Positions 1-261 of a stretch of 261 bases of DNA are shown piece after piece. Under the pieces are notes generated by a model. That model was not told the origin of the DNA. It searched no databases and saw nothing but the letters and a program-made list of their open reading frames with translations. The DNA lies in sequence record X00774.1; one strand, 5' to 3'. The translations under genes and the position numbers were made by a program. The stretch is from a phage. How positions within the stretch are numbered: position 1 is the first letter of the stretch; every line of letters begins with the position of its first letter.

Positions 1-114
1 AACGCCGCTGAGCCTTTGCGTTACACCCTGCGTATTAAAGCAGGATTCAAAGAAACTGTAATGGATGCCGAGGAAAATGCTCGTCAGAAATTACGCGCAA
101 ATGGACTGAAGTGA
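1..114 (+). CDS. D: External scaffolding protein D, C-terminal portion (5'-partial; ORF enters from upstream of the window)
   Basis: Frame 1 is open from position 1 to TGA at 112-114 and translates to NAAEPLRYTLRIKAGFKETVMDAEENARQKLRANGLK*. From memory, the phiX174 protein D C-terminus is ...FTLRVRAGNTDVLTDAEENVRQKLRAEGVM*, which aligns closely (TLR-x-x-AG, DAEEN-x-RQKLRA). The position immediately upstream of J matches Bullavirinae gene order. Confidence 0.9.
   Translation, partial: NAAEPLRYTLRIKAGFKETVMDAEENARQKLRANGLK
2..61 (+). CDS. E: Lysis protein E, C-terminal portion (5'-partial), encoded in the +1 frame inside gene D
   Basis: Frame 2 is open from position 2 to TAA at 59-61 and translates to TPLSLCVTPCVLKQDSKKL*. 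In phiX174-like phages E lies in the +1 frame relative to D, as here. The P-L...PCV motif resembles my recollection of the phiX174 E C-terminal region (...PLNCSRLPCVYAQ...). The start codon is outside the window, and the E C-terminus is poorly conserved, so identity rests on frame, position and weak similarity. Confidence 0.55.
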   Translation, partial: TPLSLCVTPCVLKQDSKKL

Positions 115-115
115 T

Positions 116-190
116 ATGAAGAAAGCACGTCGTTCTCCTAGTCGTCGTAAAGGTGCTCGCCTCTGGTATGTAGGCGGTTCTCAGTTTTAA
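116..190 (+). CDS. J: Small basic DNA-binding/packaging protein J (complete, 24 aa, short alpha3-type)
   Basis: ATG at 116-118 to TAA at 188-190 translates to MKKARRSPSRRKGARLWYVGGSQF*. The C-terminal GARLWYVGG-QF matches the phiX174 J C-terminus (...KGARLWYVGGQQF). Eight of 24 residues are Lys/Arg and none are acidic. The gene sits between D and F as in all Bullavirinae. Its length matches the short alpha3/G4-type J (24-25 aa) rather than the 38-aa phiX174 J. Confidence 0.93.
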   Translation: MKKARRSPSRRKGARLWYVGGSQF

Positions 191-194
191 TTAT

Positions 195-210
195 GGCTTC
201 GGGGCCTTTT
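195..210 (+). terminator. J–F intergenic hairpin (GGC-UUCG-GGGCC) followed by a TTTT run; putative weak intrinsic terminator or mRNA-stabilising stem-loop
   Basis: GGCTTCGGGGCC (195-206) can pair G195-C206, G196-C205, C197-G204, or alternatively close a C(UUCG)G tetraloop at 197-202. TTTT follows at 207-210. It is positionally equivalent to the phiX174 post-J hairpin GGGGCTTCGGCCCC, which is a known inefficient terminator. The stem here is only about 3 bp, so function is uncertain. Confidence 0.45.
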
Positions 211-215
211 AAGGA
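211..215 (+). promoter_or_regulatory. Shine-Dalgarno sequence for gene F
   Basis: AAGGA at 211-215 lies 7 nt upstream of the F ATG at 223. The equivalent phiX174 element is GAGGA upstream of F. Confidence 0.65.
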
Positions 216-222
216 AATTCAA

Positions 223-261
223 ATGTCTAATGTACAAACTTCCGCTGAACGTGAAATTGTT
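223..261 (+). CDS. F: Major capsid protein F, N-terminal 13 codons (3'-partial; ORF continues past the window)
   Basis: ATG at 223-225, then the frame is open to the window end and translates to MSNVQTSAEREIV. The phiX174 F N-terminus is MSNIQTGAER..., and the nucleotide start ATGTCTAAT is shared. A Shine-Dalgarno precedes it and it lies directly after J, as expected. Confidence 0.9.
   Translation, partial: MSNVQTSAEREIV

Follow-up and report, generated by a model that had tools for sequence, protein, structure and literature searches.

An early stop in the E reading frame of a phage alpha3 segment is probably the conserved end of the lysis gene in the alpha3 subclade

The lysis protein E spans the membrane once and blocks MraY; its cytoplasmic part is bound by the host chaperone SlyD. 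Work by Maratea in 1985 and by Buckley and Hayashi in 1986 is said to have placed its lytic activity in the N-terminal membrane segment. Structures have been solved for the E proteins of ID21 (76 aa; PDB 8G01) and phiX174 (PDB 8G02), presumably in the same MraY-E-SlyD study, and we take the SlyD-binding helix of 8G02 to lie in the cytoplasmic part of E. The lytic activity of E maps to the N-terminal membrane segment (PMC5405515). Entry 8G02 is described as E bound to SlyD, with a positively charged E helix in the SlyD chaperone domain (PMC11198818), the studies of Maratea (1985) and Buckley & Hayashi (1986) are named in the reference lists (PMC11198818; PMC8227390), and lysis-curve experiments on four E genes included that of alpha3 (PMC11126076). 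Records X60322 and NC_001330 of phage alpha3 already contain the 75-aa E; the latter annotates E at 2675-2902 and D at 2503-2955, the two ends being 53 nt apart.

The DNA analysed here, referred to as the window, is a stretch of 261 nt (X00774.1). Over its full length, the window was 97.7% identical to positions 2842-3105 of alpha3 NC_001330, and its identities to St-1 and phiK over the same 261 nt were 94.3% and 92.1%, respectively. The window matched alpha3 base for base save at 14-21 and for a 3-nt deletion, and positions 22-196 had the same bases in three independent alpha3 records. By nucleotide identity, the window is thus assigned to phage alpha3 (Microviridae, Bullavirinae, Alphatrevirus), and gene order together with nucleotide identity fits an Alphatrevirus segment comprising D, the nested E, J, a hairpin spacer and F. 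Its features are as follows.

1-114, plus strand: 3' end of gene D (external scaffolding protein), frame 1, last 37 codons and TGA at 112-114
2-61, plus strand: 3' end of the nested lysis gene E, frame 2 (+1 relative to D), last 19 codons at 2-58 and TAA at 59-61
14-21, plus strand: six clustered changes that set the window apart from alpha3 and every relative (CCTTTGCGT versus CTCTTCGCG), with length kept
62-109, plus strand: E-frame tail past the stop, 15 sense codons and TGA at 107-109, in DNA that codes for D only
116-190, plus strand: gene J (DNA-binding core protein), 24 aa and stop, in agreement with the alpha3 annotation
195-210, plus strand: what is left of the GC-rich UUCG hairpin between J and F, with TTTT after it and 3 nt (GCC) missing from the 5' arm
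223-261, plus strand: start of gene F (major capsid protein), ATG at 223-225 and first 13 codons in frame 1 (MSNVQTSAEREIV), in agreement with the alpha3 annotation

The end of D in alpha3 NC_001330 is the base homologous to the end of D in the window. The D fragment matched the Pfam gpD profile weakly (profile positions 115-141 of 141), and J matched Microvir_J with 54.6 bits (cut-off 30). The minus strand of the window held no open reading frame of at least 20 aa, an Rfam scan of the window returned only a chance-level miRNA match (E = 0.4), and consensus scans for promoters and terminators found nothing in the window or in alpha3.

Frame 2 of the window is open over 2-58, where it reads TPLSLCVTPCVLKQDSKKL, and then meets TAA at 59-61. 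The annotated E genes of alpha3, St-1 and phiK each have 228 nt (75 codons and stop), and their last base corresponds to position 61. Both the frame-2 translation and these annotations thus confirm the proposal of an earlier note on this DNA that the E frame ends at 59-61. The E start and the transmembrane domain lie upstream of the window, and the assignment to E rests on near-identity to alpha3, the 19-aa fragment being identical to residues 57-75 of alpha3 E at 16 of 19 positions. The distance of 51 nt to the D stop given in that note was approximately right, the D-only stretch at 62-111 being 50 nt long and E and D ending 53 nt apart. TAA at 59-61 was present in all seven alpha3-subclade sequences compared, namely alpha3, St-1, phiK, Lilleven and three metagenome-derived alpha3-like genomes. 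Since this stop coincides with the annotated E stop and is kept in seven of seven sequences, it is not a chance feature. Sequence comparison makes it highly probable that TAA 59-61 is the genuine, conserved E stop of the alpha3/St-1/phiK subclade, that E has 75 residues there and that the frame beyond is a by-product of D. Alpha3 E is already annotated as ending at this stop, and the description of the early stop is correct and not new.

The alpha3-type TAA takes its first two bases from positions 2 and 3 of a D Val codon, GTA, and its last from the start of the D codon that follows (ATG or ATT). In the window, the codon after GTA is that for Met (ATG), and the E stop rests on the D-silent third base of GTA. 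In the Lilleven record (MK629527.1), E and J both lack annotation. At the expected place (L004 534-761) lies an intact open reading frame for a 75-aa E, which carries the TAA and ends in ...DSKKP*, and the J-homologous region (L004 816-890) is conserved in the alignment.

Across the Bullavirinae, the length of E and the place of its stop were distributed as follows.

alpha3, St-1, phiK and Lilleven subclade: E of 75 aa, stop at window position 59-61 (TAA)
ID62, NC28, ID21, ID32, NC35, NC29, WA45, NC3 and WA13 (nine of nine): E of 76 aa, stop one codon later (TGA or TAA)
phiX174-like phages: E of 91 aa, stop 5 nt before the D end
Gequatrovirus branch L036-L038: E of about 91 aa, stop 5 nt before the canonical D end
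G4 and ID52: E of 96-103 aa, running past the -5 site and beyond the D end

In phiX174, E occupies 568-843 and D 390-848, and the E stop site corresponds to TGA 107-109 of the window. As stated in the earlier note, the phiX174 E frame nearly reaches the end of D, stopping 5 nt before it, and its 91-aa product ends in ...KKTCVKNYVRKE (...KNYVRKE). A long E of this type, open to 5 nt before the D end, is not found in the window, where the in-frame TAA intervenes, and the inference that E here is C-terminally shorter than in phiX174 holds (75 versus 91 aa). In the proposed comparison with the E ends of relatives, the alpha3 subclade ends at 59-61, the WA13/ID21 type ends one codon later, and phiX174 ends at 107-109.

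Three further observations concern E ends and E records. In L037 and L038 (Gequatrovirus-like, IMG/VR), the usual D stop at about 650-659 is replaced by GAT, making D two residues longer (...GVMDV*), and the E stop keeps its canonical -5 position. E has 96 aa in the G4 reference and 103 aa in G4_WWN and ID52. In L039 (379-399; IMG/VR UViG_2534682327_000003, a 5883-nt phiX174 contig), codon 7 of E is TAG for TGG (MVRWTL*), which we take to be where the classical am3 amber allele of the Sanger-sequenced laboratory phiX174 lies. This 'uncultivated viral genome' is probably phiX174 from a laboratory stock or a sequencing control, with terminal redundancy in its assembly.

The earlier note had also claimed that 2-58 is dual-coding and limits the codon choice of D. 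Nei-Gojobori synonymous differences (pS) were calculated in D for 15 distinct Alphatrevirus genomes, giving 0.318 upstream of E, 0.201 within the E overlap and 0.449 over the 15 codons past the E stop. The tail/overlap ratio was 2.24 (codon-bootstrap 95% CI 1.34-3.7), the tail did not differ from the region before E (ratio 1.4, CI 0.87-2.2), and the ratio of the tail to the window's own codons at 1-57 was 1.94 (CI 0.99-4.5). Of the codons with an invariant amino acid and a degenerate code, the overlap held 67, 40 of them fully invariant, and the rest of D held 51, 16 of them fully invariant (Fisher p = 0.003); when the overlap was compared with the tail alone, the test gave p = 0.056, with low power for the 15 codons of the tail. 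In a sliding window, pS was 0 over the E transmembrane core (D codons 66-85), dipped again under E residues about 45-69 and was 0.46-0.50 beyond the stop. These values support constraint on 2-58 by two frames and its release in 62-111, and bear out the claim together with the comparison of synonymous sites suggested for it. The silent sites of D become about twice as free once E has ended, a textbook signal of dual coding. In a Gequatrovirus control of six sequences, in which E covers the tail, the tail/overlap ratio of pS was 1.31 (CI 0.75-1.95) and the tail did not differ from the region before E. Given this control, part of the synonymous rise near the D end could be unrelated to E; alternatively, constraint on the E tail may be weak throughout.

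The C-terminal region of E had been called largely dispensable, a description that fits residues 75-91 of phiX174 E and fails for residues 35-74. Pfam family PF04517 (Microvir_lysis, 'Microvirus lysis protein (E), C terminus'), a 40-position model, matches residues 35-74 in both alpha3 E and phiX174 E, so that the conserved family core ends where the Alphatrevirus E ends. It scored 86.1 bits on alpha3 E (75 aa) and 67.1 bits on ID21 E (cut-off 25), and D synonymous change was somewhat depressed under this part of E. The E frame of the window is nested in D in the +1 frame, as in the alpha3, St-1 and phiK records of the family. The N-terminal transmembrane helix with the conserved Pro21 (LLLPSLL) lies upstream of the window; alpha3 E has it (MERWTLLDILAFLLLLSLLLPSLLIMFIPS...). 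Alpha3-like phages have nothing that corresponds to residues 75-91 of phiX174 E, which amounts to a natural deletion experiment.

Past TAA 59-61, the E frame of the window reads WMPRKMLVRNYAQMD and ends at TGA 107-109, where phiX174 E also stops, 5 nt short of the D end. To assess this tail, the corresponding end of D (MDAEENARQKLRANGLK) was recoded 20,000 times with random synonymous codons, and the +1 frame was translated. The observed tail was identical to the phiX174 E tail (LTQKKTCVKNYVRKE) at 4 of 15 positions, and recoded tails at 4.0 +/- 1.5 on average (P = 0.6); the BLOSUM score of the tail against the phiX174 E tail was likewise not significant in the 20,000 recodings (P about 0.14-0.16). 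Positions 62-106 were free of stops in 78-95% of recodings. The -5 stop is set in Alphatrevirus only by the A or G ending of the penultimate Val or Leu codon of D, and it is lost in ID21 and NC29, in which the D codon is GTT and the E frame reads TTA. Since the recodings match both the observed identity and the open frame, no explanation is needed beyond the conservation of D, in line with the earlier suggestion that the overlapping D codons force the resemblance. By these comparisons, the open +1 frame, the faint likeness to phiX174 and the second stop are by-products of D conservation and shared DNA descent, and none of them is evidence of a functional or recently functional extension of E.

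Whether the tail is a vestige in the strict sense is a separate matter. On this reading, the ancestor of the Bullavirinae had an E of about 91 aa ending 5 nt before the D end, Alphatrevirus truncated it by a D-silent TGA (phiX174-type CTT to CTG), and 62-109 is a decaying former coding region. The -5 stop is used by the phiX174-like phages and by Gequatrovirus L036-L038, with G4 and ID52 reading through it, and is still found in most Alphatrevirus genomes, though there the choice of the D Val/Leu codon explains it and ID21 and NC29 have lost it. A single T-to-G change separates TTC TTA in phiX174 from TTC TGA in WA13, and it is silent in D. The three genera can be rooted in three ways, two of which favour a long ancestor. 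However, D-protein identities were 83% between G4 and phiX174, 74-75% between G4 and Alphatrevirus and 77-79% between phiX174 and Alphatrevirus; because phiX174 and G4 are the closest pair, the midpoint root sets Alphatrevirus apart. These identities suggest a root between Alphatrevirus and phiX174 plus G4, and on it truncation and extension are equally parsimonious. Published single-protein trees of the Bullavirinae disagree with one another and have low support (PMC12935840). Furthermore, the similarity of the tail is no higher than D constraint gives, and the divergent phage Mimer has only a 57-aa hydrophobic +1 open reading frame, ending 188 nt before the D end, the homology of which to E is uncertain. 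The term 'vestigial' in the earlier note presupposed a long ancestral E and is overstated; a vestige of a long ancestor in the strict sense has a probability a little short of even.

Pectobacterium phage Mimer was considered as an outgroup for rooting and set aside, its +1 frame starting and ending elsewhere and its homology to E being uncertain. Its 57-aa, strongly hydrophobic open reading frame inside gpD (ON872163, L055, 1804-1977, minus strand) has no annotation in the record and probably corresponds to the 'putative gpE' of the paper; relative to D, its start is about 80 nt upstream of that of E. A second +1-frame open reading frame of 37 aa (1633-1746) follows it. A weak D-like match was also seen in L054 (IMGVR_UViG_3300047318_000315, a 36.7-kb contig) at 201-365, with 36% identity to phiX174 D residues 5-58 and an E value of 1e-4 calculated relative to the candidates only. 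The contig is far too large for a microvirus, and the match may be due to chance or to a domain relative.

Within Alphatrevirus, the two subclades have their E stops in adjacent codons and use different stop codons (TAA at 59-61 and TGA or TAA at 62-64), and each stop is fixed in all genomes of its subclade. The WA13-type stop consists of bases 2 and 3 of a D Leu codon (CTG, TTG or TTA) and the A of the next codon. At 59-61, the WA13 type shares a TTN sense codon with phiX174 and G4, which makes it probable that the 76-aa form (TTY TGA at 59-64) preceded the 75-aa form within Alphatrevirus. If it did, the stop of the window at 59-61 would be a derived, one-codon upstream shift in the alpha3 subclade. 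The stops are built from bases that are silent or nearly silent in D, and the length of E can therefore change at almost no cost to D. Selection might hold the Alphatrevirus E at about 75 residues, the stop having 'hopped' without a return to 91 residues, a proposal that we regard as speculative and rather unlikely. If true, the tail length of E would be an adaptive trait and not a product of neutral drift, tuning, for example, the timing of lysis or the dependence on SlyD.

Low-level read-through of TAA, yielding a 91-residue E that ends at TGA 107-109 and contributes to the timing of lysis, has as its sole support the 15 open codons past the stop and a second stop at the phiX174 position. 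As described above, most synonymous recodings also keep these 15 codons open. The synonymous diversity of D in the tail is at least as high as in the D-only region upstream of E, the +1-frame residues of the tail vary freely between subclades (WMPRKMLVRNYAQMD versus ALKRMLVRNFVQVE), and the second stop is absent from ID21 and NC29. TAA is also the least leaky stop codon in E. coli. We accordingly consider a functional extension by read-through very improbable and rejected it.

The record does carry two anomalies. At 14-21, the window has CCTTTGCGT, whereas alpha3 and all other Alphatrevirus compared have CTCTT(C/T)GCG; D thereby reads EPLRY in place of the ELFA[YF] of 19 reference Bullavirinae genomes and seven IMG/VR loci, and E reads SLCV in place of SSSR. 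Exact-pattern scans for the 14-21 variant found none in IMG/VR viral contigs or JGI metagenome contigs, and these scans thus gave no independent support for a natural variant, a possibility that was set aside. At the J-F hairpin, the alpha3 sequence minus GCC equals the window. This hairpin (alpha3 L001 895-913), with its GC stem, UUCG loop and TTTT, is kept across Alphatrevirus, and the stem changes in St-1 are compensatory. Its fold has a predicted energy of -4.7 kcal/mol in the window versus -12.2, -12.3 and -10.4 kcal/mol in alpha3, St-1 and phiK, respectively. The terminator scan called the hairpin neither in the window nor in alpha3, only 4 T following the stem. Both anomalous spots are GC-rich, and the 14-21 cluster and the loss of GCC are probably gel-reading or band-compression errors of the old record, the weakened hairpin being of a kind that band compression in gel sequencing typically produces. 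The presence of GAGCTCTTCGCGTAC and GGGCCCTTCGGGGCC in the source of the record at 10-25 and 190-215 would mark the differences as reading errors. The record should thus be used with a warning about its quality, as one of two probable sequencing errors lies inside the reported E feature. Neither anomaly affects the stop at 59-61, and although a record with two probable errors might be thought to hold a third, the notion that the early stop is another sequencing error has next to no probability and is refuted by the identity of 22-196 to three independent alpha3 records and by the presence of the same TAA in St-1, phiK, Lilleven and three metagenomic genomes.

Considering these results, we return to TAA 59-61 as the conserved end of E in the alpha3 subclade with the following arrangement. 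E is read in the +1 frame within the scaffolding gene D, its stop being formed by the last two bases of the D codon GTA and the first base of ATG, and changes silent or nearly silent in D can shorten or lengthen E. Past the TAA, the DNA codes for D alone. Within Alphatrevirus, an E of 76 aa probably came first, followed by a stop one codon upstream in the alpha3 subclade. The earlier interpretation is partly supported: it appears largely right, and it was overstated in the words 'vestigial' and 'C-terminus dispensable'. The practical weight of the finding is small, the 75-aa E of alpha3 having already been recorded and the structure of a 76-aa Alphatrevirus E having been solved.

Among the known E systems, those of alpha3 (NP_039595, 75 aa; NC_001330 2675-2902), St-1 and phiK are closest to the window, with which they share the frame, the stop codon, the stop base and the last 11 residues, PCVLKQDSKKL. 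The window differs from alpha3 E in reading TPLSLCVT versus TPLSSSRT, a form found in no other genome and arising from the six clustered substitutions at 14-21. The 76-aa E of WA13, ID21, ID62 and NC28 is likewise short, ends about 50 nt before the D end and shares the core ...SSSRTPCVL(K/R)xDSKK; its stop, however, lies at the equivalent of 62-64 after Phe, and D reads V-L-S/N there versus V-M/I-D in the alpha3 type. The E proteins of phiX174 and Gequatrovirus (91-103 aa) are also encoded in the +1 frame of D from a start 281 nt before the D end, as is alpha3 E, with an almost identical N-terminal transmembrane segment and conserved residues 35-74 (PF04517). In contrast to alpha3 E, phiX174 E continues for 16 further residues to a stop equivalent to 107-109 of the window, and the E frames of G4 and ID52 continue past the D end, that of ID52 running into J.
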